Shown here one piece after another: positions 1-64,000 of a DNA stretch of 64,000 nucleotides; within the stretch, counting starts at the first letter, position 1, and every line of letters begins with the position of its first letter. The position numbers and the translations under genes are program-made. The notes beneath the pieces were generated by a model that was given only the letters and a program-made list of their open reading frames with translations, did no database searches and had not been told where the DNA came from. Source of the stretch: a phage. Location: the sequence record PZ534515.1. One strand, written 5' to 3'.

Positions 1-2
1 GT

Positions 3-941
3 TTAGGTGAGATTACAACTATTGCAGCACCATCTTCAGTAGGTAAGTCAGCTTACACTCGTGAGATGATTTATTCCGCTTGGAAAGAAACTGATTATAA
101 TATCGGTGTAATCCCTGTAGAAGATACCTATGAAGAGTTGATGGAGATGCTATGTGCAATCCACCTGAGCAAACAGATTTCTGAGATTCCTTATGATGAA
201 CGGGATTGGGATGAATTAAAAGGAGCACACGCAGAACTGTCTAAAGGTCGTCGTATCCATATCGTTGACCATCAAGGGGCAATTGACCAAGATAACCTGC
301 TAGAGTTTGTTGACTACCTTGTTAACAGCTTAGACTGTAAGATTATTATTCTTGACCCTATTACATTGGCTCTGTCACGTTCTGATACGGATGAAGAGGA
401 AGTCTTGTCTGAGCTATTGCGTCGTTGCAAACGCTACCAGTATGCACAGGTAAACGTATGTCACGTTCGTAAGAGTGCAGGTGGTCAGAAAGCCAACTCT
501 GAAGGTGGAGACATCTCTGAAGAGGATATCAAAGGTTCTGGTGCGTATTTCCAGATTTCTATGAATAACATCCTGTTAATGCGTAACAAGGTTGACCCAG
601 ACCCTGTTAAGAAAAACTTGACAAAAATCAAGTTAACTAAGTGTCGTCGTCATGGTAAGTCAACAGGTATTGCTGGTCATACTTGGTACAATCCAGATAC
701 AGGACGTCTTATCAAAGCTTCTGGATGTGGTGTTGATATTGATGGTGCAGCAGAAAATATTCGCCAGCAGTTTGGTATTGGTGAAGCTGAAGACCATTAT
801 GATGACTCTTTACCTCATTATGAGGATGAAGTGTTTGACCGTGAGACTGGTGAAGTCTATACTGAAGAACAGCGTCAAAGTTCAACGATTCCACCTGTAT
901 TAAGTGAGGATGCAGATGACTGCCCGTTCGAAACTGAGTGA
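3..941 (+). CDS. DnaB-like replicative helicase, C-terminal part (5' end lies outside the window)
   Basis: Reading frame is open from the window edge. Walker A-like AAPSSVGKS is at the start of the visible part, followed by a Walker B-like hydrophobic stretch KIIILDPITLA. Sits at the head of a replication gene block. Confidence 0.55.
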   Translation, partial: LGEITTIAAPSSVGKSAYTREMIYSAWKETDYNIGVIPVEDTYEELMEMLCAIHLSKQISEIPYDERDWDELKGAHAELSKGRRIHIVDHQGAIDQDNLLEFVDYLVNSLDCKIIILDPITLALSRSDTDEEEVLSELLRRCKRYQYAQVNVCHVRKSAGGQKANSEGGDISEEDIKGSGAYFQISMNNILLMRNKVDPDPVKKNLTKIKLTKCRRHGKSTGIAGHTWYNPDTGRLIKASGCGVDIDGAAENIRQQFGIGEAEDHYDDSLPHYEDEVFDRETGEVYTEEQRQSSTIPPVLSEDADDCPFETE

Positions 942-1193
942 TAGTTATAAAAGAGAGGGGTTCATACCCTTCTTTGAAGAAAAAAGTTTAAATAAATTTC
1001 AGGAAGAGTGTTTGACAAAGGTTGATAGGTTCTATAGAATGCTCTACATGAAATGTGATGGAGGTGTTGAGGTAGAAGAAAAGTTCCATCACAGCATTAT
1101 CACAGTCACTATTACTATACCTCAACATAATATTGGTTGGCTGTTTGTAATAAAAGAAAATGTGTTTGAATATCAAGTATATCGGAGAATATC

Positions 1194-1343
1194 ATGAAAC
1201 ACTCTAAAGCATTTGAAAAAGTTTTTGGGGATTCCTTAAAAGCCACTGCTGGCAAACCAGCAAAATACTATGAAGAGAAACGTGTAAGAACTGGAAAAAC
1301 TGCACGTAAAGCAGCTTCTAAAGATAAGCACAACTTCCAGTAA
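1194..1343 (+). CDS. small basic hypothetical protein (49 aa)
   Basis: ATG is preceded by GGAG at about 7 nt. Lys-rich product. Too short for the supplied ORF track. Confidence 0.3.
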   Translation: MKHSKAFEKVFGDSLKATAGKPAKYYEEKRVRTGKTARKAASKDKHNFQ

Positions 1344-1350
1344 TTAATAT

Positions 1351-1379
1351 TTGACAATAGAGTATCAACAAACTAGAAT
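1351..1379 (+). promoter_or_regulatory. sigma70-like promoter (TTGACA-17 bp-TAGAAT)
   Basis: Hexamers with 17 bp spacing read directly; located upstream of the SSB-like gene. Confidence 0.5.
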
Positions 1380-1415
1380 TGGTACTCTTCATAAATTGAG
1401 ATAGAGGTTTAAATA

Positions 1416-2273
1416 ATGTCTAAAGTTGTTAAAATGAAAGCTCCGGTAGAGAAGTACAACGGTACTGAACGTCAAACTCTGCGTTACCTGCTGAAAGATG
1501 TTTGGTTTTATTACCTGAACACTTCACCACGTCCGGGAAAAGGTAAATCCATTGATAAGAAATTCCCAGGCAAAGACTGCAACTACAGTGTTTCAATTCT
1601 GGCAGAAGATGGTAACAAACTGTTTAAAGAGTTCACTAAGTCTAAGAAAAACCCAGAAGGTTGGGATAAAGTTACTACTGAAGCAGTTGATGCAGATGAC
1701 TTCGAAGAGAAGTTTGGTTGCAAACCACCATTTGAAGCAGACACTTACTACATCCTGAAAGTAAGTCGTGCAGCAGCTTATAAGGATGGTGCTGTGTGGA
1801 CAGCTAAACAGTCATTCCCTGTAATGCTGATTGAAGAAGTAAACGGTAAGCGTGTAGCTGTTAAACAGCCGATGAAGAAAATCAAAGCTCAAGCATCTGA
1901 TAAACATGAAGATGACAAGAACTATGATGTAATTCATCCAGATATTGCAGTCGGTAACGGTTCTTTCGGTAGTGTGATTCTTTCTACTCACTTCTACACT
2001 TTTGAGAACAATGTTCTGACAAAACCTATTCAGGAACAGTTTATCATTGATACCCTTGTACCTTACACTGGTGGTAACGGTGCTAACGGTGAACCTGAAC
2101 TGGATGAAGACGAACTGGCTATGCTTGGTCTTGATGGTGTTGAAGATAACGGTGAAATCACTGAAGAAGACGCAACAGACCACAAACCTTCTAATGCTTC
2201 TGATGATGGCGACGATGAAGACTTGCCAGACCCAGATGATGAAGAAGATGAAGACTTCGATACAGAAGACTAA
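1416..2273 (+). CDS. ssDNA-binding protein-like (acidic C-terminal tail)
   Basis: Highly acidic C-terminus (DDEEDEDFDTED), typical of phage SSB tails. Position is between helicase and exonuclease. Assigned by composition and context only. Confidence 0.45.
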   Translation: MSKVVKMKAPVEKYNGTERQTLRYLLKDVWFYYLNTSPRPGKGKSIDKKFPGKDCNYSVSILAEDGNKLFKEFTKSKKNPEGWDKVTTEAVDADDFEEKFGCKPPFEADTYYILKVSRAAAYKDGAVWTAKQSFPVMLIEEVNGKRVAVKQPMKKIKAQASDKHEDDKNYDVIHPDIAVGNGSFGSVILSTHFYTFENNVLTKPIQEQFIIDTLVPYTGGNGANGEPELDEDELAMLGLDGVEDNGEITEEDATDHKPSNASDDGDDEDLPDPDDEEDEDFDTED

Positions 2274-2292
2274 TCTCTAAAAGTTACTTTAA

Positions 2293-2319
2293 AGCCCTGT
2301 ACTTAGTATGGGGCTTTTT
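2293..2319 (+). terminator. rho-independent terminator
   Basis: Hairpin agccc-loop-gggct followed by TTTTT. Confidence 0.55.
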
Positions 2320-2335
2320 CATATGGAGAGTCACA

Positions 2336-3376
2336 ATGGAGAAGTATACACTAACAAAACTTCCCGATTCAGTTACACATGTCTTTATTGACTCTGACAG
2401 TATTGCCTATAAAGGTGCTTGTGTAGTTGAGAAAGCAAAATATAAATATGTCAATAAACTCACAGCAGAAGAGTCTGAACCATTTGATAATGCAAAAGAT
2501 GCTGCAAGATGGTTAGCAGACCAGAGAATCCTTGTAGAAGAGCTTGGCCTAACATTTGATGAAGATGAATGGGAAAGACAGACTTGGAAAGAAGCTAAGA
2601 GTGAAAAAGAAGCTATCATGGCTACTCAGCAGGTTCTTCAGGAATGGCTTAAGGTTGTTGGTAAAGAAAGAACTTGGGTAGGTTATTTAACAGAGAAGGG
2701 TGTACATAAACATAAAGATATTAAAGGTCTTGAGCACCAATATCAAGGTAACCGTAAAGATGCTGTCACACCAACACACTTAGTCGCTTGTCGTGAATAT
2801 CTTTTATCCAGACCAGAGTTCAAACTCTTAAAGGGTGGATTCGAAGCTGATTCAATCGTAATTGCTAAAGCTGAGAAGATGGGTAAAAAGGCTGCTCTTA
2901 TGAGTATTGACAAAGACCTTCGACAAGCTGAAGGGACTTATTGTATTGATATGACTTATGAAAAGTCACCACTAATTTTTATTGCTGACAATAATGTTGG
3001 TGATATCTGGGATTGCCCTATCAAATCAAAACCAAAAGCTGCAAAAACAGTTGGTGTAGGTTTTAAATTCTTGTGTTATCAGGCTGTTGCTGGAGATAAT
3101 GCAGACAACTACTTCGGCCTTAAAGGTGCTGGCAAAGTAGCTGTGATGAATGCTTTGGATGGTAAAGATACCTACAAAGAGTGTCTTGATGCTATCTATG
3201 AACTCTATGCTAAAAAAGAGTCTTACACCTATGTATCATGGGATGGACAGACTGTTACCAAAACGCCATTAGAGTTAATGGAACAGCATTTCTTCCTAGC
3301 TTATCAAGAGAGAAATCCAAAAGATAATTTCTCTTTTAAGAAATATAATTGGGAGCCATGTATGAATGAAGATTAA
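2336..3376 (+). CDS. FEN-family 5'-3' exonuclease / RNase H
   Basis: N-terminal VFIDSDSIAYKGA resembles the PIN/FEN metal-binding motif. GDNADNYFGLKGAGKVAVMNAL matches the H3TH motif of Pol I-type 5' nucleases. Confidence 0.65.
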   Translation: MEKYTLTKLPDSVTHVFIDSDSIAYKGACVVEKAKYKYVNKLTAEESEPFDNAKDAARWLADQRILVEELGLTFDEDEWERQTWKEAKSEKEAIMATQQVLQEWLKVVGKERTWVGYLTEKGVHKHKDIKGLEHQYQGNRKDAVTPTHLVACREYLLSRPEFKLLKGGFEADSIVIAKAEKMGKKAALMSIDKDLRQAEGTYCIDMTYEKSPLIFIADNNVGDIWDCPIKSKPKAAKTVGVGFKFLCYQAVAGDNADNYFGLKGAGKVAVMNALDGKDTYKECLDAIYELYAKKESYTYVSWDGQTVTKTPLELMEQHFFLAYQERNPKDNFSFKKYNWEPCMNED

Positions 3377-3863
3377 AGGATTTGGCAATTGTCCCACCTA
3401 TGGACATTGGGTATCTTTATGTGGGGAAGTTGACCCCACTAAACATTTTGGTTTTGTCTATTTAGTACACTGTAAGAAAACCGGACAATATTATATCGGA
3501 AAGAAACAGCTTAATAGCGTGACCAAAAGAAAAGTTGCTGGCAAGACTCGGAAGAAGGTAGTCACTAAGGAGAGTGATTGGATGACTTATGAGACTTCTT
3601 CTGAGTATATTAAAAAAGATATCGAGAGCTTTGGAAAGGAATTTTTTGACTTTTACATTATCCAAACCTACTACACGAAAGGTGGCCTAGTTTATGGTGA
3701 AGCAAACCTCCAACATAAATTCGATGTAATGACAAAAAGGATTGACTCTAAGCTCAGACTCTTCTACAATGCCAATATTGCAGCAATTAAGTTTATTACT
3801 AAAGAAACTTATGAAGATGCTGAAAAAAGAATCCATAAGGTAATGAAAGCAAACTGTGCTTGA
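3366..3863 (+). CDS. GIY-YIG domain nuclease
   Basis: FVYLVHCKKTGQYYIGKK fits the GIY-(10-11 aa)-YIG signature. Confidence 0.5.
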   Translation: MKIKGFGNCPTYGHWVSLCGEVDPTKHFGFVYLVHCKKTGQYYIGKKQLNSVTKRKVAGKTRKKVVTKESDWMTYETSSEYIKKDIESFGKEFFDFYIIQTYYTKGGLVYGEANLQHKFDVMTKRIDSKLRLFYNANIAAIKFITKETYEDAEKRIHKVMKANCA

Positions 3864-3884
3864 TAACTGTTGAGAGAGAATAAA

Positions 3885-4133
3885 ATGTTTAACAAAAGTA
3901 AAGCTGTGAGTCATGTAGCAAAAGTTGACAGCAAGATTGAAGAACTTGAGCGCATTCTTGCAAATGCCAGAGAGTCAATAATTAAAGAAGTTGAAGCTGT
4001 TGAATCTCAAATGCAGCACCTAATGCTTAAACGTCAAGAGCTACGTGAGCATCTAGAATATATTGAAACGCGAGAGCTAAAGGTTAACAAATATTTTAAG
4101 GAGTCCGAATGTTTAACTCAAGAGAATCAGTAA
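3885..4133 (+). CDS. hypothetical protein (coiled-coil)
   Basis: ATG preceded by GAGAGAG. The track start at 3870 is a TTG. Confidence 0.45.
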   Translation: MFNKSKAVSHVAKVDSKIEELERILANARESIIKEVEAVESQMQHLMLKRQELREHLEYIETRELKVNKYFKESECLTQENQ

Positions 4134-4864
4134 AAAACTGGAACCTTCGTTGTGGGAACACTCAAAAGCAACCTTACAGTGACGAGTATTGGGAATCTTT
4201 AAAGTCTCAATCTCTATGTATGCTTGAAGAAGCAAAAGAGCTTGTGAAAGCAATTGAAGAGAAAGACCCCATTGAGACACTCGATGCTCAGGCAGATTTG
4301 CAATATGTTCTTGACGGTTTGATTTACCTGTCACAACATGACCATAACGGTGCTATGAAAGCTGTTTGCCATAATAATGACCTGAAGTACACAGATGACT
4401 ATGAAGAAGCTTTAAAACGTCTTGCAGATATTGAGAAGCGTACTGGTCAAGAGTGTATTATTCGAATGTCAGTGGTTGATGGTAAAGAGTGGTATGCGAT
4501 TGTCCGTGCAGCCGATGGGAAGATTATGAAGCAATCAAATCTCCCTAAAGTACAGCTTGGTGAATACATTGTAGAGCTTGAAAGCCAAGAACTTTTTGTG
4601 GTAGTATCTGAGACATGCGTTATCTGCAAAGGTATTGTAGGTAGCTTAAAGGATTTGGGTGTAGATGGTTTTGTAGAAGTTAATCCAATTACCTCTAAAG
4701 CAGATAAAGATTTCTGTAAAGAGAATGGACTATGGATTGCAGATATTGTCTACTATGATGGTGAGCAGTTCCATGTAACCTCATACCCGAAACTGAATTA
4801 TGATGCTAATAACCTGAAGTGCTGGTTAAAAGGGGTTGGTTATAATGGATTCACAGAACATTAA
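4109..4864 (+). CDS. hypothetical protein with MazG-like all-alpha NTP pyrophosphohydrolase motif
   Basis: LEEAKELVKAIEEKDPIETLDAQADLQYVLDGLIYL resembles the MazG/HisE E-x-x-E ... D-x-L pattern. AAGGAG sits 5 nt upstream of the ATG. Confidence 0.4.
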   Translation: MFNSRESVKNWNLRCGNTQKQPYSDEYWESLKSQSLCMLEEAKELVKAIEEKDPIETLDAQADLQYVLDGLIYLSQHDHNGAMKAVCHNNDLKYTDDYEEALKRLADIEKRTGQECIIRMSVVDGKEWYAIVRAADGKIMKQSNLPKVQLGEYIVELESQELFVVVSETCVICKGIVGSLKDLGVDGFVEVNPITSKADKDFCKENGLWIADIVYYDGEQFHVTSYPKLNYDANNLKCWLKGVGYNGFTEH

Positions 4865-5168
4865 TAAAGAGGTTGTGGCTCAGAAGAGCCACTTCTCAAA
4901 CTACAATATTTCTATGACGGTGTTTATGAATGACCCGTTACTTGAGAAGTATGGTGAGACTCCAGATACACTTCTGGATAATGAACAAGTTTTAAAAGCA
5001 GTCCTGTACAAATATGGGATTGATATTGAGAAAGAATATTCCTTTGAAATCTGCCTACACAGAAATACTTTTGGTAAAGTTGTAATGGCTCCACTCTTCA
5101 TGGGTGTAGAAAGAACTGACTATGGTTGGTTATATCTAAAAAGAAACTTGGAGAAATACCGTGTCTAA
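4845..5168 (+). CDS. hypothetical protein
   Basis: In-frame ATG in the track ORF (track start is TTG). Confidence 0.4.
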   Translation: MDSQNINKEVVAQKSHFSNYNISMTVFMNDPLLEKYGETPDTLLDNEQVLKAVLYKYGIDIEKEYSFEICLHRNTFGKVVMAPLFMGVERTDYGWLYLKRNLEKYRV

Positions 5169-5499
5169 AGCAAAAAAGTTATCTTATGATGACATTATCT
5201 CAGGTGCTAAGTTAGGTGTTGACAGTATCGGACAAGATGTTAAGCACGGAGACACAGTTATGTACTGTGATGACCGAAGAGGTAGAAGTGCAATCTTGTT
5301 TGGAAGAGTTGTTTGCAAAATGCGAGGCAATTACGTTGTTGCAGACATGGATGTGAATGTCACACAAAAACTTGAAACAATTATGGATAATAATACATCA
5401 TCATGGTTCTCCCTGAATTGTATGCACACATCTTCAGTCACAAAGGTAAGTGATAAGTTTTACGATATGTGGCAGAATGAGCAAATTTTCAAGATTTAA
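5161..5499 (+). CDS. hypothetical protein
   Basis: GTG start with GGAG 7 nt upstream; followed by a terminator. Confidence 0.4.
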   Translation: MSKAKKLSYDDIISGAKLGVDSIGQDVKHGDTVMYCDDRRGRSAILFGRVVCKMRGNYVVADMDVNVTQKLETIMDNNTSSWFSLNCMHTSSVTKVSDKFYDMWQNEQIFKI

Positions 5500-5504
5500 A
5501 CTAG

Positions 5505-5528
5505 GGAGCCTCTTCGGAGGCTCTTTTC
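5505..5528 (+). terminator. rho-independent terminator
   Basis: gagcctc-ttcg-gaggctc hairpin followed by TTTTC. Confidence 0.55.
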
Positions 5529-5545
5529 ATCTGTAGGATTTAAAA

Positions 5546-7780
5546 ATGATTAAGACAATTAAAAAATCAAACGGTACAGTAGTAAACTTTGACCCAGAAA
5601 GACTGAATAAGTGGGCATCATGGGCAGATAAGCGTGGAATTATCTGGTCAGAAGTCACTATGGAAGCCATGAAACGTGTCTACGAGGGTTGCACTACAAA
5701 AGAGATGCACCAAGCCATGATTGATGTTTGTGTTGATAAACAAACTCAAGAGTACTCAGACATGGCTGGACGGCTACTTCTGGGGATTATCTACAAAGAA
5801 GCCTTTGGAGGCTTTACTAAGGTTCCTACGCTGGTTACCTTCGTTAAAAATATGGAGAGAGCAGGACTTTGGGAGAAGATGGACTATTCTCAGGAAGAGC
5901 TTGAATATCTGCAAGGGTACATTGTGCACTCAAAAGATATCTCTTACGGTTATGCAGTTTTGAAACAGTTCAGAGACAAGTATGGTATCCGTGATATTAA
6001 AACGGGAAGACTTTTTGAGTCACCACAATTTATGTTTATGGGTATGGCTATGAAAGCCTTTGAGAAGCAACCAAAGCACCGTAGACTGCAAGATGTTATC
6101 AAGCTGTACACTTACCTATCTGACCTGAAGATTAATGCTCCTACGCCTTATCTGAATGGTTTAAGAGCTACTAAATCAGGTTATGCGTCATGCTGTTTGA
6201 TTAAGGCAAATGATACCGCTGAGTCTCTAGGTATTGCTGCAAAGGTTGCCTATGACATGACCACAAAGCAAGCTGGTATTGGTATGCTGATGGAGACTCG
6301 CACTATTGGTGATGGTATCCGTCAAAACACTATTGAGCACATGGGTAAACTGCCTTATTACAAGCTTGTACGCTCATCTGTAGAGGCAAACAAACAGAAG
6401 AGTCGTGGTGGTTCAGCTAACAACTTCTACACTGCTCTAGACCCGCAGATTGAAGATTTACTGCGTTTGAAGCATCCTACAACGGTTCCTTCTAAACGTA
6501 TTAACGAGATGGACTACTCATTTGGTACAAATGATTACTTCTGGCAGTGTGTTCAATATGATACAGACTGGTTGCTATTCTCTTACAAGGATGCACCAAA
6601 GCTCTATGACATGTTCTACACAGCATCTGCTGATGAGTTTGCTATGGCAGTTGGTCATGCAGTGCATTCAGGTGTCAAACACAGACGTGTGAAGGCTCGT
6701 GAAATTGCTAAACTGTTTATCCAGCAGCGTTATGCAACAGGCCGTGTGTATCCATTCTTCACAAATAATGCAAACACACATACACCATTTAAAGAGCCTT
6801 TGAAGATGTCAAATCTTTGTATGGAAATTGTGTTGCCAGTGTACGGCTTTGAGAAAGAGACAGACCTTTACAGAGATGACGCTGTGAAAGAGGATGGTGA
6901 GGTAGCTCTTTGCTTCCTAGCTAGTTTGGTTGCAGGGAGAATTTCAGAAGATGAATACGCTGACGTTGCTTATTATGCTCTTGCAATGGTTGACTCCGTT
7001 ATTGACCTTATGGATTATCCGTATCCGTCGATGCGTAACCATGTTCAGAAGCGTCGTTCTGTTGGGATTGGCCTTACAAATGTGGCTCATTACCTTGCGA
7101 AAAACTACGTGAACTATTCTTCAAGAGCAGGTAAGACAAAGCTCCATGAGCTTGCTGAAATGCACTCTTACTACTTACATGAAGCCTCTTTAAGACTTGC
7201 TAAAGAACGTGGTGTGCCTGAGTATATGCAGTTCACTAAGTATCCTGAAGGTTGGGTTCCTCCGAAGACAGCTAACAGGAAGATTGATGAGAAGCATGAT
7301 GCAAAACTTCGTTATGATTGGGATGACTTAGCACAACGTATTAAAGAAAATGGTGGAATCCGTAACTCTGTATTAGAAGCTTACATGCCTAATGAGAGTT
7401 CTTCACTGGCAACTAATACGACAAATGGCTTGTACCCAATTCGTGACTTTATTTTAACTAAAAAGTCTGCAACTGGTAACGTGCTGTTTATTGTTCCAGA
7501 TTACGAAGAGTTGAAGTATGTCTATGAAATTGCTTGGGATATTGACACCTTTGACCTGATTGATTGTTATGCAATTGTTCAAAAGTTCACTGGTCAAGCT
7601 ATCTCTTCAGATTTCTATGTTGACTATGCAAAGTCTAAGAAGGTATCATTGGCTCAAGCTTTGAAGTACATGATTTATGCCAACTCAGTAGGTATGAAAA
7701 CCATGTACTACCTTAACAGTCGCATTGGTGTAGGTAAATCTGCACTGCAAGATGCTTATTGCGAGGGTTGTGGTGTTTAG
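5546..7780 (+). CDS. nrdA: ribonucleoside-diphosphate reductase large subunit (class Ia)
   Basis: 744 aa. N-terminal ATP-cone-like region, the NLCMEIVLP active-site motif and the C-terminal CEGCGV tail. Confidence 0.9.
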   Translation: MIKTIKKSNGTVVNFDPERLNKWASWADKRGIIWSEVTMEAMKRVYEGCTTKEMHQAMIDVCVDKQTQEYSDMAGRLLLGIIYKEAFGGFTKVPTLVTFVKNMERAGLWEKMDYSQEELEYLQGYIVHSKDISYGYAVLKQFRDKYGIRDIKTGRLFESPQFMFMGMAMKAFEKQPKHRRLQDVIKLYTYLSDLKINAPTPYLNGLRATKSGYASCCLIKANDTAESLGIAAKVAYDMTTKQAGIGMLMETRTIGDGIRQNTIEHMGKLPYYKLVRSSVEANKQKSRGGSANNFYTALDPQIEDLLRLKHPTTVPSKRINEMDYSFGTNDYFWQCVQYDTDWLLFSYKDAPKLYDMFYTASADEFAMAVGHAVHSGVKHRRVKAREIAKLFIQQRYATGRVYPFFTNNANTHTPFKEPLKMSNLCMEIVLPVYGFEKETDLYRDDAVKEDGEVALCFLASLVAGRISEDEYADVAYYALAMVDSVIDLMDYPYPSMRNHVQKRRSVGIGLTNVAHYLAKNYVNYSSRAGKTKLHELAEMHSYYLHEASLRLAKERGVPEYMQFTKYPEGWVPPKTANRKIDEKHDAKLRYDWDDLAQRIKENGGIRNSVLEAYMPNESSSLATNTTNGLYPIRDFILTKKSATGNVLFIVPDYEELKYVYEIAWDIDTFDLIDCYAIVQKFTGQAISSDFYVDYAKSKKVSLAQALKYMIYANSVGMKTMYYLNSRIGVGKSALQDAYCEGCGV

Positions 7781-7835
7781 TTTTAATAACTACGAGGGTC
7801 GTAAAAGACCCTCTAAAATTAACTTTGGAGAAACT

Positions 7836-8093
7836 ATGAAAGATTTAATAGCAAATCATGAGTGGCCCATATATTTGCTCCATAAACCTCGGAAAACGCT
7901 GTACTATGTGAGTAGCACAGATATGATGATAAAACAAAATGATGACTCATGGGTCGCTGGTGTCTCTTACATCTCTACAGCAGATGGTAAAATCTATGCA
8001 AGACCTTATGACATGTTTAACAAAGAAAATTGGGAAGTTTTAGACAGAAAACAAGCCTTAGAGATGATAAAGAAAGGAGAAATCACACTATGA
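7836..8093 (+). CDS. hypothetical protein
   Basis: In-frame ATG with GGAG upstream; lies between nrdA and nrdB. Confidence 0.4.
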   Translation: MKDLIANHEWPIYLLHKPRKTLYYVSSTDMMIKQNDDSWVAGVSYISTADGKIYARPYDMFNKENWEVLDRKQALEMIKKGEITL

Positions 8094-9163
8094 TTAACCA
8101 ACACCCAATCTTTTTAGGTGGTGAGAGAAAAACATTTGACTCACTTAATAAGCACTACCCAAAAATCTTTGAGCTATATAAACAACAAAAAGCACAAGAC
8201 TGGTCAGAAGATGAGTTCCCTTTTGAACAATCACGTCTTGATTTTGAGAGTGTACCAGCATCAATGTCAGGTGTAATGCTTGAGATTCTTAAGTGGCAAT
8301 GGGAAGCAGATACCCAAGTTGCTAAGAGTTTAGCATTCGCCTTTGCACCATTTATCTCTGATGACATTTATGCAACTGCAATTATGAAGCAGTCTGAGAT
8401 TGAAAACCTACATGCTCTTACTTACTCAGAGATTGTAAGGCAATGTATTAAAAATCCTGAAACAATCTTAGATGAGATTAACCAGAACATTGCTGTACAA
8501 GACCGATTAAAAACTGTGAATCGTGTTCTTGAAGAATTACTAGATGAAGGCATAAACTATCGTCTGAGTTATGTCCGTGACTCGCTTCTGGACAAAGACC
8601 CTTTACACTTCCATAAAGTGATTCTAAAAGGTCTATTTGCAGTGACTGCACTTGAAGGTATTTCTTTTATGGCATCCTTTGCATGTACTTTTGCACTTGA
8701 TGCTCAAGATAAATTTCAAGGTATTGCTCAAGCTGTCCAGAAAATTATGCTTGACGAAATCCTTCACACTAAAATTGATATTGAAGTTTTAAAAGAAACT
8801 TTAAGAGATGATGAGTGGCAAAAAGCTTTCCAACAAATTCTTCCAGAGATTAAAGTAATCTTAGATGAAGTAGTTGAAAGCGAAGAGAAATGGTCGTATT
8901 ATATCTTCTCCGAAGGACGCGCTGTAGTTGGATTAAATACAAAGCTTCTTCATGAGTGGGTTTACTATAATGCTGCCCCACTGTATGATATGTTTGGCAT
9001 TCCCAGAGATTTTGTAGCTCCTAAAGAACCACCTTTGAAGTATATGATTAAGAAGATGGAAATTGATAAAGAGCAGAATGCTAATCAGGAGCAACAGAAC
9101 GGTGCGTACTTATTGAATACTGTTGTAGATGATTTGAATAGTGGATTTTTAGAGGTTCCTTAA
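8090..9163 (+). CDS. nrdB: ribonucleoside-diphosphate reductase small subunit
   Basis: Immediately downstream of nrdA. ATG preceded by AAAGGAG. Product of about 357 aa, typical NrdB size. Confidence 0.85.
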   Translation: MINQHPIFLGGERKTFDSLNKHYPKIFELYKQQKAQDWSEDEFPFEQSRLDFESVPASMSGVMLEILKWQWEADTQVAKSLAFAFAPFISDDIYATAIMKQSEIENLHALTYSEIVRQCIKNPETILDEINQNIAVQDRLKTVNRVLEELLDEGINYRLSYVRDSLLDKDPLHFHKVILKGLFAVTALEGISFMASFACTFALDAQDKFQGIAQAVQKIMLDEILHTKIDIEVLKETLRDDEWQKAFQQILPEIKVILDEVVESEEKWSYYIFSEGRAVVGLNTKLLHEWVYYNAAPLYDMFGIPRDFVAPKEPPLKYMIKKMEIDKEQNANQEQQNGAYLLNTVVDDLNSGFLEVP

Positions 9164-9405
9164 TGACTTATGTAATTTACTCCAAAACTGGATGCCCTCA
9201 GTGTGAGACTGCAAAGAATTTTGCGAAAGCTCGTGGTATTGACCATGTTGTGAGAATGTTAGGGCAGGATTATGAACTGTCAGACCTGATGGATATTGCA
9301 CAGATGCCAGTTCGTCAGATGCCATTCATCATGAAGACTGACGGTCAAAACCTAAAACCTGTTGGAACGCTACAGAATTTTATGGCAGAGGTGAATAATG
9401 CTTAA
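9163..9405 (+). CDS. glutaredoxin-like protein (NrdH/Grx)
   Basis: 80 aa with a CPQC active-site motif, directly after nrdB. Confidence 0.75.
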   Translation: MTYVIYSKTGCPQCETAKNFAKARGIDHVVRMLGQDYELSDLMDIAQMPVRQMPFIMKTDGQNLKPVGTLQNFMAEVNNA

Positions 9406-9604
9406 ACGCCTTTGGGAAGGTTTGGTTGTTGATTCACCAGCTATTGTGATTGGTATGCTTGTTGTTAACCTATTTACTGATTTTGAACAAGGTTCGTTGT
9501 TCGGAGCCATGTTACTATGGGTTATCTTTGAAATATTAGAGATACAGTTAGGCATCACTGAAAAACTAAGAGAACTCTTTTCGAAGTTTTCTAAAAAGAT
9601 TTAA
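9398..9604 (+). CDS. small hydrophobic protein
   Basis: ATG with GAGGTGA upstream; hydrophobic core VVDSPAIVIGMLVVNLF. Confidence 0.4.
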   Translation: MLKRLWEGLVVDSPAIVIGMLVVNLFTDFEQGSLFGAMLLWVIFEILEIQLGITEKLRELFSKFSKKI

Positions 9605-9609
9605 AATGA

Positions 9610-9636
9610 AAGGGTCTCTTCGGAGACCTTTTTAGC
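9610..9636 (+). terminator. rho-independent terminator
   Basis: gggtctc-ttcg-gagacc hairpin followed by TTTTT. Confidence 0.6.
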
Positions 9637-9652
9637 ATGTAAAGGGGCAATA

Positions 9653-11797
9653 ATGAACAAAGTACAAATTATTAAAAAGAATGGCTCACTTGAAGAACCG
9701 GATATCAAAAAAGTTTTAGCAGCAGTCACAAAGTCGGCTAACAGGGTTGGGTATAAAGAACTTCCACCAGATGTTACCCAAGCTCTTGAGTCAGCATTTA
9801 TGAGGATTCTGGTAAAGTCCACTAAGCAGAATAATTTGCTCATCTCAGTAAACGATATTCACAGTATTGTTGAGGGTGCTTTGGCAGAAGTAAATCACGA
9901 GATTTATGAGTCTTACTCAACATATAGAAATTACCGTAAAGAGGTTGCTCAAAATTGGGATGAGCTTTACCAGAAGACTAAAGACACGCTCTTCTTAGGT
10001 GACCGTGAAAATGCTAACTTTGACAGCAGTTTAATTTCTACAAAAGGTTCAATTATTCGTGGTTACCTGACTAAAGAAATCTTTAAACAGTACCATCTAA
10101 CACCAGAGGAACTTGAAGCCATTGAAAAAGGGTTTATCTATATCCATGATTTAAGAGACCTGATTTTTGGTGGTATCAACTGTTGCCTGTTCGACATTGG
10201 TAAAGTACTGAAAGGTGGCTTTGAAATGTCTGGCATCGAATACTGTGAACCAAAGTCTGTGCTGTCAGCCTTACAGGTTATCGGTGATGTAGTTCTTTCA
10301 GCAACTGCACAGCAATTTGGTGGTTTTACTTTAGCAGAGATTGATAAGGTGCTTGTACCATATGCTAAGAAGTCTCTACGCTATCATGCTGAGAAAGCAG
10401 CATCTTACGGTATTCCTAAAGAACATTACCATAACTATGTCATGGAGCAGCTACAGATTGAATTAACTCAAGGCTTCCAGTCACTAGAGATGAAGCTAAA
10501 TACTGTACCTTGTAGCCGTGGTGATTTCGCATTCACAACTTTAACATTTGGTTTACTTGACTCAGATATGTCTAATGAAGACAACCGACTACAATACATG
10601 ATTGCAAACACTATTCTTGATGTTCGCATGAATGGACAAGGTAAGAGCAAGAAGCCTGTTGTATTCCCTAAACTGGTTTATATTCATGACCAGAAGAGAC
10701 ACGATGAGAATATCTGTCAAGGTCAACTGTACAGTAAAGCTATTGAGTGTTGCTCTAAAGCAATGTATCCAGATTTCTTAAGCGTCTCTGGTCATGGTGC
10801 TGTAGCAGAAGCTTTTGAGCGTTCTGGCAAGGTAATTTCACCGATGGGTTGCAGAGCCTTCTTATCTCCATATCTTAATGAGGATGGGGAAGAGTTCTAT
10901 GTTGGTCGTGCTAACATTGGTGCTGTATCTTTGAACTTACCAATGATTTACCAGTATTCTAAAGAGAATGGTTTAGATTTCTGGAAAGAGCTTGATAAGT
11001 ACCTAGAGATGATTCGCAGCTTCCACAAGAAACGCTACGAAATGATTGCTAACATGCCAGCAAGTTCTAACCCTCTGGCATTCACACAAGGTGGTCTGTA
11101 CAAAGGGACTAAGAAACCTACTGACAAGGTTGGTTGGGATATCGTGAAGTCCTTCACAGCTTCTTTTGGGGTTACTGCTCTGGATGAGTTGTCTGTTCTT
11201 GCTGAGGGTAAACGACTTCATGAAGTTGGAAGCTATAGCTTTGCATACGATGTTCTGGCATACATTAACATGAAAACTGAAGAGTTTAAGAATGAAGATG
11301 GTTTCTTGTATGCGGTATATGGCACTCCAGCAGAATCACTTTGTGGAACTCAGCTAAAACAGTTCAGAGATATGTTTGGCGTTATCAAAGGTGTTTCTGA
11401 CAAGGAATACTTTACAAACAGTTTCCATATGAATGTTGCAGCAGACATCTCACCATTTGAGAAGCAGGACTTAGAAGAGCCATTCTTCCATATCTGTAGA
11501 GGTGGTAGAATCCAGTATGTAAGGGTGGCTAACCCAGAAAACTTACCAGCACTTAAAAGTTGTATTACAAGAGGTATGTTGAAAGGTTTTTATCAAGGAC
11601 TTAACTTTGACTTAGCAATCTGTGAGCATTGTGGTAACAGACCAAAGGCTGATGTTGAAGAATGTGAGGTTTGCCATTCACATGATATCTCTGTGATTAA
11701 CAGGGTGTGTGGGTATCTTGGATGGACTAAGATTAAAGGCGAATCCCGAATGAACGATGCAAAAATCGCTGAGATTCGTGATAGAATTTCTATGTAA
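9653..11797 (+). CDS. nrdD: anaerobic ribonucleoside-triphosphate reductase (class III)
   Basis: 714 aa. C-terminal glycyl-radical motif NRVCGYLGW and a preceding C-x-x-C pair. Confidence 0.9.
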   Translation: MNKVQIIKKNGSLEEPDIKKVLAAVTKSANRVGYKELPPDVTQALESAFMRILVKSTKQNNLLISVNDIHSIVEGALAEVNHEIYESYSTYRNYRKEVAQNWDELYQKTKDTLFLGDRENANFDSSLISTKGSIIRGYLTKEIFKQYHLTPEELEAIEKGFIYIHDLRDLIFGGINCCLFDIGKVLKGGFEMSGIEYCEPKSVLSALQVIGDVVLSATAQQFGGFTLAEIDKVLVPYAKKSLRYHAEKAASYGIPKEHYHNYVMEQLQIELTQGFQSLEMKLNTVPCSRGDFAFTTLTFGLLDSDMSNEDNRLQYMIANTILDVRMNGQGKSKKPVVFPKLVYIHDQKRHDENICQGQLYSKAIECCSKAMYPDFLSVSGHGAVAEAFERSGKVISPMGCRAFLSPYLNEDGEEFYVGRANIGAVSLNLPMIYQYSKENGLDFWKELDKYLEMIRSFHKKRYEMIANMPASSNPLAFTQGGLYKGTKKPTDKVGWDIVKSFTASFGVTALDELSVLAEGKRLHEVGSYSFAYDVLAYINMKTEEFKNEDGFLYAVYGTPAESLCGTQLKQFRDMFGVIKGVSDKEYFTNSFHMNVAADISPFEKQDLEEPFFHICRGGRIQYVRVANPENLPALKSCITRGMLKGFYQGLNFDLAICEHCGNRPKADVEECEVCHSHDISVINRVCGYLGWTKIKGESRMNDAKIAEIRDRISM

Positions 11798-11807
11798 AAC
11801 TTGACAA

Positions 11808-11850
11808 GGTGATGTGGGTCTTGATAGGCTTACATCACCTTTTTTATTGG
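11808..11850 (+). terminator. rho-independent terminator
   Basis: ggtgatgt ... acatcacc hairpin followed by TTTTTTATT. Confidence 0.55.
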
Positions 11851-11951
11851 ATGTTAGACATGGCAGAGAGTATTATTGGGTTGTTCATAGGTTCTGTCTT
11901 ACTAGGGTTCTTTTTAGGACTTTCTTATTGTGAATTAAGAGGCAAGTTAAA

Positions 11952-12152
11952 ATGCTTAAAATATCAAAAGCACTGACACCCATATTCCACATACTAGTCT
12001 TCTTCTTTGGGGTTAGTGTCATGGTATGGGGTTTTTCAGACCCACAATGGAGTTTCTCATATCACGGTCAGATGGATTTATGGTCATGCTTCAAACCGTT
12101 TTTGGGGTTAGCTATAGCATTCAGTGCATTACCAACTAAGGTGAAATTATGA
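11952..12152 (+). CDS. small membrane protein
   Basis: AAGAGG upstream; two hydrophobic segments. Confidence 0.4.
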   Translation: MLKISKALTPIFHILVFFFGVSVMVWGFSDPQWSFSYHGQMDLWSCFKPFLGLAIAFSALPTKVKL

Positions 12153-12544
12153 TTAAGTTGAATCAAAAACAGTTAGAGTGGATTAAAGATTACGCCTCAG
12201 AGTGTGGCTCTTGCGAAAAGAATCACGTAAGATACTCAACATTCCACACGGTCTTCACATTGTACATAGGCGACAACGTTCTAAGTGATTCCGTAGAAGA
12301 TGGTGTAGCATTGCCTAATGAGTTACTTGATAAACTAGCTGTAGTCACTGGAACTTGGTCTGAAGAAGATGGTCATGAATTATCTGACAATGTTGTCTTC
12401 TACACCATTGAAAACATTATGAACCCAGAGTATATTGCACTCATGACTTGTGCACAAGACTGCGTGCTCTTACAAGACTTCATTAAAGAGCACTGTGAAG
12501 AGTTTATTACTAAACAGGTTCCTTGTCAGGTAGTGTTTGAATGA
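12149..12544 (+). CDS. hypothetical protein
   Basis: ATG overlaps the preceding stop; Cys-rich N-terminus. Confidence 0.45.
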   Translation: MIKLNQKQLEWIKDYASECGSCEKNHVRYSTFHTVFTLYIGDNVLSDSVEDGVALPNELLDKLAVVTGTWSEEDGHELSDNVVFYTIENIMNPEYIALMTCAQDCVLLQDFIKEHCEEFITKQVPCQVVFE

Positions 12545-12593
12545 GTAAAACAATTCGAAGAAAAGGTTTGAATAATATTGGTGAGGTAACTAG

Positions 12594-13079
12594 ATGAATT
12601 ACATGGAGATTCGACCATTTGACACAGCTAATGGTGAAGGGGTTCGTGTAAGCCTCTTCGTAGCTGGTTGTAAGCATCACTGTGAAGGCTGCTTTAACAG
12701 GGAGTCTTGGAAGTTTAATGCTGGTAAAGAGTTTACTTATGCAAACCTCTACGGCATCATTAAGTTAATGGATGATAAGGCCATCAGTGGGTTGTCAATA
12801 CTTGGTGGAGAGCCTCTTGATGATAGGAACATTCAAGAGGTCACCAACATATGTAAACGTATTAAAACTGTTTATCCAGAAAAGTCTATATGGCTTTGGA
12901 CAGGTTTTCAGTTACACGAAAAAATTCATCTAGATGTGATGAAATATGTTGACGTGGTGATTGATGGTAAGTATGATTCTTCTAAACCAACAGTTAAACC
13001 ATATCGTGGTTCTGATAACCAAAACCTCTGGAGAAAAGAGTATGGGTGGCAAGGCGATTGTCAATGGCGAGCAGAGTAA
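12594..13079 (+). CDS. nrdG: anaerobic RNR activating protein (radical SAM)
   Basis: CKHHCEGC cluster near the N-terminus; about 160 aa; paired with nrdD. Confidence 0.8.
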   Translation: MNYMEIRPFDTANGEGVRVSLFVAGCKHHCEGCFNRESWKFNAGKEFTYANLYGIIKLMDDKAISGLSILGGEPLDDRNIQEVTNICKRIKTVYPEKSIWLWTGFQLHEKIHLDVMKYVDVVIDGKYDSSKPTVKPYRGSDNQNLWRKEYGWQGDCQWRAE

Positions 13080-13116
13080 ATCTCGTCGTAAAATTGGCTA
13101 CGGGAAAGGTGAGATA

Positions 13117-13407
13117 ATGATTATCTCTTTTAATAGTGCTTTATTAGGCACTTATAAGGTCAAGACCGAACTCCTTGATGAGTGGAAAAAGTATACAAAC
13201 TCACTGTTTGGTAATGTTGGAATGGAAGCCTTAGCAGAGATTGAGAAGGTGGGAACATTCGAAGTTATTGGTAAAGGCCACTTTACAATGTTCTACAAAA
13301 CAAATTTAACGTTGGTGACAGTATTGTTGGTGTCACTGAAGAAGAACTTAAAACATTTTGTGAAAAGATTGAGAGAGATACGAAATGGGAATCTGGAACA
13401 GTTTTAA
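13117..13407 (+). CDS. hypothetical protein
   Basis: In-frame ATG after the nrdG stop with AAAGGTGAG upstream. The track ORF start at 12961 overlaps nrdG. Confidence 0.35.
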   Translation: MIISFNSALLGTYKVKTELLDEWKKYTNSLFGNVGMEALAEIEKVGTFEVIGKGHFTMFYKTNLTLVTVLLVSLKKNLKHFVKRLREIRNGNLEQF

Positions 13408-13642
13408 ATCAAAAGTAAAAGCAGCACTGGCATCACTAGGTATGCTCACTGGTGTTGACGTTACTCATCTCATGCAGAACTTCAAGATGGATGAGAAACT
13501 AGCTAATGAGATTATGAAAAGTATCTATGTAGGTCGTGGTAAAGGTGGTAAAAAACAAGCACATCGACCAACTGGTGCAGCAGCTATTAAACGTGCAGCT
13601 AAGAAAGCTCGTAACCGTAAACGTAACAAGAAGGCTAAATAA
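13385..13642 (+). CDS. hypothetical protein with basic C-terminus
   Basis: ATG start; C-terminal KKARNRKRNKKAK. Confidence 0.4.
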   Translation: MGIWNSFKSKVKAALASLGMLTGVDVTHLMQNFKMDEKLANEIMKSIYVGRGKGGKKQAHRPTGAAAIKRAAKKARNRKRNKKAK

Positions 13643-13644
13643 TC

Positions 13645-13965
13645 ATGAGCAAAGTTTATAACACTCGTAAATTACAGATTTTCGTACTGTGCCAATTTAT
13701 GGCTAAAGAGTATAACTACTACTACTGCGGTACAGGGTTCATTAGCGATGATGACGGCTCATATCTACCATTCAAAGAGGCTGTAAAACTCTTCAATGAA
13801 GAGGAAAGCTCTAAGAAAGATATTGAAAAGGTTAAGCTAACCTACAGCAAGAAAGATAAGAAGATTATCTGCCTAGATAACTTTGTAAAAGTTACTGGAG
13901 AAGCAAAAGAGTTTATGGATGAGAGTGAAATCTCGTTCACAAGTATCTTGAAAGTAGCTCAGTAA
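13645..13965 (+). CDS. hypothetical protein
   Basis: ATG start; followed by a hairpin and T-run. Confidence 0.45.
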   Translation: MSKVYNTRKLQIFVLCQFMAKEYNYYYCGTGFISDDDGSYLPFKEAVKLFNEEESSKKDIEKVKLTYSKKDKKIICLDNFVKVTGEAKEFMDESEISFTSILKVAQ

Positions 13966-14016
13966 ACAGATACTATAAGGGGACTGTAAAGGTTCCCTTT
14001 TTATTTTGGAGATAAA

Positions 14017-14532
14017 ATGTATCTGTCAAATCTAAAACGTTCGGCTGCAATGTCAGTTCTAAGACTAAGCTTTGAAGAACGTCAAGAGTTCATTGACTCC
14101 CACCAATACGACCCTTCTAACTCAAATCACATGGTTCTCTGGAATCGTGATAGTACTCGTGAAAGAGCACTATTCCGCTATTATCCACATTACACCATAG
14201 ACAACCTGTATGAATGTTTTGTTGTTAAGAACACCATTGCAGTGCTCAATAAGCTTTGTAGATACACAGGCAACCAGTCCTTCACATTAGGTCACCACAA
14301 ACCTGTTACAAAAGGTGGCGAGCATCATTGTGCAAACTGGTTTATCCAAACTAAATCTGATAATCAGAAGCAGGGAGATAGCCTTCTAAGCATCCCTAAG
14401 ATGACCTATGAAGAGCAAGAGAAATATATCAAAAATAATATGCCAGATGTGCTTGACAACAACTATACAGATTTGGCAATATCTCTCCTGTTGAAGTTTG
14501 AGACAGTTTATAGGGCAACTTACAATGGCTAA
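14017..14532 (+). CDS. HNH endonuclease (homing-endonuclease-like)
   Basis: LGHHKPVTKGGEHHCANWFIQTKSDNQKQ fits the HNH motif (HH ... N ... N). Confidence 0.5.
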   Translation: MYLSNLKRSAAMSVLRLSFEERQEFIDSHQYDPSNSNHMVLWNRDSTRERALFRYYPHYTIDNLYECFVVKNTIAVLNKLCRYTGNQSFTLGHHKPVTKGGEHHCANWFIQTKSDNQKQGDSLLSIPKMTYEEQEKYIKNNMPDVLDNNYTDLAISLLLKFETVYRATYNG

Positions 14533-14803
14533 AGAGAAGTGGGAGATTTTACCACTAGTCAGTGAGGGTGGCAATGGTTGTGAAATGTACATGATACGAG
14601 GTCATGTTCCAGAACCAATTGCACTTGAGATGGTAAACAATTTTACAGATGGCTCTTACAAAGACTTAGGAGAACCAACTGTCAAGCAACAATGGGTTAA
14701 ACCTGTACCAGACAGCACAGGCAACTGTAGTGTACTTTATCACGTTGTAGACCCTGCAAAATGCAAATCTGCAATGGCAGTAACAAACGTAACTTTTGAT
14801 TAA
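14525..14803 (+). CDS. hypothetical protein
   Basis: In-frame ATG; the track start is an alternative codon. Confidence 0.35.
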   Translation: MAKEKWEILPLVSEGGNGCEMYMIRGHVPEPIALEMVNNFTDGSYKDLGEPTVKQQWVKPVPDSTGNCSVLYHVVDPAKCKSAMAVTNVTFD

Positions 14804-14816
14804 GAGAGAGAGAGCT

Positions 14817-15698
14817 ATGAAAACTATTATTGAAGCCGTTGTCACCGCACAAGAGAAATTCTTCCACACAGAAAAATTTAATATCATCCAATTCCCATCT
14901 GGAGAAATTGGTGGAAACTTCTCTGAAGACTTTGTTAAGTTTACTGAGCGTAATGCTGGTAAGATTGACAATGTTATATTGACTGTACAGGGATATGATA
15001 AAGATACACTGTTTGCATTAGCTTTGGCTAAGGATGCCGTTGACAGTCTTGTTCCATACAAATCAGCGATGAAAACCGTTGTTTTCGGGTTCTTACCGAA
15101 TGCTCGATATGACCGCCATATATTCAAAGGTGATTCAGCAGCACTGAAAGCCTTTGCCAACCTCGTTAATGCAATGGGTTTTGATGCAGTATGTGCTCTT
15201 GACCCTCACAGTAATGTTGCAGAAAACTTATTTAAGTGTTTTCAGAGCATGAAGCAAAAAGATGTAGCAGCACACTTTGCAAGTGACCCACGCATTGATT
15301 TCTTGGTAGCCCCAGATGCAGGTGCAGCTAAGAAGACTGAAGAGACTGCTAAAGAGGTGGATAAACCATATATCACAATGTCTAAAGTACGCAACCTTAA
15401 GACTGGTGAAATTACTGGTATGCGAATCCTTGATGCTGTTGATTTGACCGATAAAACTGTCATGATTCTTGATGATATTTGTGATGGAGGCCGAACCTTC
15501 ATAGAAGCAGCTAAACATCTTCGTGAAGCAGGTGCAAAACGTGTGGAACTCTATGTAACTCATGGTATTTTCTCTAAAGGTGTTGAAAACTTACTTGACA
15601 ATGGTATTGACCATATCTACACTACAAACTCTTTAGGGGAAGCTAAAGACCGTGGATTAACACATTATGCCCAAGTTACTGTAGTAACCATTGATTGA
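14817..15698 (+). CDS. ribose-phosphate pyrophosphokinase family protein (PRPP synthetase-like; candidate ADP-ribose pyrophosphokinase)
   Basis: PRPP-binding-type motif VMILDDICDGGRTF. ATG preceded by GAGAGAGAG. About 293 aa. Confidence 0.75.
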   Translation: MKTIIEAVVTAQEKFFHTEKFNIIQFPSGEIGGNFSEDFVKFTERNAGKIDNVILTVQGYDKDTLFALALAKDAVDSLVPYKSAMKTVVFGFLPNARYDRHIFKGDSAALKAFANLVNAMGFDAVCALDPHSNVAENLFKCFQSMKQKDVAAHFASDPRIDFLVAPDAGAAKKTEETAKEVDKPYITMSKVRNLKTGEITGMRILDAVDLTDKTVMILDDICDGGRTFIEAAKHLREAGAKRVELYVTHGIFSKGVENLLDNGIDHIYTTNSLGEAKDRGLTHYAQVTVVTID

Positions 15699-15705
15699 AA
15701 CTTTA

Positions 15706-15728
15706 TAGGGGCTTCAAAGCCCCATTTT
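15706..15728 (+). terminator. stem-loop / weak terminator
   Basis: ggggcttcaaagcccc hairpin followed by ATTTTG. Confidence 0.45.
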
Positions 15729-15743
15729 GAGAGAGATTAAAAG

Positions 15744-17525
15744 ATGACTAAATCACTTTATGCAGTACCAGCAGGTTTAAATGCAGATGCTTACAAATCT
15801 GGTCATGTTTACCAGTACCCTAGTGCAACAGATTACTTGATGTTTAACCTGACACCACGTAGTGATAAATGGTTTAACAGCCCTTTAGCAATTGATGGTG
15901 TAGTAGCTTTTGGTATTCAACGTTTTGTTAAAGATTACTTGATAGACCACTGGAATACCACCTTCTTTGAACGTGACAAAAAAGAAGCAATTGATGAAAT
16001 CTTAGAAGTCATGAACGGTGTTCTGGGTAAAGATGCTATTGGTCGAGAACATTGGGAAGCACTTCACGACTTAGGTTATCTACCAGTTGAAGTATACGCT
16101 GTAGAAGAAGGCACAGTTGTCCCTATGCGTGTTCCAATGATTGTATTCCAGAACACTGTTTCAGGTTTCCATTGGGTAGCAGGATATCTGGAAGATGCTT
16201 TCTCTGCTGAGATTTGGAAGGCTTGTACCATTGCGACTATTGCATTGCACTACAAACGTATCTGTAAGAAGTGGTCTGACCTTACTTGTGACAATGACTT
16301 GCATTTACCTTATCAGTGCCATGACTTTGCTATGCGTGGTATGTCCGGCTTTACCGATGACGCATTTAACGCTGTAGGTCACTTAACCAGCTTTAAAGGG
16401 ACTGATAGCTTCCCTGCTGTATATACAGCTAAACGCATCTATGGACAGTCCTACCCAATCTCTGAGATTGGTGGTTCTGTACCAGCCACTGAACACTCTG
16501 TCATGTGTGCAAACATTGCTTGGGAAGGTGGTAATGAATTGATTGAAGAGGAAAGACGCTTTAGAGGTGAGTTGCAAACCTTCCGTCGTTTCTTAACAGA
16601 AACTTACCCAACTGGTATTGTAAGTATTGTTTCAGATACTTATAATTTCTGGAGAACTGTATCAGTGATACTACCAGAACTCCGTAAAGAGATTATGGAA
16701 CGTGATGGCAAACTGGTAATTCGTCCTGACTCTGGCGACCCTGTACATATTGTCACAGGTTATAAAGCAATCCACTTAGAGTGTGCTAAAAAGGCTTATT
16801 ACGAACACCTAAGCAAGCTGGAAGCCAGCGACACAATGTTGAATGCTGTTCTGAACATGAAGCTTGAAAACATCAACTACGGCATTGCTGGGTGGCTACT
16901 GTCAGAAGGTTACGAAATGGTTGTTGACAGAGAAGACTTTGAAGTTGCCGATACAGTGATGTTGAAAAATGCTTATATGGTTGGTTCTGCAAACGTTGTA
17001 ACACGTCCTGTAGCAGAGATTGATGGAGCTATCAAGACACTGTATAACATCTTTGGGGGAACTATCAACTCTAAAGGTTTTAAAGTACTGGATGAGCACA
17101 TCGGACTTATTTATGGTGACTCTATCACGTTGGAACGTGCAAACGAAATCTTGAAGCGTTTGTATGAAATGGGTTTTGCAAGCTCTAACGTGGTGTTTGG
17201 TGTAGGTTCTTACACTTACCAGTACATGACTCGTGACACTTTTGCATTTGCTGTCAAAGCAACTCTTGCAAGCATTGGTGGTAAAGAGATTATGCTTGCA
17301 AAAGACCCTAAAACAGATAGTGGTGTTAAGAAGTCTGCTTTTGGTGGTGTAGCACCTATGTGGGATGGTGATAAGCTGAAAGCTGTAGATGGCTATGGAT
17401 TCCAGAGCTTTGCAGATGTGCTTGAACATCCAGCTTGTGCTTTACGTTTAGTCTTTAGTGACTCTGAGCAGTTCGGTTACACATCTCTTGGTGATATTCG
17501 AAATAATATTGACAAGCAACTTTAA
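15744..17525 (+). CDS. nicotinamide phosphoribosyltransferase family protein (NAMPT-like; candidate Namat)
   Basis: 593 aa. Family assignment is by recalled family resemblance and adjacency to the Prs-like gene; an HMM search is needed. Confidence 0.65.
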   Translation: MTKSLYAVPAGLNADAYKSGHVYQYPSATDYLMFNLTPRSDKWFNSPLAIDGVVAFGIQRFVKDYLIDHWNTTFFERDKKEAIDEILEVMNGVLGKDAIGREHWEALHDLGYLPVEVYAVEEGTVVPMRVPMIVFQNTVSGFHWVAGYLEDAFSAEIWKACTIATIALHYKRICKKWSDLTCDNDLHLPYQCHDFAMRGMSGFTDDAFNAVGHLTSFKGTDSFPAVYTAKRIYGQSYPISEIGGSVPATEHSVMCANIAWEGGNELIEEERRFRGELQTFRRFLTETYPTGIVSIVSDTYNFWRTVSVILPELRKEIMERDGKLVIRPDSGDPVHIVTGYKAIHLECAKKAYYEHLSKLEASDTMLNAVLNMKLENINYGIAGWLLSEGYEMVVDREDFEVADTVMLKNAYMVGSANVVTRPVAEIDGAIKTLYNIFGGTINSKGFKVLDEHIGLIYGDSITLERANEILKRLYEMGFASSNVVFGVGSYTYQYMTRDTFAFAVKATLASIGGKEIMLAKDPKTDSGVKKSAFGGVAPMWDGDKLKAVDGYGFQSFADVLEHPACALRLVFSDSEQFGYTSLGDIRNNIDKQL

Positions 17526-17539
17526 AAGTATATGATAAG

Positions 17540-17565
17540 AGGCTCCTATGGGAGCCTTTTTAATT
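17540..17565 (+). terminator. rho-independent terminator
   Basis: ggctcc-tatg-ggagcc hairpin followed by TTTTTAATTT. Confidence 0.6.
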
Positions 17566-17578
17566 TCTGGAGAATGCT

Positions 17579-17923
17579 ATGGACAACCTTTCCATATGGT
17601 TTAACAAGAAACCTGTACAACCGAAATACTTACAAGTTGCCTATACAGACATCCTTGAAGTTCTCGGTAAAGAAAAGTTTGAAAAGTTTTGTGAAGGCAT
17701 CTACAATCATCACTGCCAATTTGCTACAAAAGAAGGTATGTTTGTCATAGAACAGTTCTTTGGCAGAGACCCAGATGACTACGAAGAGATTAGCTTTGTA
17801 ATGAAATACATGATAGAGTATATTGAAAATCGTGGATTCGAAGTTAATCCTGAATTTTATGAGCACGAGGGTGTACCTTTAGCAAAAGGTTTTGATGGAA
17901 TACTTGTTAGCTGGACTTGGTGA
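17579..17923 (+). CDS. hypothetical protein
   Basis: ATG with GGAG upstream. Confidence 0.45.
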   Translation: MDNLSIWFNKKPVQPKYLQVAYTDILEVLGKEKFEKFCEGIYNHHCQFATKEGMFVIEQFFGRDPDDYEEISFVMKYMIEYIENRGFEVNPEFYEHEGVPLAKGFDGILVSWTW

Positions 17924-17928
17924 AAATT

Positions 17929-18264
17929 ATGAAAATCAAAGAAATGAACATCAATATTGTCTTAGAAGAACGCTGGGAGAACATCAAGAAGCCTGAAAAG
18001 GGTCATAAGTTCCTCAACAAAATCTTAGTAGCAGCTAAAGAAGAACTGACTGGCAAGGTTGCAGCAGCAATTACAATAAAGGTCTGTGTAAAAGGTCTTC
18101 CAGACAATCACCAATTTGCACTTGACGAGTTTAAAGAAAGCTTCTACAATCCAAACAAACAGATGCTTGAAAGTAACTTTGCAGTATCTACAAGTATCGT
18201 CCATGATAGAAGCTTCATCCTTTACAAGAATATGAGAGGTGAGTCATGCAAGCATATTGGATAG
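17929..18264 (+). CDS. hypothetical protein
   Basis: In-frame ATG; the track start at 17917 is a TTG. Confidence 0.45.
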   Translation: MKIKEMNINIVLEERWENIKKPEKGHKFLNKILVAAKEELTGKVAAAITIKVCVKGLPDNHQFALDEFKESFYNPNKQMLESNFAVSTSIVHDRSFILYKNMRGESCKHIG

Positions 18265-18422
18265 AAATTTTACTGTCACTTGGTAGTGTAGCAGTGTTCG
18301 TTTACCTTCTTTGCAAGTACTATGCAGAGCACAAAAAATGTGACTTCTGTAATGGGGAAGGTTATACAAGAACAGGCTGTTGCCCTATATGTGGTGGTTC
18401 TGGTAAAATGTTTAATAAGTAA
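18246..18422 (+). CDS. small membrane protein with C-x-x-C ... C-x-x-C zinc-ribbon motif (58 aa)
   Basis: Hydrophobic N-terminal helix followed by CDFCNGEG ... CCPICGGSG. Below the track size cut-off. Confidence 0.3.
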   Translation: MQAYWIEILLSLGSVAVFVYLLCKYYAEHKKCDFCNGEGYTRTGCCPICGGSGKMFNK

Positions 18423-18450
18423 TTTAACAGCAAACTAAGAGGAAAGTATT

Positions 18451-20817
18451 ATGCGCATGGTAAATGACCACGCAGAAGTGATTAAGAGTTCAACTTCTTT
18501 AGAGACGTCTCAAGCACAGATTACAATGACACCCGAAATGTTCAGCCTTTTAAGTTCTGGTGTATACACCTTTAAAGAAAGGGCAGTTATTCGTGAACTG
18601 TCATGTAACGCAGTAGATGCTCAGAAAGAGGCTGGAAAAGAGAACATTCCGTTCCATGTGCATTTACCTACTCGTTTTGAGCCTTACTTTGAAGTTCGTG
18701 ATTTTGGAACTGGATTGACTCATGATAAAGTTATGAGTTTGTATCTAAACTATGGGGCTTCTACGAAGAATGACTCTAATGACTACATTGGTGCAATGGG
18801 TATCGGCTCAAAATCCCCATTTGCAATTGCTCAGTCATTCACAGTGTCCAGTTATGTTGATGGTGTTGTTAATAAGTACTCTGTTTATCTTGAGAATGGT
18901 ATTCCTCAAGTAACTAAGCTGACCACCAACCCAACAAAAGAACCTAATGGTTTAGCTGTACGTGTAGCAGTTGCTGACCATCGTATCTCAAAGTTCTTTG
19001 AAGAGGCTGGTCACGTATACTCATACTTTGCTGTAAAACCGGAAAGTAATATCGAGTATGACGATGTATTATCAGATATGAATGTCATTGCCCGTGAAGA
19101 AGGTGTTTATGATGCCATGATTCATAAGCAAAGCTGGCGTTCTAGTGGTAACAGGACAGAGTTTAATGTGGTGATGGGTAACATTGCCTACCCTGTTAAC
19201 ATGGAAGCATTACTTGGTGATGATTTCTTTAAAGTCTTGCCAGAATTTTTCCGTAGGAGCGTAGACCTTGTAAACATCTACATGCCTATTGGCTCAGTTG
19301 CTATTGCAGCTTCTCGTGAAGCATTGCAGATGAATGACACGACAAAAAATGTTATCATTGAGGCTACTAAAAAGATAACTGAAGCAATTACAAAGGATGT
19401 TATCAAGAAAGTTAACAGCCAACCTACACTCATGGATGCTGCACAGGCTTATGCTGAGTTACGTTTGAACTCACGAGAGATGTTTAATGCTGTGTGTCCA
19501 AAGCTAGAGTGGGGAGGTGTTAAGCTTGATTCTCTGGAAGAAGAATTACTAAATATTCGTCGTGGAATTATCTATGCAGAAGACGGCTCAGTCATCTATG
19601 AACGTGACGGTAAAGGTAATATTAAGGTTGATAGGAACGGAAACAACATCCCTAAAGTAGATTATCTTTATGACCCAGTTGCTTATGTTAAGTTCAACTC
19701 TTTAGAGAGTAAGATTCGTGCGACATCACTTTCCTACACTCAAGAGGCAAGTATGTTCAATATTTTTGGCGCAATGCGTAAAAGCCAAATTGAACAGTTT
19801 TTGTTTGTTATAAATGACCGTCGCAATAAAAACGGTACTGAGAAGACTGTAGGACGCAATCAAATCTTGCGTGGTGCATGTCGAGACTATGCCAGTGAGT
19901 CAAGTCTGTTTCACAGATACAATGGTATCGTCTTTGTATTCTCTACTGAGAAAGAGTTAGACGACCTAATCAATCTACACAAACTTGATAAAAGCTTGTT
20001 AAAGATTGTAAAGATGTCTGATAAGGAACATCATTATCAGCGTAAAGAAGCTGTAAGAGGTGTTGTAAAACTCTGGAAAGCTGTTCCAGCAGAAGGTGTA
20101 GCTTCCTATAAAGAGGTGTCAGAAGACTTAGACACAATTGAAGAGCCTCAACTTTATATCAAGGCAGTAGGTGATACTGTTGATGGTGAATGTTTTTGCT
20201 CGTCTCCAGAAGATGTAGCTAAGTCAGTTGCCAATGTCATTGAAAAGACAGTCTATGTTTTCCGAAAAGCAAATTGGAAAAAGATACCAGAAGACTGGAT
20301 TGAAGTAGATGAGAAGCTCTTGAACGACAGCTTAACTGATGTTCACTGGATTAATCATAACAGGTATATGACACGTATCTATATGAATGGTGTCCTAGAC
20401 CTTACAAGCAGTTGGATTATTGCCAGAAACTTTACGTTCAATAACAGGAAGATTTCTCGCGGTTATTGCTATTCACGAGATACAAACAAAACTATCTTCT
20501 TAGAAGGTAATGAAGATGCTGTTGAGGCAATGTTTGGTAAAATCCAATACGTTGCTGCACCGTTTGCATACACTTACACTATTAGTCGGTTGCAAACTTT
20601 GAAAGAGTGCCTTGACAATGATACAAAGCTGTACAAGAAAATTAAGAAAGCTGGTGACCGTATGGTCATTAAGGTGACAAACTATCTTTCAAAAAGAAAA
20701 CAAGAAAACTTCTTGCTTTCTCATTTAGATTGGAATAAAGTGTCACCCATCGAAGTGAGTAAGTTCTTAGGCTTTGATGTGAAGTGTGTTCCAGAAGGGA
20801 CTACAATTTACGATTAA
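18451..20817 (+). CDS. rIIA: rIIA-like protein (GHKL-type ATPase fold)
   Basis: N-terminal GHKL boxes: IRELSCNAVDA (N box), RDFGTGL (G1), GAMGIGSKSPF (G2), in the same order as I recall for T4 rIIA. 788 aa. Confidence 0.7.
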   Translation: MRMVNDHAEVIKSSTSLETSQAQITMTPEMFSLLSSGVYTFKERAVIRELSCNAVDAQKEAGKENIPFHVHLPTRFEPYFEVRDFGTGLTHDKVMSLYLNYGASTKNDSNDYIGAMGIGSKSPFAIAQSFTVSSYVDGVVNKYSVYLENGIPQVTKLTTNPTKEPNGLAVRVAVADHRISKFFEEAGHVYSYFAVKPESNIEYDDVLSDMNVIAREEGVYDAMIHKQSWRSSGNRTEFNVVMGNIAYPVNMEALLGDDFFKVLPEFFRRSVDLVNIYMPIGSVAIAASREALQMNDTTKNVIIEATKKITEAITKDVIKKVNSQPTLMDAAQAYAELRLNSREMFNAVCPKLEWGGVKLDSLEEELLNIRRGIIYAEDGSVIYERDGKGNIKVDRNGNNIPKVDYLYDPVAYVKFNSLESKIRATSLSYTQEASMFNIFGAMRKSQIEQFLFVINDRRNKNGTEKTVGRNQILRGACRDYASESSLFHRYNGIVFVFSTEKELDDLINLHKLDKSLLKIVKMSDKEHHYQRKEAVRGVVKLWKAVPAEGVASYKEVSEDLDTIEEPQLYIKAVGDTVDGECFCSSPEDVAKSVANVIEKTVYVFRKANWKKIPEDWIEVDEKLLNDSLTDVHWINHNRYMTRIYMNGVLDLTSSWIIARNFTFNNRKISRGYCYSRDTNKTIFLEGNEDAVEAMFGKIQYVAAPFAYTYTISRLQTLKECLDNDTKLYKKIKKAGDRMVIKVTNYLSKRKQENFLLSHLDWNKVSPIEVSKFLGFDVKCVPEGTTIYD

Positions 20818-20822
20818 AGTGT

Positions 20823-20852
20823 TTGACAAGGGGCTTCAAAGCCCCTTAGAAT
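20823..20852 (+). promoter_or_regulatory. putative promoter with hairpin in spacer (TTGACA ... TAGAAT)
   Basis: TTGACA, an 18-bp spacer containing the ggggcttcaaagcccc hairpin, then TAGAAT. Confidence 0.35.
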
Positions 20853-20896
20853 AGCCTCACAAAATGATTTATTAACTAACAAGAGAGAGTAATAAG

Positions 20897-22006
20897 ATGA
20901 CTACTAAAACTAAAGCACAGATTGACGCAGAAATTTACAAACTGGTTAAAGAAGGTAAGCTGACTAAAACAGCTATTGCACAGAAGTTCAATACTTCAAC
21001 CCGTTCAGTTGGTCGTGCTGTAGAGCGTCATGAAGCAACCTTAAAAGGCAAGAAAAAGGTAGCTTCGACACCAGCTAAGAAGACTTTGAAGCAAGTTGCT
21101 AAGACCTTTAAAAAGAAAGCTGACAAACCAGTTGAAAAGGTCGTTAAAGAGTCTGTACAGAAAGCTCCAGTAAATAAACTGCATGAAGCTATGCAGAAAG
21201 ATGACAAGATTGAATACATGATTACTGGTGACTCTGTAATTATGACTTATGGTTCAGAATCTGAAATTGTTGAGTCTACTCATCCGAACTATCAAGAGAT
21301 TGTAGTTCATGTTGTGAAAGGTGAGTTCAAGAAAGCCTTTGAACTGATGAATATTCGTAAGTCTATCGAAAACTTCACTCAGGGTGCTATCACAATCAAA
21401 GGTGACAAGTTATTCTACGGTGCTGTTGAGATGCGTTCTACTCTGGTTGACCGTATTCTTCACATGATGAAGACTGGGGATAAAGGTTTTGAACGACTTG
21501 TAATGTTCTTCGAAAAACTGATGGAAAATCCATCTAAAGATTCTGTAGAACAACTTTGGGGATTTGTATCTCACCTTGATGTTGAAATTGATGAAGAGGG
21601 TTACATCATTGGTTGGAAGAAAGTCTCTACTCGTGAAGGCAAGCTGGTTGACTCACACACCTACAAAGTGCCTAATGATTTGGGTAACATTGTAGAAATG
21701 CCACGTTGGATGGTTGATAATAACCGTAACGTAACTTGCTCTCAAGGTCTTCATGTTGGTGCTTGGGATTATGTTCGTTGCTTCTCAGGAGATACAATCC
21801 TGAAGGTTCGTGTCCATCCACGAGATGTTGTATCTGTTCCGACTGATTACAACGATATGAAGATGCGTTCATCCCGTTATGAAGTTGCAGCAATCGTTGA
21901 TAATCAACGTAAAGTTCTGAAAGCATGGGATGGTAAGACTGAAGCTTTGCATGTCATCGTTGGTACTGCTGGGGAACTCATCTCTCAACGTAAACGTGAA
22001 ATCTAA
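20897..22006 (+). CDS. rIIB: rIIB-like protein
   Basis: Position immediately downstream of the rIIA-like gene and size (369 aa). No motif-level support. Confidence 0.4.
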   Translation: MTTKTKAQIDAEIYKLVKEGKLTKTAIAQKFNTSTRSVGRAVERHEATLKGKKKVASTPAKKTLKQVAKTFKKKADKPVEKVVKESVQKAPVNKLHEAMQKDDKIEYMITGDSVIMTYGSESEIVESTHPNYQEIVVHVVKGEFKKAFELMNIRKSIENFTQGAITIKGDKLFYGAVEMRSTLVDRILHMMKTGDKGFERLVMFFEKLMENPSKDSVEQLWGFVSHLDVEIDEEGYIIGWKKVSTREGKLVDSHTYKVPNDLGNIVEMPRWMVDNNRNVTCSQGLHVGAWDYVRCFSGDTILKVRVHPRDVVSVPTDYNDMKMRSSRYEVAAIVDNQRKVLKAWDGKTEALHVIVGTAGELISQRKREI

Positions 22007-22021
22007 TAAGTAATTTCTTAA

Positions 22022-22047
22022 AAGGCTGCTTCGGCGGCCTTTTTTAT
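22022..22047 (+). terminator. rho-independent terminator
   Basis: GC-rich hairpin (ggctgc-ttcg-gcggcc) followed by TTTTTTATTT. Confidence 0.6.
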
Positions 22048-22106
22048 TTGTATTTTGTGCAGAGTGCTGTATAATTGTGGTCACGATAAACTAAACAGGA
22101 GAACCA

Positions 22107-22655
22107 ATGAAGAAGTTGATTCTAGGTTTGTGCTTAATGTTTACAGCACACTTATCTTATGCAGTTGACTGCCCAGAGCTATCAATTAGCCAAAAAGTAA
22201 ACATGTTAAAAGCTTACCAGTATGGTGAGAATAATATGGGTAAAGGTTGGGGTATCACTCTAGCTGCTATAGCCTTACAAGAGTCAGAGTTAGGTCTGAA
22301 TGTAGAGAATAAAAAGACACATGATTATGGTATCTTCCAGAATCACTTGAAGACTGTTGTAAAGCGTAACAAAATCAGTCCTAATGTGGCTAAAAAGAAA
22401 CTCTTAAAAGATTTTGACTATGCTGCAAAGGAAACACACAAAGAGCTTGAGTTTTGGACGAAGGTACATGGTCAACCAAAGTCAAAGAAGACTTTACAAA
22501 AAGTTTTAGCATCATATAATGCTGGGTATTCGTACAAAATTCCTAAAGCTAAGAAATACTCTCAAGATGTCTATAACAATATGAAAGTCATCGCTCAATG
22601 TGAATTTGCAACAAACATTTCTAAGGTAAATCATGAAAAAATTAAGAAAGTCTGA
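22107..22655 (+). CDS. secreted lytic transglycosylase (SLT domain)
   Basis: N-terminal signal peptide MKKLILGLCLMFTAHLSYA. SLT-type motifs: E-S (QESELG), GIFQ, ASYNAG. Confidence 0.6.
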   Translation: MKKLILGLCLMFTAHLSYAVDCPELSISQKVNMLKAYQYGENNMGKGWGITLAAIALQESELGLNVENKKTHDYGIFQNHLKTVVKRNKISPNVAKKKLLKDFDYAAKETHKELEFWTKVHGQPKSKKTLQKVLASYNAGYSYKIPKAKKYSQDVYNNMKVIAQCEFATNISKVNHEKIKKV

Positions 22656-23328
22656 TGAAGTACTGTGTCATGCTTACGACTTGCATCCTCATGAGTTAGG
22701 TCTTGATTCCTGTATATGGACTCCAGAACAGTGCAGGGATTTTGAAGACACTGCAAGAGAAGTTGTATGTTCACTTGAAGAGTTCCACACGTCAGAACCA
22801 GTTGTGAACGTTGTGGACAAAGAGACTGGACAATCTCTAGGTGTAAGACGTGACAGTTTAGTCATAGTCAATAAAGACCTTGTAGAAAAAGGTAACCTCA
22901 TCTTAGCAGATATTGATGGTGTTCTTACAAATTTTAATCACGAAGATTGCTCAACGGAATTGACTGATGGGTCATTCTCACAGTACACTAATCTTCTTGA
23001 CTCTGTAAGAGCAAAACCAACGTATGTTTTTAGTATTATTGATGCAATTGCTAATCATGCTGCCATTGGACTCTTGACAGCGAGAGGTGAATCTCAGAGA
23101 ATACCTACTGAGATGTTTTTAAGGCATAACATAGAGCACGATTACATGCTTTTTATGCGTGGTTTTGGAACTAACTCTATAAATGCAGAAAGTTTGAAAG
23201 TTAGGATGATTCAGTCTTGCATTCTTCCTTACTTTGATATAGTATGTTTTATAGAAGATACAGAGAATAATGTTCAGAAGGTAAACAGAATCCTTCCGCA
23301 CATTAAAACTATGTTAGTAAAACATTGA
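22633..23328 (+). CDS. HAD-superfamily hydrolase-like protein
   Basis: ILADIDGVLTN fits HAD motif I (DxDG); GLLTARGE is a candidate motif II. Confidence 0.4.
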   Translation: MKKLRKSDEVLCHAYDLHPHELGLDSCIWTPEQCRDFEDTAREVVCSLEEFHTSEPVVNVVDKETGQSLGVRRDSLVIVNKDLVEKGNLILADIDGVLTNFNHEDCSTELTDGSFSQYTNLLDSVRAKPTYVFSIIDAIANHAAIGLLTARGESQRIPTEMFLRHNIEHDYMLFMRGFGTNSINAESLKVRMIQSCILPYFDIVCFIEDTENNVQKVNRILPHIKTMLVKH

Positions 23329-23338
23329 GAGAAAACTT

Positions 23339-23803
23339 ATGAACAATATCATTACGGTAGCACTGGACGTTACGGCAAACAAATCTGAAGTAGTTCGTAA
23401 CATTATCAAAAGCAACTTTGAGGGTAAAATCTTCCGTGCTGTCAATGTAAAAGCAGATGGTAACATCCGAGAATACCGTGCTCTTCTGAATGTTAAGAAA
23501 CACGTCAAAGGTGCTGGTTCAACGACTGCACACAAAGAAAACCTGATAACTATCTATGATATGGGTATGGCTTCAGAGTTAGGTGCTGAAGGTATCGTTA
23601 AAGAAGGTGCTCCGTATCGCTCTTTCAATCTGGAAACTGCTCTTATGCTTTCCTTTACAAGTGGTTCTAAAACAACTACTTATCTCTTTACTGATGCTGC
23701 AACGGTATCTGCTATCAAGGATAGCACCGTCAAAGCTGGGGTAGCTGCTGCTGCAAAAGCTTCTTCGATGGCTGCAAATGTCCTTGCTAAAGTCCTCGGT
23801 TAA
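23339..23803 (+). CDS. hypothetical protein
   Basis: ATG with purine-rich upstream region; Ala-rich C-terminus. Confidence 0.5.
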   Translation: MNNIITVALDVTANKSEVVRNIIKSNFEGKIFRAVNVKADGNIREYRALLNVKKHVKGAGSTTAHKENLITIYDMGMASELGAEGIVKEGAPYRSFNLETALMLSFTSGSKTTTYLFTDAATVSAIKDSTVKAGVAAAAKASSMAANVLAKVLG

Positions 23804-23814
23804 GGTTAAGATAC

Positions 23815-23840
23815 AGGCTCCTTCGGGAGCCTTTTTCATT
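23815..23840 (+). terminator. rho-independent terminator
   Basis: ggctcc-ttcg-ggagcc hairpin followed by TTTTTC. Confidence 0.6.
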
Positions 23841-23855
23841 TCAGGAGATTGTTAA

Positions 23856-24203
23856 ATGACATTTAAAGAGTTCTGTCAAGCTACTTTTATAATTGTTTTC
23901 TTAGTTGGGGCAGGTGTCTGGGGAGGATACTCTTACAGAGACTATCAAGTTGCTGAAGCTGAGCTAAACAATGAGAAACTAATAAGTGTTGCTAAAGATG
24001 CTTATCAGGAAGGTTTAGCCACACTCAGCACCAATTACAAAAATGATTTGAAAGATGTGCTTGCTAAGAATAAGCATACAAAAGAGGTACTAACATATGA
24101 AAAAACTAAGCCAGAGTTTTATAATGTTTGTGTTACTGATAATTATGTCAGGGTGTTCAACGAACAAAGTGAACAGTACATTCAAAAACTCCCAAGTAAG
24201 TGA
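23856..24203 (+). CDS. i-spanin-like protein (N-terminal TM, periplasmic coiled coil)
   Basis: AGGAG upstream. N-terminal TM helix FIIVFLVGAGVWGGY. The 3' end overlaps the next lipoprotein ORF in another frame. Confidence 0.4.
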   Translation: MTFKEFCQATFIIVFLVGAGVWGGYSYRDYQVAEAELNNEKLISVAKDAYQEGLATLSTNYKNDLKDVLAKNKHTKEVLTYEKTKPEFYNVCVTDNYVRVFNEQSEQYIQKLPSK

Positions 24204-24366
24204 GAGTGACAAGTACACTCAAGAAGAGTCAAGATTCACTGTCAAAGGTAATACTGGTAGTGATGTGGCAGCAGCCCTTGAGTTTTATCGTGATGGTTTT
24301 TACCAGTGCACAATCAAAGCTAATAACCTTATTGATATGATTTTATTAGGAAACAAACAGCAATGA
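24097..24366 (+). CDS. o-spanin-like outer-membrane lipoprotein
   Basis: Signal peptide with lipobox (LLIIMSGC). Start is embedded in the 3' end of the preceding gene in a different frame, the classic spanin arrangement. Confidence 0.4.
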   Translation: MKKLSQSFIMFVLLIIMSGCSTNKVNSTFKNSQVSESDKYTQEESRFTVKGNTGSDVAAALEFYRDGFYQCTIKANNLIDMILLGNKQQ

Positions 24367-24632
24367 CAGAGAATGAAGATACGTTCTATGTAGAAGGGTA
24401 CTTACTGCTACCACGACCAAAAGAAACTTATATGCGGGTTGATTTCTCACCAACCATTATGGATAATGTGATGTGTCATATCTTTATGCAAGGTGTCACA
24501 GCACAACTTAAGCATGTTGGTAAAGAGTGCAAAATAAAGGTTGACACTCATCCAGAAATCAAAGAGAATCACTACACATGGTTCTTACCAGACTCTAAAG
24601 AAATCTTAGCAGTTCTTAAAACGAGGAAGTAA
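24363..24632 (+). CDS. hypothetical protein
   Basis: ATG overlapping the preceding stop. Confidence 0.45.
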   Translation: MTENEDTFYVEGYLLLPRPKETYMRVDFSPTIMDNVMCHIFMQGVTAQLKHVGKECKIKVDTHPEIKENHYTWFLPDSKEILAVLKTRK

Positions 24633-24634
24633 CT

Positions 24635-24961
24635 ATGCAGATTAATGGAAGAGACTTTGTAGCCGTTTACTACGAGAAAGATAAAGAAGTTGGAGTAGCA
24701 CAAGTATCTTATGGTAATGGTAAGTGGCTATATGGAACAATCGCAGTAGTCGGAACAAGAAGTGATACAAAAACTTTTAAAGATTGTGTTGACCTTCTTG
24801 AAGAATCCATCCACAATCATTGGTGTCTGATATGGATGACTGACAACGAAGTGATAGAACGCTTCAAAAAGATTGGTATCAACATTGATAGCATTGAGCA
24901 TGTTGATTTATACGAGCTAACTGAGAAGGTAAACTATGAGAGTAATACTAGCCAGAGATAA
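24635..24961 (+). CDS. hypothetical protein
   Basis: ATG 3 nt after the preceding stop. Confidence 0.45.
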   Translation: MQINGRDFVAVYYEKDKEVGVAQVSYGNGKWLYGTIAVVGTRSDTKTFKDCVDLLEESIHNHWCLIWMTDNEVIERFKKIGINIDSIEHVDLYELTEKVNYESNTSQR

Positions 24962-25163
24962 AAAGACACGGAAACTTATCAGGTCAGCAGTGTTCATTGG
25001 ACGAAATGAGGTCATACCATTTACAGCAAATGATGTGATAGCTTACCGGAAGAACTTAGTATTCACTGACTGTTTACGTGGCTTCATCTCTGAACCATTG
25101 GAAGACTTTAAAAGTCGCTGTGGTAAAGGTATCATCATTCAAGAGGCAATTATTCATGGCTGA
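24936..25163 (+). CDS. hypothetical protein
   Basis: ATG with GAGAAGG upstream. Confidence 0.4.
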   Translation: MRVILARDKKTRKLIRSAVFIGRNEVIPFTANDVIAYRKNLVFTDCLRGFISEPLEDFKSRCGKGIIIQEAIIHG

Positions 25164-25356
25164 CTTCTGCAAAGACTGTGCTATCGAAATGTTCGGACGT
25201 GATACAGGTGACTTAAAAGGTCTTATCACTGAAGATGACTTTAAAGCTGGCTATGCAATGCCAGTAATCTGTGAAGGTTGTGGATGTATCTGGGTAGACC
25301 ACGAAGGACAACGTGTAAAACCTTCAGAAGATAAAGAATCTTGGGAGAGATGCTAA
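25156..25356 (+). CDS. small Cys-rich protein (C-x-x-C ... C-x-x-C)
   Basis: In-frame ATG with AAGAGG upstream; CKDC ... CEGCGC. Confidence 0.35.
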   Translation: MADFCKDCAIEMFGRDTGDLKGLITEDDFKAGYAMPVICEGCGCIWVDHEGQRVKPSEDKESWERC

Positions 25357-26142
25357 ATGGGTATTGTAAAAATCATCAATGGGGATATCTTCTCCGCATT
25401 TGATAAAGGTAAGTTTGATATCATTGGTCACGGTTGCAACTGTATGAACTTAATGGGTGCGGGTATCGCTGACAAGATTTCTAAACTTTACCCAAAAGCA
25501 TATGAGACCGATACAGAAGTTTATCTGTATACAGGTGGTATAGGCCACAAACCCTGTGAAAATTTACTAGGCAACTTCTCTGTAGCACGTTTAAAACAAG
25601 GCCGTATAGCTAACCTTTACACTCAGCTTCACACTGGTAAAGATGCCAGATACAGTGCTTTAGAGTCATCTCTGAAACAGCTTAACAGATACTGTGAAGT
25701 TAATCAGTTGAAGAAAGTTGGTTTACCTATGATTGGTGCAGGTATCGGTGGACTTGACCCTCAAGCCGTCACCGTTATCATTAATCAGGTGATGAAGAGT
25801 GTAGATGTCTATCTATATGTCTACGAAGGAGAGATGTACCACAAGTTACGCTCAGGTTGGAAGAACTACTGTGAACCAGAATACTTTGCAGGTGTAGTAG
25901 TGTTCACAGATAACACAGTTACCCTCTTCAGACGAAGAAAAGGTAAGGTACATCAAAGTAACCCTCCGGTTGAAAAGATGTCTCTAAGTAACGCTCTAGT
26001 TACCCACCTGTCGAAGAGCAATCACAGAATTGCAGTAACATTTGGCAGTGATGCAGATACATATATCTATGCAAGAAATGATGAGGATGTTGAGGAAATT
26101 TTCTCTTCACCGGAAGTTACCTTCTTAGACGCAAAGAACTAA
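25357..26142 (+). CDS. macrodomain protein (ADP-ribose binding/processing) with C-terminal extension
   Basis: IINGDIFS ... FDIIGHGCNCMNLMGAGIA matches the macrodomain N-terminal signature; later GLPMIGAGIGGLDP. About 100 aa of C-terminal extension has unknown fold. Confidence 0.65.
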   Translation: MGIVKIINGDIFSAFDKGKFDIIGHGCNCMNLMGAGIADKISKLYPKAYETDTEVYLYTGGIGHKPCENLLGNFSVARLKQGRIANLYTQLHTGKDARYSALESSLKQLNRYCEVNQLKKVGLPMIGAGIGGLDPQAVTVIINQVMKSVDVYLYVYEGEMYHKLRSGWKNYCEPEYFAGVVVFTDNTVTLFRRRKGKVHQSNPPVEKMSLSNALVTHLSKSNHRIAVTFGSDADTYIYARNDEDVEEIFSSPEVTFLDAKN

Positions 26143-26207
26143 GAAACTCTGTAGAATATTCACAATAGACTAAGCCTTTCTTATCTGGTAAATTTTCAGG
26201 TAAGGAG

Positions 26208-26408
26208 GGCTTTTTCATTTTAGAATTGTGCAGGTAGAGTTCTGTAGAGAAATCTGTAGAGAGAATTTTGAACTCCAAAGAGAAAATTTATTTTCAAACT
26301 GTGCAGGTAATCTCCAAAGAGCTTTTTCATTTTCAAAACGTGCAGAACCCACTCAGGTCGGGCAAGAAAAATCATTTTAGAATTGTGCAGGTAGGTGGGT
26401 GCAGGTGG
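26208..26408 (+). repeat. four direct repeats, consensus ttt-CATTTT-N2-AA-N2-GTGCAGGTA
   Basis: Copies at about 26208-26237, 26283-26311, 26320-26348 and 26367-26408 (the last with a duplicated GTGCAGGTgg tail), in a non-coding interval after the macrodomain gene. Confidence 0.6.
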
Positions 26409-26569
26409 GAATGTCGCCATTTCTCACAAGGCTACCACATCTGGAAATAAAAGTCAACAGAAAAATTTGTAGCGGATTGAAAAATAATTATTGATTGTAG
26501 TTCTGTTTTGTGGTAGTCGCGCGCACCCGTTTCATTACAATTCTTGCAAAAATATTTTTAAAATTCCTA

Positions 26570-26598
26570 TTGACTCTTTGAGTATGGTTATCTAATAT
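26570..26598 (+). promoter_or_regulatory. sigma70-like promoter (TTGACT-17 bp-TAATAT)
   Basis: Hexamers with 17 bp spacer, upstream of the first gene of the small-gene array. Confidence 0.5.
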
Positions 26599-26647
26599 TT
26601 GCATCAGACGGGCAAGCAAGCCCACTTCCTAAACTGGAGAATCCAAA

Positions 26648-26854
26648 ATGATGTACAGTCGCGAATTGATGGTTACAACCAACGTTAACACAAAGGCAAA
26701 ACGTTTTTATATGCAAGTGTGCGGCGCATGGCGTAGAATATCAGAAGCTGATTATTGCAACTATGTAGAAACGGCAATTAACTCTAATTGCTACCTAACA
26801 AAGAATACAAAGCGACATATAAAACAGACAGCGGTTTACTATTACGATATATAA
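26648..26854 (+). CDS. hypothetical small protein (array gene 1)
   Basis: ATG with GGAG upstream; followed by a type A module. Confidence 0.45.
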   Translation: MMYSRELMVTTNVNTKAKRFYMQVCGAWRRISEADYCNYVETAINSNCYLTKNTKRHIKQTAVYYYDI

Positions 26855-26942
26855 AAAGTACTTTACAAGGGGCTTAAAAGTTGATATCTTAAGCCCCAGA
26901 TAAAGAGCTTTACTAACTTACCTTAAACTAGGAGATTCTAAA

Positions 26943-27323
26943 ATGGCTTATCGTGCACCGAAATTCATCAATAAAGACAACTTCCGCAACGCACTGGAGA
27001 AGTCACTTGATGAAAAATTTAACGGTAAATTGATTATTGTTCACGCATTCAATTTTAAGTATGATATTAATGGGAATAAAATCAACCATTACACGGCAAC
27101 CATGATAGATGGTACACTATCAAGTGAAAAAGCCGTACTGAATGCACTTGCTGGACGCGGTAAAAACCTGATAAAATGTGATAAGCGACGTTATCAGGGT
27201 GGCGCATATGGTTATGATGATGCTGTTTACCATCTTGAAAACATGGGCTATTCAGTGGAAAAAGCTGGAGTGTCTCAAATAATCGGCAGTGACGGCTATG
27301 TGACAATTTTCAAAATTAACTAA
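26943..27323 (+). CDS. hypothetical protein (array gene 2)
   Basis: Conserved leader taaactaggagattctaaaATG. Confidence 0.5.
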   Translation: MAYRAPKFINKDNFRNALEKSLDEKFNGKLIIVHAFNFKYDINGNKINHYTATMIDGTLSSEKAVLNALAGRGKNLIKCDKRRYQGGAYGYDDAVYHLENMGYSVEKAGVSQIIGSDGYVTIFKIN

Positions 27324-27411
27324 TAAAGTACTTTACAGGGGGCTTATAGTTCGATAAAGTAAGCCCCAGATAAAGAGCTTTACCACTAAATCCTAAATTG
27401 GAGATTCAAAA

Positions 27412-27702
27412 ATGGCTATTATTAAAAACGTTGTAATTCCTGCAAAAACTCGTGATGACGCTCGCATCATGGCGAAAAAGTTAGGCGGGAAAGTGGTTGA
27501 CAACGGAAAACAAACTGCTGTAAGGTGGAACGTGAAGGCGGATAAACAAATGAATTTAAAAAATTCACCAATAAACTTTTTTACATGTGTAAACACTATC
27601 GGGAAAACGAATGTATACACTAAAAAGGCATATATCAGACGCATCGCCATGACGTCACCTATTCGCACAATGAGAAGTCATGCAAAGCTGAAAATTAAGT
27701 AA
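27412..27702 (+). CDS. hypothetical basic protein (array gene 3)
   Basis: Conserved leader; Lys/Arg-rich product. Confidence 0.5.
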   Translation: MAIIKNVVIPAKTRDDARIMAKKLGGKVVDNGKQTAVRWNVKADKQMNLKNSPINFFTCVNTIGKTNVYTKKAYIRRIAMTSPIRTMRSHAKLKIK

Positions 27703-27792
27703 TAGAGTACTTTACAGGGGGCTTAAAAGCTGATATCTTAAGCCCCAGATAAAGAGCTTTACCACTCAATCCTTAAACTAGGAGATTCAAAA

Positions 27793-28305
27793 ATGAAAAC
27801 TGTAGACGCTACCTTTGAAGTTGTAAAAGAAAAATTTTCCATCATTTACGAAGCTGTCAATTGCTACGAAGCAAGCCATAATCTTGATAATTGGAAGTTT
27901 ACAGATGACCATCAAGGCGGTGTGACTATTAAAAACCCCAACTGTCAGCGTAATGGATTTAAATATGCAATTCCTTTACATTACAGCCTTAAACAGCTTT
28001 CAATTGACTATGCAAAACAAGGCCGGGAAAATCCATCGAAAGAGGCTTACATCAGCTTACAGAAAGAACTAGAAAGAGATTTAGAGGCTTCAGAATATAA
28101 CATCGCCGCGAAAGTTGTAGATGCAAACGGTAGCACGGTTTTAGAGAGTTTTTATATTGGTTATGCTTTCGATTGGTGCTACAGTGACGGCGATGATTTA
28201 GATGACAGACTAAAAGAGGAAGTGAACAACGCAGACGCAGAATCTGAAGTATTAGAACGCTTGGAAGCATTAAAAGATTCAGTGATGAATATCTTTAAGA
28301 ACTAA
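27793..28305 (+). CDS. hypothetical acidic protein (array gene 4)
   Basis: Conserved leader. Acidic residues clearly outnumber basic ones by eye. Confidence 0.5.
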   Translation: MKTVDATFEVVKEKFSIIYEAVNCYEASHNLDNWKFTDDHQGGVTIKNPNCQRNGFKYAIPLHYSLKQLSIDYAKQGRENPSKEAYISLQKELERDLEASEYNIAAKVVDANGSTVLESFYIGYAFDWCYSDGDDLDDRLKEEVNNADAESEVLERLEALKDSVMNIFKN

Positions 28306-28397
28306 ATAGATTTCTTTACACGGGGCTAACAAGCTGGTAGGATAGCCCCAGATAAAGAGATTTATCAAATAAAGCCCTTAAACTAGGAGATTCAAAA

Positions 28398-28694
28398 ATG
28401 AAATTATCAAATCAAGTGCGTGAAAATCTAAGCAAATTACTCAATAAAATTGATTTTATCGAGACATCAAGAAATAGTCATGATGTTATGGAATGGTTAC
28501 ACGGCAAAATAAAAGGCCGTCGCGTAGTAATTTGCTTATGGAATAGTTGCAGGGAGTATAAAAAGCCTGTATTGCAAATTAATGTTTATGATGATACTTT
28601 TAAAAGTCCTGTTAAATCTGAAAGTGATTTATTAGAAGCTTATGAGATAACTGTAAATGGTAAAGTATCACGCAGAGAGGTAACACCATGCTAA
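28398..28694 (+). CDS. hypothetical protein (array gene 5)
   Basis: Conserved leader. Confidence 0.5.
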   Translation: MKLSNQVRENLSKLLNKIDFIETSRNSHDVMEWLHGKIKGRRVVICLWNSCREYKKPVLQINVYDDTFKSPVKSESDLLEAYEITVNGKVSRREVTPC

Positions 28695-29020
28695 TGATGG
28701 GCATCACTGCAATCATCGCCATTATAGCACTTTATAAGGCTTACAGCGCCTACAATCTGGCAAGTAAGGCAATCACGCAACAGGTCAATAATAGCCTTGT
28801 AATGAGCTTTCTGGAGCGTTTAAGTGATGAGCAAATAAAGCGGCTAGAAATGAGCTTCAGATTCAAAGCGAAAACCTATCAGATAAGTGATATCTTCAAA
28901 GATGATTTTCAGTTAGTCGATGATTATAATTCACTGATAAATGCTTTAAATATCAGTGACTTAAAAGACTACTACGCTGTAATTGTTCAAGAATTGAGCA
29001 AACGAAAAAATTTCTCTTGA
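28688..29020 (+). CDS. hypothetical membrane protein (array gene 6)
   Basis: ATG overlapping the upstream stop; N-terminal TM helix MLMMGITAIIAIIALY. Confidence 0.45.
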   Translation: MLMMGITAIIAIIALYKAYSAYNLASKAITQQVNNSLVMSFLERLSDEQIKRLEMSFRFKAKTYQISDIFKDDFQLVDDYNSLINALNISDLKDYYAVIVQELSKRKNFS

Positions 29021-29107
29021 TTTTGGTTTTTAAAACAAGTAAATTACTAATCAACGGGAGGGATGACCTCCCCACTAAGTAAAGTCCTTAAACTAGGAGA
29101 TTAGAAA

Positions 29108-29380
29108 ATGTATACTACTAACAACGGTCGTACTCTAAATGTAACTTTGCGCCACTATGTGAACGGTGTAATGCACTTCGAGGATTTACAAGCCGAACAA
29201 CATATCTTAGATTGGCAACTTGCAGGACTCCAAAAAACTGCTACAGGATACGGGAAAAAGATTCCAACCAGTTGGAAAGTATACTACGAAGGCCGTTTGC
29301 GCAGAATTTATCAAGATGTGCATAGCAATAGCGCAACAAGTTACATCATGGTAAAAGGCAAAAAGCTGCATTTAGTATAA
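29108..29380 (+). CDS. hypothetical protein (array gene 7)
   Basis: Type B leader. Confidence 0.5.
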   Translation: MYTTNNGRTLNVTLRHYVNGVMHFEDLQAEQHILDWQLAGLQKTATGYGKKIPTSWKVYYEGRLRRIYQDVHSNSATSYIMVKGKKLHLV

Positions 29381-29466
29381 AGTACTTTACAAGGGGCTTA
29401 TAGTTCGATAAAGTAAGCCCCAGATAAAGAGCTTTACCACTAAATCCTAAATTGGAGAACTTAAAA

Positions 29467-29871
29467 ATGGCTATTAATAATCGCGAGTTATCAATCTTAA
29501 AAGCACGTTTGACCGTTAACCGGATTAATGTTATTACGTCATCAGCACCGGACGAAACATTGCACAACATTATTGGGAAGATTCAAAGCGTTATCTTAGA
29601 CGTTGAAAACGTAAAAAACTCATTGGCTGACGTTGCAGCAGGTATCACGCTAGACGGTGCACAATATGAAATGACCGACATGTTAGGCAAATCTAAGGTA
29701 ATGAATAAAGAGCTTGATTTGAAAATGTTTCGATTTGCTGTTAAAGTGTGGCTATCTGTCGAGTATGACGCTAATTTTGCAATCGCTGACTTTTTCGCAA
29801 CATGGTTGCAACGTAACTTAACAAATCACGATTTTCGTAATATCTGTGATGCAATTTACGCAGAACTATAA
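29467..29871 (+). CDS. hypothetical protein (array gene 8)
   Basis: Type A leader places the ATG at 29467; the track start at 29452 is probably too far upstream. Confidence 0.45.
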   Translation: MAINNRELSILKARLTVNRINVITSSAPDETLHNIIGKIQSVILDVENVKNSLADVAAGITLDGAQYEMTDMLGKSKVMNKELDLKMFRFAVKVWLSVEYDANFAIADFFATWLQRNLTNHDFRNICDAIYAEL

Positions 29872-29880
29872 AAATTTTTG

Positions 29881-29909
29881 TTGACACTGGTTTTCAGATA
29901 GATTAAATT
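29881..29909 (+). promoter_or_regulatory. putative sigma70-like promoter (TTGACA-17 bp-TAAATT)
   Basis: Hexamers read from sequence inside the array. Confidence 0.35.
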
Positions 29910-29972
29910 ACACATCAACGGGGCTGGAATGACCTTCCCCACTAAATAAAGTCCTAAACTGGAGATTCAAAA

Positions 29973-30176
29973 ATGGCTATTATTAACGGTTTAACCATTG
30001 AAACTACACACATCAAAGATATTAAAGTTGGTGATGTAGTCCTTTCCCACGGCGTAGAGAAAACTGTTACTGCAAAGGATATCAAAGAGGATTCTTTCAT
30101 GGGTAGGACTCTCTTCGGTGATTCTTATTGCTTAGGTTATCTTGCAGTTTTAAAAGTTGTCAAAAATAACCGATAA
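29973..30176 (+). CDS. hypothetical protein (array gene 9)
   Basis: Type B leader. Confidence 0.5.
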   Translation: MAIINGLTIETTHIKDIKVGDVVLSHGVEKTVTAKDIKEDSFMGRTLFGDSYCLGYLAVLKVVKNNR

Positions 30177-30268
30177 AGTACTTTACAAGGGGCTTAAAAG
30201 TTGATATCTTAAGCCCCAGATAAAGAGCTTTACCACTAAATCAAGTCCTTAAACTAGGAGATTCAAAA

Positions 30269-30811
30269 ATGAAATGCTTTCACGGTACTACTCAAGAAAA
30301 TTTTATCAACCTGATTAATAACGGTGATAAGCCATCAGGTGCATGGAATTGTTCGGATATGGATGGGAATTTTTACGTTTATCCAGAAAATAAAATCTAT
30401 GGCGACGATGAGGAAGAGATAATCTCTGAAGGTATCCAGCAAGCTCTGGGCAATGCCGCTATCACCGCAGCTTTCCAGATGAAAACCCAAAATATTGTTA
30501 TCTTAGAACTTGATATTCCAGAAGATGAGTTAAACGATGATTATTCTTGTGATAATATGTCTGGCGTGGCAAGTTTTACAGAATATTTCGATTTAAACTG
30601 GATTAAAAAGGTTTACACCACTGAATTTAATGCTATGTTTTCACCATTTTGTCTGCCTTCACTGGATAACCCGAATTTAAGCTATATTGACGAGTCTCTG
30701 GAACTTCTCGCTAAAAGCGTTCAACAGTCCGACAGTATTCAAGTTTTTTGTGACATCATGGACACACTGACGGGAAACATCATAGAAAGAGATTTAAAGA
30801 GCTTTTTCTGA
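30269..30811 (+). CDS. hypothetical acidic protein (array gene 10)
   Basis: Type A leader; acidic patches. Confidence 0.5.
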   Translation: MKCFHGTTQENFINLINNGDKPSGAWNCSDMDGNFYVYPENKIYGDDEEEIISEGIQQALGNAAITAAFQMKTQNIVILELDIPEDELNDDYSCDNMSGVASFTEYFDLNWIKKVYTTEFNAMFSPFCLPSLDNPNLSYIDESLELLAKSVQQSDSIQVFCDIMDTLTGNIIERDLKSFF

Positions 30812-30844
30812 AAACCTATACAATCACCTTATAAACACTATTCA

Positions 30845-30866
30845 GCCCCTGTAAGGGGCTTTTAAG
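30845..30866 (+). terminator. rho-independent terminator
   Basis: agcccc-tgta-aggggct hairpin followed by TTT. Confidence 0.5.
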
Positions 30867-30877
30867 AGGCTTAAATC

Positions 30878-31111
30878 ATGCTTACAACTGTTTATCTCAT
30901 CCTTTCTATTTGTAACGGTCATTCATGTGATTTTAAAGGGCTTGAGGAGTTTACAGGAAGTAAAGAAAATGCCGTTCAGGTCTGTCAGATAGCAAGACAA
31001 GACTACCCCGCCAGTGATGACATTCAGTGTTATTTTAAGACAGAAGACAGCGACGGCGTTTATTTTGACAGCGTTGATGGTCAATATGAAATTATCATTG
31101 AAAAAGACTAG
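30878..31111 (+). CDS. hypothetical protein (array gene 11)
   Basis: AAGAGG upstream; the only array gene with its own non-modular leader. Confidence 0.45.
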   Translation: MLTTVYLILSICNGHSCDFKGLEEFTGSKENAVQVCQIARQDYPASDDIQCYFKTEDSDGVYFDSVDGQYEIIIEKD

Positions 31112-31199
31112 ACAAGCCTGATAAAAGTCTGTAAATTGTCAATCAACGGGAGGGATGACCTCCCAACTAAACAAAGTCCTTAAACTAGGAGATTCAAAA

Positions 31200-31541
31200 A
31201 TGGCTTATGTAACCGTAATTACCAATAAAGAAGATTCATCTTGGTCAACTCAAGTAAGTGACAAGATGTCACCTATGCAGTGCCTAAAATACTTTGAGCA
31301 ATGGAACAAAGGTGAGGAAACAAGCCCCTTTCAAGTAATGCAGGTTATTCATACAGACAACGAAGGGAATAAAACTGTTTTGAATAGTGAGTACTATGCA
31401 ACCAGATTCGAAACGAGAAGTAAAGCAATGAGGCTCTTACGTGAATCCGGTTACTCTCATATTGCCGCGCTAATCTGGGATGACCTCCTAAAAAGTCAGC
31501 GTATCAGCTATGTAAAACCTGAAAAAATATTTATCAGCTAA
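31200..31541 (+). CDS. hypothetical protein (array gene 12)
   Basis: Type B leader places the ATG at 31200. The track start at 31155 translates the conserved leader. Confidence 0.5.
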   Translation: MAYVTVITNKEDSSWSTQVSDKMSPMQCLKYFEQWNKGEETSPFQVMQVIHTDNEGNKTVLNSEYYATRFETRSKAMRLLRESGYSHIAALIWDDLLKSQRISYVKPEKIFIS

Positions 31542-31760
31542 TCAATAACTTACAAAAAACTTTTAAAAAAGTGTTGACAATGCCCCTTGACATTGGTAAC
31601 TTTGTTCGAGGGGGTTTATCTAAAAGGATTCACTTAAAAGATTCTTTATAGATAAACTTAAAAAATTGCTTGCAATCAGCTATCAAAACAAGTAAATTAC
31701 TAATCAACGGGAGGGATAACCTCCCCACTAAGTAAAGTCCTTAAACTAGGAGATTCAAAA

Positions 31761-32291
31761 ATGAACAAATTTCAAGCTATCAACTACATTCGCTCAATCC
31801 ATGTAATGTCAAAGCCTGTTAAAGACACCTATGAATTTCGTTGCAATGGTGTACACTTTGCAACCATCACTAAATCAGAAAACGGGACTTATTACATTCA
31901 TCGTCGTAATGTTGCAACCGTTGTAGTCTCTCACTTTATGCAAGCCGTTGCGGAACTCCTCCCGATGTTTTTAGGGCTTTACTTGGATGAGTGTAAGAAT
32001 ATCCGTAACCACGTTAAAAGCCTTTTAAACGGTTATAAAATGGCTTATGAACGTTCTATTCATAATTTGAACAAGTTCTATAAAGCCCCTGAAAACACCG
32101 TATCAATGGCATACGCTGTAAAGGGTGAGGCGGTGAGTCTCTTCGAAGTGGAAGAAATCGAGCTTTATGACCATCGCCCCAATGGTTACGCTAAAACTCT
32201 CGGTGAAGGTTTAACGTTTAACATCAAGAACTTAGAAAAAACTTTAAGAGATATTGAAAAAGATATTGACGAGACAATCAAAAATCTGTAA
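31761..32291 (+). CDS. hypothetical protein (array gene 13)
   Basis: Type B leader; preceded by a 220-bp spacer containing two TTGACA boxes. Confidence 0.5.
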   Translation: MNKFQAINYIRSIHVMSKPVKDTYEFRCNGVHFATITKSENGTYYIHRRNVATVVVSHFMQAVAELLPMFLGLYLDECKNIRNHVKSLLNGYKMAYERSIHNLNKFYKAPENTVSMAYAVKGEAVSLFEVEEIELYDHRPNGYAKTLGEGLTFNIKNLEKTLRDIEKDIDETIKNL

Positions 32292-32356
32292 ATTATCAAT
32301 CAACGGGAGGGATAACCTCCCCACTAAGTAAAGTCCTTAAACTAGGAGTTATCAAG

Positions 32357-32620
32357 ATGGAAAACGTAGAATTAACCACACTTTTACAAATTGCAACCGA
32401 TAAAGAAAACGTAGCATTAATTCACCGCATCGAAAGTGATTTGTTCAATGGTGAAATCATCAAAGAGTCTTACGAAGTTGTCGGATTCAAAGATGGTAAA
32501 ACGTTTGGATTCTTTGACCTCGACAAAGGCAACGCTGTTACAAATTACGATGTTTTATCTTGTGAGATTCTTACAAAATACAACGAAAAAAGGCTTGCAA
32601 CATACACCAACATGCAGTAA
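32357..32620 (+). CDS. hypothetical protein (array gene 14)
   Basis: Variant type B leader (aggagttatcaagATG). Confidence 0.45.
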   Translation: MENVELTTLLQIATDKENVALIHRIESDLFNGEIIKESYEVVGFKDGKTFGFFDLDKGNAVTNYDVLSCEILTKYNEKRLATYTNMQ

Positions 32621-32686
32621 ATTACTAATCAACGGGAGGTAATGACCTCCCCACTAAACAAAGTCCTTAAACTAGGAGATTCAAAA

Positions 32687-32935
32687 ATGGCAACTATCCG
32701 CGCAACTGTTAACGAATTTGGCTTCTACTCTCTGGATGTTAAATTTGACCTTGTAGGCACTGACAACGCCTTTGAAATGGTGAAAGGTCTTATCAGTCAG
32801 ACCATCAAAGACTATAATCCTTCTGATGAGTTCTGGAAAGAAACAAAACAGGAAGTTCTTAAAGATGGTTACACTTTTCACTATTGGGGAGAAAAAATCG
32901 TCTCCCTGTACTACAACAAACAAGATTATAACTAA
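32687..32935 (+). CDS. hypothetical protein (array gene 15)
   Basis: Type B leader places the ATG at 32687. The track start at 32642 translates the leader. Confidence 0.5.
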   Translation: MATIRATVNEFGFYSLDVKFDLVGTDNAFEMVKGLISQTIKDYNPSDEFWKETKQEVLKDGYTFHYWGEKIVSLYYNKQDYN

Positions 32936-32945
32936 TCGACGCAGC

Positions 32946-33000
32946 GGGGCTAAATAGCCCCAGATACCTTTACAGCCCCTTTCCAATAGGGGCTTTTTTA
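32946..33000 (+). terminator. tandem hairpins / rho-independent terminator closing the array
   Basis: ggggctaaatagcccc, then agcccctttccaataggggct followed by TTTTTT. Confidence 0.6.
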
Positions 33001-34530
33001 CGTCTTATGAAATGCCTATACAATCCTTTCCCTTTCCTTTCCAGAATCTTACTAGACCTTAAAAAGCAATAACTCTATAGCTTACTCTATAGCCTTTTAT
33101 CAAATCAACTTAAATATAAGCCCATAACCCGAAAGGGAAGGGCAACCATTTAAACGCTCTATAAAGCCCTATAACAGCCTTATCAACCCAACTTAAGGGA
33201 TTGCATTACCTCACCCTTAAAAGCCCTTTATAAAGCTTTCTAGAGCCTTAAAAGAATCTTATAAGGTTGTAAGCTTTATCATCTCGTTAGTATCTTATGA
33301 ACTACTAGAAAGGGCTTGTTAGTGTTTTAAAAGTATGTTATAGGGGCTATAAAGTTGCTTAAAAGTAGCTTAAAAGTTACGTAAATGCTAGCCCCCTTAA
33401 CATTTTCTTAACAATTTCTTAACAAACCCTACATAGTTATGCTTTTAAGGCACTTGTTAGCAACTTGTTAGCCCCTTGTTAAATCTCTGTTAAAACCATG
33501 TAAAAGCCTTGTAAGAGTCTTTGACATAGCCTTTAAAGCCCCTGTAAAGCCCTATAAAGAGCTTTCTACATAGTTGGGGTGTAATTACTAGGAAGAGACT
33601 TAAAAGAGCTTACAAGGAGCTATAGAGAGCTTTTAAGAGGGCTATTTAGAGAATCACTAAGAAAGAGAGGGAACGATAAGAAAAGAGATAGTGACCATGT
33701 TAATAGCTTGTTAAAAAGATTAAACACTTGTTAGGAACTTGTTAATTATCTTAACAAAATAACTCTTTAAAATTAACTTGTTAGCTCTTGTTAGTCATCT
33801 GTTAAGCATCTGTAAAGACTATTCAGCACTTGTTAGAAAACTGTTAAGCCCTTGTTAGTTCTGTTAAGAAACTGTTAAGACCTCTGAAGAGATGTTAAGA
33901 AGATGTAGCAACTGTTAAGAGATTGTTAATGATATTTTAAAATTCTGCAAAGGGGATGTTACAGGGATGTTAAGGGCTACCAAGCAGATATACATCTTCT
34001 ACAGATATTTTTGAGTTCCTTCAAAGACCCTAAAAAATGACTTGATAGTCCTATTTTATAAAAATTTTAAAATTCTGAATAATTACCTAGACAGTCTTTT
34101 AAAAATACAGGCATAAACAGGCTTATAAGATACCTTGTTAGTACCGTGTTAGACCTTGTGAGATAAGGTCTGTAAAGATATTCCTGTTAAGTTTGTTAAA
34201 ACAGTCTATATAGAGGCTTAGTAATACCTAGTGAACACCTATAGAGGGTAACATAGCTGACATAGAGATTAAGAGGTGTATAGGGGCTTCTAAGAGTGTG
34301 TAGATGTATGGTTAAGGTGATTGTATAGGTTGTTAAGAAGGCTTGTTAGAAGAGTGTTTAGAAGGGCTATACAGAGGGGCTATTAAGACCACTAGATAGT
34401 TACTAAGATACTATATAGTACTATATAACTATATATAGAGAGTAAGCTTAAGGAGGTTGTTAAGAAGGATAGATATTTTATTCACATATGATGGTGACCC
34501 AGAGGTTGGGACAACCGATAAAATTTTATA
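33000..34530. repeat. ORF-free zone with dense short degenerate repeats (YTGTTAR family and cttaaaag/tataaag family)
   Basis: No ORF of 60 aa or more on either strand across about 1.5 kb. More than 30 copies of cttgttag / ctgttaag / atgttaag; between 33700 and 33960 they recur about every 11 bp. Bounded by convergent terminators. Confidence 0.65.
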
Positions 34531-34565
34531 AAAATTAAAAAGCCCCCAATTAAGGAGGCTCTTAA
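34530..34565 (-). terminator. rho-independent terminator (minus strand)
   Basis: Reverse complement reads gagcctcc-ttaatt-gggggct hairpin followed by TTTTTAATTTTT, downstream of the last minus-strand gene. Confidence 0.5.
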
Positions 34566-34571
34566 GATATT

Positions 34572-35120
34572 TTAAATCAATGTTTCCAGAACTGTCTTCA
34601 GTGATGACTTGGTTGTCTGATAAAAATGAGTAAATCCGTTGTTGTTATCAAATATCTGCATCATGATATCATCTCCCTTGATTGGGTACACTCGGATATC
34701 ATAATGGAACCCATTAAAGACAGCAGAACCATTACAGAATGCACTAAAGTCATCCACTGAGATGTACTCTTCATGACCTGTGATTTTTATACAGATACCT
34801 TTACTCGGTCTCTTAGGGTTGATATCTTCCATCACAGACATACTCTGTCCACCAAGAGATACCATAGTGACCACTTTACGGTTCTTCTGTCTAAAGTACA
34901 TTTTAACTTTCTGTAAAGTGTCTTCATAGAACGGATAAGACTTCTCTACAAAGATTCCTTCTAATGGCTCTTTACCGTTTACAATACCTCTGGTATGACG
35001 TACTGAGAAGATAAGTTGCTCTAGTATGTCAAGGCTTTCTTCGGAGAGTGCTTCCCGAATATCATTCCAGTCAAGGACTAGGTAGTTGCCTTCAACTTCT
35101 TTTAAGTTATCTTTTTTCAT
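34572..35120 (-). CDS. hypothetical protein
   Basis: In-frame ATG (MKKDNLK...); the track start at 35165 is a TTG. Confidence 0.45.
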   Translation of the reverse strand: MKKDNLKEVEGNYLVLDWNDIREALSEESLDILEQLIFSVRHTRGIVNGKEPLEGIFVEKSYPFYEDTLQKVKMYFRQKNRKVVTMVSLGGQSMSVMEDINPKRPSKGICIKITGHEEYISVDDFSAFCNGSAVFNGFHYDIRVYPIKGDDIMMQIFDNNNGFTHFYQTTKSSLKTVLETLI

Positions 35121-35133
35121 ATCTATCACACCA

Positions 35134-35598
35134 TTATCGTAAAACTTGGTAATCTGGAACAGCAAACTTGTTGTCTTTGTTTTTAATGAGGTCTTCTTTT
35201 GTTACAAAGAATGTAAGACCACATAAGTGTGTATAGTGGCTACCATACTCAAATACTTTAAGTAAGTATTCGCCATCATCATAAACATGCTCTACTACAC
35301 CTTTTGCAACAATCTTTCCTGTCTTGAAGTCTTTAAGAGGGTATACGTTACCAACTTTAGGAACTGTTTTCATCTCAGGTTCTTTTAGTTTCTCACCAAC
35401 TTCTACATCACCTAGTAAGTGAGAACTCTCAAAAGCTACATATTGCATATAAGCTTCTGAGCATTCCCAGATAAAGCAATGTACAAGAGCCTTAGCAGCA
35501 TGTCTTGAACAATTCAACTTATCACAAATCTCTTTGTACATTTCATCTTTAGTTGAGTTGTCAAGCATTGCTTTTTGAACAACTTCTTTAATTTTCAT
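35134..35598 (-). CDS. hypothetical protein
   Basis: ATG start; Cys-rich N-terminal half. Confidence 0.45.
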   Translation of the reverse strand: MKIKEVVQKAMLDNSTKDEMYKEICDKLNCSRHAAKALVHCFIWECSEAYMQYVAFESSHLLGDVEVGEKLKEPEMKTVPKVGNVYPLKDFKTGKIVAKGVVEHVYDDGEYLLKVFEYGSHYTHLCGLTFFVTKEDLIKNKDNKFAVPDYQVLR

Positions 35599-35651
35599 TT
35601 CGCTACCTTCTAAGTTTCTACAAAGGGGCTATCAAGTAACCCCTCAAGTTA

Positions 35652-35876
35652 TTACTCAGACTTTTCAGTCTTCTTATCAGATTTCTTACTAGTCTTCTTC
35701 TCAGCTTTCTGTTCAGGTTCCTTCTCAGAAGTTGCCTTGATAACCATATCAAGAAGCTCTGATAGGTCACTCTTCAGCAAAGTAACAGGCTGCTCATTGT
35801 AGAAGTTTTTGTCAAGATAAACTTTGAACTCTTCAATAGAAGGAAATCCAAAAATTGGTACAGGTGTCTTAATCAT
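35652..35876 (-). CDS. hypothetical protein with Lys/Glu-rich tail
   Basis: ATG start; C-terminal EKEPEQKAEKKTSKKSDKKTEKSE. Confidence 0.4.
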   Translation of the reverse strand: MIKTPVPIFGFPSIEEFKVYLDKNFYNEQPVTLLKSDLSELLDMVIKATSEKEPEQKAEKKTSKKSDKKTEKSE

Positions 35877-35952
35877 TACTTAGTTTCTCCATAGGCATCT
35901 TTTAAGATTGCCTTGTTAATCATTTCAGCGATTGCAAAACGAACACATACAG

Positions 35953-36456
35953 CTATAATTGTAGGTTGCATTCTTTACTTACCTCTTCAAGTTTAACCTC
36001 AGAGTCCTTAAGTCGTTTCTTATGAACTCTGAATCTCATTAGTGAGATGATGATACCAACTAAAGGAACAGCATACAAGTACCAAACATCATATACCTTT
36101 GCAGTAATCTGTGTAATGGTTAAGTCTTGAGCTATGGAACTGATTGCTGATACTGCCAGTAATGTTGCTAAGAAAAATGCCAGTACCATGACAATACTTA
36201 AACAACCTCTGGCATGGTGTTCATGCTTAATGCACTTATTCTTTTCGTCAACAACCCTGTTGTAGTCATTTGTAAAGTCTCTGTAGAAAGCTTTCAAATA
36301 TTCTTTATTGTAGCCTTCAAAGCAACCTGTACCATACCAATAATCACCACCAAAATGTGCTATGATACCGGTATCTCCATTTGGTTTGGTTACTCTCAAA
36401 GAAGTATGATGACGAGTATCCTGATAATCTATCTTGTATCTTTCTTCGTAAATCAT
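35953..36456 (-). CDS. hypothetical membrane protein
   Basis: In-frame ATG with GAGAGG upstream (track start at 36486 is a GTG). Central TM segment LSIVMVLAFFLATLLAVSAI. Confidence 0.45.
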   Translation of the reverse strand: MIYEERYKIDYQDTRHHTSLRVTKPNGDTGIIAHFGGDYWYGTGCFEGYNKEYLKAFYRDFTNDYNRVVDEKNKCIKHEHHARGCLSIVMVLAFFLATLLAVSAISSIAQDLTITQITAKVYDVWYLYAVPLVGIIISLMRFRVHKKRLKDSEVKLEEVSKECNLQL

Positions 36457-36671
36457 TTTCCAACCTCTCTCAATCGTTTGTTCCACTCAAGGTCAACAAG
36501 TCTTTGCAGGACTTTCCCTCTAGGTGTTACACCTTTTAAATCTGCATCGTAGCAACGGTAAAAGTCACCTTCAGCATGTTTACCATAACATTTTCTGATA
36601 TTCTGACTTCTACGATATTGCTCTAACAGGGACAGTTTGTAGTAATCTTCAACTGTAGTTAGTTTTTTCAT
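36453..36671 (-). CDS. hypothetical protein
   Basis: ATG overlapping the neighbouring stop. Confidence 0.4.
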   Translation of the reverse strand: MKKLTTVEDYYKLSLLEQYRRSQNIRKCYGKHAEGDFYRCYDADLKGVTPRGKVLQRLVDLEWNKRLREVGK

Positions 36672-37213
36672 TCTTTCACCATAGCATTTCTGAACTGACG
36701 TTGAGTTTCTCTTGTAATTTCGTCTGGAGTAAACCCTGCTTTCAGCATATCTCTGAAAAGAACTTCTAAGTGATTCTTTTCAATAATGTAAATTGCATTC
36801 TGCACAGATGCCTTAAGTTCCTTCAGGTCACTGCTAATTTCTTCGCACTTGTTGACAATCTCTGTATCAACTTTCTTAAAGACTGGCATGGTATATCTAC
36901 GACCACCATTGGCAGCATCCATGAAAAATTTAAAAGATTCCTCAGAGTCCTTTAAAGCAATCCCTATAAAGTTCTTGTAAGCACCTGTGAAAGCTAAAGA
37001 CTCAATCTCAGCAGTTGAGTATACAGTTCCTGCACACAGTCTTGCGGAGGTACTAAATGTGTGGTTTGGTGTTATGTCAAAGTCTAAGTTCTTCAGTGGT
37101 CGAAAATAAACTGTGCCAGTATGCGAGATATGTGTTACAACAGCCTCCACACTCTTTGAAGGGTTCTGTTTAACATACAAAATAATTTTATCGTGTTCTT
37201 TCACTTTAGGCAT
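36668..37213 (-). CDS. hypothetical protein
   Basis: ATG start confirmed by reading the reverse complement. Confidence 0.45.
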   Translation of the reverse strand: MPKVKEHDKIILYVKQNPSKSVEAVVTHISHTGTVYFRPLKNLDFDITPNHTFSTSARLCAGTVYSTAEIESLAFTGAYKNFIGIALKDSEESFKFFMDAANGGRRYTMPVFKKVDTEIVNKCEEISSDLKELKASVQNAIYIIEKNHLEVLFRDMLKAGFTPDEITRETQRQFRNAMVKE

Positions 37214-37285
37214 ATCTATTCTCCAGAAACTAAAAAGGGAACTACCTCTCGATAGCTCCCATCATAGTTAATATTGTATACTTGG

Positions 37286-37867
37286 TCAAGAGTATTTTTT
37301 AGGCAGTAATGCGCTGCGCTTGTTGCTCTCTTCACTCAATAGTGCGATAAATTCATCACCTTTCCCTTTCCACGGGCTGAATGAAGGGATATGCTCACGA
37401 ATGGCTTCAATCACTGTCTTCAGTGCTGTATTTTTCATCCACCAGTCAGAATCTGCTGATGCTACAACATAGTACCCGCCATCATCGGTCAGAATTGGCT
37501 CTGAGATACACGGTGAAATCAGAGTGGTGATAATTGAACCGTTGTTCATATAGTATGTGCGCTTCATAACCTTTTCAAGAAGCTTGTGAAGGTCACCAAA
37601 CAGTGTTACAAGTTCTTTATGGTCAATGTCTTTTTCGAGATTAGCTCGATACTTCAAAAGTGCAGCATCAACTTCTCTGTCATTAAACTTGAAGTACTGG
37701 ACTTCATCAACAAGGCAGACACTAATGTTATTAACATTCATAGTCAACTTGCAAACTTTTGCAGGGGAATTGATACTTGGTTGAAAAAGTGCAACACACC
37801 CTTCAATGTTTCCAAAATGTTGGACTAATGTTACTTGTGGGATAATATCCTGTTGCTCTTCGGACAT
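37286..37867 (-). CDS. hypothetical protein
   Basis: ATG start. Confidence 0.45.
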   Translation of the reverse strand: MSEEQQDIIPQVTLVQHFGNIEGCVALFQPSINSPAKVCKLTMNVNNISVCLVDEVQYFKFNDREVDAALLKYRANLEKDIDHKELVTLFGDLHKLLEKVMKRTYYMNNGSIITTLISPCISEPILTDDGGYYVVASADSDWWMKNTALKTVIEAIREHIPSFSPWKGKGDEFIALLSEESNKRSALLPKKYS

Positions 37868-38211
37868 TACAGTTTCCTCATTAAATACTTTTTAAGTTGT
37901 GTGTTAGGTTTCTCAAAAACTTCTATAGAAGATATCTTGACAGATTCACCACGCATACCTGTATGCTTGAATATGTAGTACTCTAACATCCCTATATACT
38001 TTGCTGGTAAGTCATGTTTGACATACACCGTTACAGAATCTTCAAATTCAACAACCTTTGTACCATCTTTGTAGTTGAACTCTTTAGGATGGTTATAGTT
38101 GTCAATGTCATACATTAAAAAGAGTCTTTTCCGTTGCATGTCAAGCTTATTGGTTAAAGACTCTTTGATATCTGAGAAGTTTTTATAGACCGTTACGTGG
38201 AGCTTACTCAT
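37867..38211 (-). CDS. hypothetical protein
   Basis: Start overlaps the upstream stop. Confidence 0.45.
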   Translation of the reverse strand: MSKLHVTVYKNFSDIKESLTNKLDMQRKRLFLMYDIDNYNHPKEFNYKDGTKVVEFEDSVTVYVKHDLPAKYIGMLEYYIFKHTGMRGESVKISSIEVFEKPNTQLKKYLMRKL

Positions 38212-38497
38212 CGTTAAACTCTCTGACGAAGAAATAGTTGACTTTATTGTTACCTACCATAAGGTCAAAGCAGGTGTTCTCAAAAGGTTTGTTGTAGGCA
38301 TCATATGAAGTGTACGTATCAGCTACTTGTTTAGTATTGAGCTTTTTACTTGATGGGTTTAAGAGGCCACCATACAGTTTCTTGATAGCCTCTTCTACAA
38401 CAGACCAGATAATTTCGTCAGTAATTTCTTCGTACAGGTCAAGTTCACGCTCTAGTGAGAAGTCACAAATAGGGAAAATAACCTGTACTTTACTCAT
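38204..38497 (-). CDS. hypothetical protein
   Basis: Start overlaps the upstream stop. Confidence 0.45.
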   Translation of the reverse strand: MSKVQVIFPICDFSLERELDLYEEITDEIIWSVVEEAIKKLYGGLLNPSSKKLNTKQVADTYTSYDAYNKPFENTCFDLMVGNNKVNYFFVREFNDE

Positions 38498-38916
38498 TAA
38501 CGAATAACCTGTGTGACTTGAATTGCTTCAGTTACTGATAAGTCCCCAACAGTCTCTTCTTTGATGAAGGTGAAGGTTAGCTCAATAGGTTCTTGCTCTT
38601 CTTCTTCTTCTTCTTCTTCTTCTTGCTCAACTGGAACACCGTTAAGCTCATCAAAGATTGATTGAGTCGTCCAGTCTTCACCACCATCTGGGTAGTGGAT
38701 TGCGTAAAGAGGGAACTCCCTGTCAAACCAACCAAATACAGGGCAGCCATCTTCATCATCTCGCACTCGATGAAGGGTGCTTCCAGACCCTGTAAAACAA
38801 AGGAATAAATCTCCGTTGCACTTGAATATTACTGCGTCGGCAAAACCAATGTCCTCTCGACCATCATGGCCAAACGTGTCCACCTTTACTTGAATACTTC
38901 TAACATCTTTATTCAT
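38497..38916 (-). CDS. hypothetical protein with poly-Glu tract
   Basis: Contains EQEEEEEEEEEQE encoded by a CTT/GAA trinucleotide run. Confidence 0.45.
   Translation of the reverse strand: MNKDVRSIQVKVDTFGHDGREDIGFADAVIFKCNGDLFLCFTGSGSTLHRVRDDEDGCPVFGWFDREFPLYAIHYPDGGEDWTTQSIFDELNGVPVEQEEEEEEEEEQEPIELTFTFIKEETVGDLSVTEAIQVTQVIR
38598..38624 (-). repeat. (CTT)9 trinucleotide repeat (GAA on the coding strand) encoding poly-Glu
   Basis: cttcttcttcttcttcttcttcttctt read directly. Confidence 0.8.
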
Positions 38917-39307
38917 AAAAACCTCTCTCTGCTTGTTCGATTTTTGCTCTTAAAGTTTCGCAATGCTGCAAATGGTAGTTAGCTTCTTGTTCATGTGTTG
39001 CTAACTGCCTTTCCAGAACAGTTTTATAGTAACCTGCAAGTTGCTCTTTTGTCAATGGGTGCTCTGAAATAATATCAAGTCCACTTTCACCAAGAGGATT
39101 GAATTGTCCATGTTCATTGACATTGTAAGTCTCAAACTTGAACAGGCCATTGTTCACAGACTCAATAGGTGACAGTTCAACAAGCTCTACAGTAAACCGT
39201 GTATACACCTTGTCGCCTCTTGAAACCACATTGTTTCCGACAATGCGTACAAGCGAACCATTACGTGTGTACTTAAAAGTTCCAAAGTCACTAGCCCAAA
39301 GCTTCAT
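38909..39307 (-). CDS. hypothetical protein
   Basis: ATG start; followed on the minus strand by a hairpin. Confidence 0.45.
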   Translation of the reverse strand: MKLWASDFGTFKYTRNGSLVRIVGNNVVSRGDKVYTRFTVELVELSPIESVNNGLFKFETYNVNEHGQFNPLGESGLDIISEHPLTKEQLAGYYKTVLERQLATHEQEANYHLQHCETLRAKIEQAERGFYE

Positions 39308-39357
39308 AGTTTTCTCCTTAGAAAATAAAAAGGCTCCCGAAGGAGCCTATGAAGATA

Positions 39358-39822
39358 TTACTTTGGATATACACTGTCAAGGTAAATGTCAGCTTCCATT
39401 CTACGTCTGTTTTTCAGACCGTTTGAAGTGACCTTCTGACCTTTGACTGTAACCTTGTTCCACCACTGCATAGCTTCTGCACAACCTACCTTGTTACCAG
39501 CATTGTGGCGCTTGATAAATGTAGAATCCTGCATAGCTGTGATACCGATGTTGTATGTTTCACTTACAAGTGCATCGAACTCATTCTGAGAAGTTGGAAC
39601 CTTGATAGCTTTATTCACTGCTGCAACAAACTTCTCAACATCCGCGAGAAGATACTGTTCAGCTTGTTCAGCAGTGATTTTCATACCCATCTTAACAGGT
39701 TTTCCGTCAATACGGATTGTACCATACCCAATTGTTGGGATTCCGGCAGAGTCTTCGTAAGCCTCTAACTTCAGACCTTCAAAGAACTTAATGGCTTCTA
39801 AACCTTTTCTTGAGAGTTGCAT
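39358..39822 (-). CDS. GH24 lysozyme (T4-lysozyme / lambda R type), likely endolysin
   Basis: LEAIKFFEGLKLEAYEDSAGIPTIGYGT matches the catalytic E ... D ... T(I)GYG signature of phage GH24 lysozymes. 154 aa. Confidence 0.8.
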   Translation of the reverse strand: MQLSRKGLEAIKFFEGLKLEAYEDSAGIPTIGYGTIRIDGKPVKMGMKITAEQAEQYLLADVEKFVAAVNKAIKVPTSQNEFDALVSETYNIGITAMQDSTFIKRHNAGNKVGCAEAMQWWNKVTVKGQKVTSNGLKNRRRMEADIYLDSVYPK

Positions 39823-40955
39823 TATGCCTCCCCTGCTGGGTTAACTGTAACTGTTGCCGCATTAGACGTTACAGAGCCACCTGCACCAGTAACTACACAG
39901 GTGTAGCTTCCTGCATCAGCAGTGGTTGCACCTTCTTTGGTGTAAGTTGCAGCAGTTGCGTCTAGGATGTTTTCCTCACCCTTCTTCCACTGATAACCTG
40001 TTGCACCTGTTGCCACAACATTCAGTGTTAAGGTCTCACCTTCAGTGATTTCTTGATTGGCTGGCTGTTGAGTGATAACTGGCAAAGCATTTACCGTGAT
40101 TGTTGCAGGACTAGAAGTAACGGAACCACCAGCACCTGTCACAACGCAAGTATATGAACCTGCATCTGCTGGAAGTGCACCAGATTTGCTATAGGTAGCA
40201 TTTGTAGCTGAAGGGATGTCAGAGCCATCTTTCTTCCACTGATAACCTGTTGCACCTGTTGCAGTAACTGATAAGTTGATGTTTCCACCTTCATTAATGG
40301 TCTGGCTAGAAGGTTGCTGAGTAATCACTGGCAAGGCGTTCACAGTTACTGTTGCTGCATCTGAGGTGACACTTGTCCCACCCTCTCCAGATACAACACA
40401 AGTGTATGAACCAGCGTCAGCAGGTACTACAGATTGTTTTGTATAAGTTGCAGAAGTGGCACTAGAGATATTCTCACCATCCTTCTTCCATTGATAACCA
40501 GTGGCATTAGTTGCAAGAATACTTAGGTTAAGTGTGCCACCCTCATTAACTGTTTGGTTTGTCGGTTGCTGAGTAATTACTGGTGGCTTAATAGCATCCT
40601 TCAGCTTAGCATTCAGCATTGAGAACGGCTTAACTCTTGCCAACCATTCACAATACACTGTGTCAACATCTTTACCATTGATGATTGCATACTGTAAATC
40701 CATGAAGAAATCAGCAGTTCTCATCTGTGCACCAACACTGTAAAGAAGTTCATCACTAAAAGGAACTTTGTAGTCTGGTTTGTAGTCAAACTTCTCAACC
40801 TCTGCAATATCAGCTTCAGGCCAATATGAGCTATAGGTGAGTGGTAAAATAGCTTCTTGATATGTTCTAAAATCATATCTCTTACCAGCCTTTACATTTG
40901 CAACGAAACCTTTTACAAATTCTTTGAAGTCTGGGTAAGTCTTTGCTTTAATCAT
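39822..40955 (-). CDS. protein with N-terminal domain plus three tandem Ig-like repeats
   Basis: Three repeats of about 85 aa (PVITQQP.NQ..NEGG.NLS..AT.ATGYQWKKDG ... ADAGSYTCVV.G.GGSVTS..AT.TVNA). The N-terminal 125 aa are paralogous to the adjacent 123-aa ORF. Confidence 0.55.
   Translation of the reverse strand: MIKAKTYPDFKEFVKGFVANVKAGKRYDFRTYQEAILPLTYSSYWPEADIAEVEKFDYKPDYKVPFSDELLYSVGAQMRTADFFMDLQYAIINGKDVDTVYCEWLARVKPFSMLNAKLKDAIKPPVITQQPTNQTVNEGGTLNLSILATNATGYQWKKDGENISSATSATYTKQSVVPADAGSYTCVVSGEGGTSVTSDAATVTVNALPVITQQPSSQTINEGGNINLSVTATGATGYQWKKDGSDIPSATNATYSKSGALPADAGSYTCVVTGAGGSVTSSPATITVNALPVITQQPANQEITEGETLTLNVVATGATGYQWKKGEENILDATAATYTKEGATTADAGSYTCVVTGAGGSVTSNAATVTVNPAGEA
39850..40610 (-). 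repeat. three tandem repeats of about 255 bp (encode the Ig-like repeats)
   Basis: Near-identical stretches such as ttcttccactgataacctgttgcacctgttgc recur three times at about 255 bp spacing. Confidence 0.6.
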
Positions 40956-41323
40956 TTCTTTTTAGCCTCTAAACGTGCGTTTAATCTAAAATAGCCTTTA
41001 TGTTGTGGAGATACATCACCAACAACAATACCTTCAACCTTATAACCCTTACCAATTACATACTGGATATCCATAAGAAATGTACCAAGCCCAACAATGT
41101 GGAACATTGGGTACAATAACTTATCTGAATCTGGGAGATTAATATCTGGGATGTAGGTAGGTTGTTTACTAGTGGGTGTGATATCTTCTTCAGGCCATTT
41201 GCTAAGTCTCCATGTTAAAGGTGATGCAATAACATCTTTAAGATTATATCTATCACCTTTCTCCACGGAATTGATATAGGATTGTAGGAAGCAATAAAAG
41301 TCTTTTGCACTCTTAGCCTTCAT
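40952..41323 (-). CDS. hypothetical protein, paralog of the N-terminal domain of the Ig-repeat protein
   Basis: Alignment by eye with 39822-40955: shared DF..F, RY, WPE.DI, Y.PD, SD.LLY, F.MD.QY.I, LNA.L. Confidence 0.5.
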   Translation of the reverse strand: MKAKSAKDFYCFLQSYINSVEKGDRYNLKDVIASPLTWRLSKWPEEDITPTSKQPTYIPDINLPDSDKLLYPMFHIVGLGTFLMDIQYVIGKGYKVEGIVVGDVSPQHKGYFRLNARLEAKKK

Positions 41324-41370
41324 TAAATATCCTTATAAATAGATAAAGGGGCATTAGCCCCTGTTTATAC

Positions 41371-41961
41371 TTAAGCTTTGGTCTTAAGTAGGTTCTTAAG
41401 TTTTTTGAGATTCATGTTCTCGTCAAACTTAAAACCAAATCCATTGACATAATCAATGAACTCGGATTTCTTACTAAGTGATAGCGCGTAACTCATATCA
41501 AAGTTATTACTTGTTTCTGCGTCTGGACTAGAGTTCACATCAAATGAGATTTCTGTAGGCTCCTGCTTACTACTTCTCATATTATCAATCAATAGGCATG
41601 TATAGTTTGCCGGATAGAAGTTTGCACTACCGTCAACATACCCGTACTTATTATTGTGAATAAGGTTGGAAAATACCTTAAGAAATGTTTCTGAGTCGTG
41701 GCATACAAGTTTAAATTGACTGCACTCTCCAAGAGCCACTAAAGAATAAGGGCTTTCACTATCAATGTCGTAGTTTGGATTTGATGTTGTAACCGTCACA
41801 CGCATCAAGTTATTAGCAATAGTCTTCTGCTTGAAAGAATTTGGGACATAGTGAAGACCTCTATCACACTGATTAACTAGCTCTTTCAATAGGTCATTTG
41901 CATACGGTGAATTAATTGATACAGAGCCATCACTATTGTAATTAAAACTTACTGTTAACAT
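41371..41961 (-). CDS. hypothetical protein
   Basis: ATG start. Confidence 0.45.
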   Translation of the reverse strand: MLTVSFNYNSDGSVSINSPYANDLLKELVNQCDRGLHYVPNSFKQKTIANNLMRVTVTTSNPNYDIDSESPYSLVALGECSQFKLVCHDSETFLKVFSNLIHNNKYGYVDGSANFYPANYTCLLIDNMRSSKQEPTEISFDVNSSPDAETSNNFDMSYALSLSKKSEFIDYVNGFGFKFDENMNLKKLKNLLKTKA

Positions 41962-42188
41962 TTTTCAGTTCTCCTGCGATTTATGATTTTGCTGCAATAG
42001 AGAAACGAAGTAAACTCACTGGAAGAAACCATCAAGTGCTGTTCACTAGATTGAGCCATTGCCCTGAAATACATTCCAGTCAAAGCATCGTAGTGACTAT
42101 TCTTTCCAATTGAGGTTATATAGCCATGACTCTTTGCAGTTTGATATAAATCTATAATATCTGCGATTTCTAATTGGGAACTACACAT
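41955..42188 (-). CDS. hypothetical protein
   Basis: Start overlaps the upstream stop. Confidence 0.4.
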   Translation of the reverse strand: MCSSQLEIADIIDLYQTAKSHGYITSIGKNSHYDALTGMYFRAMAQSSEQHLMVSSSEFTSFLYCSKIINRRRTEKC

Positions 42189-42352
42189 AGATAATCCTCT
42201 TGTCTTCTGTAATTTTGAAAGAACAGGTACAGACCAATTTCAGAGGATGAATAGTAGAGTAACTCTACCCTTTTTGATTCCTTACAGTGATTGGTATTTT
42301 TACCTTTCTTCGGGTTGTTTGATTTTCTCATTAAGTCTCCTTTGTAGAACAA
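42170..42352 (-). CDS. hypothetical small basic protein
   Basis: First gene of the minus-strand block after the divergent region; exactly 60 aa. Confidence 0.3.
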   Translation of the reverse strand: MFYKGDLMRKSNNPKKGKNTNHCKESKRVELLYYSSSEIGLYLFFQNYRRQEDYLCVVPN

Positions 42353-42512
42353 GGCAGACCTACAGCTTTAAGTAAGATGGTACAGTAATCCATACAACAA
42401 GTCAAGAACTATTGCAAGTTAAAAAAGTTGTTGACAAAGGACTTGACAAGGTGTAGTATTATAAATACTTAGAAGATAACTTAAAAGGTTCCTCTAAAAA
42501 GGCTATTTAAAC

Positions 42513-42533
42513 AGATATCTTTCTGGATATCTA
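42513..42533 (+). promoter_or_regulatory. palindrome agatatc-N6-gatatct in divergent control region (operator candidate)
   Basis: 7-bp perfect inverted repeat between the minus-strand and plus-strand gene blocks. Confidence 0.35.
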
Positions 42534-42580
42534 TCTTTTATCTTAAAAGCCTTTTAAGAGGTCTTATAAGAGGCATACCA

Positions 42581-42952
42581 ATGAAAAACAGAACAAACAA
42601 AGGCCAGTTTAAAAAAGGCCAGTCTGGAAACCCATCTGGAAGACCAAAAGGCTCTCGTAACAAAAGCTCACTCGTAAAAGCTCAACTGACCATTGATAAT
42701 TCTGCTGAGTTCGCTGCAAAGCTGTTTGAGGCGATTGTTACAAGGGACGCTGCTAAGCTTGCAGAGTTCGGGTTAAACACAGATGACGTAACCATCAAGA
42801 GCATGATTGAGGTCGGTAAAACTATCTTTACTCACTCAGCAGGTGAGATGAAAGCACTTGCAGCAGACACTAAGAAGACTCCTGATAATGGTGGTCAACA
42901 ACAGACAGATAACAAACCAACGTTCTCTGCTGTAGCGACTCTCAAAAAATAA
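42581..42952 (+). CDS. hypothetical protein with basic N-terminal GQSGNPSGRPKGS motif
   Basis: ATG start. The motif may correspond to a phage DUF family; I cannot name it reliably. Confidence 0.45.
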   Translation: MKNRTNKGQFKKGQSGNPSGRPKGSRNKSSLVKAQLTIDNSAEFAAKLFEAIVTRDAAKLAEFGLNTDDVTIKSMIEVGKTIFTHSAGEMKALAADTKKTPDNGGQQQTDNKPTFSAVATLKK

Positions 42953-42964
42953 TTTTAAAAGGTG

Positions 42965-42996
42965 TTGACAGACTCTACAAAGTTGCTCTAAAGTCT
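42965..42996 (+). promoter_or_regulatory. putative promoter overlapped by a 9-bp perfect inverted repeat (TGACAGACT-N17-AGTCTGTCA)
   Basis: TTGACA at 42965; palindrome arms at 42966-42974 and 42992-43000. Upstream of the vWA-domain gene. Confidence 0.4.
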
Positions 42997-43033
42997 GTCA
43001 CATCAAACAACAAATGAGAGAAGCGAGTAAAAT

Positions 43034-44449
43034 ATGAGCGAGTTATTTAAACATGCGCACCTTCATGCAGGTCGAACTGAAAATGGTGCTGTAAACCATA
43101 CTTCATCAATGTCTGCTCTGGTAGACTTCTACAAAGCCGCTGGCTCAAGCCGTAGCAATGTAGAAATCTTACCAGACCTGTTCTACAAAGCTTTGCGTGA
43201 GGATGTTGATGTTGCAGTTCGTATTTTACTGCATATGCGAGATGTGCGAGAAGGTATGGGTGAGCGTAAAGCTTTCCGAACTGTTTTACTTCAAGCAATT
43301 GAAGATAAAGTTTTAGAACCTACACAGGTTCTCCGCATTATGGATAAGATTGCAGAACTTGGTCGTTTTGATGACTTCAAAATCTTTGTAGGTACTCGTT
43401 TTGAGACAGACGCCTTCAAACATTTAGAAGCAGCATTACTAGACCCTGCAACAGCAGGTTTAGCAGCTAAGTGGTTACCACGAGTAAAACCACGCCACAA
43501 ACAGTTTGTAAAACGTTTCTGTAAGTTTGCAAACTTAAGCGAGAAAGAGTACCGCACACTGTTATCTGCACTGTCTGATACGGTTGAGCAAAAAATCTCT
43601 GCTAATGAGTTTGGTAAGATTGACTACAGCAAGATTCCTTCACTCGCTGCTGCACGTTACCAAAAGCTCTTTAACCGTAAAGATGGGGAACGTTACAAAG
43701 CTTACATCGAGTCACTATCAAAGGGTGAGGCTAAGATTAACGCTGGTGCTGTTTACCCATATGATGTGATTAAATCTATCAAGCATGGTAATGCAGATGT
43801 TGCTAATGAGCAGTGGAAAGCACTACCAAACTGGATGGCAGAAGGTGAGAACATCTTGTGTATGACTGATGTTTCAAGCTCAATGTCTTGGGTGAATCTT
43901 GGTTCAATCACTGCCCTTGATATTGGTGTATCACTTGCCTTGTATGTAGCAGAACGCAATACAGGCTGCTTTAAGAATGAGTTAATGGTTTATTCAACAA
44001 ACCCTCACTTCATTGAACTGAGTGGCGATTTACAAAACCGTCATCGTCAGGTGATGCGTCATGTTGAATATGGTTCAACTAACTTACAAGCAGCTTTTGA
44101 CCGTATTCTTGAAATAGGTAAGAGAAACAACTTGACTCAGAAAGATATGCCAAGTAAGCTTATCATCTTCTCCGATATGGAGTTCAATCAGGTTGATGGA
44201 GCTAACGGTCGTACAAACTTTGAAGCAATTCAGAGTAAGTGCAAAAAAGCTGGATACGAAATGCCACAACTGGTATTCTGGTACTTAGCAAACCGTAATG
44301 GTACTTGCGAAGTATCTGTTAAGGATAATGGTGTAGCAATGGTATCAGGGTTCTCTCCAGCCACTTTAAAAGCTCTGCTTGGTGGTGAGAAGTTTGACCC
44401 AATCAGCGTAATGCTCAAAGCAGTAATGATTGACCGTTACATCTGGTAA
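43034..44449 (+). CDS. vWA-domain protein (MIDAS motif), possibly TROVE/Ro60-like
   Basis: ILCMTDVSSSMS fits the vWA MIDAS D-x-S-x-S motif. Alpha-helical N-terminal half. Located immediately upstream of the tRNA bank. Confidence 0.45.
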   Translation: MSELFKHAHLHAGRTENGAVNHTSSMSALVDFYKAAGSSRSNVEILPDLFYKALREDVDVAVRILLHMRDVREGMGERKAFRTVLLQAIEDKVLEPTQVLRIMDKIAELGRFDDFKIFVGTRFETDAFKHLEAALLDPATAGLAAKWLPRVKPRHKQFVKRFCKFANLSEKEYRTLLSALSDTVEQKISANEFGKIDYSKIPSLAAARYQKLFNRKDGERYKAYIESLSKGEAKINAGAVYPYDVIKSIKHGNADVANEQWKALPNWMAEGENILCMTDVSSSMSWVNLGSITALDIGVSLALYVAERNTGCFKNELMVYSTNPHFIELSGDLQNRHRQVMRHVEYGSTNLQAAFDRILEIGKRNNLTQKDMPSKLIIFSDMEFNQVDGANGRTNFEAIQSKCKKAGYEMPQLVFWYLANRNGTCEVSVKDNGVAMVSGFSPATLKALLGGEKFDPISVMLKAVMIDRYIW

Positions 44450-44467
44450 AAAGTTTCAAAAAGGGTA

Positions 44468-44496
44468 TTGACAATGTGTTTGATACCCTTTAATAT
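44468..44496 (+). promoter_or_regulatory. sigma70-like promoter (TTGACA-17 bp-TAATAT) flanked by an inverted repeat
   Basis: Hexamers read from sequence; aagggtat / ataccctt inverted repeat brackets the -35 and spacer. Upstream of the first tRNA. Confidence 0.55.
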
Positions 44497-44559
44497 GTTC
44501 TACATAGAAACGAAATGAGAGCTTTTCTAAGATACTGAAAAAATATTTTAAAAAAGTTC

Positions 44560-44589
44560 TTGACAACCACTAAAAAATAATGTTAAAGT
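44560..44589 (+). promoter_or_regulatory. second putative promoter upstream of the tRNA bank (TTGACA-17 bp-TAAAGT)
   Basis: Weaker -10; accact / agtggt inverted repeat. Confidence 0.35.
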
Positions 44590-44615
44590 GGTTACATAGA
44601 GTTTGAAAAATTTAT

Positions 44616-44692
44616 CTCTGTTTAGCTCAGCTTGGTAGAGCGTTCCGTTTGGGGCGGTAAGGCCGGAGGTTCAAGTCCTCCAACAGAGACCA
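44616..44692 (+). tRNA. tRNA-Pro (anticodon TGG), CCA encoded
   Basis: Hand-folded: acceptor ctctgtt/aacagag, D-arm gctcagcttggtagagc, anticodon loop ttTGGgg, T-arm ggagg-ttcaagt-cctcc. Confidence 0.7.
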
Positions 44693-44699
44693 AATTAAT

Positions 44700-44777
44700 G
44701 TTCCAGTAGACAAAATGGTAAAGTCACCACTCTTTCAAAGTGGATATTTGAGGGTTCAAATCCCTTCTGGAACGCCA
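44700..44777 (+). tRNA. tRNA-Glu (anticodon TTC), CCA encoded
   Basis: Acceptor gttccag/ctggaac, anticodon stem ccact/agtgg with loop ctTTCaa, T-loop ttcaaat. Confidence 0.7.
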
Positions 44778-44868
44778 GTTTTGACAGAAGACCAATTACA
44801 GCAAACTTAATCTTATTCATCTGAAGATAAATCGGACAAAGAAGAGATTTGGTCTGGTCATTAAGAAT

Positions 44869-44945
44869 TGCGGGTATAGAGAAAGGGCGTCTCACATGTC
44901 TCATTAGCATGGTATCGGCAGGTTCGACTCCTGCACCCGCCTCCA
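44869..44945 (+). tRNA. tRNA with anticodon CAT (Met/fMet or Ile-lysidine); 1:72 position unpaired
   Basis: T-arm gcagg-ttcgact-cctgc; acceptor tgcgggt/acccgcc with first-pair mismatch; anticodon loop ctCATta. Atypical features, so lower confidence. Confidence 0.45.
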
Positions 44946-45022
44946 ATTTTGCAGAAGACCGTATTCAGCAACAAACTACTTTTTGCGGATAAAAGAAAAA
45001 ACACGGTCTGGCAATGTATTAA

Positions 45023-45099
45023 GGTTAGGAAGCACATAAGGTATGTGCGGTCGCCTGTTAAGCGAATGGCACAGGGTTCGAATCCCTGACTAACCGCCA
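45023..45099 (+). tRNA. tRNA-Asn (anticodon GTT), CCA encoded
   Basis: D-arm gcac-ataaggtat-gtgc, anticodon loop ctGTTaa, T-arm caggg-ttcgaat-ccctg. Confidence 0.65.
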
Positions 45100-45170
45100 A
45101 ATTTAGGGGAGAAGCGATTGCTCACCGATTTGTAAGGTGCAAGTCCTTAGCCTGAATAGAATAATAAAAT

Positions 45171-45258
45171 GTGTCGTTATCCCGTAGATGGTAGCGGTGG
45201 GGACTGTAAATCCCTTGTCATTGAGACTCGGTAGGTTCGACTCCTACACGGCACACCA
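45171..45258 (+). tRNA. tRNA-Tyr (anticodon GTA), long variable arm, CCA encoded
   Basis: About 85 nt. Acceptor gtgtcgt/acggcac (one GU), anticodon loop ctGTAaa, T-arm gtagg-ttcgact-cctac. Confidence 0.65.
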
Positions 45259-45264
45259 AATAAA

Positions 45265-45342
45265 GGTTATGTAGTTTAATCTGGTTAAAATACTCCCCTG
45301 TCACGGGAGATGATGAGGGTTCAAATCCCTTCGTAACCGCCA
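45265..45342 (+). tRNA. tRNA-Asp (anticodon GTC), CCA encoded
   Basis: Acceptor ggttatg/cgtaacc, anticodon stem ctccc/gggag with loop ctGTCac, T-loop ttcaaat. Confidence 0.7.
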
Positions 45343-45799
45343 AATTATAATAAGTATTTCAAGATGATGTTTTGAGAGGGCTATTTATCCCCTCCCTTAA
45401 AGAGTTCTTACGAGTATTCTTTAAAGGAGCAGAAGACCAAATACAGCAAGTTACTTAAAATTTCAAGCCAATTTAATTTTGAAAAATTTAAAACTTGGTC
45501 TGGCTCAACAAATTTACAGAAGACCGTTTACAGCAAAACTTAAACAATCTATTTCTCCGGTAAAGAAAAGGCGAAGGTTCGATTCCTTCACTCGGCAGAT
45601 GTCGAGTTGGTGTAATGGTAGCACTTAAGATGATAAACAACGGTCTGGTAATTATCTTTGCAGTAGCTTATGTGGCTAATTATGTCGTCCCATGAGTGCC
45701 GATGAATTTCCTTAGCATGATTCTAGATTAGCTTAATAGGAAATGACTCTACAGACCCTTTAGCAAGGTCTGCGTAGGTTACTGCAAAGGTAATTTAAT

Positions 45800-45875
45800 G
45801 GAAGTGTAGCAGAATGGTGATGCGGCAGACTTTTAATCTGACAGGCGATGGGTTCGAATCCCTCCACTTCTACCA
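45800..45875 (+). tRNA. tRNA-Lys (anticodon TTT), CCA encoded
   Basis: Acceptor ggaagtg/cacttct, D-arm gca-gaatggtga-tgc, anticodon loop ctTTTaa. Weak T-stem (ggg/ccc) shared with the paralogous tRNA-Lys(CTT). Confidence 0.6.
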
Positions 45876-45879
45876 ATAT

Positions 45880-45956
45880 GGTTCAGTCGCAGATAAGGTA
45901 ATGCAGGGGTCTCATAAGCCCTATGAATGTGGGTTCGATTCCCATCTGAACCTCCA
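45880..45956 (+). tRNA. tRNA with anticodon CAT (Met-type), CCA encoded
   Basis: Acceptor ggttcag/ctgaacc, anticodon stem ggggt/gccct with loop ctCATaa, T-arm gtggg-ttcgatt-cccat. Confidence 0.65.
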
Positions 45957-45957
45957 A

Positions 45958-46033
45958 GCTGGTATAGTTAAGAAGGTTATAACACTCCCCTGATAAGGGA
46001 ATATCGGTGGTTCGATTCCACCTACCAGTACCA
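45958..46033 (+). tRNA. tRNA-Ile (anticodon GAT), CCA encoded
   Basis: D-arm gtta-agaaggtta-taac, anticodon loop ctGATaa, T-arm ggtgg-ttcgatt-ccacc. Confidence 0.65.
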
Positions 46034-46048
46034 ATTTCAATAAAGTTG

Positions 46049-46077
46049 TTGACATTAACATGTGACCACTTTATAGT
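46049..46077 (+). promoter_or_regulatory. internal sigma70-like promoter in the tRNA bank (TTGACA-17 bp-TATAGT)
   Basis: Hexamers and spacing read directly. Confidence 0.5.
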
Positions 46078-46278
46078 AACCTTAGTTTTCGTTGCGTAGC
46101 GTCTATTTTGCAAATTTAAAATAAATGCAAACGACAATGTTTTTCTGGCAGTAGCTTGATAGGCTAAACACCAGTGAGGTCTTCCAATCCCTCATCAAAG
46201 AATTTGGCGTACTCGCCCACGGTATGATTAATAAGGTGGGCATCTTTAAGGGCTTTCTAAGAGAGTCTTTAAAGATTA

Positions 46279-46355
46279 ATGCACCCTTAGTTCAATTGGA
46301 TAGAGCAACGGTCTTCTAAATCGTTAGTTACAGGTTCGAATCCTGTAGGGTGTGC
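46279..46355 (+). tRNA. tRNA-Arg (anticodon TCT), CCA encoded
   Basis: D-arm gttc-aattggata-gagc, anticodon stem acggt/atcgt with loop ctTCTaa, T-arm acagg-ttcgaat-cctgt. Confidence 0.7.
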
Positions 46356-46499
46356 CAAATAGTTAGCAGATTGCTTAGACGACCTTATCGGGTCTCCGTG
46401 TAAGGAGGTGGTCTGTATCTCATGTTTTCCAGAACATGTAAATAATCTGAGAAGGGGCTTTACAGTGTTGCGAAAATACGGTAAGCTTCGAATTATAGT

Positions 46500-46582
46500 G
46501 TGGGACGATGTTAAGACTCTAAGGCATGAGCAACGGCCTCCAAAACCGTTTCAAAGGGGTTCAACTCCTCCGTCCCATGCCA
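46500..46582 (+). tRNA. tRNA-like gene, probable tRNA-Trp (anticodon CCA) with an enlarged D region
   Basis: Acceptor gtgggac/gtcccat, anticodon arm aacgg(c)-ctCCAaa-(a)ccgtt, T-loop ttcaact. About 7 extra nt between acceptor and anticodon arm; needs a tRNA scanner. Confidence 0.4.
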
Positions 46583-46595
46583 AAGTCTTATTAGG

Positions 46596-46683
46596 GGTAG
46601 GTAGCGGCTAATGGCAGCCAAACAGTCTTGAAAACTGTTGCCACTGTAGAGATACGGTGAGGGTTCGACTCCTTTACTTACCG
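46596..46683 (+). tRNA. tRNA-Ser (anticodon TGA), long variable arm, CCA not encoded
   Basis: 88 nt. Acceptor ggtaggt/acttacc, anticodon loop ctTGAaa, T-arm gaggg-ttcgact-ccttt. Confidence 0.6.
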
Positions 46684-46837
46684 CCTAATAAGATTTAAAG
46701 CCAAGCTTCATTCGGATGTTGCTTTGGTATCCCTCGTGTATTGTCGTACACACTGATAAAGCACCTAGTAGGTGTCACGGAGAAGAGATAATATCAAGCT
46801 CTCCAAAGGTTCTAGTCACCGGATTAAACAAGACTAT

Positions 46838-46862
46838 GCAAAGACCAATTTAGGTCTTTTTA
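46838..46862 (+). terminator. rho-independent terminator inside the tRNA bank
   Basis: aagacc-aattt-aggtctt hairpin followed by TTTT. Confidence 0.5.
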
Positions 46863-46940
46863 GAGGGCTTCTAAGGTTATTACAGCTTGTTGTGGAACCT
46901 TGTTGCTTAGGTTCTTAGAAGTTCTCTAAAAAGATTTAAT

Positions 46941-47017
46941 GCACCTATAGCCCAACTGGTAGAGGCAGCAGACTTAGAATCTGCTCAGTGTGAGTTCGAA
47001 TCTCTCTAGGTGTACCA
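46941..47017 (+). tRNA. tRNA with anticodon TAG (Leu), short variable arm, CCA encoded
   Basis: Acceptor gcaccta/taggtgt, anticodon stem gcaga/tctgc with loop ctTAGaa, T-loop ttcgaat. Variable loop is only about 5 nt. Confidence 0.55.
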
Positions 47018-47024
47018 AATTAAT

Positions 47025-47100
47025 GCAGGTGTAGCAAAATGGTTATGCGGCTGACTCTTAATCAGTAAGACGATGGGTTCAATTCCCTCCACCTGTACCA
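47025..47100 (+). tRNA. tRNA-Lys (anticodon CTT), CCA encoded
   Basis: Close paralog of tRNA-Lys(TTT): acceptor gcaggtg/cacctgt, anticodon loop ctCTTaa. Confidence 0.6.
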
Positions 47101-47106
47101 AACATT

Positions 47107-47182
47107 GGGGTCATAGTTTATATGGTTAAAATTCGAGTTTTGCAAACTTGGGAACTGAGTTCAATTCTCAGTGACTCCACCA
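47107..47182 (+). tRNA. tRNA-Ala (anticodon TGC), CCA encoded
   Basis: Acceptor ggggtca/tgactcc, anticodon loop ttTGCaa, T-arm ctgag-ttcaatt-ctcag. Confidence 0.65.
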
Positions 47183-47188
47183 ATTAGT

Positions 47189-47263
47189 GCATCCATAGTT
47201 TAAACGGGAAAATTACAGTCTTCCAAACTGAGGTTGAGGGTTCGATTCCCTCTGGATGCTCCA
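47189..47263 (+). tRNA. tRNA-Gly (anticodon TCC), CCA encoded
   Basis: Perfect acceptor gcatcca/tggatgc, anticodon loop ctTCCaa, T-arm gaggg-ttcgatt-ccctc. Confidence 0.7.
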
Positions 47264-47269
47264 AACAAT

Positions 47270-47346
47270 GCTGCTTTCGTATAATTGGCTATTACACATC
47301 CCTTGTAAGGATGGAGATGCGGGTTCAAGTCCTGTGAGCAGCACCA
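47270..47346 (+). tRNA. tRNA-Thr (anticodon TGT), CCA encoded
   Basis: Acceptor gctgctt/gagcagc, anticodon stem catcc/ggatg with loop ctTGTaa, T-loop ttcaagt. Confidence 0.7.
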
Positions 47347-47441
47347 ATTCAGAGGTCAAGTGAAAGACCGCTGGTGTCAACTGAAGACCGTAACAAATTC
47401 CACGGAGTTGAGTTAGCGGCACAACTTCAGACCTCTTTCAT

Positions 47442-47516
47442 ACTCGCTTAGTTTATATGGTAAAACATCACCCTTACAAGATGAAGAAAAAGGTTCAAGT
47501 CCTTTAGTGAGTACCA
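47442..47516 (+). tRNA. tRNA-Val (anticodon TAC), CCA encoded
   Basis: Acceptor actcgct/agtgagt, anticodon loop ctTACaa, T-arm aaagg-ttcaagt-ccttt. Confidence 0.6.
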
Positions 47517-47517
47517 T

Positions 47518-47595
47518 GTTCCAGTATCCCAATTGGCAGAGGATGCAAGCTCAAACCTTGTACTAGTGACGGTTCGAATCCGTCTTGGAACACCA
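47518..47595 (+). tRNA. tRNA with anticodon CAA (Leu), short variable arm, CCA encoded
   Basis: Acceptor gttccag/ttggaac, anticodon stem gcaag/cttgt with loop ctCAAac, T-arm gacgg-ttcgaat-ccgtc. Confidence 0.55.
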
Positions 47596-47600
47596 ATTTT

Positions 47601-47676
47601 GCAGGATTAGTTCAAATGGATAGAGCAACAGTCTACGAAGCTGTTAATAGGGGTTCGAATCCCTTATCCTGCACCA
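47601..47676 (+). tRNA. tRNA-Arg (anticodon ACG), CCA encoded
   Basis: Perfect acceptor gcaggat/atcctgc, D-arm gttc-aaatggata-gagc, anticodon loop ctACGaa. Confidence 0.7.
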
Positions 47677-47695
47677 ATTTAAAGAGGCTATTTAG

Positions 47696-48253
47696 ATGAG
47701 ATATTTGAAGTATGCTTCATGGATTTTCCTAGCTTTGTTAGACCCATTGGCAGCAACCTTAGCAGTTATCTTAGCACCTTTTGTAGTTCCATTCTATAGT
47801 GAGAAGAAAGGACATCTACCTTTTGGATTCAGATGGATGGAGACATATGACAACCCCATTGATGGTGATGAAGGTCACATTAAACGATGGGCTAAGATTA
47901 GAAAGATTGGTAAGCTTGGTGTCTATTTGCAGAGAGTTGGATGGCTCTGGAGAAACAAAGCTTATAACTTCTCTTACCATGTGTTAGGAAGAGATATAAA
48001 AGATGTTACTAAGTGGAAAGGTAATATCAACGTAAGCTCTGACCCTGAAGATAATCAGACAGGTTATCTCCTAATGTGGAACAGTAATGCTTGGGGATTA
48101 TTCGCTTTTATCCCATCAATTAAAGTCTTTGGTAAACAATTCTACTGGAGAATTTATGTTGGGTGGAAACTAAAAAGTGTTGTCCCAGAAGAAAGAGCAT
48201 TCTCAAGGGAAAGAGTTATGTTGGCATTCTTTATTCATCCACTGAGAAAGTAA
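47696..48253 (+). CDS. hypothetical membrane protein embedded in the tRNA bank
   Basis: ATG with AAGAGG 8 nt upstream. N-terminal TM helix (WIFLALLDPLAATLAVILAPFVV), Trp-rich. Flanked by tRNAs on both sides. Confidence 0.5.
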   Translation: MRYLKYASWIFLALLDPLAATLAVILAPFVVPFYSEKKGHLPFGFRWMETYDNPIDGDEGHIKRWAKIRKIGKLGVYLQRVGWLWRNKAYNFSYHVLGRDIKDVTKWKGNINVSSDPEDNQTGYLLMWNSNAWGLFAFIPSIKVFGKQFYWRIYVGWKLKSVVPEERAFSRERVMLAFFIHPLRK

Positions 48254-48261
48254 AGATTTAA

Positions 48262-48337
48262 AGGGGATTAGTTTACAAGGTTAAAACCTCGGTCTTTGAA
48301 ATCGAAGAAGTTGGTTCAATTCCAACATCCCCCGCCA
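48262..48337 (+). tRNA. tRNA-Gln (anticodon TTG), CCA encoded
   Basis: Anticodon stem tcggt/atcga with loop ctTTGaa, T-arm gttgg-ttcaatt-ccaac. Confidence 0.6.
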
Positions 48338-48339
48338 AT

Positions 48340-48418
48340 GCTCCATTACTCCAATTGGCAGAGAGGCCAGACTTAAAATCTGTGTTATGTATCGGTTCGA
48401 ATCCGATATGGAGTACCA
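48340..48418 (+). tRNA. tRNA with anticodon TAA (Leu), variable region about 8 nt, CCA encoded
   Basis: Acceptor gctccat/atggagt, anticodon loop ctTAAaa, perfect T-arm atcgg-ttcgaat-ccgat. Confidence 0.55.
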
Positions 48419-48423
48419 AATTT

Positions 48424-48499
48424 AGCGGTATAGCATAACTGTCAATGCAGCAGTCTCTGAAGCTGTCCTATTAAGGTTCAAATCCTTATGCCGCTGCCA
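48424..48499 (+). tRNA. tRNA-Gln (anticodon CTG), CCA encoded
   Basis: Acceptor agcggta/tgccgct, anticodon loop ctCTGaa, T-arm taagg-ttcaaat-cctta. Confidence 0.65.
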
Positions 48500-48522
48500 C
48501 TTCTAAGGATTCTTACGAGAGT

Positions 48523-48598
48523 CTTTAAATGTGGCCTTATCATAAATGGTAATGACCCATGCTGTGAACATGGTCTATACGGGTTCAAATCCCGTAGG
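48523..48598 (+). tRNA. tRNA-His (anticodon GTG), CCA encoded
   Basis: Anticodon stem ccatg/catgg with loop ctGTGaa, T-arm acggg-ttcaaat-cccgt. Confidence 0.65.
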
Positions 48599-48603
48599 TC
48601 ACC

Positions 48604-48679
48604 CCAATTTATAGTCCAAGTAGCTTATATGGTTAAAGCGCGTGTCTGAAAAACATGAGAAGAGGGTTCAAATCCCACT
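48604..48679 (+). tRNA. tRNA-Phe (anticodon GAA), CCA encoded
   Basis: Acceptor agtccaa/ctggact, anticodon loop ctGAAaa, T-loop ttcaaat. Confidence 0.6.
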
Positions 48680-48695
48680 GGACTACCAATTTCAA

Positions 48696-49439
48696 AGGTG
48701 CTTAATGAAAGAGATGACAGAACAAGGTAAGGAGATTTTTAATCTCTTAAAAACCGGTAGAGGGTTTTCTAATCCCCTTATTACTGGTGCAGCAGTTCTA
48801 GGTGGAACCGTAGCTGCCTCTACATCACTTGTAAGCTCTATTAGCTCTGTAACAGACCCTGCAATGAAGGATAAGCTCATTGCTGCTGGACTTACAACAG
48901 TTCTGCTTAATAGCTTTACAACGAGTCTGACAAGCACTACATCAACTACTAAGACATTGACAGATTATGGTCAAAAATCTATTGATGAGTTTTCCTCACG
49001 TATGCAGGTAGCAAAAGGCTACTCCAATGTTATGGGTGCAGCAGGAGAGCAAGTTGGTTGTACACCATTTAGTGGTATTATGGGTGTTGCTACAGAGTAT
49101 GGTCAAAAAGCTATGGATACAATTAACAGCACACTAGATGGCGTTAATGATGTATTAAGTGACTTACAGGATGCTATTGATAAAGGGCTTGATACTATTT
49201 CTGATTTAGCTAACCAAGCTGTTAGTAAGATTAATGAAGGTATCTCGAAGATTACAGCTTATGCAGATGAAGTTGTGCAGATGATTGAAGAAGAAGCTGC
49301 CCTTATTGCAGAGTACCTTAAAACGAATATCAATGGGTTCTTAGCAGGTATCTTACCAGACTGGTTTGACGATGCTTGTAAAACTGGTGTGATTGACACT
49401 ATTGCAACACCAGAAATGAAGAACGCATTACAGAAATAA
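48696..49439 (+). CDS. hypothetical protein (Ser/Thr/Ala-rich, helical) between tRNA genes
   Basis: In-frame ATG just after tRNA-Phe with AAAGG upstream; the track start at 48642 would overlap the tRNA. Confidence 0.5.
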   Translation, partial: RCLMKEMTEQGKEIFNLLKTGRGFSNPLITGAAVLGGTVAASTSLVSSISSVTDPAMKDKLIAAGLTTVLLNSFTTSLTSTTSTTKTLTDYGQKSIDEFSSRMQVAKGYSNVMGAAGEQVGCTPFSGIMGVATEYGQKAMDTINSTLDGVNDVLSDLQDAIDKGLDTISDLANQAVSKINEGISKITAYADEVVQMIEEEAALIAEYLKTNINGFLAGILPDWFDDACKTGVIDTIATPEMKNALQK

Positions 49440-49440
49440 T

Positions 49441-49533
49441 GGAAGATTAACCCTAAAAGGTAAGGGAGCAGTTTGCTAAACTGCCAGTAGCTGAGAAATC
49501 GGTGTACCAGTTCAAGTCTGGTATCTTCCTCCA
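49441..49533 (+). tRNA. tRNA-Ser (anticodon GCT), long variable arm, CCA encoded
   Basis: Acceptor ggaagat/atcttcc, anticodon stem gcagt/actgc with loop ttGCTaa, T-arm accag-ttcaagt-ctggt. About 90 nt. Confidence 0.65.
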
Positions 49534-49537
49534 ATTT

Positions 49538-49613
49538 GAATCCGTGACAGAAATGGATATGTGCCTGTCTGCAAAACAGGTTTATAAGGGTTCGAGTCCC
49601 TTCGGATTCTCCA
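49538..49613 (+). tRNA. tRNA-Cys (anticodon GCA), CCA encoded
   Basis: Perfect acceptor gaatccg/cggattc, anticodon stem cctgt/acagg with loop ctGCAaa, T-loop ttcgagt. Confidence 0.7.
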
Positions 49614-49654
49614 AGTTATTTTACTCTCTCTCAATTAAAATAATAATAATGCCC

Positions 49655-49712
49655 TGCTATAAGTATTCTTCTTTTCGCTACCGAAGAGTATTTTTAGACA
49701 GGGCTTTTTTTA
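49655..49712 (+). terminator. rho-independent terminator closing the tRNA bank
   Basis: gccctg ... cagggc stem followed by TTTTTTT. Confidence 0.55.
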
Positions 49713-49836
49713 CAGAGTTATACTTTATAAGAAGCCTTATACAGTATGTCTCTGACGTACATTGTGGTTTCTCCTTGACGGTCTCTGTACCGTCTTTTTT
49801 AAGGGGAAACATGGTTAATTATTTGGAGAAAACATA

Positions 49837-50037
49837 ATGAGCGAGACCGTTTATAAAGAACTTTATGAAGCTAATAAGAAGCTAGAATTTATGCAGAATA
49901 CTATCATGGCAATTGCAGACAGATTGTCTGTAGCAACAGGTATTGATATCAAAGAAGCATCTATGGATGCACTTCTTGATGCTGTTGATGCAAAGTTCGA
50001 AGTTAAGAAAGAAGAGACTGCTACAGACTCTGAATAA
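49837..50037 (+). CDS. hypothetical small protein upstream of terminase (possible small terminase subunit or partner)
   Basis: 66 aa, acidic, predicted helical. Function inferred from position only. Confidence 0.3.
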   Translation: MSETVYKELYEANKKLEFMQNTIMAIADRLSVATGIDIKEASMDALLDAVDAKFEVKKEETATDSE

Positions 50038-50058
50038 TTCTATTTGCGGAGGTGCTTA

Positions 50059-51660
50059 ATGGACTTAAATGCTGTTAAGCAGAAGCGAGTGGAAGATGTT
50101 AGGAAAGTCCTAGCTGGAGAGTTGGGGCTTTCTGATGAAGTAAAAGAAATTATCAAATCATTCGGTAAAGACCCCTCTAAATTCCTTCCAACTCAAATTC
50201 TGACTTTATTAAGATACACACCAGACCAAGTTAGACTTATCTTCAAATTGATGACTGATAAGAACTATGTAGCCCCTCAGCCGGGTTCTCAAGAGGTCTT
50301 TTTAAATACTAATGCTGATTTGGTTCTCTATGGTGGTGCTGCTGGTGCTGGTAAAACCGCTGCATTGTTAATGGACTCTTTAAGATTTATTGAAGACCCT
50401 AACTATAACGCTGTATATTTCCGTCGAAATACAACACAGTTACAAGGTGGTTTATGGCCTGCTGCAAAGAAACTATTTGGTAAGTTTGGTGGGGTTCCTC
50501 ACGAGCAGAAGATGACTATCACGTTCCCTTCTGGGGCAACTATCAAGTTCACCTACCTAGAACTTGAAAAGCACGCTGAAGGTCATCAGGGTATTGAATA
50601 CTCGGCTATTTACTTTGACGAAGGTACACACTTCTCTGCTTCACAGATTTCATACCTACAGACTCGTCTACGTTCTGGGGCTGAAGGCGATTCATACATG
50701 AAGATTTCCATGAACCCAGACAGAGACCATTTTATTTATGATTGGGTAGAACCATTCTTAGATGAAGAAGGATATCCAGACCCTGAGAAGTGTGGTCGTA
50801 TTCGTTGGTATGTTATGAATGATGGTGTGATGGTCTCTGATTGGGAGAGAGACAAGATTCTTGAGATGTTCCCTCTTGAGATTCCTCAGACATACACCTT
50901 CATCTCTGGTACGATTGATGATAACCCAATTCTTGACTTCTTAGAACCTAAATACCGTGGTAAGTTGGAAAACAACACACCTGTAAACGTTGCAAGACTT
51001 CGTTTCGGTAACTGGAAGGCTCGTGCAGAAGGTTCAAACTATTGGCAAAGACAATGGTGTGAGATTGTTGATTCACTCCCAGAAGATGTGTTTGATGTCA
51101 GAGCATGGGACTTAGCAGCGACTTTACCATCTGAAATTAACCCTAACCCAGACTGGACAGCGGGTGTTAAGATGGGTAAATCTAAAAAAGACGGTTGCTA
51201 TTATATCATTGATGTAGTAAGATTTAGAGATAGACCCTCTGGAGTCGAAACACAAATTAATTTGACTGCTGAAAGTGACGGTAAGCGAACTGGTATTTTT
51301 ATCCCTCAAGACCCAGGCGCTGCTGGTAAATCCTATGCAACATCCCTCATCAGGAAACTTGCCGAGAAAGGTTATCGCGCAAGAGCTAAACCAACAAATA
51401 AAGATAAAGTTACCCGCTTTGCGGGATTTTCTGCTGCTTCTGAAGCTGGACTTGTAAAAGTCTTGAGAGGCAGTTGGAACGAAGCTTACTTTCAAGAACT
51501 TGAAGGTTTTTGTGGTGACGGTAAAACTAAAGATGACCAAGTGGATGCTACCAGTGATGCTTTCAACAGTCTTAACGAAGTTAAATTATTCAAGCCACCA
51601 TCAATGGGTGCTCACACAGACTTAGTGAGAGGAAACCCATATGAGGGGCTTAGACGTTGA
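50059..51660 (+). CDS. terminase large subunit
   Basis: Walker A VLYGGAAGAGKTAAL, Walker B-like IYFDEGTHF, and a C-terminal nuclease region with conserved acidic residues. GGAGG upstream of the ATG. Confidence 0.75.
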   Translation: MDLNAVKQKRVEDVRKVLAGELGLSDEVKEIIKSFGKDPSKFLPTQILTLLRYTPDQVRLIFKLMTDKNYVAPQPGSQEVFLNTNADLVLYGGAAGAGKTAALLMDSLRFIEDPNYNAVYFRRNTTQLQGGLWPAAKKLFGKFGGVPHEQKMTITFPSGATIKFTYLELEKHAEGHQGIEYSAIYFDEGTHFSASQISYLQTRLRSGAEGDSYMKISMNPDRDHFIYDWVEPFLDEEGYPDPEKCGRIRWYVMNDGVMVSDWERDKILEMFPLEIPQTYTFISGTIDDNPILDFLEPKYRGKLENNTPVNVARLRFGNWKARAEGSNYWQRQWCEIVDSLPEDVFDVRAWDLAATLPSEINPNPDWTAGVKMGKSKKDGCYYIIDVVRFRDRPSGVETQINLTAESDGKRTGIFIPQDPGAAGKSYATSLIRKLAEKGYRARAKPTNKDKVTRFAGFSAASEAGLVKVLRGSWNEAYFQELEGFCGDGKTKDDQVDATSDAFNSLNEVKLFKPPSMGAHTDLVRGNPYEGLRR

Positions 51661-51676
51661 TAGCTAGGTGAGAAGA

Positions 51677-53143
51677 ATGGCAGAAATTACAGAAACACAA
51701 GAAAGCTTACCACCATTTAGAATGGGTGAAGTAGGTTCTTTGGGTCTGAAGGTTAAGAATGGTAGAATCTATGAAGAACCTCGTCAGGCACTAAGGTTCC
51801 CTGAAAGTATTAAAACTTTCCAATTAATGATGCGTGACCCTGCTGTAGCAGCATCTGTGAATATTATTAAGATGTTTGTCAGAAAAGTCAACTGGAGATT
51901 CGTACCTCCAAAGGGAAAAGAGCAAGACCCTAAAATGCTTGAAAGAGCAGACTTCTTTAATTCTTTAATGGATGACATGGAGCATGATTGGGCAGATTTT
52001 ATTAACTCTGTAATGTCATTCTGCACTTATGGGTTCTGTGTTAACGAAAAGGTTTATAAGAAACGTCAGGGTAAGAAAGGAAAGTATCAGTCAAAATTTG
52101 ATGATGGTCTAATTGGGTGGGCTAAATTACCAATCAGAAACCAGTCAACACTTGATAAGTGGTATTTTGACGAAGACTTTAGAAAAGTTACTGGTGTCAG
52201 ACAAAATCTAAGAAATGTTTCACATATTGCTGGAGCAATTAATCTTGGAGAAAGACCACTAACAAGAAAACTCCCACGAGCTAAATTCATGCTGTTTAAG
52301 TATGATGATGAGTATGGTAACCCAGAAGGTCGTTCACCATTACTTAATGCTTATGTACCGTGGAAGTATAAAGTACAGATTGAAGAGTATGAAGCTGTTG
52401 GTGTTTCAAGAGACTTAGTAGGTATGCCAAAGATTGGTTTACCACCAGATTATCTGGATGAAAATGCAGAGCCTGAAAAGAAAGCTTTCGTACAATACTG
52501 CAAAACTGTTGTTAATGATATGATTGCTAACGACAGAGCAGGTTTAATCTGGCCTAGATATATCGACCCAGATACTAAAGAGGATATTTTTGAGTTCTCA
52601 TTAGTTTCTAGACAGGGTGCTAAAGCATATGATACAGGTTCTATTATTGACAGATATTCTAAGCAGATTATGATGGCATTTATGTCAGATGTTCTTGCTA
52701 TGGGTCAGTCAAAATACGGTTCATTCTCTCTTGCAGATTCTAAGACAAGTCTATTAGCAATGTCGGTAGATATTCTGCTGAAGCAAATTAAGAACGTAAT
52801 TAACCGCGACTTAGTTGCACAGACTTATGCCCTTAATATGTGGGATGATGAAGAACATGTACAAATCACATATGATGATATCGAAACTCCAGACCTTGAA
52901 GCAATTGGTTCTTATATCCAGAAGACTGTTGCAGTAGGTGCTTTGGAAGTTGACAAAGAGCTATCTAACAAGCTTAGAGAGCATATTGGTCTTCCTCCTG
53001 CTGATGAGTCTCAGCCAGTATCTGAAAAGCTTTCTCCGAATAGCCAAAGCCGTTCAGGAGATGGTTATAAGACCGCTGGAGAAGGTACTGCAAAGACACC
53101 TTCAGCAAAAGACCCAAGCACAGCAAATAAGGCAAATAAATAA
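51677..53143 (+). CDS. portal protein
   Basis: About 489 aa, immediately downstream of the large terminase. Assigned by size and position. Confidence 0.5.
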   Translation: MAEITETQESLPPFRMGEVGSLGLKVKNGRIYEEPRQALRFPESIKTFQLMMRDPAVAASVNIIKMFVRKVNWRFVPPKGKEQDPKMLERADFFNSLMDDMEHDWADFINSVMSFCTYGFCVNEKVYKKRQGKKGKYQSKFDDGLIGWAKLPIRNQSTLDKWYFDEDFRKVTGVRQNLRNVSHIAGAINLGERPLTRKLPRAKFMLFKYDDEYGNPEGRSPLLNAYVPWKYKVQIEEYEAVGVSRDLVGMPKIGLPPDYLDENAEPEKKAFVQYCKTVVNDMIANDRAGLIWPRYIDPDTKEDIFEFSLVSRQGAKAYDTGSIIDRYSKQIMMAFMSDVLAMGQSKYGSFSLADSKTSLLAMSVDILLKQIKNVINRDLVAQTYALNMWDDEEHVQITYDDIETPDLEAIGSYIQKTVAVGALEVDKELSNKLREHIGLPPADESQPVSEKLSPNSQSRSGDGYKTAGEGTAKTPSAKDPSTANKANK

Positions 53144-53643
53144 TGGCTGAAGTTATCTCTATTTCAAATGCTACACGAGTGCATTCGTATAGAGGTGTCC
53201 TTATCATTACTGATAAGCTATCTGTAGAGGCTGGCTCAAGGGTCAGCCTTTCAGGTTATGTTAGTGATGGTGGAATCTCTGACGTTTTCACTATTTGTAG
53301 GTTACTTGATGCACCAATGAGTGGAAAACCGTTTATTTCAGGAAATTGTAGTGAAATTGTTAAAATTCCATTTGACAGTTCATGCCTTTTGGGTGTAAAG
53401 TTATATAACTGCGAGAATAAACGTATCAATGTTAATAGCATTGAAGCCGCTTTCATTACCCTCGACACTGCATTTCAATCTCCAATGACGGTTAATAAAG
53501 AAACAAACAGACTTGAATACATTTTTTCACAAAATGATTACAAAGTACTTGTCAAAGGTAAAGTATATGATATGATTGTAAATGTGGTAGATGAATCTGG
53601 TAACCATTCAACAGTCCTTAAACAAAAAGTAAGGTTTAATTAA
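53143..53643 (+). CDS. hypothetical protein (head module)
   Basis: Start overlaps the portal stop. Confidence 0.45.
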   Translation: MAEVISISNATRVHSYRGVLIITDKLSVEAGSRVSLSGYVSDGGISDVFTICRLLDAPMSGKPFISGNCSEIVKIPFDSSCLLGVKLYNCENKRINVNSIEAAFITLDTAFQSPMTVNKETNRLEYIFSQNDYKVLVKGKVYDMIVNVVDESGNHSTVLKQKVRFN

Positions 53644-53975
53644 TGGGAACATTAACTATTGATGGTAAGAATAAAATCCTCGCCACGCTAACCCCAACGA
53701 CTATTATTTTACACAATGTAGACCCAACGGCAGACCCTACAGCAAATAAGGTTACTCAGCCAGTGGCTATTTATTTTTCTGAACCGGATAATGGCTTAAT
53801 TGCCTCAGAAGACACAGTTAATATTACTGTCCCAGCTTCTGCAACGGTCTCACACTATAGCTTGTGGGATGCTAACGATAAATGCGTGGCAACTGGTGCT
53901 CTTAGCAAACCTCAATTCTTTGCTGAAGAAGGTATCTATGTTATCTCTTCAGTCTCTGTAGATTTAAACAAATAG
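53643..53975 (+). CDS. hypothetical protein (head module)
   Basis: Start overlaps the preceding stop. Confidence 0.45.
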   Translation: MGTLTIDGKNKILATLTPTTIILHNVDPTADPTANKVTQPVAIYFSEPDNGLIASEDTVNITVPASATVSHYSLWDANDKCVATGALSKPQFFAEEGIYVISSVSVDLNK

Positions 53976-53986
53976 GGTGAGTAAAA

Positions 53987-55333
53987 ATGAGTTCGAATAT
54001 CTTCAGACTTGCTGATAGATTATTCAACCAACCTTTACTAGCCACTGAATCATTAGCTCACTCAGCAGCAACTTATGTGAATAACAGATTGCTGGGTGAT
54101 GTCCAAGCAGCAGTAAACTTTGATAAACCCAAAGGTGAAGCAAGAAGTCTTTTAAAAGTAAAAGATGACATTGCTATTATTCCTATTATGGGTGGTTTAA
54201 CTCATCGTATGACATTCATTGATGCAATGTGTACAGGTGGTTTAAGCTCTTATGAAGGTTTACGTAGAGGCTTTGACGAAGCTTTAGCAGACGAGTCAAT
54301 TAAGACTATTGTTCTGCATATTGATTCTGGTGGTGGTGAAGCTTCAGGTTGCTTTGAATTAGCACGTCACATTATGGCTTCAAGAGGCCAAAAGAAAATT
54401 ATTGCTTATGTAGATGAGTTCGCTTGTTCCGCTGCATATGCTCTTGCATCTTCTGCTGAAGAGATTATTGCATCACCAGATGCAGATGTTGGTTCTATTG
54501 GTGTAATCATGGTTCATCAGGAATTAACTAAGGCATTTGAAAAGAATGGCGTAACAATTAACGTCATTAAAGCTGGTGAGTTTAAAGGTATGGGTTCACC
54601 ATTCCAAGCACTTTCAGAAGAAAGCAAAGAAAGACTTCAAAAGAGAATTAATGATACCTACGCAACCTTTACAGGTTTTGTAGCTGAATCGCGTAATCTC
54701 TCTGAAGAAGCTGTAAAGAATACTGAGGCGAATGTTTATTCTGCTCAGGAAGCTCTTGAACTTGGTTTAATTAACTCAATCATGTCTCAAGATGATTTCT
54801 TAAATTACTTACAAGGTTCTGAAGAGGCTCCTGTAAGTTTAAACGTTAACAATTCAGGTGAAGAAATGACTGAACAAGAAAAGCAAGAACTAGAAGCTTT
54901 GCGTCTTCAGGTTGCTCAAATGAAAGCTAAAGAACAGGAAGCTGCTTTGTCAGATTTGACTAATAAGATTTCTGCTTCTGCTGAAGCTTTTGGATTTGAT
55001 GCAAAAGAAGCTGCAACGACTATTTTAGGTGCTGGTCTTGATAACCCTCTGAGTGTTCTGTTTATGAATGCTATGGAAGGTGCTAACCAGAAACTTAATG
55101 AAACTATCGCATCCCATGCTTCTACAATGGAAGAAAAAGAATCAGAAATTACCAAGCTGAAAGAAACTGCTGGTGCTGTTCTTGAACATTCCAACGCTAT
55201 GGAAGAAATGGGTAATGACGGCGAAGCTGATTTGGTTGAAGAAGAAAAAGAACCAGCTAAGAATGCTTCCGAAGACACCGCTGAACAACGCAAACTGGCT
55301 CTCCAGAATGCTCTAAAATCTCTTATCAAATAA
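53987..55333 (+). CDS. prohead protease (S49/SppA-type) fused to a coiled-coil scaffold-like C-terminal domain
   Basis: S49-like core (IVLHIDSGGGEASG ... GSIGVIMV); the C-terminal 170 aa are Ala/Glu/Lys-rich coiled coil. Confidence 0.55.
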   Translation: MSSNIFRLADRLFNQPLLATESLAHSAATYVNNRLLGDVQAAVNFDKPKGEARSLLKVKDDIAIIPIMGGLTHRMTFIDAMCTGGLSSYEGLRRGFDEALADESIKTIVLHIDSGGGEASGCFELARHIMASRGQKKIIAYVDEFACSAAYALASSAEEIIASPDADVGSIGVIMVHQELTKAFEKNGVTINVIKAGEFKGMGSPFQALSEESKERLQKRINDTYATFTGFVAESRNLSEEAVKNTEANVYSAQEALELGLINSIMSQDDFLNYLQGSEEAPVSLNVNNSGEEMTEQEKQELEALRLQVAQMKAKEQEAALSDLTNKISASAEAFGFDAKEAATTILGAGLDNPLSVLFMNAMEGANQKLNETIASHASTMEEKESEITKLKETAGAVLEHSNAMEEMGNDGEADLVEEEKEPAKNASEDTAEQRKLALQNALKSLIK

Positions 55334-55344
55334 GGAACACAATA

Positions 55345-55722
55345 ATGGCATATCAAGGTTTTACTAAGTTAGGTAAAAGAGAACCTCTGAATGATATCAT
55401 TCTTTGGGAACAGGTTACCCCAACAGGCCACTCTCGTAAAGAGTACACTCCGGTTGCTTCAACAGAATACCGTGTAGGCGAAGTTCTGAAAGCAGATGGT
55501 ACTAAGGTACAAGCTGGGGAAGAAACTCAGGCTGATTCTGTATGTATCGTTAACTTTTATGCAGACCTGCAACTGTCTTACCACGGTCAGTTGAAAGTTG
55601 TTGGTATTTACCGTGATGCAGAATTAAAAGACATGCTAACTCTTGAGTCAAGCGTTGATGCTGATGCAGTCAAGAAAGCTCTGGCTGCTAAAGGTATTGA
55701 TTTCGTACCAACTGGCCTGTAA
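55345..55722 (+). CDS. hypothetical head protein (possible decoration protein)
   Basis: 125 aa between the protease and the major capsid gene. Position only. Confidence 0.35.
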   Translation: MAYQGFTKLGKREPLNDIILWEQVTPTGHSRKEYTPVASTEYRVGEVLKADGTKVQAGEETQADSVCIVNFYADLQLSYHGQLKVVGIYRDAELKDMLTLESSVDADAVKKALAAKGIDFVPTGL

Positions 55723-55755
55723 TAACAATAATAAGACATTCTGGAGAATTTTACA

Positions 55756-56862
55756 ATGTTGACTAATTCTGAAAAAAGCAGATTTTTCCTTGCTGACCTG
55801 ACTGGTGAAGTCCAGTCTATCCCAAACACTTATGGGTATATTTCCAACTTAGGTCTGTTCCGTTCAGCACCAATCACCCAAACTACTTTCCTTATGGACT
55901 TGACTGATTGGGATGTTAGCTTGCTTGATGCGGTAGACCGTGATAGCCGCAAAGCAGAGACTAGCGCACCTGAGCGTGTTCGTCAAATCAGCTTCCCAAT
56001 GATGTACTTCAAAGAAGTTGAAAGCATCACTCCTGATGAAATTCAGGGTGTACGTCAGCCAGGCACTGCAAACGAACTGACCACTGAAGCTGTAGTACGT
56101 GCTAAGAAGCTGATGAAGATTCGTACCAAGTTCGATATTACTCGTGAGTTCCTGTTTATGCAAGCTCTGAAGGGTAAAGTTGTTGATGCTCGTGGTACTC
56201 TGTACGCTGACCTGTACAAGCAGTTCGATGTTGAGAAGAAGACTATTTACTTCGACCTTGACAACCCTAATGCTGATATCGACGCTTCTATTGAAGAACT
56301 GCGTATGCACATGGAAGACGAAGCTAAGACTGGCACTGTAATCAACGGTGAAGAAATTCACGTAGTTGTTGACCGTGTATTCTTCAGCAAGCTGGTTAAG
56401 CATCCTAAGATTCGTGACGCTTATCTTGCACAGCAGACTCCGCTGGCTTGGCAACAGATTACTGGTTCTCTGAGAACTGGTGGTACTGACGGCGTTCAGG
56501 CTCACATGAACACTTTCTACTACGGTGGTGTTAAGTTTGTCCAGTACAACGGTAAGTTCAAAGACAAGCGTGGTAAGGTTCACACTCTGGTGAGCATTGA
56601 TAGTGTAGCAGACACTGTTGGTGTTGGTCATGCTTTCCCTAACGTTTCTATGCTGGGTGAAGCAAACAACATCTTCGAAGTTGCATACGGTCCATGTCCT
56701 AAGATGGGTTATGCAAATACACTTGGTCAGGAACTGTACGTATTCGAATACGAAAAAGACCGTGACGAAGGTATTGACTTCGAAGCTCACTCTTACATGC
56801 TGCCATACTGTACTCGTCCTCAGTTGCTGGTAGATGTTCGCGCTGACGCTCAAGGTGGCTGA
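55756..56862 (+). CDS. major capsid protein
   Basis: 368 aa downstream of protease/scaffold. Strong highly-expressed-gene codon bias (CTG, CGT, GGT, GTT). Position and size. Confidence 0.55.
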   Translation: MLTNSEKSRFFLADLTGEVQSIPNTYGYISNLGLFRSAPITQTTFLMDLTDWDVSLLDAVDRDSRKAETSAPERVRQISFPMMYFKEVESITPDEIQGVRQPGTANELTTEAVVRAKKLMKIRTKFDITREFLFMQALKGKVVDARGTLYADLYKQFDVEKKTIYFDLDNPNADIDASIEELRMHMEDEAKTGTVINGEEIHVVVDRVFFSKLVKHPKIRDAYLAQQTPLAWQQITGSLRTGGTDGVQAHMNTFYYGGVKFVQYNGKFKDKRGKVHTLVSIDSVADTVGVGHAFPNVSMLGEANNIFEVAYGPCPKMGYANTLGQELYVFEYEKDRDEGIDFEAHSYMLPYCTRPQLLVDVRADAQGG

Positions 56863-56882
56863 TAAACTTAGGAGGGTTATGA

Positions 56883-57332
56883 ATGTGTTATACAGGCGAC
56901 CCAGCCAATAACCCTCTTGATAGAGTAAGAATCCTCTGCACAGACACCAATAATGATGAGATTCTTATTGAGCAGTCTGTGCTAGAGTGGTTCTATCTAG
57001 AATCTGGAAAGGATGAAAAGAAAGCAGCCATCAAAGCTCTTAAATATTTACTCTTTCAAGTAGCCAAGATGGGAGATGAGAAAGTTGGTGGTGTTTACTT
57101 ACGTAACTCTTCCAGATTCAAATCTCTGAAAGCTGTTTATGACGACCTTGTTAAAAGCTCTGTTTCAGGACTACCCTATGCAGGTGGTATTAACCAGTGT
57201 GATATTGACATGCGTCGTCAGAATCCTTGCTCTGTCAAGAAATACACAGAATATGGTGATGCTGCCAGATACGAAGGCAGAGATTACTGCAACCGTGTTA
57301 ATGGCGTATTTATTATCGAGCGAGATGAATAA
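56883..57332 (+). CDS. hypothetical protein (head completion / connector region)
   Basis: Position between the capsid and tail genes. Confidence 0.4.
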   Translation: MCYTGDPANNPLDRVRILCTDTNNDEILIEQSVLEWFYLESGKDEKKAAIKALKYLLFQVAKMGDEKVGGVYLRNSSRFKSLKAVYDDLVKSSVSGLPYAGGINQCDIDMRRQNPCSVKKYTEYGDAARYEGRDYCNRVNGVFIIERDE

Positions 57333-57814
57333 TGGTTAAAAGGGTTATTCACCCCGCTAGAGCAAAATTAGTCGGGGCTATGAAGAACTTGCAAACGGCT
57401 AATGCTCAAGTTGGGTATTTTCAAGAACAAGGTCAACATAGCTCTGGTTTTTCTTATCCTGCTTTAATGTATTTACAAGAAGTCATTGGAGTTCCTTCAG
57501 CTTCTGGTAAAGTATATCGTAGGTTGTTTGAAATCACTATGATGCTAAACAGACAGACCTTGTTAGAGCAGACTAAGAAGAATCTATATAAGCAACTTAG
57601 CAGTCTCAACACAGACCCTTCAGATACCTTAGAAGTATTTGCAAAGAATGCTCAAAAGGCAATTAAAAGAGGCTTTGGTAATTCTGCTATCCTCCCTCCT
57701 AACGCACCTTCCACAGTCAAGAAAAAAGGTTTTAACGCACCTCTTGTTGAGACAGGTGACTTAAGGGATAACCTTGCTTATAAAATTTCTACTAAGAAGG
57801 GTATTAAAAAATGA
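57332..57814 (+). CDS. hypothetical protein (head-tail joining region)
   Basis: Overlapping start/stop chain typical of a structural operon. Confidence 0.4.
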   Translation: MVKRVIHPARAKLVGAMKNLQTANAQVGYFQEQGQHSSGFSYPALMYLQEVIGVPSASGKVYRRLFEITMMLNRQTLLEQTKKNLYKQLSSLNTDPSDTLEVFAKNAQKAIKRGFGNSAILPPNAPSTVKKKGFNAPLVETGDLRDNLAYKISTKKGIKK

Positions 57815-58212
57815 GACTCTTAAACAGACACAGCTTTGTAGTAAAGCGTAAAGTCTCTGAAGACGGTTATTATAATGATGATGGTGATTGGGTAGCTTCA
57901 CAAGATATTGTTGAGGTTAACTGCAAAGGTAATATTCAGCCATACATCAAAGGTTCTGTAAAGAACGGTACACAGATTGCTTTACCGGAAGGTATTAGAC
58001 TCACCGATACAAGAATCCTGTATACTACATATAAACTTAGAACTTCAGATGATGTAGAGTGGAATGAGTCTGACATTGTTATGATTGATGGTCATGAGTA
58101 TGAAGTATTTATGACTATGGATTGGTCACAACAATTAGCCCATACGTCCCATTATGAATATATCATTATTAGAAGGGATAAAATGAATGCAGTTAGAAAC
58201 AGCAGAACTTGA
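57811..58212 (+). CDS. hypothetical protein (head-tail joining region)
   Basis: Overlapping start/stop. Confidence 0.4.
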   Translation: MRLLNRHSFVVKRKVSEDGYYNDDGDWVASQDIVEVNCKGNIQPYIKGSVKNGTQIALPEGIRLTDTRILYTTYKLRTSDDVEWNESDIVMIDGHEYEVFMTMDWSQQLAHTSHYEYIIIRRDKMNAVRNSRT

Positions 58213-58786
58213 AAAAGGTCTAGTTAGAACCTTAGTGGATGTTATTGGTCACAGACTAGCTCGTGATAAAAATAATAGGCCAAACGTAATTAGAGCTTAC
58301 CCTTCTGATAACTCAAATGACAAAGGTTTAAAACCTGACCAACCATTTATCACCGTATACTGTCAAGATGCTGCAACACCTTATGGTTGGGTTCTTGATA
58401 AGTTTGTTGAGGATGATGTAGTTTGTTACAGAATTGCTTTTCAGATTCCTGTATTAATTACGGTAAATGGTAAAGGTGCTCATAGTATTATGCTTGAGCT
58501 TAAACAACGATTAGAGATGAGTTCAGTAAGAGATTTAATCCTTGAAGAAACAGGAGCTACAGTACTAGACACTGGAGCAATCCCAAATGATTATACTTAT
58601 CTCAATACAGATTTCGAAAATTCTGCACCTCTTGTTGTAACTCTTGTAAAAAACTCAGTCCTGAAAGATGAACGTGGAAGTATTATTGAGCGTGTCATTG
58701 TTGATGGTGAGTTAGTTTATGAAGAAGGACAAGAGCCACCAGAATATACTATCCATCTAGATGTAGACTCCAAAGGGGTAAAATAA
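58187..58786 (+). CDS. hypothetical protein (tail completion region)
   Basis: ATG start. Confidence 0.4.
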   Translation: MQLETAELEKGLVRTLVDVIGHRLARDKNNRPNVIRAYPSDNSNDKGLKPDQPFITVYCQDAATPYGWVLDKFVEDDVVCYRIAFQIPVLITVNGKGAHSIMLELKQRLEMSSVRDLILEETGATVLDTGAIPNDYTYLNTDFENSAPLVVTLVKNSVLKDERGSIIERVIVDGELVYEEGQEPPEYTIHLDVDSKGVK

Positions 58787-60139
58787 ATGTGGAATCCAAT
58801 TGTTAATGTAGATATTACATTGAACACCGCAGGAACTACAAGAGAAGGTTTTGGTTTGCCACTATTCTTAGCTTCAACAGATAATTTTGAAGAAAGAGTT
58901 CGTGGTTACACTTCCTTAACTGAAGTTGCTGAAGATTTCGATGAGAATACTGCTGCATATAAGGCTGCTAAACAACTTTGGAGTCAGACTCCTAAAGTAA
59001 CTCAGCTTTATATTGGTAGACGTGCTATGCAGTACACTGTATCAATTCCTAATGCCGTTACTGAAAGTACAGACTACTCAATTACTGTAGCTGCTGGCGG
59101 TGGAATTTCTCAACCATATCAGTATACAGCACAAGCTGAAGACACTGCTGAAAACGTGTTGCAACAGTTTAAAACACAGATTGAAGCTGACCCAACAATC
59201 AAAGATAAGGTTTCTGTGAACGTAACTGGTAGCAATGGTTCTGCCACAATGATTATTACCAAAGCTGGTGATAATGACTTTGTGAAAGTAACAACTACAG
59301 CACAGACTGTATATGTTGCAAGTACAACTGCTGATACAGCATCAACTGCTCTTGCAGCCATCGAAACTTACTCTACCGACTGGTATTTCATTGCAGCAGA
59401 AGATAGAACTCAACAGTTTGTCTTAGCAATGGCTTCCGAGATTCAGGCTCGTAAGAAAGTCTTCTTCACGGCTAACTCTGATGTAGCAGCACTACAAGGC
59501 ACAGAATTGGCTAGTGCAAATGACGTCCCAGCACAGCTTGCTAAGAATATGTACACTCGTACAGTTTGTTTGTGGCATCACACAGCAGCAGAAGATTATC
59601 CAGAGATGGCATACATTGCTTATGGTGCTCCATATGATGCAGGTTCAATTGCTTGGGGTAATGCGCAGTTAACTGGTGTAGCTGCTTCTCTACAGCCATC
59701 TAATCAGAGACCTCTGACAAGTATTCAGAAGTCTGCTTTAGATGTACGTCACTGTAACTTTATTGACCTTGATGGTGGTGTTCCAGTGGTTCGTAGAGGG
59801 ATTACTTCTGGTGGGGAATGGATTGACATCATCCGTGGTGTTGACTGGTTAGAATCAGACCTGAAAACTTCTCTGAGAGACTTGCTAATTAATCAGAAGG
59901 GTGGTAAGATTACTTATGATGATACTGGTATTACCCGTATTCGTCAAGTCATTGAAACCTCTCTACAAAGAGCAGTTAACAGAAACTTCCTGTCATCTTA
60001 CACAGTAAATGTTCCTAAAGCCTCTCAAGTTGCTTTGGCAGACAAGAAAGCTCGTATCCTGAAAGACGTTACCTTCGCAGGTATCTTAGCAGGTGCTATC
60101 TTGGATGTTGACTTGAAAGGTACAGTGGCTTACGAATAA
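58787..60139 (+). CDS. tail sheath-like protein
   Basis: 450 aa followed by a 148-aa ORF, two small ORFs and a tape measure gene, matching the contractile-tail order sheath-tube-chaperones-TMP. No motif support. Confidence 0.4.
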   Translation: MWNPIVNVDITLNTAGTTREGFGLPLFLASTDNFEERVRGYTSLTEVAEDFDENTAAYKAAKQLWSQTPKVTQLYIGRRAMQYTVSIPNAVTESTDYSITVAAGGGISQPYQYTAQAEDTAENVLQQFKTQIEADPTIKDKVSVNVTGSNGSATMIITKAGDNDFVKVTTTAQTVYVASTTADTASTALAAIETYSTDWYFIAAEDRTQQFVLAMASEIQARKKVFFTANSDVAALQGTELASANDVPAQLAKNMYTRTVCLWHHTAAEDYPEMAYIAYGAPYDAGSIAWGNAQLTGVAASLQPSNQRPLTSIQKSALDVRHCNFIDLDGGVPVVRRGITSGGEWIDIIRGVDWLESDLKTSLRDLLINQKGGKITYDDTGITRIRQVIETSLQRAVNRNFLSSYTVNVPKASQVALADKKARILKDVTFAGILAGAILDVDLKGTVAYE

Positions 60140-60154
60140 TAGAGGTAAATTGGA

Positions 60155-60601
60155 ATGGCTATGTATCAGCAATATTCCCCTAAAGACGTTGTATGTAGCT
60201 GGAACGGCATTGCTATTGAAGGCTTTGCCCCAGACTCATTCTTACGTCTACAGAGAACATCACCACTTATTACACCAGTTGTAGGTGCAGGTGGTCAGGT
60301 TGCTCTGACAAGAAATGCAGACAAGACAGGTACTATTGAGATTGAGCTAATGCAGACTTCTCTCTCTAACCAGATGCTTTCTGCAATTCAAGCTAAACAA
60401 GACAATATGGAACTTGAAGAAGATATCTCTTCTAACTTCGTAATCTACGACCCATCAGGCTCTGTTCTGGCAACTGGTATTAATGCTTGGTTGCAGGAAT
60501 TGCCACAGATTGAACTTGGTCGTGACCAGAACTCTAAAACTTGGATTTTTGGTTGTGAGAAGCTAGACTACACTTCTACAATTCCAGCGTCAAGTGTTTA
60601 A
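60155..60601 (+). CDS. tail tube-like protein
   Basis: 148 aa directly after the sheath-like gene; followed by a terminator-like hairpin. Confidence 0.4.
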   Translation: MAMYQQYSPKDVVCSWNGIAIEGFAPDSFLRLQRTSPLITPVVGAGGQVALTRNADKTGTIEIELMQTSLSNQMLSAIQAKQDNMELEEDISSNFVIYDPSGSVLATGINAWLQELPQIELGRDQNSKTWIFGCEKLDYTSTIPASSV

Positions 60602-60613
60602 TAAATCCTATAA

Positions 60614-60650
60614 GGGGGAGACTTTAAAAGGTCTTCCCCTTTTTTGTTTC
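60614..60650 (+). terminator. hairpin / terminator after the tube-like gene
   Basis: gggggagac ... gtcttcccc hairpin followed by TTTTTGTTTCTTTT. Confidence 0.5.
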
Positions 60651-60674
60651 TTTTAAAAGTATTAAGGAATCACA

Positions 60675-61073
60675 ATGAAAACAGAATCTAGAGTAATTAA
60701 TGGTAAGAAAGTAAATATCATTCTGCTTGGGGCAAGAGACGGTATTAAGATGTCTATGAAGTTGGGTAAAATTGTTGTTCCAACATTTGCACAGATGCTG
60801 TCAAGTCTTACGGATAAAGATAAGAAAGAAGCTCCAATGGTTCCATTTAAAGAACTTGTTGAAGCTTGTTTTGACAGAATTGAAGAAATTAACCTAGAAG
60901 AAATGGCTACCCTGCTATTTCAAGGGGCAACTGTTGATGACTTCCCACTCAATATTGATACGTACTTCCAAGCAAACTACGGTGAATTTATTGATTACTT
61001 AGCATTTGCGCTGGAGGCAAACTTCGGAAGTTTTTTCGAAGCAAGCATTTTCAAAAGCCTAACTTCTCAGTAA
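60675..61073 (+). CDS. tail assembly chaperone-like protein
   Basis: Position immediately upstream of the tape measure gene. Confidence 0.35.
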   Translation: MKTESRVINGKKVNIILLGARDGIKMSMKLGKIVVPTFAQMLSSLTDKDKKEAPMVPFKELVEACFDRIEEINLEEMATLLFQGATVDDFPLNIDTYFQANYGEFIDYLAFALEANFGSFFEASIFKSLTSQ

Positions 61074-61075
61074 AC

Positions 61076-61314
61076 ATGGGTAACACTCTACAGACACCAC
61101 TGACTGATGCTGCTGTAGAGGCAACCTATGAAGAAGCAGACGAGATGAAATTTGTGCTTGCTATTTATGGTATGGAAGGGTGTAAAGAAACACTTGACCA
61201 ACTCTTTGCTATGACATTCTCTGATTTATTATCATTGAGACAATTTCTTGAAATTCAGAGGTCGTATAAAGAGGAAATTGCTTACAACGAACTTAGAAGA
61301 GCAGGAAAAATGTA

Positions 61315-61315
<1 letters not shown>
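61076..61315 (+). CDS. hypothetical protein (second small ORF before tape measure)
   Basis: Position. No overlap with the preceding ORF, so no frameshift evidence. Confidence 0.35.

Positions 61316-64000
<2,685 letters not shown>

What the first reader, a model, noticed from the sequence alone, without database searches (positions are those of the whole stretch)
44616..49613. tRNA bank of 27 candidate genes whose anticodons cover all 20 amino acids
Hand folding gives anticodons TGG, TTC, CAT (two), GTT, GTA, GTC, TTT, CTT, GAT, TCT, ACG, CCA, TGA, GCT, TAG, CAA, TAA, TGC, TCC, TGT, TAC, TTG, CTG, GTG, GAA and GCA, which is at least one tRNA for every amino acid. CCA is encoded in almost all. 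The bank is driven by its own promoters (44468, 46049) and closed by a terminator (about 49700). A full set implies translational autonomy when host tRNAs are depleted or cleaved, for example by anticodon nucleases.
Basis: seen in the sequence. Interest (0 to 1): 0.5.

Follow-up and report, generated by a model that had tools for sequence, protein, structure and literature searches.

The report
Known Felix O1-type phage tRNA cluster
This is the well-known tRNA gene cluster of a Felix O1-type phage: 26 of the 27 calls are ordinary tRNA genes, the "Trp" call is a conserved but odd tRNA-like gene that scanners reject, and the same stretch also holds four unannotated RNA modules that look like partners of the Ro60-like protein encoded just upstream.

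Summary
The window is a Felixounavirus genome, 95-97% identical to many sequenced phages. Its tRNA cluster has been described since the Felix O1 genome paper of 2010.

Rfam supports 24 of them. The 27th call, Trp/CCA at 46500-46582, is rejected by every scanner. It is nevertheless a conserved cloverleaf: 19 of 19 pairs are kept in 9 phages and 8 pairs show compensatory changes. It has a CCA anticodon, G73 and an encoded CCA end, but about 7 extra bases between the acceptor and D stems. "All 20 amino acids" therefore rests on one non-canonical, untested RNA.

CCA is encoded in 26 of 27.

"Autonomy" is overstated. Strict wobble covers only 77% of phage codon usage, GGT is unserved, and host synthetases are still needed. 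The published evidence is mixed: the tRNA-Ser(UGA) gene is credited with infection of a host lacking that tRNA, while most tRNAs are dispensable in lab strains.

Beyond the finding, the upstream ORF has a Ro60 fold. Four helix-bulge-helix modules sit among the first tRNAs, and one has the arm order of YrlA Y RNAs.

The parts
43034..44449 (+). Ro60-like protein gene (471 aa; DUF2828 + DUF7788/vWA), immediately upstream of the bank
   Evidence: Pfam and PHROG phrog_850 'RNA-binding protein'. AF2 model has pLDDT 88.7. The Foldseek PDB top 12 hits are all Ro60/Rsr/phage phiLo Ro60, prob 1.0, TM 0.5-0.66. 96% nt identity to the gene of Bas63/JohannRWettstein.
44468..44496 (+). sigma-70-like promoter match P1 (TTGACA-17-TAATAT)
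   Evidence: 10 of 12 matches; consensus match only
44560..44589 (+). sigma-70-like promoter match P2 (TTGACA-18-TAAAGT, TG extended)
   Evidence: 10 of 12 matches
44616..44692 (+). tRNA-Pro (TGG)
   Evidence: ARAGORN; Rfam 57.7 bits
44700..44777 (+). tRNA-Glu (TTC)
   Evidence: Rfam 60.6 bits
44782..44860 (+). Y-RNA-like module U1 (outer helix TGAC/GTCA, 5' bulge AGA, inner helix AGACCAA/TTGGTCT, 3' bulge G; TACAGCAA motif)
44869..44945 (+). tRNA-like, anticodon CAT ('Met#1'); non-canonical: 1x72 mismatch, 3-nt connector, U37
   Evidence: ARAGORN; no Rfam hit at E<=10; cloverleaf with 6 covarying pairs in 8 phages
44949..45014 (+). Y-RNA-like module U2
45023..45099 (+). tRNA-Asn (GTT)
   Evidence: Rfam 48 bits
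45171..45258 (+). tRNA-Tyr (GTA), long variable arm; called 'pseudo' by tRNAscan-SE in relatives
   Evidence: listed in Rfam only under the tRNA-Sec model, 29.6 bits; Felix O1 Table 1; HP1 annotation
45265..45342 (+). tRNA-Asp (GTC)
   Evidence: Rfam 65.2 bits
45427..45506 (+). Y-RNA-like module U3
45514..45651 (+). Y-RNA-like module U4: same closing helix-bulge-helix, enclosing V hairpin, T arm (GAAGG TTCGATT CCTTC, 45572-45588), acceptor-like hairpin and D arm (GGTGT AATGGTA GCACT) = YrlA arm order
   Evidence: 3 covarying pairs in the AS hairpin; partial Rfam tRNA hit 45540-45590; found in 252 phage records, never annotated as RNA in the 40 sampled
45749..45777 (+). degenerate mini-module (CTAC-AGACC-CTTTAGCAA-GGTCT-GC-GTAG)
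   Evidence: read from the sequence; not tested further
45800..45875 (+). tRNA-Lys (TTT)
   Evidence: Rfam 54.4 bits
45880..45956 (+). tRNA with CAT anticodon ('Met#2'; Met or Ile2 not resolved)
   Evidence: Rfam 54.3 bits
45958..46033 (+). tRNA-Ile (GAT)
   Evidence: Rfam 63.4 bits
46049..46077 (+). sigma-70-like promoter match P3 (TTGACA-17-TATAGT)
   Evidence: 11 of 12 matches
46281..46357 (+). tRNA-Arg (TCT)
   Evidence: Rfam 62.8 bits
46500..46582 (+). tRNA-Trp-like gene (CCA anticodon, G73, encoded CCA; about 7 extra nt between acceptor and D stem; C31xA39 mismatch or 9-nt loop)
   Evidence: rejected by ARAGORN; Rfam tRNA-Sec model 23 bits; covariation
46596..46685 (+). tRNA-Ser (TGA), the only member without encoded CCA
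   Evidence: Rfam 31.1 bits; CCA check; Felixounavirus isolates infect Syn61delta3, credited to a phage seryl-tRNA (PMC12269064)
46941..47017 (+). tRNA-Leu (TAG), short (no long variable arm)
   Evidence: Rfam 57.3 bits; length
47025..47100 (+). tRNA-Lys (CTT)
   Evidence: Rfam 56.9 bits
47107..47182 (+). tRNA-Ala (TGC)
   Evidence: Rfam 56.9 bits
47189..47263 (+). tRNA-Gly (TCC)
   Evidence: Rfam 59.6 bits
47270..47346 (+). tRNA-Thr (TGT)
   Evidence: Rfam 51.5 bits
47442..47516 (+). tRNA-Val (TAC)
   Evidence: Rfam 60 bits
47518..47595 (+). tRNA-Leu (CAA), short
   Evidence: Rfam 43.6 bits
47601..47676 (+). tRNA-Arg (ACG)
   Evidence: Rfam 61.1 bits
47696..48253 (+). protein gene inside the bank (185 aa, DUF7338; 'holin' or 'membrane protein' in some relatives)
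48262..48337 (+). tRNA-Gln (TTG)
   Evidence: Rfam 56.6 bits
48340..48418 (+). tRNA-Leu (TAA), short
   Evidence: Rfam 47.5 bits
48424..48499 (+). tRNA-Gln (CTG)
   Evidence: Rfam 56.6 bits
48531..48606 (+). tRNA-His (GTG); base -1 is T, so no encoded G-1
   Evidence: Rfam 53.3 bits; sequence
48613..48688 (+). tRNA-Phe (GAA)
   Evidence: Rfam 45 bits
48642..49439 (+). protein gene inside the bank (DUF7217; the real start is probably the ATG at 48705, as in relatives)
49441..49533 (+). tRNA-Ser (GCT)
   Evidence: Rfam 46.2 bits
49538..49613 (+). tRNA-Cys (GCA)
   Evidence: Rfam 56 bits
49651..49712 (+). intrinsic-terminator-like hairpin (GCCCUG...CAGGGC) followed by U7
   Evidence: dG -25.7 kcal/mol, z -6.47, 0 of 200 shuffles fold as well

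Best explanation
The stretch is the tRNA gene cluster of a Felixounavirus (Felix O1-type myovirus). This is a known feature of the genus.

Twenty-six tRNA genes and one non-canonical tRNA-Trp-like gene lie head to tail on one strand. Two protein genes interrupt them. Host-type sigma-70 promoter matches precede them (44468, 44560, 46049) and a strong intrinsic-terminator-like hairpin ends them (49651-49712).

Inferred mechanism:
- Host RNA polymerase makes polycistronic precursors.
- Host RNase P and 3' processing enzymes release the tRNAs. These already carry CCA, in 26 of 27 cases.
- Host synthetases charge them.

The anticodon set is close to a minimal decoding set: one U34 tRNA per four-codon box, G34 or U34 in the split boxes, and a few C34 extras. 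It matches the A/U-ending codons that this 39% G+C phage uses far more than its enterobacterial hosts (AGA, AAG, ACA, TCA, CTA, GTA, CCA, GCA, TTA).

The cluster most likely does two things. It raises the supply of tRNAs for phage-preferred codons, and it provides a conditionally useful back-up when host tRNAs are missing, depleted or cleaved. It does not make translation autonomous.

The first third of the cluster also holds four non-tRNA helix-bulge-helix RNA modules. They most plausibly belong with the Ro60-fold protein encoded directly upstream.
For: Identity of the locus:
- 348 phage records match, and 237 cover at least 80% of the query. The best places of 94 records are at 95-99% identity. 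The top hits are Felixounaviruses with the same tRNA order.
- Felix O1 was published with 22 tRNAs and a codon-usage analysis (PMC3185647). Twenty-three Felixounavirus genomes carry 17-23 tRNAs by tRNAscan-SE (PMC8300805).

tRNA calls: ARAGORN finds 26 and Rfam 24.

Encoded CCA, promoter matches and terminator.

Codon match:
- Across 54 long ORFs of the window, the codons that pair by Watson-Crick with the phage anticodons are enriched over E. coli. Examples are AGA 7x, AAG 3.2x, ACA 3x, TCA 2.5x, CTA 2.5x and GTA 2.2x. The E. coli table was taken from memory.
- The same codons are listed as over-represented against Salmonella in PMC3185647.

Function in vivo:
- Eight Felixounavirus REP phages are reported to infect Syn61delta3, which lacks serT and serU. 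The paper describes phages that infect this strain as encoding an appropriate seryl-tRNA (PMC12269064).
- REP6 and REP9 share this locus at about 95-97% identity.

Conservation of the layout: the order of Ro60-like gene, promoters and 26 tRNAs recurs in Yersinia phage P778, whose protein is only 53% identical.
Against: - No expression, processing or charging data for this phage were available.
- Promoter-like sites in the region are no more numerous than in shuffled sequence.
- Bas63 tRNAs were mostly dispensable on four laboratory strains, so any benefit is conditional.
- Codon coverage is incomplete. Codons making up 234 per 1000 of usage are unread under strict wobble and about 87 per 1000 under expanded U34 wobble. 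GGT and GGC account for 51 of these.
- Several members are atypical (Met#1, Tyr, Ser-TGA, the short Leu tRNAs, His without G-1, Trp-like), so their amino-acid identities are inferred from anticodons only.
Confidence: 0.88

Rival explanations
1. The bank exists mainly as a counter-defence. It replaces host tRNAs that are cleaved or depleted by anticodon nucleases, retron or PARIS-type effectors and the like. The full set is selected for that reason rather than for codon supply.
For: - The set covers 19 to 20 amino acids rather than only the phage-enriched codons. It includes tRNAs whose Watson-Crick codon is not enriched in the phage: CAC 0.78, TGG 0.72, ATG 0.88, TGC 0.71.
- Felixounavirus isolates infect a host lacking tRNA-Ser(UGA) and tRNA-Ser(CGA), which is credited to a phage seryl-tRNA.
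- The papers cite phage tRNAs as a route around tRNA nucleases (van den Berg 2023 and Azam 2024, cited).
- Most BASEL Felixounavirus species escape the tRNA-cutting retron Eco2.
- Several members have unusual anticodon arms: Trp-like has C31xA39 and Met#1 has U37.
Against: - No tRNA-targeting defence has been shown to be countered by a tRNA of this genus in the papers read.
- The anticodon choice tracks phage codon bias closely, which codon supply explains on its own.
- The tRNAs are non-essential on K-12-type strains, which is uninformative either way.
Confidence: 0.35
2. Part of the 'bank' is not a decoding device. The four helix-bulge-helix modules (U1-U4), and possibly the scanner-rejected members (Met#1, Trp-like), are Y-RNA-type tRNA mimics. 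They bind the Ro60-like protein encoded upstream and act in RNA surveillance or counter-defence.
For: - The upstream ORF has the Ro60 fold.
- In Bas63 the equivalent gene, g130, counters the ppl defence. The authors speculate that some 'tRNAs' are Y RNAs.
- U1-U4 share an outer helix, AGA bulge, AGACC helix, TACAGCAA motif, then GGTCT, a G bulge and the outer helix again. Across 15 distinct copies 93% of cells pair and 6 of 12 pairs covary, while the slid controls are near zero.
- U4 encloses V, T, AS and D arms in the order that defines YrlA.
- Modules of the same design follow the Ro60-like gene in Yersinia phage P778. They also follow it in a 143-kb phage contig, where one hits Rfam YrlA full length at 40.9 bits, E 1.5e-7.
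- Wc4-1 lacks both the gene and the modules.
- The gene and U4 each occur in 252 phage records.
Against: - U4 itself gives no Rfam YrlA hit at E<=10.
- The YrlA 5' motif GNCGAAN0-1G is only approximated, as C-AGAAG.
- There are no binding or expression data.
- The modules could instead be processing or termination signals of the tRNA precursor.
- Trp-like is kept in Wc4-1 without the Ro60-like gene. Both Trp-like and Met#1 carry CCA ends and anticodon loops, which suits tRNAs better than Y RNAs.
Confidence: 0.5
3. The Trp-like element and other atypical members are decaying pseudogenes in a dispensable, homing-endonuclease-ridden region. The true coverage is 19 amino acids or fewer.
For: - Scanners reject Trp-like.
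- tRNAscan-SE labels Tyr as pseudo and omits Met#1, Asn and Ser in some relatives.
- tRNA content varies among relatives, and endonuclease genes are inserted in the cluster of SP22.
- Bas63 tRNAs are mostly non-essential.
Against: - In Trp-like all 19 pairs are kept and 8 show compensatory changes across four genera plus Wc4-1. The anticodon loop, the G73-CCA end and the inserted segment are all conserved.
- Met#1 has 6 compensatory pairs.
- Decay would break pairs rather than compensate for them.
Confidence: 0.12

Closest known systems
tRNA cluster of Salmonella phage Felix O1 and other Felixounavirus / Ounavirinae genomes (Whichard et al. 2010, PMC3185647; PMC8300805)
   Same: Same genes in the same order at 95-97% nucleotide identity: Pro-Glu-Met-Asn-Tyr-Asp ... 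Ser-Cys. The flanks also match, with the DUF2828 gene upstream and terminase downstream. G+C and codon bias are the same.
   Different: Nothing essential differs. Published counts are lower (17-23, tRNAscan-SE) because several members are non-canonical. Individual phages have lost members or gained homing endonuclease genes. None of the records looked at annotates the Trp-like gene or the U1-U4 modules.
Large tRNA sets of other lytic phages (T5 with about 24, T4 with 8, and others; counts are own knowledge; general hypotheses of Bailly-Bechet 2007 and van den Berg 2023, as cited)
   Same: Clustered, co-oriented tRNA genes with short spacers, transcribed by the host polymerase. They are biased to codons the phage uses more than the host, and are proposed as insurance against tRNA depletion or nucleases.
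   Different: Different lineage and gene order. Here the cluster is headed by a Ro60-like gene and interleaved with Y-RNA-like modules.
YrlA-type bacterial and phage Y RNAs with Ro60/Rsr (Chen et al. 2014, PMC4201824; Rfam RF02553; Thermus phage phiLo Ro60-Yrl, PMC12135203)
   Same: For module U4: it lies on the same strand, 1.1 kb downstream of a Ro60-fold gene. A terminal stem-bulge-stem carries a purine-rich motif on its 5' strand. Inside are V, T, AS and D arms in that order, with tRNA-like T and D loops. A homologous-context module in another phage hits RF02553.
   Different: The protein is DUF2828-type and is not recognised as TROVE by sequence. U4 does not score on RF02553. The motif is C-AGAAG plus TACAGCAA rather than GNCGAAN0-1G. 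There are four tandem modules, three of them without a tRNA-like core, embedded in a tRNA operon.
E. coli tRNA-Trp (sequence and identity rules are own knowledge)
   Same: For 46500-46582: anticodon loop CUCCAAA, discriminator G73, A1-U72 in most relatives (G-U here), a 5-nt variable region, a T loop and a CCA end.
   Different: About 7 extra nucleotides lie between the acceptor and D stems. The D stem has 3 good pairs. There is a C31xA39 mismatch, with an extra 26-44 pair. The acceptor/T geometry is 8/4 or 7/5-with-mismatch. Both scanners reject it.

Membership tests
tRNA genes (Rfam RF00005 / ARAGORN model) | Cloverleaf scoring above the curated threshold, with a 7-nt anticodon loop | tested here: met
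   Met for 24 genes by Rfam (31-65 bits, GA 29) and for 26 by ARAGORN. Met#1 and Tyr pass ARAGORN only.
tRNA genes (Rfam RF00005 / ARAGORN model), applied to the Trp-like element 46500-46582 | Detection by a tRNA scanner | tested here: not met
   Not called by ARAGORN at default or relaxed thresholds. The best Rfam score is 23 bits on the tRNA-Sec model, whose GA is 47.
tRNA genes, applied to the Trp-like element | Four-helix cloverleaf maintained by compensatory substitutions | tested here: met
   19 of 19 pairs are 100% paired, 8 with double changes, and the slid controls give 0. RNAalifold finds the same fold on its own.
tRNA-Trp (E. coli TrpRS substrate) | CCA anticodon and G73 discriminator (identity rules from own knowledge) | tested here: met
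   Both are invariant in 9 sequences.
tRNA-Trp (E. coli TrpRS substrate) | Aminoacylation with Trp and decoding of UGG | not testable with these tools
   Needs acid-gel northern blots, tRNA-seq or in vitro charging.
Felixounavirus tRNA cluster | Synteny and high nucleotide identity to the cluster of sequenced members of the genus | tested here: met
   95-97% identity over 6.2 kb to dozens of Felixounavirus records with the same gene order.
Bacterial initiator tRNA-fMet, applied to Met#1 | Mismatch at 1-72 | tested here: met
   UxC, CxC, AxC or AxA in all 8 sequences.
Bacterial initiator tRNA-fMet, applied to Met#1 | Three consecutive G-C pairs at 29-31/39-41 (own knowledge of the family) | tested here: not met
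   The stem is C-G, A-U, U-A, G-C, U-G. Met#1 is therefore not filed as an initiator.
Ro60 / TROVE proteins, applied to ORF 43034-44449 | HEAT-repeat ring plus vWA fold | tested here: met
   The confident AF2 model matches Ro60 structures over its full length, and all top 12 hits are Ro60.
Ro60 / TROVE proteins, applied to ORF 43034-44449 | Sequence membership (Pfam TROVE, or a PDB Ro60 hit by sequence) | tested here: not met
   Pfam gives DUF2828 + DUF7788. phmmer against PDB finds no Ro60.
YrlA Y RNAs (RF02553), applied to module U4 | Within 4 kb of a Ro60 gene and on the same strand | tested here: met
   U4 starts 1065 nt after the stop codon, on the + strand.
YrlA Y RNAs (RF02553), applied to module U4 | V, T, AS and D stem-loops in that order inside a terminal stem; T and D conserved, AS variable but paired | tested here: met
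   RNAalifold on 8 sequences gives an invariant T arm, a near-invariant D arm and an AS hairpin with 3 compensatory pairs. The definition is from PMC4201824.
YrlA Y RNAs (RF02553), applied to module U4 | Score on the Rfam covariance model | tested here: not met
   No hit at E<=10 in 6.2-kb and 166-nt searches. A module of the same design in L014 scores 40.9 bits (GA 69), E 1.5e-7.
YrlA Y RNAs (RF02553), applied to module U4 | 5' motif GNCGAAN0-1G | tested here: inconclusive
   All modules have NC-AGAAG-ACC at the bulge/helix junction, which is similar but not identical.
YrlA Y RNAs (RF02553), applied to module U4 | Binding to the Ro60 protein | not testable with these tools
   Needs RIP, CLIP or EMSA.

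The most novel reading that the evidence does not exclude
The locus is more than a tRNA operon. It is a Ro60-like RNP module fused to a tRNA bank.

The DUF2828-type Ro60 protein would bind the four tandem helix-bulge-helix RNAs (U1-U4, 44782-45651). U4 is a divergent YrlA-type tRNA mimic. The complex would act on tRNA or RNA quality control, or on counter-defence; the Bas63 equivalent counters ppl.

The same RNA design, including the TACAGCAA motif, recurs next to DUF2828 genes in unrelated large phages. That would make it an undescribed, widespread phage Y-RNA class.

In addition, the genus would encode a functional tRNA-Trp with an unprecedented 7-nt insertion at positions 8-9, completing a 20-amino-acid set that all annotations miss.
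Probability: 0.45. Interest if true: 0.65.

Novelty: already known. Interest (0 to 1): 0.3.

Why it matters
The tRNA bank matters little as a discovery. It is a textbook feature of Felix O1-type phages. Both its general rationale (codon supply and a back-up for missing host tRNAs) and its limits have been published.

Three by-products are useful:
1. Public annotations of about 250 genomes miss a conserved, structurally constrained tRNA-Trp-like gene. They also disagree on 3 to 5 other non-canonical members, so statements about which amino acids these phages cover depend on the scanner used.
2. The claim of translational autonomy can be bounded. GGT/GGC, the NNC codons of the four-codon boxes, AUA and CGG have no assured phage decoder.
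3. The Ro60-like anti-defence protein of this genus (g130 in Bas63) had no known RNA partner. The four covarying modules next to it are concrete candidates that can be tested directly.

Tried and rejected
- Relaxed ARAGORN thresholds (ps95 to ps85) gave no extra calls, so Trp is not merely just under the threshold.
- Rfam at E<=10 over the bank found only tRNA-related hits and chance hits (Plastid-ycf2 on antisense tRNAs, miRNA hairpins). A sub-threshold tmRNA_permuted hit at 45975-46159 (27.8 bits, GA 47) and a 749-nt 'permuted tmRNA' called by ARAGORN in HP1 were judged to be artefacts of tRNA-like pieces.
- Rfam YrlA on U4 gave no hit.
- Sequence searches of the upstream protein against PDB and NCBIfam gave nothing useful. 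Only the fold search showed the Ro60 relationship.
- I considered the alternative pairing register for the repeats, with each GGTCTGG pairing with the following AGAAGACC so that Met#1 would sit inside a Y-like stem. I rejected it because the outer helices match only in the AGAAGACC-then-GGTCTGG register, where they are 100% paired with 3 of 4 pairs covarying.
- I looked for an alternative D-arm fold for the extra bases of Trp-like (ATG/CAT, TTA/TAA). These pairings are not conserved in Wc4-1.
- Whether either CAT tRNA is tRNA-Ile2 (lysidine) was not resolved. AUA is rare in this phage, at 2.9 per 1000.
- A search of the paper library for DUF2828 returned only irrelevant plant and tardigrade papers.
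- No supplementary tables are held for Chen 2014, so I could not check whether any Ounavirinae phage was among its 22 phages.

Full report
**What the window is.** Megablast of 44000-50200 against phage records finds 348 records, and 237 of them cover at least 80% of the query. The best hits are at 95-97% identity and are Salmonella, Shigella and Escherichia phages of the genus Felixounavirus, for example SapYZU01, Z31, JH2, SP22 and LTH02. Their annotation shows the same order of tRNA genes between a DUF2828/'RNA-binding protein' gene and the large terminase gene. The window has about 39% G+C. Felix O1 itself was published with 22 tRNAs and a codon-usage discussion (PMC3185647). A comparison of 23 Felixounavirus genomes reports 17-23 tRNAs by tRNAscan-SE (PMC8300805). 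The object of the finding is therefore a known feature of a known genus.

**Check of the observation.**
- ARAGORN finds 26 tRNA genes from 44616 to 49613, all on the + strand.
- Rfam's tRNA model passes its gathering score for 24 of them, at 31-65 bits.
- Rfam gives nothing at all for the first CAT gene (44869-44945). Tyr is listed only under the tRNA-Sec model, at 29.6 bits.
- Lowering ARAGORN's thresholds adds nothing.
- CCA is encoded in 26 of the 27 candidates. Ser-TGA ends in CCT.
- The three best promoter matches in the region, all with a perfect TTGACA, are on the + strand at 44468, 44560 and 46049. The total count of promoter-like sites equals that of shuffles, so these remain consensus matches.
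- A 20-pair hairpin followed by U7 lies at 49651-49712, with dG -25.7 kcal/mol and z -6.5.

**The 27th candidate (Trp).** The sequence at 46500-46582 scores only 23 bits, on Rfam's tRNA-Sec model. It is present in 236 phage records. None of the 40 records sampled annotates a tRNA there.

I aligned it from nine phages: Felixounavirus, Suspvirus, Mooglevirus and Pectobacterium phage Wc4-1. A cloverleaf is kept in every sequence:
- 19 of 19 pairs are 100% paired.
- 8 pairs show changes on both sides. For example the anticodon stem reads AACGG/CCGTT, GTAAG/CTTAC and GTAGG/CCTAC; the D stem reads CTC/GAG and CAC/GTG; T-stem pair 50-64 is G-C or U-A; acceptor pair 2-71 is U-A or C-G.
- The slid controls show no such changes.
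- RNAalifold predicts the same fold independently.

The anticodon loop CUCCAAA, the discriminator G and the CCA end are invariant. Position 1-72 is A-U in most sequences and G-U here. From my own knowledge of the family, CCA plus G73 are the main E. coli TrpRS identity elements.

The RNA is abnormal in several ways:
- About 7 extra, invariant nucleotides (GATGTTAAG in place of positions 8-9) lie between the acceptor and D stems.
- The D stem has three good pairs.
- Positions 31 and 39 are a CxA mismatch (CxC in Wc4-1 and P778), offset by an extra 26-44 pair.
- The acceptor and T stems can be read as 8 and 4 pairs.

It is therefore a selected, tRNA-shaped RNA with a Trp anticodon. Whether it is charged and decodes UGG is untested. 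The claim that all 20 amino acids are covered rests on it.

**Other atypical members.**
- Met#1 (44869-44945) is a conserved cloverleaf with six compensatory pairs. It has a mismatch at 1-72 in all eight phages, three nucleotides between the acceptor and D stems, and U at position 37. It lacks the three G-C pairs of bacterial initiators, so I do not file it as one.
- The three Leu tRNAs are 74-76 nt without CCA, so they have no long variable arm.
- The His gene has T at position -1.
- Tyr is labelled 'pseudo' by tRNAscan-SE in Felix O1 and HP1.
- Records annotated with tRNAscan-SE often omit Met#1, Asn and both Ser genes.

Amino-acid identities inferred from anticodons are therefore plausible but not assured for about a quarter of the set.

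**What the bank does.** I took codon usage from 54 long ORFs of the window. Codons that pair by Watson-Crick with the phage anticodons are used far more than in E. coli: AGA 7x, AAG 3.2x, ACA 3x, TCA 2.5x, CTA 2.5x, GTA 2.2x, CCA 1.9x and GCA 1.6x. The E. coli frequencies were recalled from memory. The Felix O1 paper reaches the same list against Salmonella.

The set looks like a near-minimal decoder: one U34 tRNA per four-codon box, ACG for CGN, G34 or U34 in the split boxes, and C34 extras for Lys, Gln, Leu, Met and Trp.

Coverage is not complete.
- With strict wobble, codons making up 234 per 1000 are unread.
- If U34 in the four-codon boxes other than Gly also reads U, about 87 per 1000 remain unread. 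These are GGT/GGC (51), the NNC codons of six boxes, AUA and CGG.
- Yersinia phage P778 has an extra tRNA-Gly(GCC) that fills exactly that gap.

The published experimental evidence points both ways:
- Eight Felixounavirus isolates are among the phages reported to infect Syn61delta3, which lacks the decoders of TCA and TCG. The paper describes the phages that infect this strain as encoding an appropriate seryl-tRNA (PMC12269064). REP6 and REP9 share this locus.
- In Bas63 the tRNA genes were mostly non-essential on four laboratory strains. The authors regard them as a conditional toolbox (PMC11482910).

My reading is codon supply plus conditional back-up. It is not autonomy.

**Surroundings: a Ro60-like gene.** The ORF ending 167 nt before the first tRNA (43034-44449, 471 aa) carries DUF2828 and DUF7788/vWA and belongs to PHROG 850, 'RNA-binding protein'. 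Sequence search against PDB finds nothing. An AlphaFold model built from a 40-sequence alignment has pLDDT 88.7. It matches Ro60 structures over its whole length. The top 12 Foldseek hits are all Ro60: Xenopus, human, Deinococcus Rsr and Thermus phage phiLo, with probability 1.0 and TM 0.5-0.66. The gene of Bas63 (JohannRWettstein, MZ501086.1) is 96% identical. By position it corresponds to that phage's g130. The PhageMaP preprint reports g130 as structurally Ro60-like, as a counter to the ppl defence, and as lying directly upstream of the tRNAs. The preprint speculates that some 'tRNAs' might be Y RNAs.

**Surroundings: four RNA modules that are not tRNAs.** AGAAGACC occurs four times on the + strand, at 44786, 44953, 45431 and 45518. 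Each is followed 52-124 nt later by GGTCTGG. Each pair folds into the same closing structure:
- a 4-bp outer helix;
- a 3-nt 5' bulge (AGA);
- a 7-bp inner helix (AGACCNN/NNGGTCT);
- a 1-nt 3' bulge (G);
- the motif T(A/T)CAGCAA just after the 5' strand.

Across 15 distinct copies (paralogues and orthologues) 93% of cells pair. Three of the four outer-helix pairs and two inner-helix pairs covary cleanly; a sixth, terminal inner pair varies but is mostly unpaired. Slid controls are near zero. The opposite pairing register does not give matching outer helices, so I rejected it.

Modules U1-U3 have AT-rich interiors. U4 (45514-45651) encloses a small hairpin, a perfect T arm (GAAGG TTCGATT CCTTC), a hairpin whose sequence varies with three compensatory pairs, and a D arm (GGTGT AATGGTA GCACT). 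That V, T, AS, D order inside a terminal bulged stem is the defining architecture of YrlA Y RNAs. These are encoded within 4 kb of Ro60 genes on the same strand (PMC4201824).

U4 does not score on Rfam's YrlA model, and the 5' motif (C-AGAAG) only resembles GNCGAAN0-1G. Context supports the link all the same:
- Yersinia phage P778 has a protein 53% identical and the same layout. Its modules have a helix that changed with compensation (GGACTGT/ACAGTCC and GGATTC/GAATCC) and keep the CAGCAA motif.
- In a 143-kb phage contig (protein 51% identical), a promoter and five modules of the same design directly follow the gene. Three have T-AS-D cores. One hits Rfam YrlA full length at 40.9 bits, E 1.5e-7, which is below the GA of 69.
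- Vibrio phage phi-pp2 has GACATTTTACAGCAA just upstream of its gene.
- Pectobacterium phage Wc4-1 has no homologue of the protein anywhere in its genome and none of the modules. It does keep the tRNAs and the Trp-like gene.
- The protein gene and U4 are each found in 252 phage records.

None of the 40 records sampled annotates U4 as an RNA. None of the papers found describes Y RNAs in these phages. I rate at about 0.5 the reading that U1-U4 are the RNA partners of the Ro60-like protein. The main alternative is that they are processing or punctuation elements of the tRNA precursor.

**Verdict.** The tRNA bank is already known and of low interest. The unannotated Trp-like gene and the Ro60-associated modules are the parts worth follow-up. 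They are listed with coordinates and with the experiments that would decide them.

Noticed in passing
43034-44449 (+): The ORF just upstream of the bank has DUF2828 + vWA domains and a full-length Ro60 fold. The Foldseek top 12 hits are all Ro60. The equivalent gene in Bas63 is reported to counter the ppl defence.
   Followed up: yes
44782-44860, 44949-45014, 45427-45506, 45514-45651 (+): Four tandem helix-bulge-helix RNA modules (AGAAGACC ... GGTCTGG with covarying outer helices and a TACAGCAA motif). The fourth encloses T, acceptor-like and D arms in YrlA order. None is annotated in the public records sampled, and none is in Rfam.
   Followed up: yes
L014 6518-7125; L010 8130-8890; L013 4950-5000 and about 1590-1620: Modules of the same design follow DUF2828 Ro60-like genes in a 143-kb phage contig (one hits Rfam YrlA at 40.9 bits) and in Yersinia phage P778. 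The motif alone also sits next to the gene in Vibrio phage phi-pp2. Wc4-1 lacks both the gene and the modules.
   Followed up: partly
44869-44945 (+): The first CAT tRNA is invisible to Rfam. It has a conserved 1x72 mismatch, a 3-nt connector and U37, and sits between modules U1 and U2. Its identity (initiator-like, elongator or mimic) is unresolved.
   Followed up: partly
46941-47017, 47518-47595, 48340-48418 (+): All three tRNA-Leu genes lack the long variable arm typical of bacterial tRNA-Leu. In Wc4-1, Leu-TAA is 87 nt, which suggests a long arm there. All three have A73.
   Followed up: no
48531-48606 (+): tRNA-His has T at position -1, so the G-1 identity element is not encoded.
   Followed up: no
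45749-45777 and about 47380-47415 (+): These look like degenerate copies of the module. One is a mini-hairpin, CTAC-AGACC-CTTTAGCAA-GGTCT-GC-GTAG. The other is a 5' half, CTGAAGACCGTAAC, with a shortened partner.
   Followed up: no
46250-46280, 46862-46940, 48500-48530, 45398-45430 (+): Related short sequences recur just upstream of several tRNAs or modules (GGGCTTTCTAAGAGAGTCTTTAAAGATTAATG and variants). The copy at 46848-46940 forms a long hairpin. Their function is unknown; they may be processing signals or scars of endonuclease-gene insertion.
   Followed up: no
47696-48253 and 48705-49439 (+); L001 3071-3418, 4010-4462, 4801-5214: Two conserved protein genes (DUF7338 and DUF7217, both membrane-protein-like in some annotations) sit inside the bank. 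In SP22, two extra genes annotated as putative endonucleases and one hypothetical gene are inserted between tRNAs, and tRNA-Arg(TCT) is missing.
   Followed up: partly
46084-46280 (+): About 200 nt of conserved non-coding sequence lies between promoter P3 and tRNA-Arg(TCT). It includes a tRNA-5'-half-like stretch, GCAGTAGCTTGATAGGCTAA, which also occurs at 45661. Rfam gives only a sub-threshold tmRNA_permuted hit nearby.
   Followed up: no

What the first reader, a model, noticed from the sequence alone, without database searches (positions are those of the whole stretch)
45554..45625. Orphan T-arm and 3' acceptor followed by a 5'-acceptor-like and D-arm-like sequence
The sequence gaagg-ttcgatt-ccttc-actcggc-a at 45573-45597 is a textbook T-arm plus 3' acceptor strand, but no matching 5' acceptor lies upstream. 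Three nucleotides downstream, gtcgagt-tg-gtgtaatggtagcac looks like a 5' acceptor (complementary to actcggc with one GU) plus a D-arm, yet no anticodon arm or T-arm follows. This is either a disrupted tRNA remnant, a tRNA-like processing element, or (less likely) a permuted or split tRNA.
Basis: seen in the sequence. Interest (0 to 1): 0.4.

Follow-up and report, generated by a model that had tools for sequence, protein, structure and literature searches.

The report
Phage Y-RNA-like tRNA mimic
The "orphan" tRNA pieces are a complete, deliberately rearranged tRNA look-alike of the kind that bacterial Y RNAs carry, sitting 1.1 kb downstream of a Ro60-like protein gene in a Felix O1-type phage, and it is the first concrete RNA-partner candidate for a protein that is reported to help these phages escape a bacterial defence.

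Summary
At 45552-45625 lie, in order, a hairpin, a T arm, a closed 7-bp acceptor hairpin and a D arm. This is a circularly permuted tRNA-like fold with the same V-T-AS-D order as the tRNA-like domain of bacterial Y RNA YrlA. It is conserved in Felixounavirus, Suspvirus and Mooglevirus, and the acceptor stem has three fully compensated versions. The first hairpin's loop is not conserved, so this is not a decoding tRNA.

The element is enclosed by a stem followed by the motif ACAGCAA. Four such "frames" lie in the tRNA bank. The ORF just upstream (43034-44449, Pfam DUF2828 plus vWA) models as a Ro60/TROVE ring.

The same RNA architecture recurs on the gene strand next to DUF2828 genes in unrelated phages. 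A covariance model built only from those phages finds the window element at E=3.6e-8, and 24 units show strong covariation. Seven of the 24 encode NCCA after the acceptor 3' strand, which suggests RNase P opening, as in M. smegmatis YrlA.

Verdict: a Y-RNA-like tRNA mimic, and a new variant of a known kind. Binding to the protein and processing of the RNA are inferred, not shown.

The parts
43034..44449 (+). ORF of 471 aa for a Ro60-like (TROVE-ring plus vWA) protein of the DUF2828 family. It is the proposed protein partner.
   Evidence: Pfam gives DUF2828, DUF7788 and VWA_2, and PHROG 850 is 'RNA-binding protein'. The AF2 model has pLDDT 85. The top 8 Foldseek PDB hits are all Ro60/TROVE, full length, E 1e-7 to 3e-6. 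The MIDAS motif DxSxS (D279, S281, S283) is invariant. Homologues in mycobacteriophages are annotated 'Ro-like RNA binding protein'. By synteny and at least 95% identity across the genus, this is the equivalent of Bas63 gp130.
44468..44589 (+). Two sigma-70-type promoter-like sites ahead of the first tRNA. They are the presumed start of the polycistronic transcript that includes the element.
   Evidence: TTGACA-17-TAATAT and TTGACA-18-TAAAGT. The next strong site is at 46049.
44782..44860 (+). Frame unit 1: TGAC-AGA-AGACCAA..ACAGCAA..insert..TTGGTCT-G-GTCA, lying between tRNA-Glu and tRNA-Met.
44949..45014 (+). Frame unit 2: TTGC-AGA-AGACCGT..TCAGCAA..insert..ACGGTCT-G-GCAA, lying between tRNA-Met and tRNA-Asn.
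   Evidence: In relatives the outer helix is TTGC/GCAA or TTAC/GTAA.
45427..45506 (+). Frame unit 3: GAGC-AGA-AGACCAA..ACAGCAA..hairpin..TTGGTCT-G-GCTC.
45514..45651 (+). Frame unit 4, the complete Y-like RNA unit. It has an outer helix TTAC/GTAA, an internal loop AGA/G, an inner helix AGACCGTT/AACGGTCT and the motif ACAGCAA (45530-45536), and it encloses the tRNA-like module.
   Evidence: CM R1 matches 45520-45648 over its full length.
45552..45568 (+). V hairpin (tttct-ccggtaa-agaaa). It resembles an anticodon arm when the sequence is de-permuted, and it corresponds to the YrlA 'V' stem-loop.
   Evidence: The stem is kept but the loop is not conserved.
45573..45589 (+). T arm with the canonical loop TTCGATT.
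   Evidence: It is almost unchanged in relatives: one stem pair becomes G-U and one loop base changes in single sequences.
45590..45607 (+). Acceptor-like hairpin of 7 bp, closed by the loop a-gat. The predicted RNase P site is 5' of G45601.
   Evidence: Three covarying haplotypes: ACTCGGC/GTCGAGT, ACACGTT/GGCGTGT and ACCCTTC/GAAGGGT. All 7 pairs covary across the family. NCCA is encoded at the start of the loop in 7 of 24 family members.
45608..45625 (+). U8-G9, then the D arm gtgt-aatggta-gcac, then U26.
   Evidence: A14, G18, G19 and A21 are present. The D stem is invariant in relatives, and only D-loop position 20 varies.
45372..45426 (+). Two conserved hairpins upstream of unit 3. Their role is unknown.
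   Evidence: There is an A-U to G-C compensatory change in the second hairpin.
45652..45795 (+). A long conserved hairpin domain downstream of unit 4. It occurs as two alleles in Felixounavirus. Its role is unknown.
   Evidence: The stem is CTTTGCAGTA/TACTGCAAAG in one allele and CTTTGTAGATAAG/CTTATCTACAAAG in the other.

Best explanation
The element is the tRNA-like module (V hairpin, T arm, closed acceptor hairpin, D arm) of a Y-RNA-like non-coding RNA at 45514-45651.

Shown here:
- The fold, its covariation, and its conservation in three Ounavirinae genera.
- Its membership of an RNA family that lies on the gene strand next to DUF2828-type Ro60-like genes in phages of Proteobacteria, Firmicutes and Actinobacteria.
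- The Ro60-like fold of the ORF at 43034-44449, 1.1 kb upstream.

Inferred:
- The RNA is co-transcribed with the tRNA bank from the promoters at about 44468 and 44560.
- It is released by the nucleases that mature the neighbouring tRNAs.
- Its closing stem and the adjacent single-stranded ACAGCAA motif form the binding site for the Ro60-like protein. All four frame units share these two features, whether or not they carry the tRNA-like insert.
- The T and D loops form a tRNA elbow that recruits tRNA-recognising factors.
- The 7-bp acceptor hairpin is cut by RNase P 5' of G45601, and the new 3' end is trimmed and given CCA. This would make a two-piece tRNA-like end, as reported for M. smegmatis YrlA.
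- By analogy with Rsr/Y RNA/PNPase and with phiLo Ro60/Yrl, the RNA gates or tethers the Ro60-like ring to host RNA-handling enzymes during infection.
For: Anatomy.

Conservation and compensatory changes in relatives.

Order V-T-AS-D as in YrlA, and RNase P cleavage plus CCA addition for a 7-bp AS: PMC4201824.

Ro60-like ORF. The element is on the same strand and within 4 kb of it, which is the criterion used for YrlA.

Recurrence: the same T-AS-D element lies next to DUF2828 genes in LeBron, Krypton555, phiM19 and MrDarsey. Their units are sub-threshold hits to Rfam YrlA RF02553.

Shared closing helix plus CAGCAA frame.

Leave-clade-out covariance model: E=3.6e-8 in the window.

24 full-length units, all on the gene strand, in 739 kb. 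94.9% of cells are paired against 59% in shuffles, and 19 of 24 pairs have changes on both sides.

Strand bias in 75 metagenomic loci: 12 versus 0 for T-AS-D, and 99 versus 25 for frames.

NCCA encoded at the start of the loop in 7 of 24 units.

The Bas63 preprint states that gp130 is Ro60-like, lies directly upstream of the tRNAs and counters Ppl, and it guesses that Y RNAs hide among the tRNAs.
Against: There is no expression, end-mapping or binding data for this RNA.

Rfam YrlA (RF02553) does not match the window even at E<=10.

The YrlA motif GNCGAAN0-1G is absent from the stem. A GGCGAAG at 45570-45576 overlaps the T stem and is not conserved.

The protein is a structural homologue only. 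It has no Pfam TROVE hit, and PDB profile hits to Ro60 are at E about 1.

gp130 alone, expressed from a plasmid or from T7, restores plaquing on the Ppl strain. The RNA is therefore not required for that phenotype.

Only three independent acceptor haplotypes exist within Ounavirinae.

The alignment used for the family covariation counts was fitted to the model.
Confidence: 0.72

Rival explanations
1. The tRNA mimic acts independently of the Ro60-like protein. It could be an RNase P punctuation signal for processing the long tRNA-bank transcript. It could also be a decoy or sponge for host tRNA-targeting defence nucleases or tRNA-modifying enzymes. On this reading, proximity to the DUF2828 gene only reflects both being parked in tRNA banks.
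For: DUF2828 genes and the units both sit next to tRNA clusters in many phages, so linkage could be indirect. gp130 works without the RNAs in T7. A 7-bp acceptor hairpin next to a T arm is the minimal RNase P substrate.
Against: In LeBron and Krypton555 the units lie directly downstream of the Ro-like gene with no called tRNA in the adjoining stretch. ARAGORN finds none in the 11-kb LeBron locus, and one tRNA 2.6 kb away in Krypton555. RNase P already cuts at every downstream tRNA, so no extra punctuation is needed. Units without any tRNA-like insert share the conserved stem and CAGCAA motif, which points to a common ligand.
Confidence: 0.17
2. This is a genuine circularly permuted (or two-piece) tRNA gene. 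It is matured, by circularisation or by RNase P cleavage plus CCA addition, into a decoding or aminoacylated tRNA-Thr(GGU)-like molecule.
For: All tRNA elements are present, and the de-permuted sequence passes ARAGORN as tRNA-Thr(GGT). The Suspvirus copy has U33 and a GGT anticodon. NCCA is encoded after the acceptor strand in some relatives.
Against: The putative anticodon loop is 6 nt in many Felixounavirus genomes, reads TAT or ATG in others, and is a 5-nt loop in the Mordin/Moogle type. Family members in other phages have no anticodon-arm equivalent, only a variable V region. No BHB motif and no intron-like flanks are present. The bank already has tRNA-Thr(TGT).
Confidence: 0.04
3. This is a decaying remnant of two tandem tRNA copies, with the 5' part of the first and the 3' part of the second deleted, and it has no function.
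For: tRNA banks evolve by duplication. The Felix O1 record flags one tRNA (tRNA-Tyr) as a pseudogene, and T-arm-like debris lies in a nearby spacer.
Against: The T and D arms are almost unchanged, and the acceptor stem is fully compensated, across three genera whose flanking linkers diverge. The element is a full-length match to a model built from unrelated phages. Family-wide covariation is strong.
Confidence: 0.03

Closest known systems
YrlA, the tRNA-like bacterial Y RNA (Rfam RF02553; S. Typhimurium, M. smegmatis, mycobacteriophage ET08; Chen et al. 2014, PMC4201824)
   Same: The stem-loops come in the order V, T, AS, D. The T and D loops carry the tRNA tertiary-interaction nucleotides. 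The 5' and 3' ends pair into a stem. The RNA is encoded within 4 kb of, and on the same strand as, a Ro60-type gene. [quoted passage not shown]
   Different: There is no GNCGAAN0-1G motif. Instead an (A)CAGCAA(U) motif follows the closing helix. The Rfam model does not detect the window copy. The partner is a DUF2828-type protein rather than a Pfam-TROVE protein. The RNA is embedded in a tRNA bank as one of four tandem frame units. In Ounavirinae there is an extra outer helix with an AGA/G internal loop.
Thermus phage phiLo phiRo60 with Yrl1/Yrl2 (PMC12135203)
   Same: A phage-encoded Ro60 homologue has adjacent Y-RNA-like genes. Each RNA has a 5'-3' stem flanking a loop that holds a short conserved motif. 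The proposed function is hijacking of host PNPase.
   Different: The phiLo Yrls were picked by a CGAA motif and are not described as tRNA-like. They lie upstream of the gene. No tRNA bank is involved.
Circularly permuted tRNA genes (Cyanidioschyzon merolae and some archaea; from my own knowledge and PMC4090602, which I found in the search but did not read)
   Same: The 3' half (T arm plus 3' acceptor strand) precedes the 5' half (5' acceptor strand plus D arm), with a short linker across the acceptor ends. RNase P is expected to open the linker.
   Different: Those genes yield real decoding tRNAs, through a BHB motif, a splicing endonuclease and a ligase. Here there is no BHB, no conserved anticodon, and a bacterial host.
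Two-piece (permuted) tmRNA
   Same: It has a permuted tRNA-like domain in which the T arm and 3' acceptor strand lie upstream of the 5' acceptor strand.
   Different: There is no G3:U70 alanine identity (the pair here is C3-G70) and no tag reading frame was seen. Neither tmRNA model scores on the element, and ARAGORN, which also reports tmRNA genes, listed only tRNAs in the window.

Membership tests
YrlA / bacterial Y RNA tRNA-like class | Conserved T-like and D-like stem-loops separated by an acceptor-like stem-loop, preceded by a V region (order V-T-AS-D) | tested here: met
   The family definition is taken from PMC4201824.
YrlA / bacterial Y RNA tRNA-like class | Nucleotides for tRNA tertiary contacts: U8, A14, G18-G19, A21, G53, T54-T55-C56, A58, C61 | tested here: met
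   All are read directly from 45573-45624. The Levitt partner is A15 with C48/A48, which is not canonical.
YrlA / bacterial Y RNA tRNA-like class | The 5' and 3' flanks pair into a stem that encloses the module | tested here: met
   AGACCGTT/AACGGTCT plus TTAC/GTAA. The stem covaries among the four paralogues and across the family.
YrlA / bacterial Y RNA tRNA-like class | GNCGAAN0-1G (Ro-binding) motif near the 5' end | tested here: not met
   The stem has RCAGAAGACC and then ACAGCAA instead. The only GGCGAAG overlaps the T stem and is not conserved.
YrlA / bacterial Y RNA tRNA-like class | Encoded within about 4 kb of a Ro60 orthologue and on the same strand | tested here: met
   The ORF at 43034-44449 is Ro60-like by fold, lies 1.1 kb upstream and is on the + strand. 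It is a structural homologue only.
YrlA / bacterial Y RNA tRNA-like class | Match to Rfam RF02553 at the gathering score (69 bits) | tested here: not met
   There is no match at E<=1 or at E<=10 on 457 nt. The related LeBron and Krypton555 units score 38-40 bits.
YrlA / bacterial Y RNA tRNA-like class | Bound by the Ro60 protein; modified by TruB and DusA; cleaved by RNase P | not testable with these tools
   This needs RIP or EMSA, modification mapping, and an M1 RNA assay.
DUF2828-associated CAGCAA-frame RNAs (family delineated here) | A closing helix, followed within 1-4 nt by (A)CAGCAA(U), then a variable insert, then the 3' strand, on the strand of a nearby DUF2828 gene | tested here: met
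   Four units lie in the window. CM R1, built without Ounavirinae, gives E=3.6e-8. Strand bias is 99 versus 25.
Circularly permuted tRNA genes | A BHB motif formed by leader and trailer, and a conserved functional anticodon loop | tested here: not met
   The leader/trailer helix carries an AGA/G internal loop, not a 3-4-3 BHB. The loop varies in length and sequence.
Permuted tmRNA | The G3:U70 pair, a tag ORF, and an Rfam or ARAGORN tmRNA call | tested here: not met
   The pair is C3-G70. ARAGORN lists only tRNAs in the window. No tmRNA or tmRNA_permuted match falls on the element.
Ro60/TROVE proteins (for ORF 43034-44449) | A HEAT-repeat ring followed by a vWA domain with a MIDAS motif | tested here: met
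   The AF2 model has pLDDT 85 and pTM 0.86. The 8 best PDB matches are all Ro60/TROVE over 513-562 columns. The DVSGSM motif is invariant.
Ro60/TROVE proteins (for ORF 43034-44449) | Sequence-level match to Pfam TROVE or to solved Ro60 structures | tested here: not met
   Pfam gives DUF2828, DUF7788 and VWA_2 only. phmmer against the PDB finds nothing. A profile search reaches Ro60 only at E about 1, in the MIDAS region.

The most novel reading that the evidence does not exclude
The four frames in this tRNA bank, and their counterparts in phages of Gram-negative, Gram-positive and actinobacterial hosts, form an undescribed and widespread class of Y-like RNAs. Each is a short stem-loop with an ACAGCAAU motif, and some carry tRNA-arm inserts. 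On this reading they are the cognate ligands of DUF2828-type Ro60 homologues. The unit with the full T-AS-D insert would be opened by RNase P into a two-piece tRNA-like molecule with a CCA end, which couples the Ro60-like ring to the tRNA or RNA-repair machinery during infection and counter-defence.
Probability: 0.45. Interest if true: 0.75.

Novelty: new variant of a known kind. Interest (0 to 1): 0.62.

Why it matters
The Ro60-like protein of Felix O1-type phages (Bas63 gp130) was recently reported to counter the Ppl defence system. The authors could only guess that some annotated tRNAs might be its Y RNAs.

This analysis names specific unannotated RNAs, one YrlA-like tRNA mimic and three simpler units, with exact coordinates, a conserved candidate protein-binding motif and a predicted RNase P site. 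That makes the ribonucleoprotein directly testable.

It also suggests three broader points:
- DUF2828 proteins, present in 710 of about 50,700 phage records, are Ro60 analogues with their own RNA family.
- That family is missed by Rfam's YrlA model in this phage.
- Spacers in phage tRNA banks can encode functional RNAs rather than junk.

Tried and rejected
1. Permuted group I intron (intron halves flanking exons, giving a circular tRNA). There is no G before the 3' exon, the candidate P1 pairing is absent in the Felix O1 allele, and there is no Rfam intron hit.

2. Frames read as sigma-70 promoters (TTGACA/TTTACA ... A/T-rich -10). The promoter scan finds none there. The outer and inner helices covary, which argues for RNA pairing.

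3. Hairpin-ribozyme-like loop A (AGAA). The opposite strand lacks N*GUC and there is no loop B. I rejected this on inspection.

4. tmRNA. Rejected, as set out in the membership test.

5. Collection scan with CAGAAGACC-N3-6-CAGCAA. It returned mostly chance coding matches. Only the Ounavirinae loci had complementary 3' strands. The chance loci were reused as a background set.

6. MAFFT alignment of the short frame units (A5). It was too poorly aligned, and contained one bogus entry that I added by mistake, so no model of the short units was built.

7. Sequence search of the ORF against the PDB. It was negative. The relationship appeared only through fold comparison.

8. Relaxed T-AS-D scan.

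9. Two Y-RNA reviews (PMC10870794, PMC6047535) and the supplementary tables of Chen et al. 2014 are not held. I therefore could not check whether any DUF2828 phage was in their list of 22 phages.

Full report
**What is there.** The window is a Felix O1-like phage (Ounavirinae). The 457-nt spacer that holds the finding matches 252 phage records, all from Felixounavirus, Suspvirus or Mooglevirus. ARAGORN finds 26 tRNAs on the + strand between 44616 and 49613. The finding lies in the largest RNA-only gap, 45343-45799, between tRNA-Asp and tRNA-Lys.

- T arm at 45573-45589
- 3' acceptor strand at 45590-45596
- A45597, then the linker gat
- 5' acceptor strand at 45601-45607, which gives 7 pairs with the 3' strand, one of them G-U
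- tg, then a D arm at 45610-45624

With it, every tRNA part is present in the order [27-73]-gat-[1-26]. When I joined 45601-45625 to 45552-45597, ARAGORN called a tRNA-Thr(GGT) at default settings. Rfam matches the region only weakly and partially, as tRNA at 22 bits, and finds no intron, tmRNA or other family there.

**Is it more than chance?** A generic scanner looked for a 5-bp T stem with a TTCRA loop, a 7-nt acceptor hairpin with at least 6 pairs, and a D arm with GG.
- It finds this site and nothing else in 64 kb on both strands.
- In 1.1 Mb of unrelated viral contigs it finds one site, and that site also lies in a tRNA bank of a 169-kb phage contig.

**Relatives.** No relative has an intact tRNA at this position. 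All carry the same permuted arrangement.
- The T arm is almost unchanged (one stem pair becomes G-U and one loop base changes in single sequences). The D stem is invariant and only D-loop position 20 varies.
- The acceptor hairpin exists in three versions, each fully paired: ACTCGGC/GTCGAGT, ACACGTT/GGCGTGT and ACCCTTC/GAAGGGT. Three pairs change on both sides.
- G-U pairs occur only when the + strand is read, which is the strand of the tRNAs.
- The loop of the upstream hairpin is not conserved: CCGGTAA, CGGTAA, CTGGTAA, CTTATAA and CTATGAA, and a 5-nt loop in Mordin and Moogle. The element is therefore not a decoding tRNA.
- The Mordin type encodes G-CCA directly after the acceptor 3' strand.

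**The frame.** The module is enclosed by an 8-bp helix, AGACCGTT/AACGGTCT, and a 4-bp outer helix, TTAC/GTAA. The two helices are separated by an AGA/G internal loop, and the inner helix is followed by ACAGCAA.

The same frame occurs four times in the bank, at 44782-44860, 44949-45014, 45427-45506 and 45514-45651.
- The outer helices are TGAC/GTCA, TTGC/GCAA, GAGC/GCTC and TTAC/GTAA.
- The inner extensions are CAA/TTG or CGT/ACG.
- In relatives, unit 2 switches between TTGC/GCAA and TTAC/GTAA.

Units 1 and 2 fill the spacers between tRNAs almost completely. Strong sigma-70-like promoters lie at 44468 and 44560, and the next is at 46049. None lies inside the frames. The units are therefore presumably part of the tRNA precursor. 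That is an inference.

**The neighbouring gene.** The last ORF before the bank, 43034-44449 on the + strand, matches Pfam DUF2828, DUF7788 and VWA_2 and PHROG 850, 'RNA-binding protein'.
- Sequence searches against the PDB are negative or marginal.
- An AlphaFold2 model built on a 32-sequence alignment has pLDDT 85 and pTM 0.86.
- Its eight best PDB matches are all Ro60/TROVE proteins: Thermus phage phiLo Ro60, human and Xenopus Ro60, and Deinococcus Rsr. They align over the full length at E 1e-7 to 3e-6.
- The MIDAS motif DxSxS is invariant.
- tblastn finds homologues in 710 phage records, and some mycobacteriophage copies are annotated 'Ro-like RNA binding protein'.

A 2024 preprint on the Felixounavirus Bas63 reports that gp130 is Ro60-like by structure, lies directly upstream of the tRNA genes and counters the Ppl defence system. 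It speculates that some of the tRNA genes might be Y RNAs, but it identifies no RNA. It also shows that gp130 alone rescues T7 on Ppl.

**Comparison with Y RNAs.** Chen et al. 2014 (PMC4201824) describe YrlA as having V, T, AS and D stem-loops that mimic a tRNA whose acceptor stem is closed by a loop.
- YrlA is encoded within 4 kb of Ro60 and on the same strand.
- The M. smegmatis YrlA, which has a 7-bp AS, is cleaved by RNase P and receives CCA in vivo.

The window element has this architecture and this genomic relation. It lacks the GNCGAAN0-1G motif, and Rfam's YrlA model does not detect it.

**Independent lineages.** I fetched the DUF2828 loci of 11 unrelated phages.
- The strict scanner finds T-AS-D elements on the gene strand in LeBron and Krypton555, about 150 nt downstream of the gene in both.
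- It also finds them in Sinorhizobium phiM19, with A-CCA encoded, and in Bacillus MrDarsey, inside its tRNA bank. Citrobacter Ci1 gives a weaker hit.
- Rfam YrlA hits the LeBron and Krypton555 units below threshold, at 38-40 bits.
- All of these units share the frame: a closing helix followed within a few nucleotides by (A)CAGCAA(U).
- Tandem arrays of short units with the same frame, but without the tRNA-like insert, flank the gene in Aeromonas, Campylobacter, Listeria, Enterococcus, Staphylococcus, Bacillus and mycobacterial phages.

**Leave-clade-out test.** I built a covariance model from five non-Ounavirinae units only.
- It finds 45520-45648 as the top hit in the window, full length, at 48.7 bits and E=3.6e-8. 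The runner-up is a tRNA-tRNA junction at E=0.046.
- It also finds the Mordin and SUSP2 copies and a second phiM19 unit.

In 75 further metagenomic DUF2828 loci:
- T-AS-D elements occur 12 times on the gene strand and never on the opposite strand.
- CAGCAA frames occur 99 times on the gene strand and 25 times on the opposite strand.
- Searching those loci together with the window and five earlier loci, the model retrieves 24 full-length units, all on the gene strand.

On the alignment of those units, 94.9% of cells pair, against 59% in shuffles and about 40% when partners are slid. Nineteen of 24 pairs change on both sides, and all four helices are supported. The caveat is that this alignment was fitted to the model.

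Seven of the 24 units encode NCCA at the first positions of the acceptor loop. About 0.4 would be expected by chance. This argues that the hairpin is opened to give a tRNA-like 3' end.

**Interpretation.** The finding is the tRNA-like module of a Y-RNA-like RNA that belongs with the phage's Ro60-like protein.
- Shown: the fold, the covariation, the family membership, and the gene-strand association with DUF2828-type Ro60-like genes.
- Inferred: co-transcription with the tRNAs, release by tRNA-processing nucleases, binding of the protein to the closing stem and CAGCAA motif, RNase P cleavage 5' of G45601 with CCA addition, and a role in tethering or gating the Ro60-like ring.

Because gp130 alone suffices against Ppl, the RNAs may serve another function or a modulatory one.

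The alternatives are weighed in the rival explanations. They are an independent RNase P punctuation signal or decoy, a true permuted tRNA, and a dead remnant.

**Novelty.** Phage Ro60 homologues with Y-like RNAs are known (PMC4201824, PMC12135203, PMC7824862). Searches of the held literature found nothing on the RNA described here: a CAGCAA-frame family linked to DUF2828 proteins, present as four units in a tRNA bank, one of them a YrlA-like tRNA mimic. The terms tried were 'DUF2828', 'permuted tRNA' with bacteriophage, and 'Felix O1' with tRNA-like. The supplementary phage list of Chen et al. is not held, so I could not check for overlap with their 22 phages. I rate this a new variant of a known kind.

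Noticed in passing
window 46500-46583 (+): A probable tRNA-Trp(CCA) that ARAGORN did not call. It has an acceptor gtgggac/gtcccat followed by g-cca, an anticodon loop CTCCAAA with a C31-A39 mismatch, and an odd D arm. Rfam gives only a 23-bit tRNA-Sec-type hit at 46502-46576. If it is real, the bank covers all 20 amino acids.
   Followed up: partly
window 44782-44860, 44949-45014, 45427-45506 (+): Three further stem-loop units share the frame N4-AGA-AGACC..(A/T)CAGCAA..GGTCT-G-N4' but have no tRNA-like insert. Two of them fill tRNA-tRNA spacers almost exactly.
   Followed up: yes
window 45652-45795 (+): A long, conserved, imperfect hairpin lies directly after unit 4. Felixounavirus genomes carry one of two very different alleles whose stems are kept by compensatory changes and a paired insertion. 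The start, GCAGTAGCTTATGTGGCTAA, resembles a tRNA 5' end with a D arm, and it has a paralogue at 46148-46167.
   Followed up: partly
window 45396-45427, 46244-46273, 48500-48529 (+): A recurring hairpin of the type CTTTAAAGAGTTC-TTAC-GAGTATTCTTTAAAG. The latter two copies lie immediately before tRNA-Arg and tRNA-His. The first shows an A-U to G-C compensatory change in relatives.
   Followed up: no
window 45100-45170 (+): The spacer between tRNA-Asn and tRNA-Tyr contains a T-arm-like AAGGTGCAAGTCCTT, with a TGCAAGT loop instead of the TTCRA type. It may be tRNA debris or another mimic.
   Followed up: no
window 47696-48253 and 48642-49439 (+): Two ORFs inside the tRNA bank belong to phage families of unknown function, DUF7338 and DUF7217. 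They are not homing endonucleases as one might expect there.
   Followed up: no
L160 (Listeria phage LP-083-2) 3429-3980: A near-threshold ROOL RNA match (87 bits, gathering score 99, E=4e-16) lies between the tRNA bank and the DUF2828 gene. An RtcB-like ligase and an RNA ligase lie a few kb downstream.
   Followed up: no
L156-L166 (DUF2828 loci of unrelated phages): DUF2828 Ro60-like genes sit beside tRNA clusters in Campylobacter, Listeria, Enterococcus, Bacillus and Citrobacter phages. RNA-repair or tRNA enzymes are nearby: RNA ligase 2 in Aeromonas LAh_9 and a CCA-adding enzyme in Citrobacter Ci1.
   Followed up: partly
L163 3840-3924 and L164 2994-3072: Some CAGCAA units carry only a T-arm-like hairpin (ggggttcaattcccc, gggacttcgaaactccc), reminiscent of YrlB. 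Several short units in L156, L158 and L163 have D-loop-like hairpins (CAATGGT, AATTGG).
   Followed up: no
L196 3741-3921: In one family member the acceptor-hairpin loop carries a 72-nt insertion between otherwise intact 7-bp strands.
   Followed up: no

Follow-up and report, generated by a model that had tools for sequence, protein, structure and literature searches.

The window analysed here, a 64,000-nucleotide stretch of record PZ534515.1, comes from a Felix O1-like phage (Felixounavirus) that infects E. coli and Salmonella. Its plus strand carries a tRNA gene cluster at 44616..49613, in which ARAGORN and Rfam found 26 tRNA genes, one strand being used throughout. Three of these genes have leucine anticodons: tRNA-Leu(UAG) at 46941..47017, tRNA-Leu(CAA) at 47518..47595 and tRNA-Leu(UAA) at 48340..48418, all on the plus strand. 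ARAGORN returned exactly the positions and anticodons (TAG, CAA and TAA) that the initial annotation of this DNA had given. All three genes matched Rfam model RF00005 over its full span, with 57.3, 43.6 and 47.5 bits, respectively, and because these scores far exceed the gathering score of 29, the genes are not chance matches. The gene order of the cluster is identical in phage ekra and phage Sf14, and the cluster region overall shows 80–95% identity in most of the ~250 phage records that carry the CAA/TAA genes. The largest open reading frames in the window encode ribonucleotide reductases, a nicotinamide phosphoribosyltransferase (NAMPT/NAPRTase family), terminase and tape measure proteins; one 788-amino-acid frame among the largest had no Pfam match.

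Bacterial tRNA-Leu is treated as class II in textbooks and in the synthetase literature. By our position parse, the three leucine genes of the cluster are instead of type I. Their variable regions are TCAGT (5 nt) in the TAG gene, ACTAGT (6 nt) in the CAA gene and GTTATGT (7 nt) in the TAA gene, close to the 5–8 nt initially noted. These loops are stemless and each ends in U48; they lack the class II arm, which exceeds 10 nt and includes a stem and an unpaired 47n. The RF00005 alignment of the TAG gene is likewise a class I cloverleaf. With the encoded CCA the TAG, CAA and TAA genes measure 77, 78 and 79 nt, and without it 74, 75 and 76 nt. When the same parse was applied to the five distinct tRNA-Leu genes of E. 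coli K-12, it assigned them variable regions of 13–15 nt. The cluster's own tRNA-Tyr (45171-45258, 88 nt) and two tRNA-Ser genes (46596-46685, 90 nt, and 49441-49533, 93 nt), all on the plus strand, serve as internal controls: as had been read from the sequence, they retain long arms, their ARAGORN lengths being those of class II tRNAs.

Apart from the missing arm, the cloverleaf is well formed. The anticodon loops, CTTAGAA, CTCAAAC and CTTAAAA, are those of the initial annotation; each has 7 nt with U33 and, at positions 34–36, an anticodon of the NAG or YAA form that marks leucine. The stems are complete except for a single mismatch in each of two of the three genes. The parse shows the anticodon stem of tRNA-Leu(UAA) topped by a mismatch, C27.U43, and tRNA-Leu(UAG) has G1.U72 at its acceptor end and A37; of 85 cellular CUN-reading tRNA-Leu, 84 carry G37 instead. 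The D arm of all three consists of a 3-bp stem with a 13:22 mismatch and a 10-nt loop, AAYYGGYAGA, whose length and register match those of the five distinct E. coli tRNA-Leu genes. The T loop is TTCGAAT, and the core contains A9, C12:G23 and C13.

The leucine determinants described for E. coli are A73, A15:U48, G18G19, A20a, G18:U55, G19:C56 and U54:A58 (PMC9976931). We found U8:A14, the A15:U48 Levitt pair, G18G19, A20a, U54, U55, C56 and A58 in all three phage genes, together with discriminator A73 and an encoded CCA. The long arm has been reported to be dispensable for E. coli leucylation in mutational work, in which armless minimal tRNA-Leu variants were charged (PMC9976931). For the A. 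aeolicus LeuRS, removal of the arm chiefly reduces affinity, and it is deletion of U48 that abolishes charging (PMC2377443). The C-terminal domain of E. coli LeuRS contacts the variable arm (PMC13454842), so a partial loss of affinity is likely for armless tRNA-Leu.

The initial annotation had left two options, that the phage supplies class-I-like tRNA-Leu or that these tRNAs have an identity other than their anticodons imply, and had suggested isotype-specific tRNAscan-SE models as a check. Such scores are published for the orthologues in Sf14, which differ from the genes in the window by 1 nt each: the Leu model came out on top every time, at 67.4, 49.1 and 60.2, although the margin for the TAG gene is 1.7 bits (Leu 67.4 versus Ile2 65.7; PMC12482277). 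The genes also lack what the two other anticodon-independent synthetases require. Their 3:70 pairs are A:U, U:A and U:A, so none has the G3:U70 read by AlaRS, and they have neither the long arm nor the G73 needed for SerRS. The evidence therefore favours type I tRNA-Leu, judged by the identity elements kept and by the isotype ranking, over tRNAs of a different identity.

Our main reading, to which we give a probability of roughly 0.78, is that the three genes encode working leucine tRNAs built on the type I (class I) architecture and charged by the host LeuRS. In such tRNAs a 5–7-nt loop would replace the 13–15-nt bacterial extra arm while the remaining E. coli-type leucine identity set is retained. 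Host LeuRS would be expected to charge them through A73 and the core made up of D loop, T loop and Levitt pair, the same elements through which it recognises its own tRNA-Leu. The host enzyme is the expected one because Pfam identified no synthetase among the largest open reading frames of the 64-kb window (~24 kb of the genome lies outside it); we had considered a LeuRS encoded by the phage and rejected it on that result. Once charged, the tRNAs would decode UUA, UUG and CUA, and possibly more CUN codons. The window has a GC content of 39%, and TTA, TTG and CTA account for 0.24, 0.14 and 0.11 of the leucine codons in its long open reading frames, or 49% together. The cluster has no tRNA-Leu(CAG) for CUG, the codon preferred by the host. 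We infer that the host enzyme charges them with leucine and that they serve in translation.

The three genes are strongly conserved. Phage wV8 and many further Felixounavirus records contain tRNA-Leu(UAG) at 100% identity, annotated there as tRNA-Leu; tRNA-Leu(CAA) occurs at ≥95% identity in 248 phage records, and tRNA-Leu(UAA) at ≥99% identity in 216 and at ≥95% in 253. From this conservation it is evident that the phage tRNA-Leu genes are under selection. Across 118 distinct short tRNA-Leu sequences of 74 nt, the armless cloverleaf was 98.4% paired. Because the set was picked with ARAGORN and a stem filter, this percentage is inflated; the variety of pair types is not. Compensatory changes were present at 19 of the 20 stem pairs in this set, and the covariation score was 1.02, compared with 0.24 for shuffled alignments and at most 0.19 for slid ones. 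Covariation thus supports the armless cloverleaf.

Armless tRNA-Leu is also widespread among phages. Among Leu-type matches, the short form made up 18 of 120 (~15%) in viral contigs and 3 of 120 (2.5%) in cellular genomes, a viral excess of about six times (Fisher p = 0.0009). It was found in phages of Mycobacterium, Streptomyces, Enterococcus, Cronobacter and Prochlorococcus and in a crAss-like phage, and it spans six or more phage families or orders with hosts from several bacterial phyla. The length of the variable region has a sharply bimodal distribution that peaks at exactly 5 nt and shows no peak at 10. Short viral tRNA-Leu have A73 in 172 of 173 cases and U48 in 170 of 173. In the sampled viral loci we counted 171 short and 26 long tRNA-Leu, a ratio that is biased because the loci were selected for holding short tRNA-Leu; the figures for the other class II families in these loci are informative, with 92 long and 1 short for Ser and 36 long and 4 short for Tyr, and most of the short Tyr tRNAs still have a stub arm. 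Short and long tRNA-Leu occur together in 18 viral loci. Armless tRNA-Leu is accordingly documented by its structure, identity elements, conservation, covariation and broad occurrence in phages.

Two core subtypes are present among the short tRNA-Leu. Most armless copies, including the three in the window, have a remodelled core with A9, C12:G23 and C13.A22, and subtype B retains the class II core. A single origin was unsupported: with the arm left out of the comparison, mean core identity was 0.60 between short sequences and 0.58 between short and long ones, although the nearest neighbour of 141 of 160 short sequences was also short. Several independent losses of the arm are more likely on these comparisons. 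We also rejected a prophage origin for the cellular short tRNA-Leu. They lie beside ordinary chromosomal genes, namely those for MspA porins, a chorismate-binding enzyme, an S8 peptidase, a histidine kinase, glutamate synthase and a sigma factor. Chromosomal type I tRNA-Leu thus appear to exist in some Actinobacteria, which matches the report from S. coelicolor discussed below.

Why should leucine tRNAs lose the arm? The explanation we prefer is that loss is confined to synthetases that tolerate it, such that Leu would lose the arm and Ser and Tyr would not. The armless form could then persist in phages through weaker constraint, or through escape from host factors that hold on to class II arms or cleave them. 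The second of these routes can be taken further: armless tRNA-Leu may be left unbound and uncut by host nucleases or toxins that recognise the class II arm, and leucine decoding would continue under attack. We consider this anti-defence role possible but rather unlikely, and it would supplement the main explanation, since leucine charging would still hold. It is consistent with the roughly sixfold viral excess (18/120 versus 3/120) and with the T5-type phage tRNA-Tyr, which owes its resistance to a different variable loop (PMC12673091, PMC13096335). A37, C32 and A38 of Leu(UAG) are departures from the host anticodon loop of the kind invoked in the published evasion model. However, the literature consulted gives no defence system that targets the tRNA-Leu arm, and the Gifsy-1 terminase cleaves tRNA-Leu in the anticodon region (PMC11610961). 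T5, the best-studied counter to tRNA-targeting defences, retains a long-arm tRNA-Leu of 85 nt, and 18 viral loci have both forms.

It is improbable that the genes encode real tRNAs that the host LeuRS charges poorly or leaves uncharged, whether as decoys for tRNA-binding factors or as substrates of a different synthetase. Two observations point that way, namely that E. coli LeuRS, called type II-specific, was negative on the type I tRNA-Leu of S. coelicolor (PMC6614811) and that the tRNAscan-SE scores of Leu(TAG) for Ile2, Lys and Arg lie near its Leu score (PMC12482277). Yet the E. coli leucine identity set is complete apart from the arm, and A73 and U48 recur in ~170 independent phage examples; a decoy would need no such set, which disfavours that role. 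A different synthetase is disfavoured as well: the elements for AlaRS and SerRS are missing, as described above, and synthetases that read the anticodon would refuse UAG, CAA and UAA under the identity rules (PMC9976931). The anticodons are conserved and fit codons that the phage uses heavily, and the charging of armless minimal E. coli tRNA-Leu variants (PMC9976931) also argues against this reading. That the genes are prediction artefacts or decaying pseudogenes, tRNA-Leu genes being lost after a deletion, is highly improbable: phage ekra does have a different, odd short tRNA-Leu(TAG) with a poor D stem in the same slot, and some GenBank records tag one tRNA of the cluster as 'pseudogene' or 'OTHER', but the near-complete stems with Rfam scores of 43–57 bits, near-identity over ~250 genomes, compensatory changes at 19 of 20 stem pairs in the wider family and a bimodal length distribution with a 5-nt peak and no deletion smear all oppose it.

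Returning to functional type I tRNA-Leu as the preferred reading, the phage pattern can be seen as a natural experiment on how far synthetases depend on the extra arm, in which, among the sampled phages, Leu often loses it and Ser and Tyr almost never do. A wider proposal, which we regard as unlikely, is that armless tRNA-Leu is a phage-enriched design whose remodelled core would let ordinary LeuRS, including that of E. coli, charge it, and which would be kept as it would be invisible to host factors that recognise the class II arm. If true, this would contradict the published view of E. coli LeuRS as a type II-only enzyme. A common and easily grown group of coliphages and Salmonella phages with three such tRNAs offers a simple test of whether E. 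coli LeuRS needs the arm, and a concrete lead on the reasons for which phages re-model tRNAs. The tRNA-Leu label that annotation pipelines already give these genes looks right.

Type I tRNA-Leu as such is not new: mitochondria and S. coelicolor have it, and a case from a mycobacterial tRNA cluster has been mentioned in passing; the phage form has hardly been described. Full-text literature searches turned up no account of armless tRNA-Leu in phages, and papers on Sf14 tRNAs, anticodon-loop evasion, bacterial Schlafen, OLD and long tRNA arrays do not mention it. Animal mitochondrial tRNA-Leu, such as human mt-tRNA-Leu(UUR), are type I, have A73 and A14 as determinants and are charged without an arm (PMC9976931), but a mitochondrial LeuRS is dedicated to them, and their structure is reduced and floppy. 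There are also mycobacterial examples: the Leu(TAG) gene of the window is ~81% identical to mycobacteriophage tRNA-Leu genes, and a short-loop tRNA-Leu(TAG) in the tRNA gene clusters of Mycobacterium mucogenicum/phocaicum is mentioned in one sentence, as an oddity of structure, by Behra et al. 2019 (PMC6582537). These share with our locus the anticodon, the short loop and a dense, mobile-looking cluster, and a long-arm chromosomal copy coexists with them; they differ in their actinobacterial host, and that paper does not analyse their identity elements, distribution or charging.

Compared with the class II tRNA-Leu of E. coli (leuQPV, leuT, leuU, leuW, leuX and leuZ), the phage tRNAs share the D-arm design, Levitt pair, T loop and discriminator, their host counterparts by anticodon being leuW for UAG, leuX for CAA and leuZ for UAA. 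The E. coli tRNAs differ in their 13–15-nt variable region with a stem, in G9, G12:C23 and G/A13, and in G37 of the CUN readers. The tRNA-Leu(UAG) of phage T5 differs too, being 85 nt long with a long arm.

A further parallel is the type I tRNA-Leu(CAA) of S. coelicolor, which is charged by its own LeuRS and whose deletion was not achievable (Fan et al., NAR 2019, PMC6614811). That study termed bacterial type I tRNA-Leu rare, with no mention of phages, and found that U8:A14 matters and that nucleotide 48 and at least 5 loop nucleotides are needed (PMC6614811). Defined as there by a leucine anticodon and a short loop of at least 5 nt including nucleotide 48, type I describes the three phage tRNAs, which have 5–7 nt and U48. 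The 5-nt loop of the S. coelicolor tRNA, ACAGC, is near the TCAGT, CCAGT and ACAGT loops of the phage family. Whereas that tRNA is chromosomal and undeletable, the three in the window are phage-borne, and the S. coelicolor LeuRS differs in making no use of A73 and in needing a special leucine-specific domain. The sole published trial of E. coli LeuRS on a natural type I tRNA-Leu from a bacterium used this S. coelicolor tRNA and saw no charging; in the authors' view the enzyme charges type II tRNA-Leu only, its leucine-specific domain preferring a large variable loop (PMC6614811). That tRNA, however, has C48 where the three phage tRNAs have U48, so the failure may reflect the lack of the needed U48 and not the absent arm. 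C48 would in this way reconcile the negative result for E. coli LeuRS with charging of the phage tRNAs by the same enzyme.

ARAGORN placed 26 tRNA genes on the plus strand at 44616–49613 of the window, including three for leucine: tRNA-Leu(TAG) at 46941–47017 (77 nt), tRNA-Leu(CAA) at 47518–47595 (78 nt) and tRNA-Leu(TAA) at 48340–48418 (79 nt), all on the plus strand and all with an encoded CCA. The three genes matched the Rfam tRNA model (threshold, 29 bits) end to end, with 57.3, 43.6 and 47.5 bits, respectively. These two methods confirmed the coordinates, anticodons and lengths in the initial annotation, and the lengths of the tRNA-Ser (90 and 93 nt) and tRNA-Tyr (88 nt) genes of the same cluster bore out its statement that they are class II. 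It had also reported that the tRNA-Leu genes lack a long variable arm, which held when we split them and five distinct E. coli K-12 tRNA-Leu genes into canonical tRNA segments: the variable regions are TCAGT (5 nt, TAG), ACTAGT (6 nt, CAA) and GTTATGT (7 nt, TAA) in the phage, compared with 13–15 nt in the host. Two genes within the cluster encode conserved proteins of unknown function, DUF7338 (185 aa, phrog_2143; 47696–48253, +) and DUF7217 (265 aa, phrog_2114; 48642–49439, +); the latter is annotated as a putative membrane protein in relatives, and the start of its ORF overlaps tRNA-Phe. No synthetase was found among the largest ORFs of the window.

The phage genes fold in a leucine-like register: U8 pairs with A14, the 3-bp D stem leads to an unpaired 13:22, and A15, G18G19 and A20a sit at the exact E. 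coli positions within a 10-nt D loop (AAYYGGYAGA). U48 closes the variable region, giving an A15:U48 pair, and the T loop TTCGAAT, A73 and CCA follow. The phage core differs from that of the host at A9 (host G9), C12:G23 (host G12:C23) and C13 (host G or A), and the UAG species has A37 rather than the host G37. Two mismatches are minor blemishes: U50·U64 in the T stem (TAG gene) and C27·U43 (TAA gene). The anticodon loop of Leu(UAG), at 46975–46981, has C32 and A38, compared with U32 and U38 in host leuW.

The determinants of leucine identity listed for E. coli, namely A73, A15:U48, G18G19, A20a and the D-loop/T-loop pairs (PMC9976931), were all found in the three tRNAs. For Aquifex leucyl-tRNA synthetase (LeuRS), removing the arm mainly lowers affinity, and deletion of U48 abolishes charging (PMC2377443). 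The isotype models of tRNAscan-SE, proposed in the initial annotation as a check, have been published for the orthologues in phage Sf14 (Mooglevirus), each of which is 1 nt from the corresponding window gene. Leu scored highest for all three: 67.4 for Leu_TAG (next, Ile2 at 65.7), 49.1 for Leu_CAA (next, 36.1) and 60.2 for Leu_TAA (next, 54.2), in a report that is silent on the variable arm (PMC12482277). The other identities whose synthetases ignore the anticodon were excluded: alanine, as the three genes have no G3:U70, and serine, as they have neither a long arm nor G73. These results support the first of the two readings in the initial annotation, that the phage supplies class-I-like tRNA-Leu, and they place the three genes in the type I tRNA-Leu, a group already known but seldom remarked on, as new members.

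The cluster is 94–97% identical to those of Felix O1-like phages of Salmonella, Escherichia and Shigella (family-level group Ounavirinae) and matched 349 phage records in all. The order of the tRNA genes is shared with phages ekra and Sf14, in whose records three tRNA-Leu are annotated. Identity of at least 95% was found in 248 records for the CAA gene and in 253 for the TAA gene, whereas the whole region is only 80–95% identical in most of those records, so both genes are more strongly conserved than the DNA around them. The Felixounavirus slot between tRNA-Ser(TGA) and tRNA-Lys(CTT) holds either of two unrelated tRNA-Leu(TAG) versions, that of the window (46941–47017), wV8 and Sf14, or that of ekra (2943–3020 of the ekra locus), which is also short and has a poorly paired D stem. 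The window version is ~81% identical to mycobacteriophage tRNA-Leu, closer than it is to the ekra version, and occurs at 95% identity or more in ~85 records, compared with ~250 for the other two tRNA-Leu genes. The two versions and the unequal record counts suggest a cassette-like swap of single tRNA genes. A 100% identical copy of tRNA-Leu(TAA) lies in the record of Staphylococcus phage SA1 (GU169904.1, 62026–62103), suggesting that Felix O1-like DNA entered the deposited sequence when an assembly was mixed or mislabelled.

A sensitive BLAST search with the TAG gene found matches annotated as tRNA-Leu in unrelated phages, gap-free over positions 8–75. The six that we retrieved were all 74–76 nt: Mycobacterium phage ET08 (Bixzunavirus), Cronobacter phage CR9 (Vequintavirinae), Cyanophage P-RSM6 (Kyanoviridae), Enterococcus phage Bop (Herelleviridae), Streptomyces phage Jay2Jay (Stanwilliamsviridae) and crAss-like phage cr111_1 (Crassvirales). 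The tRNA-Leu of phage T5, by contrast, is 85 nt. We then scanned IMG/VR and bacterial and archaeal contigs (one genome per species) with one pattern in which the D loop (Leu type), the anticodon loop (leucine type) and the T loop were fixed and the variable length was left free at 4–34 nt, sampling 120 viral and 120 cellular stretches. Variable length was sharply bimodal: it peaked at 5 nt and again at 13 and 15 nt, and no stretch had 10 nt. Short forms occurred in 18 of 120 viral stretches, a count inferred from 18 loci re-used from an earlier short-only scan, and in 3 of 120 cellular stretches (Fisher p = 0.0009); among the 80 matches listed, 10 viral and 2 cellular were short. In phages, the armless form is much commoner than the literature suggests. 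The three cellular cases are actinobacterial and lie among ordinary chromosomal genes. Short-arm tRNA-Leu genes with such neighbours, and no obvious prophage, were noted in Gordonia sp. ABSL11-1 (L257, 491–566), in Herbiconiux sp. UC225_62 (L297, 2732–2806) and at a third actinobacterial locus (L312, 3550–3794); they comprise UAA genes and a CAG-UAA-GAG trio adjoining a 100-nt tRNA-Tyr. An IMG/VR contig (L114) carries a near-identical copy of the Gordonia gene. Both forms occur together at 18 IMG/VR loci and in Enterococcus phage vB_OCPT_Bop, in which an 86-nt tRNA-Leu(taa) adjoins a 76-nt tRNA-Leu(tag).

Loss of the arm was largely specific to leucine. Across 118 viral loci, 113 of which carry several tRNAs, ARAGORN called 171 short and 26 long tRNA-Leu (a ratio biased by picking the loci for short tRNA-Leu), 1 short and 92 long tRNA-Ser, and 4 short and 36 long tRNA-Tyr, with a stub arm left in most of the short tRNA-Tyr. 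Retention of the arm in 92 of 93 Ser calls matches the biochemistry of SerRS, for which arm size is the main determinant (PMC9976931). The short tRNA-Leu represent all six leucine anticodons; of 173 such genes, 172 have A73 and 170 have U48. The overall pattern indicates that the arm disappears only if the synthetase can do without it.

In a gap-free alignment of 118 distinct 74-nt short tRNA-Leu, including the TAG gene of the window, 98.4% of cells in the armless cloverleaf were paired, a percentage inflated by selection with ARAGORN and a stem filter. Pair-type variety is not inflated in this way; both-sided changes occurred in 19 of 20 pairs, and the covariation score was 1.02, compared with 0.24 after shuffling and no more than 0.19 when the partners were slid. 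A core with A9, C12:G23 and C13·A22 was present in 73–76 of the 118 (about two thirds), and all three window genes have it; 36 (about one third) retain the class II G9 and G12:C23, found in 96–100% of long-arm tRNA-Leu, viral or cellular alike. Position 9 and the 12:23 pair covary almost perfectly, A9 with C12:G23 and G9 with G12:C23 (alignment columns 9, 12, 13 and 24), which looks like a base-triple switch accompanying arm loss in most, but not all, lineages. With the arm stripped, short and long cores were about equally alike (similarity 0.60 versus 0.58), so we make no claim of one common origin; multiple independent losses of the arm, with the core remodelled after some, fit better. Among CUN-reading tRNA-Leu, G37 (the m1G37 site) is present in 84 of 85 cellular genes, and A37 in 45 of 86 short and 21 of 91 long viral genes. 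The Leu(UAG) of the window has A37. A TrmD substrate site is therefore often lost in phage tRNA-Leu.

As cells nearly always retain the arm, there is either selection for it in cells or selection against it in phages. One form of the latter, in which armless tRNA-Leu escapes host factors that recognize class II arms, seems unlikely: a known toxin grips tRNA-Ser by its arm, but the papers examined yielded no arm-directed attack on tRNA-Leu, and phage T5 retains its tRNA-Leu arm. In E. coli, CUG is the dominant leucine codon and tRNA-Leu(CAG) the major species. The window is 39% GC, and in its long ORFs TTA (0.24), TTG (0.14) and CTA (0.11) make up about half of leucine codons, with CTG at 0.18. 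The phage supplies UAA, CAA and UAG readers and no CAG reader, which fits a supplement to the minor isoacceptors of the host.

Animal mitochondria routinely have type I tRNA-Leu (PMC9976931), and one sentence of a Mycobacterium genomics paper mentions the short variable loop of a cluster-encoded tRNA-Leu(TAG) (PMC6582537); our literature search found no paper describing armless tRNA-Leu of phages. The tRNA-Leu(CAA) of S. coelicolor is type I (loop ACAGC) and is charged by its own LeuRS, labelled the sole prokaryotic LeuRS that charges both types, whereas E. coli LeuRS failed to leucylate it and was labelled type II only (PMC6614811). Newer structural work shows the tRNA arm contacting the C-terminal domain of the E. 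coli enzyme (PMC13454842). The armless form sits in coliphages whose host enzyme reportedly fails on a type I tRNA-Leu. We think that the phage tRNAs are charged with leucine, because armless minimal variants of E. coli tRNA-Leu are charged (PMC9976931) and because the Streptomyces tRNA has C48, whereas the phage tRNAs have U48 and with it the A15:U48 pair that E. coli LeuRS needs.
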